Counted from the first letter of the stretch, positions 1-8,309 are shown. The stretch: DNA of 8,309 bases from Nitrosotalea sp. (GCA_050749405.1 JBOGRD010000002.1:174729-183037), one strand, 5' to 3'. A program made the numbers and translations. Notes: a model not told the origin generated them from the sequence alone.

Positions 1-852
1 GGCAACAACCGCATTGTAGAGTTTTACAACAATGATACTTTCATAAAATCATTTGGTTCCCTTGAATCTCTCCTATTGTCATTACCATCTAACGTCGCAC
101 TTGGCAGTAATGGCGACATATTTGTAGCAGATCAGGGAAATGACAGGATCTTGGTATTTGATAATGCTGGAAACTTCCTCTTTTCTTTTGGTAGTCAAGG
201 TACTGGAAATGGTGAGTTTAAAGCTCCATTTGGTATTGCATTTGATTCTTCTGATGACATTTACGTTGTTGATACAGGAAATAATAGAGTCGAGAAATTC
301 AGCAACACAGGCAGCTTTCTTTCAACGTTTGGAACAGAAGGAGCTGGCAATGGGCAATTACAGCAGCCTCTGGGCATAGCCATCGATTCTGTTGGAGATA
401 TCTACGTGGCAGATACTAACAACCAAAGAATTTCCGAGTTTAGCAGCTCAGGCACTTTCATACAATCATTTGGCACTGGTACGCTAAGCAAACCAAGCGG
501 TGTGGTATTTAATGCTGCAGGAAACTTCTATGTAAGTGACAGAGTAAAAAATAATGTCTACGAATTTAACAGTATTACCGGTTCTCTCATAAACACATTT
601 CCAAACACAAATTCTAGCGGAATCACTTTCAATATCCCATATGGAATAGGCTTTGATTTTCCAGGAAATCTGCACATTGCAGATTCTGGCAATGATCGTG
701 TCGTAGTCCTTTCAAGCACAGGACAGCTTGTTACTCAATTTGGCTTTCTTGGTAGTGGAAATGGTCAATTCAACACACCATCTGGTTTAGCTATCGATGC
801 TTCAGGAAATATCTACGTGGCAGATACAGGAAATAATCGCGTAGAAATATTT
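1..852 (+). repeat. NHL repeats (protein level): tail of one blade plus six complete blades, periods 126-144 nt
   Basis: Recurring pattern: hydrophobic-x-F-G-x-x-G-x-G-x-G-x-F-x-x-P-x-G-[IL]-A-[IF]-D-x-x-G-[ND]-[IF]-Y-V-[AV]-D-x-x-N-x-R-[IV]-x-x-F. Blade ends at nt 24, 159, 300, 441, 567, 711, 852. This matches the well-known NHL repeat signature. Confidence 0.88.
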
Positions 853-3528
853 TCTCCTACCATCATTCCGCGCTTAACAACTATAACGTTGAATAGTCCC
901 TCCACTCCATCAGTCAGATGGGGGCTTGATAGTGTCAGTATATCAGGTCACGCAACAGGTATTTCCAGCGGAGATAACGTCACGGTAAATTGGGGAGATG
1001 GTAGCACAACATCTGGCATTTTAGTATCTGCTTTTACTGGCACGTGGGGACCTGTAACTCACATATATCAAGCAGTAACATCTGGTCAGACCGAACAGAT
1101 AGTAGGAACTATTGTAAATAATGGAAATACGGTAGCTACAAGTTTACCAGTCTCTGTAAGTGTAATTGCCCATCACACGTCCCTTGCAATTGGTAACATT
1201 TTGAATGTGCCATTTGGAGGACTGATAACTGCCTCTGGAGTTCTCACAGATACCGATGCAAATTCTGGTATATCAGGCATGCCAATCACATTTTCAGGAA
1301 CTGGAGTTGGTGTACTATCACCTAAGACCACCACTTCTGGTGGATCATACTCGTCAACTGGTACTACAATAAATTCAATCTCAAGTGGATTACAGGTAAC
1401 TGCTAATTTTGCTGGAAATTCTCAATATCTCTTGTCTTCTGCAACAACATCTTCTACCTTTAGCACACTTCAACACCATGTTGCATTGTACCTCAAACCA
1501 ATACCAAATTCTCCCTGGAGTAGTACAATCACAATATCAGGCACACTTAACGATACAGATGGTGGAAATGTGGGAGTAAACGGAGAACCAATTACCATAA
1601 TAGGCAGTGGAATAACAAGCAGTCAGGTCATAACCACCAGTACTATATCAGGAAAAGCCGGATCATTTTCTACTACTGCAAGCACGACAAACAATGTTGC
1701 AAACGGCCTTTCTGTAACTGCAACATTTACTGGTGACTCTAATTATATTGGAAACAGTGCCTCCATAAGTTTTAGCACAATAGTGCATCGCACAAGTCTC
1801 ACTCTCAATCCTATTCCAAATGTAGCAGCCGGAGTAGCTATTACTGCATCAGGAATCCTTACGGATACTGATTCCAATGTAGGACTTGTAGGATCTACAA
1901 TCACCTTCAACGGGACTGGTCTAGATTCATTAAGCAGCACATCAAGTGGCCCGGGAGGATCATATTCTAGCAATGGTAATGCACCAAACGATATATTATC
2001 AGGACTTGCTTTGCAGGCACATTTTTCTGGCAGTCTATTATATCAGAATGCAGATAGCATAATCCAAACATACAGCACAGGTAATCCGCCATCGGTATCA
2101 ATCAATGCACCAGTCATATCTAATACGTTAGGAAATAACCAAGCAAGGTGGGGAATAGATACTGTATCCATTAACGGAACAGCTTCAAATGCTGCAATCG
2201 GTGATACAATTACAGTTACTTGGGGAGACTCTACTTCTGTTAATAACATCCCAATCAATTCTGGAAAGTGGAGTACTCTAAATCACATATATGGTTCAGG
2301 TGCAATAGGAACAAATCCCATAATTGCCACTCTGGTAAGTAGCGGTAACATAGACAAAACATCATCTGCACCTCTTTCGATCTCTGTATTGCAACACAGA
2401 TCTGTTTTAACGTTGAATACCATATCTAATGTTGGTGTTGGCGGTATCATTACTGCAACAGGTACGCTGACTGATGCTGATACAAACATTGGAATAGCAA
2501 GTCAGAGTATAACATTTACAGGAACAGGAGTTGGGACCCTAACTAGTGCAAGTACAAGTTCTTCAGGAGCCTATGCGGTAACTGGCACTGCTCTTACTTC
2601 TGCAGCTACTGGCCTGACTTTACAAGCCCACTTTGGAGGAGAACTCGATACATTGCCTTCCAGTAGCATAATACAAACTTACAATGTACTTCCAACCCCT
2701 CCATTCAGATTGATAGACAGTTACGTAATATTTGGTCTAGATGGTGTACATTTAGAACAAAACACAACAGTAGCTAGTGGAAATGTTGGAGAGCAGACTG
2801 AAGGATCTCAGATTCATATGGAACAGAGCTCGCAAGTCTTTTCAGGTTCTCTTGCAGGAGATATTCTGCATATTGAAAAAAACACGGTTGTAAACGATGT
2901 TTATTACAATCAACTACATAACGACGGCACAATTACAGGAACTAAAAACACCCCCCTGACTCTTCCTGTTTTAGCCTCTCTACCAGCCTTCCCTACTTTT
3001 TCTGTCGGATCCAAAAACATTAATGTAAATTCTAAATCCTCTTTGATACTGCAACCAGGTAGCTACAATGACATTTCAGTTAAAGATTCGGCAACATTAG
3101 AGTTTGTCGGCGGTACTTACAATATTAATTCATTATCGGTTGGTAAAGACTCAAAACTTTTGTTTGATGACAAATCTCAAATTCAAGTAAATGGTGCAAT
3201 TGATGGTAGCCAAGGAGATACAGTTGCCCCATCTTCATCAAACATAGATGCCACTGGGATTTTATTTTTCGCAAGATCTCACATTCATTTTGGCCAGTCT
3301 TGTATAATTTATGCCAATATGTATGCACCAAATGCCGAGATTCATTTTGAACAAAATACTGTTGCCACTGGCGCATTTATAGGAGATACAGTGCATGTTG
3401 AAAAAAATTCAAAAATTAATCTAGACTCCGACTTTGCAAATGTACCAACAATCCAGGTTACTATCACAGATCACAAACCCGGCGATAATCTTCCTGGTCC
3501 CAAACCCGGCGATAATTTTGGTCCATGA
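1..3528 (+). CDS. 5'-partial giant secreted/cell-surface protein: NHL-repeat beta-propeller + 2 PKD-like + 4 Ig-like modules + C-terminal beta-helix-like domain (1175 codons in window)
   Basis: Frame 1 is open from nt 1 to TGA at 3526-3528. The first 24 nt encode GNNRIVEF, the same blade-closing motif that recurs six more times (GNDRILVF, GNNRVEKF, NNQRISEF, KNNVYEF, GNDRVVVL, GNNRVEIF), so the true start lies upstream of the window. All overlapping ORFs are short shadows. Confidence 0.92.
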   Translation, partial: GNNRIVEFYNNDTFIKSFGSLESLLLSLPSNVALGSNGDIFVADQGNDRILVFDNAGNFLFSFGSQGTGNGEFKAPFGIAFDSSDDIYVVDTGNNRVEKFSNTGSFLSTFGTEGAGNGQLQQPLGIAIDSVGDIYVADTNNQRISEFSSSGTFIQSFGTGTLSKPSGVVFNAAGNFYVSDRVKNNVYEFNSITGSLINTFPNTNSSGITFNIPYGIGFDFPGNLHIADSGNDRVVVLSSTGQLVTQFGFLGSGNGQFNTPSGLAIDASGNIYVADTGNNRVEIFSPTIIPRLTTITLNSPSTPSVRWGLDSVSISGHATGISSGDNVTVNWGDGSTTSGILVSAFTGTWGPVTHIYQAVTSGQTEQIVGTIVNNGNTVATSLPVSVSVIAHHTSLAIGNILNVPFGGLITASGVLTDTDANSGISGMPITFSGTGVGVLSPKTTTSGGSYSSTGTTINSISSGLQVTANFAGNSQYLLSSATTSSTFSTLQHHVALYLKPIPNSPWSSTITISGTLNDTDGGNVGVNGEPITIIGSGITSSQVITTSTISGKAGSFSTTASTTNNVANGLSVTATFTGDSNYIGNSASISFSTIVHRTSLTLNPIPNVAAGVAITASGILTDTDSNVGLVGSTITFNGTGLDSLSSTSSGPGGSYSSNGNAPNDILSGLALQAHFSGSLLYQNADSIIQTYSTGNPPSVSINAPVISNTLGNNQARWGIDTVSINGTASNAAIGDTITVTWGDSTSVNNIPINSGKWSTLNHIYGSGAIGTNPIIATLVSSGNIDKTSSAPLSISVLQHRSVLTLNTISNVGVGGIITATGTLTDADTNIGIASQSITFTGTGVGTLTSASTSSSGAYAVTGTALTSAATGLTLQAHFGGELDTLPSSSIIQTYNVLPTPPFRLIDSYVIFGLDGVHLEQNTTVASGNVGEQTEGSQIHMEQSSQVFSGSLAGDILHIEKNTVVNDVYYNQLHNDGTITGTKNTPLTLPVLASLPAFPTFSVGSKNINVNSKSSLILQPGSYNDISVKDSATLEFVGGTYNINSLSVGKDSKLLFDDKSQIQVNGAIDGSQGDTVAPSSSNIDATGILFFARSHIHFGQSCIIYANMYAPNAEIHFEQNTVATGAFIGDTVHVEKNSKINLDSDFANVPTIQVTITDHKPGDNLPGPKPGDNFGP
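877..1170 (+). other. PKD-like beta-sandwich domain 1 of the 1..3528 CDS
   Basis: RWGLDSVSISGHATG..DNVTVNWGDGSTT..THIY; the W-G-D-G-S core (tgg gga gat ggt agc, 991-1005) resembles the PKD-domain WDFGDGS hallmark. Boundaries approximate. Confidence 0.6.
1171..2079 (+). repeat. Three tandem, diverged ~100-aa Ig-like (Big_1/invasin-like by eye) modules
   Basis: Modules start at 1171 (HHTSLAIGNI), 1474 (HHVALYLKPI) and 1786 (HRTSLTLNPI). Each contains [IV]T[AI]SG-x-L-[TN]-D-T-D-x-x-x-G-[IVL]..[PS]-I-T-[FI]..G-[ST]-G..S-G-L-x-[VL]-x-A-x-F-[AST]-G. Similarity is at protein level only. Confidence 0.7.
2080..2394 (+). other. PKD-like beta-sandwich domain 2 (paralogue of 877-1170)
   Basis: ARWGIDTVSINGTAS..DTITVTWGDSTSV..LNHIY aligns by eye with domain 1 (RWG[LI]D[ST]VSI.G.A....D.[VI]TV.WGD....HIY). 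Confidence 0.6.
2395..2688 (+). repeat. Fourth Ig-like module (paralogue of the 1171-2079 modules)
   Basis: HRSVLTLNTISNVGVGGIITATGTLTDADTNIGIASQSITFTGTGVG...GLTLQAHFGG...IIQTYNV shares the motif order of modules 1-3 and the module-3 ending (LQAHFSG...IIQTYST). Confidence 0.7.
2689..3470 (+). other. C-terminal beta-helix-like domain with six H-x-[EG]-[QK]-[NS]-x motif rungs
   Basis: Motifs VHLEQNTT (2749-2766), IHMEQSSQ (2815-2832), LHIEKNTV (2869-2886), IHFGQSCI (3286-3303), IHFEQNTV (3343-3360), VHVEKNSK (3394-3411). Spacing within each triplet is 17-22 aa. The central part contains L-x-P-G-x-Y-x-x-[IL]-x-V motifs (LILQPGSYNDISV, LEFVGGTYNINSLSV). The fold assignment is pattern-based only. 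Confidence 0.4.
3474..3516 (+). repeat. 16-bp exact duplication at 27-bp spacing encoding the Pro/Gly-rich C-terminal tail (KPGDNLPGP KPGDNFGP stop)
   Basis: caaacccggcgataat occurs at 3474-3489 and 3501-3516. It is in frame and sits immediately before the TGA at 3526. Confidence 0.85.
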
Positions 3529-3687
3529 AATATCTATGAACTGGATTCTAATTACTAAATATTGACAGCTTCAATGAAATTTACACAAATACAAATTTGA
3601 TCAACGTACGTGTAATTAATCTCAAGTATGACAAAAGTCAGTTTATTTGTATCAATTCATTTCATGCATTTCGCAGAAAGCCTTTGA

Positions 3688-3694
3688 TTTTTTT
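3688..3694 (+). terminator. Candidate oligo-T termination signal for the upstream CDS
   Basis: This T7 run is the first run of 5 or more T after the stop at 3528, and a second T5 lies at 3711-3715. Archaeal RNA polymerase terminates at oligo-T tracts. No supporting hairpin was seen and the run is ~160 nt past the stop. Confidence 0.25.
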
Positions 3695-3782
3695 ATTGAT
3701 TGCCAGCAAATTTTTCTATTGTTAATCAGATAAAAATTTGAAAATTATTTTAGTAGATAGTGGATAGAAAACCCCGCCCACT

Positions 3783-3884
3783 CTATTTTTGATAAATTTG
3801 ATCGTCTAGTTCTTGATATTCAGATCTGGCAACAAAAACTAGCCATTCCAAATCGGTATCTATGGCAGACATAGATGCCATCAT
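3783..3884 (-). other. 33-codon small ORF (MMASMSAIDTDLEWLVFVARSEYQELDDQIYQK), coding status doubtful
   Basis: ATG at 3884 (minus) to TAG at 3785-3783. A GGAGGT lies about 11 nt upstream on the minus strand, and GGGCGGGGTTTTC follows the stop. This length is easily reached by chance. Confidence 0.12.
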
Positions 3885-3944
3885 GGAACCCGATCTTACC
3901 TCCTAATTCCTTGCCCCTTAATGATTATTGTAATTTAACCAATC

Positions 3945-4046
3945 TTAATGATTGGTGGAATCCTTACTTGTAGAGTTCCGTCTACCCCAATGGTAATTGT
4001 AGATTTCAAATTCCCACCAATCATTTTCTACAATTTCATCGGACAT
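3945..4046 (-). other. 33-codon small ORF (MSDEIVENDWWEFEIYNYHWGRRNSTSKDSTNH), coding status doubtful
   Basis: ATG at 4046 (minus) to TAA at 3947-3945. It is in the same minus-strand frame as the 3783-3884 ORF but separated from it by three in-frame stops. Confidence 0.12.
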
Positions 4047-4088
4047 GACATTCCAGGTAAGGATTCAACCAATTTCAGAAATTGTATA

Positions 4089-4094
4089 GAGGAG
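4089..4094 (+). promoter_or_regulatory. Shine-Dalgarno-like GAGGAG 8 nt upstream of the proposed TTG start
   Basis: The sequence reads tataGAGGAGagaattatTTG. This is a partial complement to the conserved CCUCC 3' end of 16S rRNA. No convincing TATA/BRE was found at a suitable distance. Confidence 0.25.
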
Positions 4095-4102
4095 AGAATT
4101 AT

Positions 4103-4180
4103 TTGAAAGCAAAAATTTTTTCAATCTCTATCTTTTGTCTACTTGCAATTTCATTGTTGACAATTGCAAGTAATGATGCA
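4103..4180 (+). other. N-terminal signal peptide or signal anchor
   Basis: A K-x-K n-region is followed by the 17-residue hydrophobic core IFSISIFCLLAISLLTI, then ASNDA. Confidence 0.6.
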
Positions 4181-7100
4181 ACGGCAATGAATAACGAAAA
4201 CACAACGGTACAGAAAAATTCAACACCGGATCAGACAAATACAATATCGCAAAATTCCAAGAGTACAAAGCAAGTAGAAATTGATCTCAACGATGGAGTT
4301 TCAGTAAGTGCAAATGATCCGCAAAACCAAGGACATCATGATCTCCAATATGCCCAACCAATCTTACATCAGCAAATTGATCTGAGTGAAAAACTAGCTA
4401 TATCAATCAACAAACCAGGTGATGACATGATTATTCTTGTAAAACAAAGCTCTGACAATCTTACAACATTGGAAAGAATAACAGGTATAGATAGACTACG
4501 ATTTGATGGAAGAAAACTAGTAGAAGAAAAAAATGGATTAAATCTATCTGATCAAAATCAACTTGACATAATTTCCTATGCGCAGAATAAAATTAGAACA
4601 ATAGATGAGCTGACAATTAATTACATAGGTCAAGACATCACCAATTCGGTACACAAGTTTGCTCCACCACTAGGCATTCAATTGGATTCAATTGCAACCT
4701 CAATACAGCACCGTACTCAACTCATCGTTGGCAATTCATATGTGCTAGGAAATGATCTAACAGAGCTAGCTCATAGTGCTGCTGATCTAAAGAATCCAAC
4801 ACTGCTTATTGTGCTGGTGCCTCTTTCAGGCTATATCCTAATTCGCTCAGAAGGAACAGAGATTACTTTTTACAACTCAAAAAGATTTGTCTCTCTTGTT
4901 TTGTTTGTAATTATTATTTCATCTACTGTAATTGGACCAGTCTCTGTATCCCCAAGCTTTTTGGCGTACGCCTATTCTCAAGCTAATGAATCCAACACAT
5001 CTGCAATAATATCTGAACAAAATGTTTCACAGACCAATTCCGGTCTGAACTTTAACGGCTACTCCAACTCTACACAAGCACTCAACCTCAACGGCTACTC
5101 CAACTCTACACAAGCACTCAACCTCAACGGCTACTCCAACTCTACACAAGCACTCAACCTCAACGGCTACTCCAACTCTACACAAATCACTAGTGCTCCT
5201 AATGCAACACAGTCTTGGAATTTTGGAACCAAAAATAACAAAACCCAAACAATAGGCCAGATAGAACTCGATAATACTACAAACAGCACCGCGTTGCAGC
5301 TACAGGGCAACGGCTATCTAACAGCAAATGGTTCTGCTACAAAAGAGATCAAGGATCTGACCTTATCTGCATGGGTAAAGCCAGATTTTAGCCAGGGCTC
5401 GCCTGTATTTACAGTAATAAGCAAAGAGGGAGAGTTTGCTCTTTCTATAAACAACATAATTCCACCATACAAAATTGCCCAATTTTCAGTATTTGATGGA
5501 ATAAAGTGGGACACTGTAAACTCTACGGTACCAATTGGACAAACCTGGACAAATCTAGCTGCTACATTCAACGGCTCTTCTATATCACTATATGTCAACG
5601 GCACTCTACAATCCTCAGTACCGCTCACAAAAATGATGACCATCTCTGAAGATGGAAACCTTGCAACAAAGAACTCTACTGACTTGTCATCTAATGCAGA
5701 TATAGTAATAGGCGCAGAATATAACAGCATAAGAAAAGAGGCAAGCAGCCAATTCTCAGGCCTGATTAGCAATGTCAATCTTTATGATTCCTTATTAACA
5801 TCTCCTCAAATCAGTGATCTTTACAATCAAAATCTTGTCACATTTTATCCGCAATTGGCTCATGTAGTGAAAACCTCCTTACCAGCTAACTCGACTCTTA
5901 CCGACGCACTGGCTCTTCTAGATAACGTATCGCTGAATTACACAGACAACTCAAACATGACAAATTCCACGCTACTCAACTATACGGTATCTGCCAATTC
6001 CTTGAACCTAAATCCTACAGAGTCGGCATACAAGATAACAGATAATCCGGAGCTTCATTTCCAGTACGTTAACGATACCACTTTTGCAAAATTATCAAAG
6101 ATGGCTAAAATGTCAAAAGGAGGATCACAATCTGGAGCATGGCAAAGTAATAGTGAAGACATAAAGATCACACTTTTGGACCCTCATGGCAAAACAATAC
6201 CTGCAAATGCAACATTTGCAAAGATACGAGAAGGAAAGTTTGATATCACGATACCATCTGCAAGATATGGCAAACCTGGACTATACACTGCAATAGTAGA
6301 GCTAACAAAGGATGGCAAAAAATATGTGTCCCAGACCCAGTTCGCCTGGGGGCTTGTTATTGTAAACACAAACAAGAGCATCTACAAGCCAGGGGAGACG
6401 GCAGATCTTACCATCGTAGTATTAGATAATGGGGGACGCCCAGTATGTAATTCCCAGATATCGCTTGATATTCTTTCCCCAGATTTGACAAGCACACTTC
6501 TTTCAAGTGGTAACGGCATAAGTCGAGATAAATTATGCGGCGTATATGATGCGCAGTATCTTGTATCATCTGAAGGTAACTATACAGTAAATGTAACAGC
6601 TAGCACTCCAAACGGAATAACTCATTTTTCGACTTACTTTTTGGCCAAAAACAACTATGATTTTGATATAATCCGAACCGCGGACAGCAAGATTGACCCA
6701 ATAAACAACCCAAACCTGTTTAACGTCCGAATAGATATTGGATCTTATGTAAACACTCAGGGCCTAACCATAAAGGAATTTGTTCCTTCAGTGTTTAATA
6801 TAACAACAGATGGATCTGTACAGACAGTCGGTGACACAAAGGTTCTAACATGGAACAAAGACCTGGTTGGAAACAAGACATTTGTACAATATTCGTATTC
6901 TGTGCCGCTAGACTTTCCACAAATTTATGCATTGGGGCCTGTCCAAATTACATACGGCAGTGGAGAAAGCTTTACCGAGGCACGACAATGGTTTGTTGCA
7001 AACGACCCTGCAGGCACCATCGGTGAAGATGCCGCCCAGGGATTTACCACCAGTTCAGCTGCAAACTCTCTTTCTGGCTCGATAACAGTTGGAAACAATA

Positions 7101-8309
7101 ACTATAGAGTACTTGTCGTAGGAATTAGTGTACAGAGTGGCACAAACAATGTAGTGTCTACCGTAAAAGATGGTTCGACTGCATTTACATATATTACATC
7201 TGTTGTGGCAAGCCATGGTGGTACTCACGTTGAAGATGAGATGTGGTATCTGATTAACCCTCCAATAGGATCGAACACCATTACAGCTACACTGACAGCC
7301 GGCACCACGGCTAACATGGTGATGGGCGTAACATCACTTTATGGTGTGGACAATTCAACAACCATAGGCACTCCAGTCACAAATATAAGCGGAGGCCAAG
7401 GTAGCACCACACCCAGTGTAGCAGTTACGACCACGAAAACAAACAGTTGGGTTGTTGATTCACTGTCTGTTGCAAGTAACACTGGAGCCCAAACAACAGG
7501 TGCAACTCAAAGCTCTCCACTTTATTCTGGAACGGTAGGTTCCACTCTTGGAGGATTTGGTAGCGACAGTAGCACCACTACAACAGGTTCGTACACTTCG
7601 TCATGGCTATTGGGTGCATCAAGTACGTGGGCCGAGATTGGAGTAGAATTCATCCCTTCAGGAATAAAAGCCCCGCTAGAATCACTAGCTCTGAGCGACA
7701 CATTGTTTCTACAGAGAGTAAAACATGTATCCCTAAGCGAGCCACTTTTACTTTCTGATAACCTGAATCTGATTAAATCAATATCAACAAACCTCCCGGA
7801 GTCACTACAATTTACTGATAGTGTAACTAAATCAAAGACCTTCAAGTTGGCAATGGTAGAGGCGTTGACACTATCAGACTCGGTATCTACACTCCACAAC
7901 AACCTCAAATCACTCTCTGACTCACTCACACTATCAGACTCGGTATCTACACTCCACAACAACCTCAAATCACTCTCTGACTCACTCACACTATCAGACT
8001 CGGTATCTACAACAAGGTCTTCCACTCAATCACTATCTGACTCACTAGACATAACAGATACCGCAGCTACAACAAGGTCTTCCACTCAATCACTATCTGA
8101 CTCACTAGACATAACAGATACCGCAGCTACAACAAGGTCTTCCACTCAATCACTATCTGACTCACTCACACTATCAGACTCGGTATCTGCAACAAGGTCT
8201 GTCACTCAACCATTGACTGATTCACTAGACCTAACCGATTCAGTATCTGCAACAAGGTCTGTCACTCAACCATTGACTGATTCACTAGACCTAACCGATT
8301 CAGTATCTG
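4103..8309 (+). CDS. 3'-partial giant surface protein (at least 1402 codons): signal/anchor + unknown N-domain + internal signal-like segment + NGYSNSTQALNL repeats + LamG jelly-roll + Ig/MG-like domains + 20-aa repeat stalk
   Basis: Frame 2 was read codon by codon from the stop at 4058-4060 to nt 8308 with no stop, which is very unlikely by chance in AT-rich DNA. The domain content is coherent. TTG at 4103 gives MKAKIFSISIFCLLAISLLTIASNDA; an alternative TTG lies at 4082 and the first in-frame ATG is at 4187. The ORF is missing from the supplied track because it is open at the window end. Confidence 0.9.
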   Translation, partial: MKAKIFSISIFCLLAISLLTIASNDATAMNNENTTVQKNSTPDQTNTISQNSKSTKQVEIDLNDGVSVSANDPQNQGHHDLQYAQPILHQQIDLSEKLAISINKPGDDMIILVKQSSDNLTTLERITGIDRLRFDGRKLVEEKNGLNLSDQNQLDIISYAQNKIRTIDELTINYIGQDITNSVHKFAPPLGIQLDSIATSIQHRTQLIVGNSYVLGNDLTELAHSAADLKNPTLLIVLVPLSGYILIRSEGTEITFYNSKRFVSLVLFVIIISSTVIGPVSVSPSFLAYAYSQANESNTSAIISEQNVSQTNSGLNFNGYSNSTQALNLNGYSNSTQALNLNGYSNSTQALNLNGYSNSTQITSAPNATQSWNFGTKNNKTQTIGQIELDNTTNSTALQLQGNGYLTANGSATKEIKDLTLSAWVKPDFSQGSPVFTVISKEGEFALSINNIIPPYKIAQFSVFDGIKWDTVNSTVPIGQTWTNLAATFNGSSISLYVNGTLQSSVPLTKMMTISEDGNLATKNSTDLSSNADIVIGAEYNSIRKEASSQFSGLISNVNLYDSLLTSPQISDLYNQNLVTFYPQLAHVVKTSLPANSTLTDALALLDNVSLNYTDNSNMTNSTLLNYTVSANSLNLNPTESAYKITDNPELHFQYVNDTTFAKLSKMAKMSKGGSQSGAWQSNSEDIKITLLDPHGKTIPANATFAKIREGKFDITIPSARYGKPGLYTAIVELTKDGKKYVSQTQFAWGLVIVNTNKSIYKPGETADLTIVVLDNGGRPVCNSQISLDILSPDLTSTLLSSGNGISRDKLCGVYDAQYLVSSEGNYTVNVTASTPNGITHFSTYFLAKNNYDFDIIRTADSKIDPINNPNLFNVRIDIGSYVNTQGLTIKEFVPSVFNITTDGSVQTVGDTKVLTWNKDLVGNKTFVQYSYSVPLDFPQIYALGPVQITYGSGESFTEARQWFVANDPAGTIGEDAAQGFTTSSAANSLSGSITVGNNNYRVLVVGISVQSGTNNVVSTVKDGSTAFTYITSVVASHGGTHVEDEMWYLINPPIGSNTITATLTAGTTANMVMGVTSLYGVDNSTTIGTPVTNISGGQGSTTPSVAVTTTKTNSWVVDSLSVASNTGAQTTGATQSSPLYSGTVGSTLGGFGSDSSTTTTGSYTSSWLLGASSTWAEIGVEFIPSGIKAPLESLALSDTLFLQRVKHVSLSEPLLLSDNLNLIKSISTNLPESLQFTDSVTKSKTFKLAMVEALTLSDSVSTLHNNLKSLSDSLTLSDSVSTLHNNLKSLSDSLTLSDSVSTTRSSTQSLSDSLDITDTAATTRSSTQSLSDSLDITDTAATTRSSTQSLSDSLTLSDSVSATRSVTQPLTDSLDLTDSVSATRSVTQPLTDSLDLTDSVS
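4880..4972 (+). other. Internal Sec-signal-peptide-like segment (aa ~260-290) ending A-Y-A
   Basis: The segment reads KR-FVSLVLFVIIISSTVIGPVSV-SPSFLAYA/YSQ, i.e. n-, h- and c-regions with an AxA-type site. It is preceded by another hydrophobic stretch, TLLIVLVPLSGYILI (4799-4843), and a short basic loop. Confidence 0.5.
5054..5185 (+). repeat. Perfect in-frame 36-bp tandem repeat, 3.67 copies, encoding NGYSNSTQALNL
   Basis: The unit aacggctactccaactctacacaagcactcaacctc occurs at 5054-5089, 5090-5125 and 5126-5161, with a 24-bp partial copy at 5162-5185. There are zero mismatches. A degenerate copy end lies at 5045-5053. Confidence 0.97.
5291..5824 (+). other. LamG / concanavalin-A-like lectin jelly-roll domain (Laminin_G_3-type)
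   Basis: The sequence is ALQLQGNGYLTA...LTLSAWVKPDF...VISKEGEFALSI...GQTWTNLAATFNGSSISLYVNGTL...IVIGAEY...FSGLISNVNLYDSLLTSPQISDLY. It matches the family pattern: F-x-G at the start, [ST]-x-x-x-W-[VI]-[KR], W-x-h-h-A-x-T-x-x-G-x-x-h-x-L-Y-V-[DN]-G, h-x-I-G, F-x-G-x-h-x-x-V-x-h-Y-x-x-x-L-[ST]-x-x-[EQ]-I. Confidence 0.85.
6362..6603 (+). other. MG/Ig-like beta-sandwich domain (alpha-2-macroglobulin MG-domain-like by motif)
   Basis: VNTNKSIYKPGETADLTIVVLDNGGRPV...GNYTVNVTA resembles the D-[KR]-x-x-Y-[KR]-P-G-[EQ]-x-h-x-h-x-h-h-h-x-D-x-x-G-x-P opening of MG domains. It has two Cys (RPVC, DKLC). A further beta-sandwich-like stretch follows (LTIKEFVPSVFNITTDG..VLTWN..FVQYSYSV, ~6760-6960). Confidence 0.45.
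7013..7660 (+). other. Unrecognised Ser/Thr/Gly-rich globular domain preceding the repeat stalk
   Basis: The stretch reads YRVLVVGISVQSG..STAFTYITSV..EDEMWYLINPPIGSNTITATL..MGVTSLYGVDN..NSWVVDSLSV..SYTSSWLLGASSTWAEIGVEFIPS. Alternating hydrophobic beta-strand-like patterns are present, but no family was recognised by eye. Confidence 0.3.
7676..7867 (+). repeat. Degenerate 20-22-aa repeats (protein level) leading into the perfect 60-bp arrays
   Basis: The units are LESLALSDTLFLQRVKHVS / LSEPLLLSDNLNLIKSISTN / LPESLQFTDSVTKSKTFKLAMV / EALTLSDSVS. They share the [ES]-x-L-x-[LF]-[ST]-D-[STN]-[LV] core of the downstream units. Confidence 0.7.
7868..8011 (+). repeat. 60-bp perfect tandem repeat, block A, 2.4 copies (DSLTLSDSVS-TLHNNLKSLS)
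   Basis: Lag-60 identity is 100% from 7868-7951 against 7928-8011. The repeat is in frame. Confidence 0.97.
8007..8166 (+). repeat. 60-bp perfect tandem repeat, block B, ~2.6 copies (TTRSSTQSLS-DSLDITDTAA)
   Basis: Lag-60 identity is 100% from 8007-8106 against 8067-8166. The repeat is in frame. Confidence 0.97.
8183..8309 (+). repeat. 60-bp perfect tandem repeat, block C, at least 2.1 copies and continuing beyond the window (ATRSVTQPLT-DSLDLTDSVS)
   Basis: Lag-60 identity is 100% from 8183-8249 against 8243-8309. The array is cut by the window end. Confidence 0.95.

Follow-up and report, generated by a model that had tools for sequence, protein, structure and literature searches.

Identification of a giant 3'-truncated gene

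The window, by which we mean the whole 8,309-nucleotide stretch of Nitrosotalea DNA analyzed here, ends within a very long open reading frame on its plus strand. In-frame translation of positions 4061-8308 in frame 2 yielded 1416 codons without a stop, and the remaining five frames of the same interval contained 50-112 stops. The probability of such a stop-free run arising by chance, computed from the local base composition, is ~1e-37. Counted from a TTG codon at position 4103, the frame comprises 1402 codons and has no stop up to the end of the window and contig. Translation thus bears out the open frame first described in a sequence-only reading of this DNA, and the observation of a giant 3'-open plus-strand gene is confirmed. 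The gene and its upstream elements are as follows.

3846-4102, plus strand: conserved upstream region (blastn collinearity with ortholog locus L002 from 3846)
4089-4096, plus strand: Shine-Dalgarno-like GAGGAGAG, 6 bases 5' of TTG 4103 (direct reading of the sequence)
4103-8308, plus strand: 3'-truncated coding sequence of a giant LamG/MG2 surface protein (TTG start, 1402 codons, open frame)

The product is 100% identical to GenBank entry MGI0087089.1 (P0001; 1402 aa, same start, same truncation), which is titled 'MAG: LamG-like jellyroll fold domain-containing protein, partial [Nitrosotalea sp.]'. The gene is already in GenBank as a partial LamG protein, and in this respect the find is largely ordinary. 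The record carries a generic domain name only, with no architecture, topology, or function. The large ORF is indeed absent from the ORF track, as the sequence-only reading had noted, because the ORF tool by design leaves out ORFs that run off the end of the source. The omission is no failure of annotation; NCBI already annotates the exact 1402-aa partial protein.

The gene of MGI0087089.1 is the terminal one on a Nitrosotalea contig of 267,725 bp, and the end of the window (8309) is the end of that contig. The gene is cut off there because the contig ends inside 60-bp repeats, which probably broke the assembly. Sequence 3' of position 8309 is absent from the contig, and the missing part is represented by orthologs. 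Complete ortholog genes encoding proteins of 2403 aa (P0066, ENA contig k141_388379) and 2395 aa (P0027, GCA_036278495.1) were found in the collinear Nitrosotalea loci L002 and L001, respectively. They have 68% (P0066) and 37% (P0027) identity to the window protein and the same domain order. Genes for a tRNA synthetase, an AP endonuclease, and a primase lie downstream of both orthologs in shared synteny, and an NHL-repeat gene lies upstream in both the P0066 locus and the window. The cultured N. devanaterra also has an ortholog, in locus L013.

The window gene stops in its stalk, whereas the two complete orthologs go on to a prealbumin/SpaA-like domain, more beta-rich segments, a Gly/Ser linker, and ~470 conserved C-terminal residues without an anchor. 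This C-terminal region (CtC) is also present in L003 and in ~25 other loci. The lengths of the syntenic orthologs suggest that ~1000 residues are missing from the window gene and that the full protein probably has ~2300-2400 residues. The sequence from 4103 to 8308 thus specifies the N-terminal part, 1402 residues long, of a cell-surface protein of Nitrosotalea, an ammonia-oxidizing archaeon (AOA) of acid soils.

Coding strand and upstream region

The plus-strand gene is real and under purifying selection. Sixty-five homologs were found, almost all with LamG and the majority also with MG2, and the plus frame contains no stop in any ortholog compared. Codon differences relative to L004 numbered 332 synonymous to 313 non-synonymous; roughly half of the differences among orthologs are synonymous. 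The four minus-strand ORFs that had been dismissed on first inspection as antisense shadows are listed by the ORF tool with exactly the same coordinates.

5027-5248, minus strand: antisense shadow ORF of 73 aa, not a gene (5 stops in the matching minus frame of L004)
5314-5778, minus strand: antisense shadow ORF of 154 aa, not a gene (1 stop in L004, 2 in L002)
6184-6381, minus strand: antisense shadow ORF of 65 aa, not a gene (1 stop in L002, 1 in L003; open in L004 only)
7522-8025, minus strand: antisense shadow ORF of 167 aa in the repeat region, not a gene (7 stops in L004, 1 in L002, 4 in L003)

That dismissal holds: none of the four is stop-free in every ortholog, as the plus frame is. 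The idea that the plus ORF arose by accident in low-complexity sequence, the minus-strand ORFs being the real genes, could draw on the existence of these four ORFs (65-167 aa) and on the partly repetitive nature of the region, but it has essentially no chance of being correct, being refuted by the stops in the orthologs and opposed by the chance value given above, the conserved domains, and the 65 homologs.

The region 3846-4102 is better conserved than the coding part, with a mean column identity of 81% in a three-ortholog alignment compared with ~75% in the latter. It contains short hairpin-forming inverted repeats (among them CCAATC..GATTGG and AATTGTAGA..TCTACAATT) and has an RNA fold z-score of -3.3; covariation supporting an RNA structure was not found in it. 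The region is probably a promoter, operator, or 5' leader.

A family with a fixed domain order

The window protein belongs to an uncharacterized, Nitrosopumilales-wide family of fixed domain order, which is defined here. In this order the N-terminal module is followed by LamG (1-3 copies), then by the Ig-like, MG2-like, and third beta domains, next by a variable cassette (0-2 copies) and the Ser/Thr/Asp repeat stalk, and last by conserved C-terminal domains. The arrangement recurs in ~60 related loci, with 1-3 paralogs per genome. Pfam, the homologs, and the translation agree with the initial description of a giant surface protein with LamG, Ig/MG-like domains, and a repeat stalk. Three segments had at that stage matched nothing recognizable. 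The first (aa ~27-230) indeed has no Pfam or PDB match but can now be placed in the family-specific N-terminal module; the second (aa ~575-690), likewise without a Pfam match, can be described as a sequon-rich linker followed by an Ig-like domain; and the third (aa ~970-1185) is now confidently modeled as a beta-sandwich common to virus tail/attachment proteins.

N-terminal module and membrane topology

4103-4186, plus strand: signal peptide or first hydrophobic segment, aa 1-28, MKAKIFSISIFCLLAISLLTIASNDATA (Kyte-Doolittle peak 2.39, aa 5-23)
4187-4792, plus strand: extracytoplasmic part of the family-specific N-terminal module, aa 29-230 (motif TT(L/M)ERIxNxxRIRFxG(K/R))
4793-4975, plus strand: transmembrane (TM) hairpin of TM1 (aa 231-249, NPTLLIVLVPLSGYILI), a short basic loop, and TM2 (aa 262-282), then the A-Y-A|Y site (aa 288-291) (family hydropathy scan)

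Residues 1-28 align with the ...A-x-A|D signal-peptidase-like sites of homologs, and cleavage of a signal peptide is predicted here. The N-terminal module is present in 48 of the 67 family proteins (phmmer) and matches 319 representative clusters among 1.84 billion, nearly always at the protein N terminus. No match to it was found in Pfam or among PDB sequences, and its AlphaFold2 model was poor (pLDDT 58). The window protein has all the family hallmarks of the module, namely the signal peptide, TTxERI..RIRFxG, and VPLSGYILIR ... SSxxxTPxSIS ... AYA.

The TM pair at aa 231-282 had been overlooked in the earlier reading. The low-confidence AlphaFold2 model places helices at 233-249 and 259-281, and in alignment A1 residues Pro-240, Gly-243, Ser-274, Pro-279, and Ser-283 are invariant or nearly so. 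Most N-terminally complete homologs, and 319 representative clusters, retain both the N-terminal hydrophobic segment and the TM hairpin; the TM pair is a probable anchor near the N terminus. On the basis of hydropathy and of the pLDDT 58 model, we infer a topology in which the hairpin anchors the chain and both the N-domain and the ectodomain lie outside. No C-terminal anchor or hydrophobic segment was seen in the full-length orthologs, which have hydrophilic ends (...AVETPFMSQ, ...ELPFVSENQ); archaeosortase-type PGF-CTERM/PEFG-CTERM anchoring was rejected, as a terminal hydrophobic segment is lacking in these orthologs. An NCBIfam search of the 3'-truncated window protein gave no match. To the best of our knowledge, N-proximal TM-hairpin anchoring has no precedent among giant repeat adhesins.

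A signal-peptidase-like A-Y-A|Y site (aa 288-291) follows TM2, and this A-x-A-like motif could mean that the ectodomain is cleaved off and not anchored. In alignment A1 the corresponding small-x-small motif (AYA, AFA, AYG, ASG) precedes an acidic or Gln residue. It is possible, if doubtful, that TM2 and the A-Y-A|Y site together form an internal signal peptide at which signal peptidase cuts the protein, polyprotein-like, after about residue 290. A two-pass membrane stub, the N-terminal module, would then remain, and the freed giant ectodomain would either pass into the matrix or stay attached, non-covalently, to the stub or the S-layer. The anatomy of TM2 is signal peptide-like (a basic n-region with Lys/Arg, a hydrophobic core, and a Pro-/Ser-rich c-region), with a small-x-small motif before Glu, Asp, or Gln, and this layout is conserved in 22 of 22 aligned homologs; the N-terminal module is always at the N terminus, and the full-length orthologs have no other anchor. 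However, at ~15 residues the c-region exceeds the usual length in substrates of signal peptidase I, the same conservation is accounted for by a plain TM hairpin anchor, and a search for stub-stalk interaction motifs did no better than shuffled controls.

LamG domain, linkers, and stalk

5054-5185, plus strand: perfect tandem repeat of a 36-bp unit, 3.7 copies, coding for NGYSNSTQALNL (100% matches in Tandem Repeats Finder, confirmed in a second check)
5303-5815, plus strand: LamG/concanavalin A-like jelly-roll, aa 401-571 (Pfam PF13385 Laminin_G_3, E 6e-17)
5825-6019, plus strand: Asn/Ser/Thr-rich linker with sequons, aa 575-639 (translation, sequon distribution)
7679-8308, plus strand: Ser/Thr/Asp-rich stalk of 20-residue repeats, consensus SLSDSLTLSDSVSTTRSSTQ, running off the contig end (translation, 20-residue register)

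The Laminin_G_3 match exceeds the gathering score (62.6 bits, cut-off 27.6) and covers profile positions 2-151 of 151. LamG is found in 66 of the 67 family proteins. Each copy of the 36-bp repeat carries an N-glycosylation sequon, and nine sequons fall within aa 300-400. The window protein has 35 sequons in all, a modest excess over the 27.5 ± 4.3 of shuffled sequences (~1.8 sd), and they are concentrated in linkers. The linker at aa 575-639 matched no Pfam family. The copy number of the 36-bp repeat is 3 in P0002 and 2 in P0066, which belong to the same 90%-identity cluster.

The stalk is encoded in part by a 60-bp DNA tandem array at 7868-8308 (~7 copies, 87%; Tandem Repeats Finder), and homologous repeats occur in 28 family proteins. 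A diversity-generating retroelement target was considered and rejected: the window contains no inverted repeats of at least 30 nt and no reverse transcriptase ORF, and direct repeats were seen solely in the tandem arrays within the gene and in the NHL/Ig repeats of its upstream neighbor.

The conserved Ig-like/MG2-like core

6020-6307, plus strand: Ig-like beta-sandwich before MG2, aa 640-735 (travels with the MG2 core)
6308-6637, plus strand: MG2-like (macroglobulin-type) beta-sandwich with Cys-782 and Cys-812 (Pfam MG2, PF01835)
6638-7003, plus strand: third conserved beta-rich domain, aa 846-967, ending EARQWFVANDP (alignment A4)

Pfam MG2 was matched at aa 753-799 with 35.5 bits (cut-off 32.8), and the core profile matches the alpha-2-macroglobulin MG2 structure 2p9r (E 7.5e-5). 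Alignment A4 has a mean column identity of 74%, with Cys-782 and Cys-812 invariant. The core (aa 640-968, ending EARxW(F/Y)VAxDP) is carried by 44 family proteins and gives E values of ~1e-100 to 1e-124 against most of those in which it is complete; a genome scan found the MG2 and third-domain core at 103 places. Neither aa 640-735 nor the third beta-rich domain has a Pfam match of its own. The former probably has an Ig-like fold; it accompanies the MG2 core in the 44 family proteins and likewise in other archaeal phyla.

This distribution bears on whether the protein mainly organizes the cell envelope, its core being a general-purpose archaeal module by which giant proteins are docked into or beneath the S-layer. 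The core occurs at 46-50% identity in giant surface proteins of Methanoperedens, ANME-1, Altiarchaeota, and Nanohaloarchaea, 260-650 residues from their N termini, and one carrier is a 2988-aa multiheme cytochrome with MtrC/MtrF-like domains. AOA adhesion proteins have also been placed 'within the S-layer' (PMC12448741). However, the S-layers of those lineages are unrelated, the high cross-phylum identity could reflect horizontal transfer of a sturdy spacer, and LamG and the viral-type cassette suggest ligand binding instead. We consider a scaffolding role quite unlikely.

A cassette resembling viral tail or attachment proteins

7004-7678, plus strand: variable cassette, aa 968-1192, a 16-strand beta-sandwich (AlphaFold2 pLDDT 89.2, pTM 0.88)

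The cassette slot is hypervariable across the family. In BFVD the cassette model has fold matches with TM scores up to 0.85 (rmsd 1.8 Å, 25-28% identity) that include actinophage minor tail proteins; the TM score is 0.72-0.77 to annotated minor tail proteins and 0.85 to unnamed phage proteins. No close solved structure was found. Two of 15 aligned homologs match PHROG 553 'minor tail protein' (best E 6.7e-11), and the window's own cassette had no PHROG match reaching threshold. ORF60, the largest protein of NTT1, has a C-terminal domain (aa 708-942) to which the cassette is also 34-37% identical (HMM E 1.7e-27). NTT1 is a Nitrosopumilaceae spindle-shaped virus (Terrafusivirus tennesseense, BK067791), a putative AOA virus, and the best matches of its ORF60 are Nitrosotalea orthologs of the window gene. 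The actinobacteriophage minor tail proteins of PHROG 553 and ORF60 have the fold of the cassette and detectable sequence similarity, which for PHROG 553 is to the two homologs. In the viruses, however, the domain lies at or near the C terminus of a virion protein, whereas here it sits in the interior of a cellular membrane protein.

A novel mode of display would combine this kinship with the N-terminal anatomy. Specifically, a two-pass stub with TM2 as an internal signal peptide would present an ectodomain that is tethered, or cleaved and re-captured, and that bears a swappable receptor-binding cassette exchanged with viruses of the same hosts (NTT1 ORF60, phage minor tail proteins). This combination is on balance unlikely. 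If true, host adhesins and viral attachment proteins would share a common repertoire of binding domains directed at the same archaeal surface glycans.

A role in infection itself, with the protein acting as decoy, competitor, or receptor for AOA viruses, appears improbable. The resemblance to ORF60, the best matches of ORF60 being the orthologs, the hypervariable slot, and the fold in common with phage minor tail proteins would all fit such a role. A common binding fold, however, need not mean a common ligand or antagonism, the NTT1 genome comes from metagenomic data and has only a putative host, ORF60 carries no functional assignment, and no defense-system context was seen in the window.

Proposed role and comparison with known systems

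The best explanation, which we regard as probable, is that the gene encodes a giant, modular, probably N-glycosylated, membrane-anchored adhesin or ligand-binding surface protein of Nitrosotalea. A Sec signal peptide would carry the N terminus across the membrane, and the conserved TM hairpin (aa 231-282) would anchor the chain, leaving a 200-residue N-domain and a long C-terminal ectodomain outside. The sequon-rich linkers would be glycosylated, and the string of beta-sandwiches and the repeat stalk could extend the distal domains through the S-layer or past it. The 36-bp repeats, which are perfect, and the 60-bp repeats, which are nearly so, may permit copy-number change, so that linker length and the number of glycosylation sites would vary. 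LamG and the virus-like cassette would be ligand-binding, probably glycan-binding, modules, and we therefore propose that the protein serves in adhesion or surface recognition. Of the roles considered, that of a membrane-anchored glycosylated adhesin or ligand-binding protein is the most likely.

With the MG2 of alpha-2-macroglobulin and complement (PF01835; 2p9r) the window protein has one beta-sandwich in common, with the signature LVxxxTxKSIYKPGET.... A protease trap or thioester protein of that type, although consistent with the above-cut-off Pfam match and the core profile match to alpha-2-macroglobulin MG2 structures, is extremely improbable and effectively refuted, as there is no CxEQ thioester motif (scanned as C[GLA]EQ) in the window protein or three full-length homologs, no Pfam thioester, A2M, or bait-region domain, no receptor-binding domain, and one recognized MG-type domain where such proteins have seven or eight. 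The MG2-like domain is a structural module, not a protease trap.

Giant repeat adhesins of bacteria and archaea (RTX/Bap-type, halomucin, for example) consist of a chain of beta-sandwiches, a repetitive stalk, and lectin-like binding domains. The window protein resembles them in its long beta-sandwich chain and its stalk with lectin-like domains, but it has no RTX, cadherin, VCBS, or Big repeats and no type I secretion signal. Biofilms of S-layer-bearing AOA show strong induction of large adhesion proteins, 1000-3000 aa in length (PMC12448741). Those encoded by Nmar_0455-0459 and in the NVIE_000940-001020 region are likewise giant, repeat-rich, extracellular, multi-domain proteins read as adhesins, a likeness of description; Nmar_0456, listed as a beta-propeller-repeat protein, may resemble the upstream NHL gene more than the window gene. 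A giant LamG/cadherin adhesin of Ca. Nitrosocaldus cavascurensis is a further parallel, in that its repeats broke an assembly (bioRxiv 10.1101/240879). That adhesin has cadherin and phospholipase D domains, both absent from the window protein; what the two have in common is LamG, again a likeness of description.

The large open frame and its annotation

Translation of bases 4061-8308 of the plus strand gave 1416 sense codons and no stop; the remaining five frames of this interval contain 50-112 stops. At the local base composition, the probability of such a stop-free frame arising by chance is ~1e-37. TTG 4103 is the earliest start codon in the frame and gives an ORF of 1402 codons. The features on the DNA are as follows.

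1-3528, plus strand: NHL-repeat gene 5' of the large ORF (76-3528 in the ORF tool's output)
3783-3884, minus strand: 33-codon ORF, its start preceded by a GGAGGT site
3945-4046, minus strand: 33-codon ORF whose ATG is not conserved in the homologous locus L002
4089-4096, plus strand: GAGGAGAG, six bases 5' of TTG 4103
5054-5185: 36-bp repeat, 3.7 copies, 100% identical to one another

A sequence-only reading had claimed a 1402-codon, 3'-open ORF missing from an ORF track that lists four minus-strand ORFs. The translation is stop-free to the window end, and the ORF tool gives the four quoted minus-strand ORFs without the large one. The large ORF is missing because the tool by rule skips ORFs that run off the end of the source. 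The 1402-residue product is 100% identical over its full length to NCBI MGI0087089.1 on a 267,725-bp contig, and the gene was previously annotated in GenBank, with the same start, as a partial LamG protein. This public protein is partial and stops exactly at the window end, so the contig almost certainly terminates there too. The observation was correct and its interpretation essentially right, although its value for annotation is minor, as the gene is present in GenBank and the gap in the track reflects a tool rule.

A homolog search with the product matched 65 proteins (E <= 1e-3), which with few exceptions come from bins of Nitrosotalea, Nitrosopumilaceae, Nitrosotenuis or "Thaumarchaeota". 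A cultured relative, N. devanaterra, also has an ortholog (LN890280.1, ~1.33-1.34 Mb). LamG is found in nearly all of them and MG2 also in most. The window is collinear with L002 (window 1-2685 and 3846-7758, ~75% nucleotide identity), where the ortholog, P0066, is complete at 2403 aa. No stop interrupts the plus frame in codon alignments with three orthologs, whereas all four minus-strand ORFs are broken by stops in at least one ortholog each, bearing out their description as antisense shadows. Synonymous and non-synonymous codon differences are about equally frequent (332:313 against the homologous locus L004). The ortholog stop pattern and the ~1e-37 chance probability exclude a spurious plus-strand ORF.

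Domain organization and the N-terminal module

The product is organized as follows.

aa 1-28: signal-peptide-like hydrophobic segment
aa 29-230: family-conserved region carrying the motif TT(L/M)ERIxNxxRIRFxG(K/R)
aa 231-282: two hydrophobic segments, TM1 (NPTLLIVLVPLSGYILI) and TM2, with a short basic loop between them
aa ~300-400: Asn/Ser/Thr-rich linker with NGYSNSTQALNL in four perfect copies, each an N-glycosylation sequon
aa 401-571: LamG
aa 575-639: another sequon-rich linker
aa 640-968: the core, comprising Ig-like, MG2-like (with a conserved cysteine pair) and third beta domains, the last with EARQWFVANDP at its end
aa 968-1192: slot holding a domain that differs between family members (the cassette)
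aa 1193 onward: Ser/Thr/Asp repeats of 20 residues (the stalk)

The signal-peptide-like segment, aa 29-230 and the predicted transmembrane hairpin together form an N-terminal module present in 48 of the 67 collected proteins. A profile of this module, searched against 1.84 billion proteins, retrieved 319 representative clusters, and the module is nearly always N-terminal in the protein. No sequence match to aa 29-230 was found in Pfam, NCBIfam or PDB. In the family alignment Pro240, Gly243, Ser274, Pro279 and Ser283 show no or almost no variation. An AlphaFold2 model of the module from 46 sequences was poor (pLDDT 58, pTM 0.23); at this low confidence, it likewise places a helix at each hairpin segment, with a further pair of helices before them. 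We propose that this is a putative, undescribed N-terminal anchor module; its 319 clusters and its absence from the searched Pfam and NCBIfam libraries make it a testable lead. Fusion of two genes between TM1 and TM2 by sequencing error was rejected, because dozens of independent homologs and loci share the continuous arrangement. Another candidate, that the I-x-L-S-E-x-L-x-I strands of the module duplicate the stalk repeat, a relation that would point to docking of stub to stalk, was rejected as unsupported; a stalk-repeat HMM scored these strands at <=3.5 bits, equal to shuffled controls.

The hairpin probably stays uncleaved as an anchor; in the main rival reading, TM2 and an A-x-A-like site would act as an internal signal peptide, the cut freeing the ectodomain. 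After TM2 the sequence reads ...SPSFLAYA|YSQ. Conservation of the A-x-A-like motif would be in keeping with cleavage; the motif lies unusually far from the hydrophobic core. As an uncleaved anchor, the hairpin would hold the chain in the membrane with the flanks on both sides outside; sequons are present on both flanks of aa 231-282.

The first linker varies in length. Its 12-residue repeat unit occurs three times in the homolog P0002 versus twice in P0066, both from one 90%-identity cluster, which indicates that the copy number of the 36-bp repeat is still changing, adding or removing glycosylation sequons.

A core shared with distant archaea

The core (aa 640-968) is the part of the family conserved most. 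A genome scan with a profile of MG2 and the third domain found 103 places, most of them in Nitrosopumilales, where there are one to three paralogs per genome and the domain order is constant. One contig carries tandem paralogs (L015 and L016; CAVOVM010000003.1, 283,972-318,887), and several other genomes have two or three copies on different contigs, such as loci L003, L014 and L058 in one Nitrosotalea bin. The family members P0033, P0057 and L048 are binned as Verrucomicrobiae, Nanoarchaeia or Zixiibacteriota; mis-binning is likelier than true presence, because the contigs are short and highly similar to Nitrosopumilales.

Bins labelled Methanoperedens, Methanophagales (ANME-1), Argoarchaeum, Altiarchaeota, Nanohaloarchaea and Halobacteria contain the core as well, with 46-50% identity. 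Loci carrying it in other phyla are L075:3305-12268 (a Methanoperedens MAG), L064, L066, L073, L078 and L082. One N-terminal hydrophobic segment precedes the core in all five N termini read (L064, L066, L073, L075 and L082). The Methanoperedens protein, a multiheme cytochrome of 2988 aa, combines the core with MtrC/MtrF-like and cytochrome c7/c3 domains. As the core occurs in giant proteins of distant phyla, it is a module widely used in giant archaeal surface proteins. Its distribution across phyla suggests either a shared envelope module or horizontal transfer, and an Ig/MG2 core common to such proteins at ~50% identity is a second testable lead. This pan-archaeal core also suggests a rival reading in which the window protein would be an envelope scaffold.

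The variable cassette and its viral relatives

An AlphaFold2 model of the cassette from a 15-sequence alignment was confident and all-beta, with 16 strands (pLDDT 89, pTM 0.88). The cassette has no sequence match in PDB, the window's copy has no Pfam match, and comparison with solved structures gave weak matches with a TM score of 0.3 or less. Among predicted viral structures, the model strongly matched uncharacterised proteins of uncultured tailed phages (TM 0.85, rmsd 1.8 Å, 25-28% identity) and many actinobacteriophage "minor tail proteins" (TM 0.65-0.77). PHROG 553, "minor tail protein," was matched by 2 of 15 cassette homologs (best E 6.7e-11).

A tblastn search of phage genomes found one gene, shared by BK067791 and BK067783, both records of 30,340 bp. 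The BK067791 copy is ORF60 (L083:3247-6285; 1012 aa), whose product is larger than any other of Nitrosopumilaceae spindle-shaped virus NTT1, a putative virus of ammonia-oxidising archaea (AOA) from rhizosphere metagenomes, now classified as Terrafusivirus tennesseense (family Nipumfusiviridae). ORF60 has a signal peptide and long beta-rich repeats, and its record holds no functional annotation. Its C-terminal domain (residues 708-942) matches the cassette family profile at E 1.7e-27, and its best cellular matches are Nitrosotalea orthologs of the window gene, at 37% identity. Direct scanning of viral contigs with the window cassette gave no match; scanning with a degenerate motif recovered the domain from three more IMG/VR contigs: L086, L089 and, in two adjacent ORFs, L087. 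Viral C-terminal domains of this kind usually bind the host surface, and those found here may do so. A variable putative binding domain common to this protein family and viral attachment proteins is a third testable lead, and the cassette likewise suggests a rival reading in which the window protein would have a virus-interaction role.

A word-indexed homolog search with the cassette (window 6980-7672) returned nothing and missed even the identical parent protein. We ascribe this to word seeding that fails on Ser/Thr-rich sequence and draw no conclusion of absence from it; negatives of such searches on low-complexity, beta-rich sequence are untrustworthy. A diversity-generating retroelement was rejected, as neither a template repeat nor a reverse transcriptase was found in the window.

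Truncation of the gene

The final 440 bases of the window are a 60-bp tandem array, which is a usual short-read breakpoint and probably accounts for an assembly break at this position. The closest species representatives, L003 (88% core identity) and L004 (85%), likewise have their breaks within this gene's repeats or close to them. The missing part was inferred from orthologs only, namely P0066 (2403 aa), P0027 (2395 aa) and a C-terminal fragment from L003, which indicate that ~1000 residues are absent. Past the contig end these orthologs have the following features.

Additional stalk repeats
A weak prealbumin/SpaA-like match
More beta-rich regions and a Gly/Ser linker
A conserved terminal region of ~470 residues

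No C-terminal hydrophobic segment is found in P0066, P0027 or the L003 fragment, all of which end hydrophilic, and the C-terminal anchor hoped for in the sequence-only reading is unlikely to exist. Genes for a class II tRNA-synthetase, an AP endonuclease and a primase lie 3' of the ortholog in both complete loci. The case shows that giant surface genes are often cut at repeats in short-read assemblies, hiding their distal halves.

The upstream neighbor and intergenic region

The frame of the NHL-repeat gene is open to base 1, where GNNRIVEF... is an NHL-type motif; the gene is therefore cut by the window start, and its listed TTG start is artefactual. Its product combines at least five NHL repeats (beta-propeller) with about four Ig-like repeat units, matches DUF7305 and has a tail rich in Pro, Gly, Asp and Asn. 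The L002 ortholog (1359 aa) also adjoins the large gene; the final ~840 bases (2686-3528) have no counterpart there. Because this NHL/Ig-like protein gene adjoins the large ORF and is conserved in L002, the window may belong to a region devoted to adhesion.

The 260 bases 5' of the start codon (3846-4102) show 81% column identity across three orthologs, versus ~75% for coding sequence. They contain several short inverted repeats (CCAATC..GATTGG and AATTGTAGA..TCTACAATT) and have an RNA fold z-score of -3.3, with no covariation in support of a fold. An operator or promoter is one possible identity of this segment, a structured leader another. The equivalent space in L002 holds two minus-strand genes (104 and 138 aa) that are absent from the window. 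No Rfam families or tRNAs were found anywhere in the window.

Proposed function

Few AOA genes are as poorly understood as those for giant surface proteins, which probably determine how cells in soils attach, aggregate and come into contact with viruses. The interest of this one rests on three side results: the putative anchor module, the cross-phylum core and the putative binding cassette shared with viruses. An alpha-2-macroglobulin-type protease trap is excluded, as there is no thioester motif or other macroglobulin domain. In the arrangement that we favor, the N-terminal signal would direct export, and the linkers, once glycosylated, would build a long projection from the membrane hairpin together with the beta-sandwich domains and the stalk. 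LamG and the cassette would bind ligands, probably glycans. Published work describes large adhesion proteins (1000-3000 aa) in S-layer-bearing AOA and their strong induction in biofilms (PMC12448741). The role proposed for the window protein fits this picture, the likeness being one of kind.
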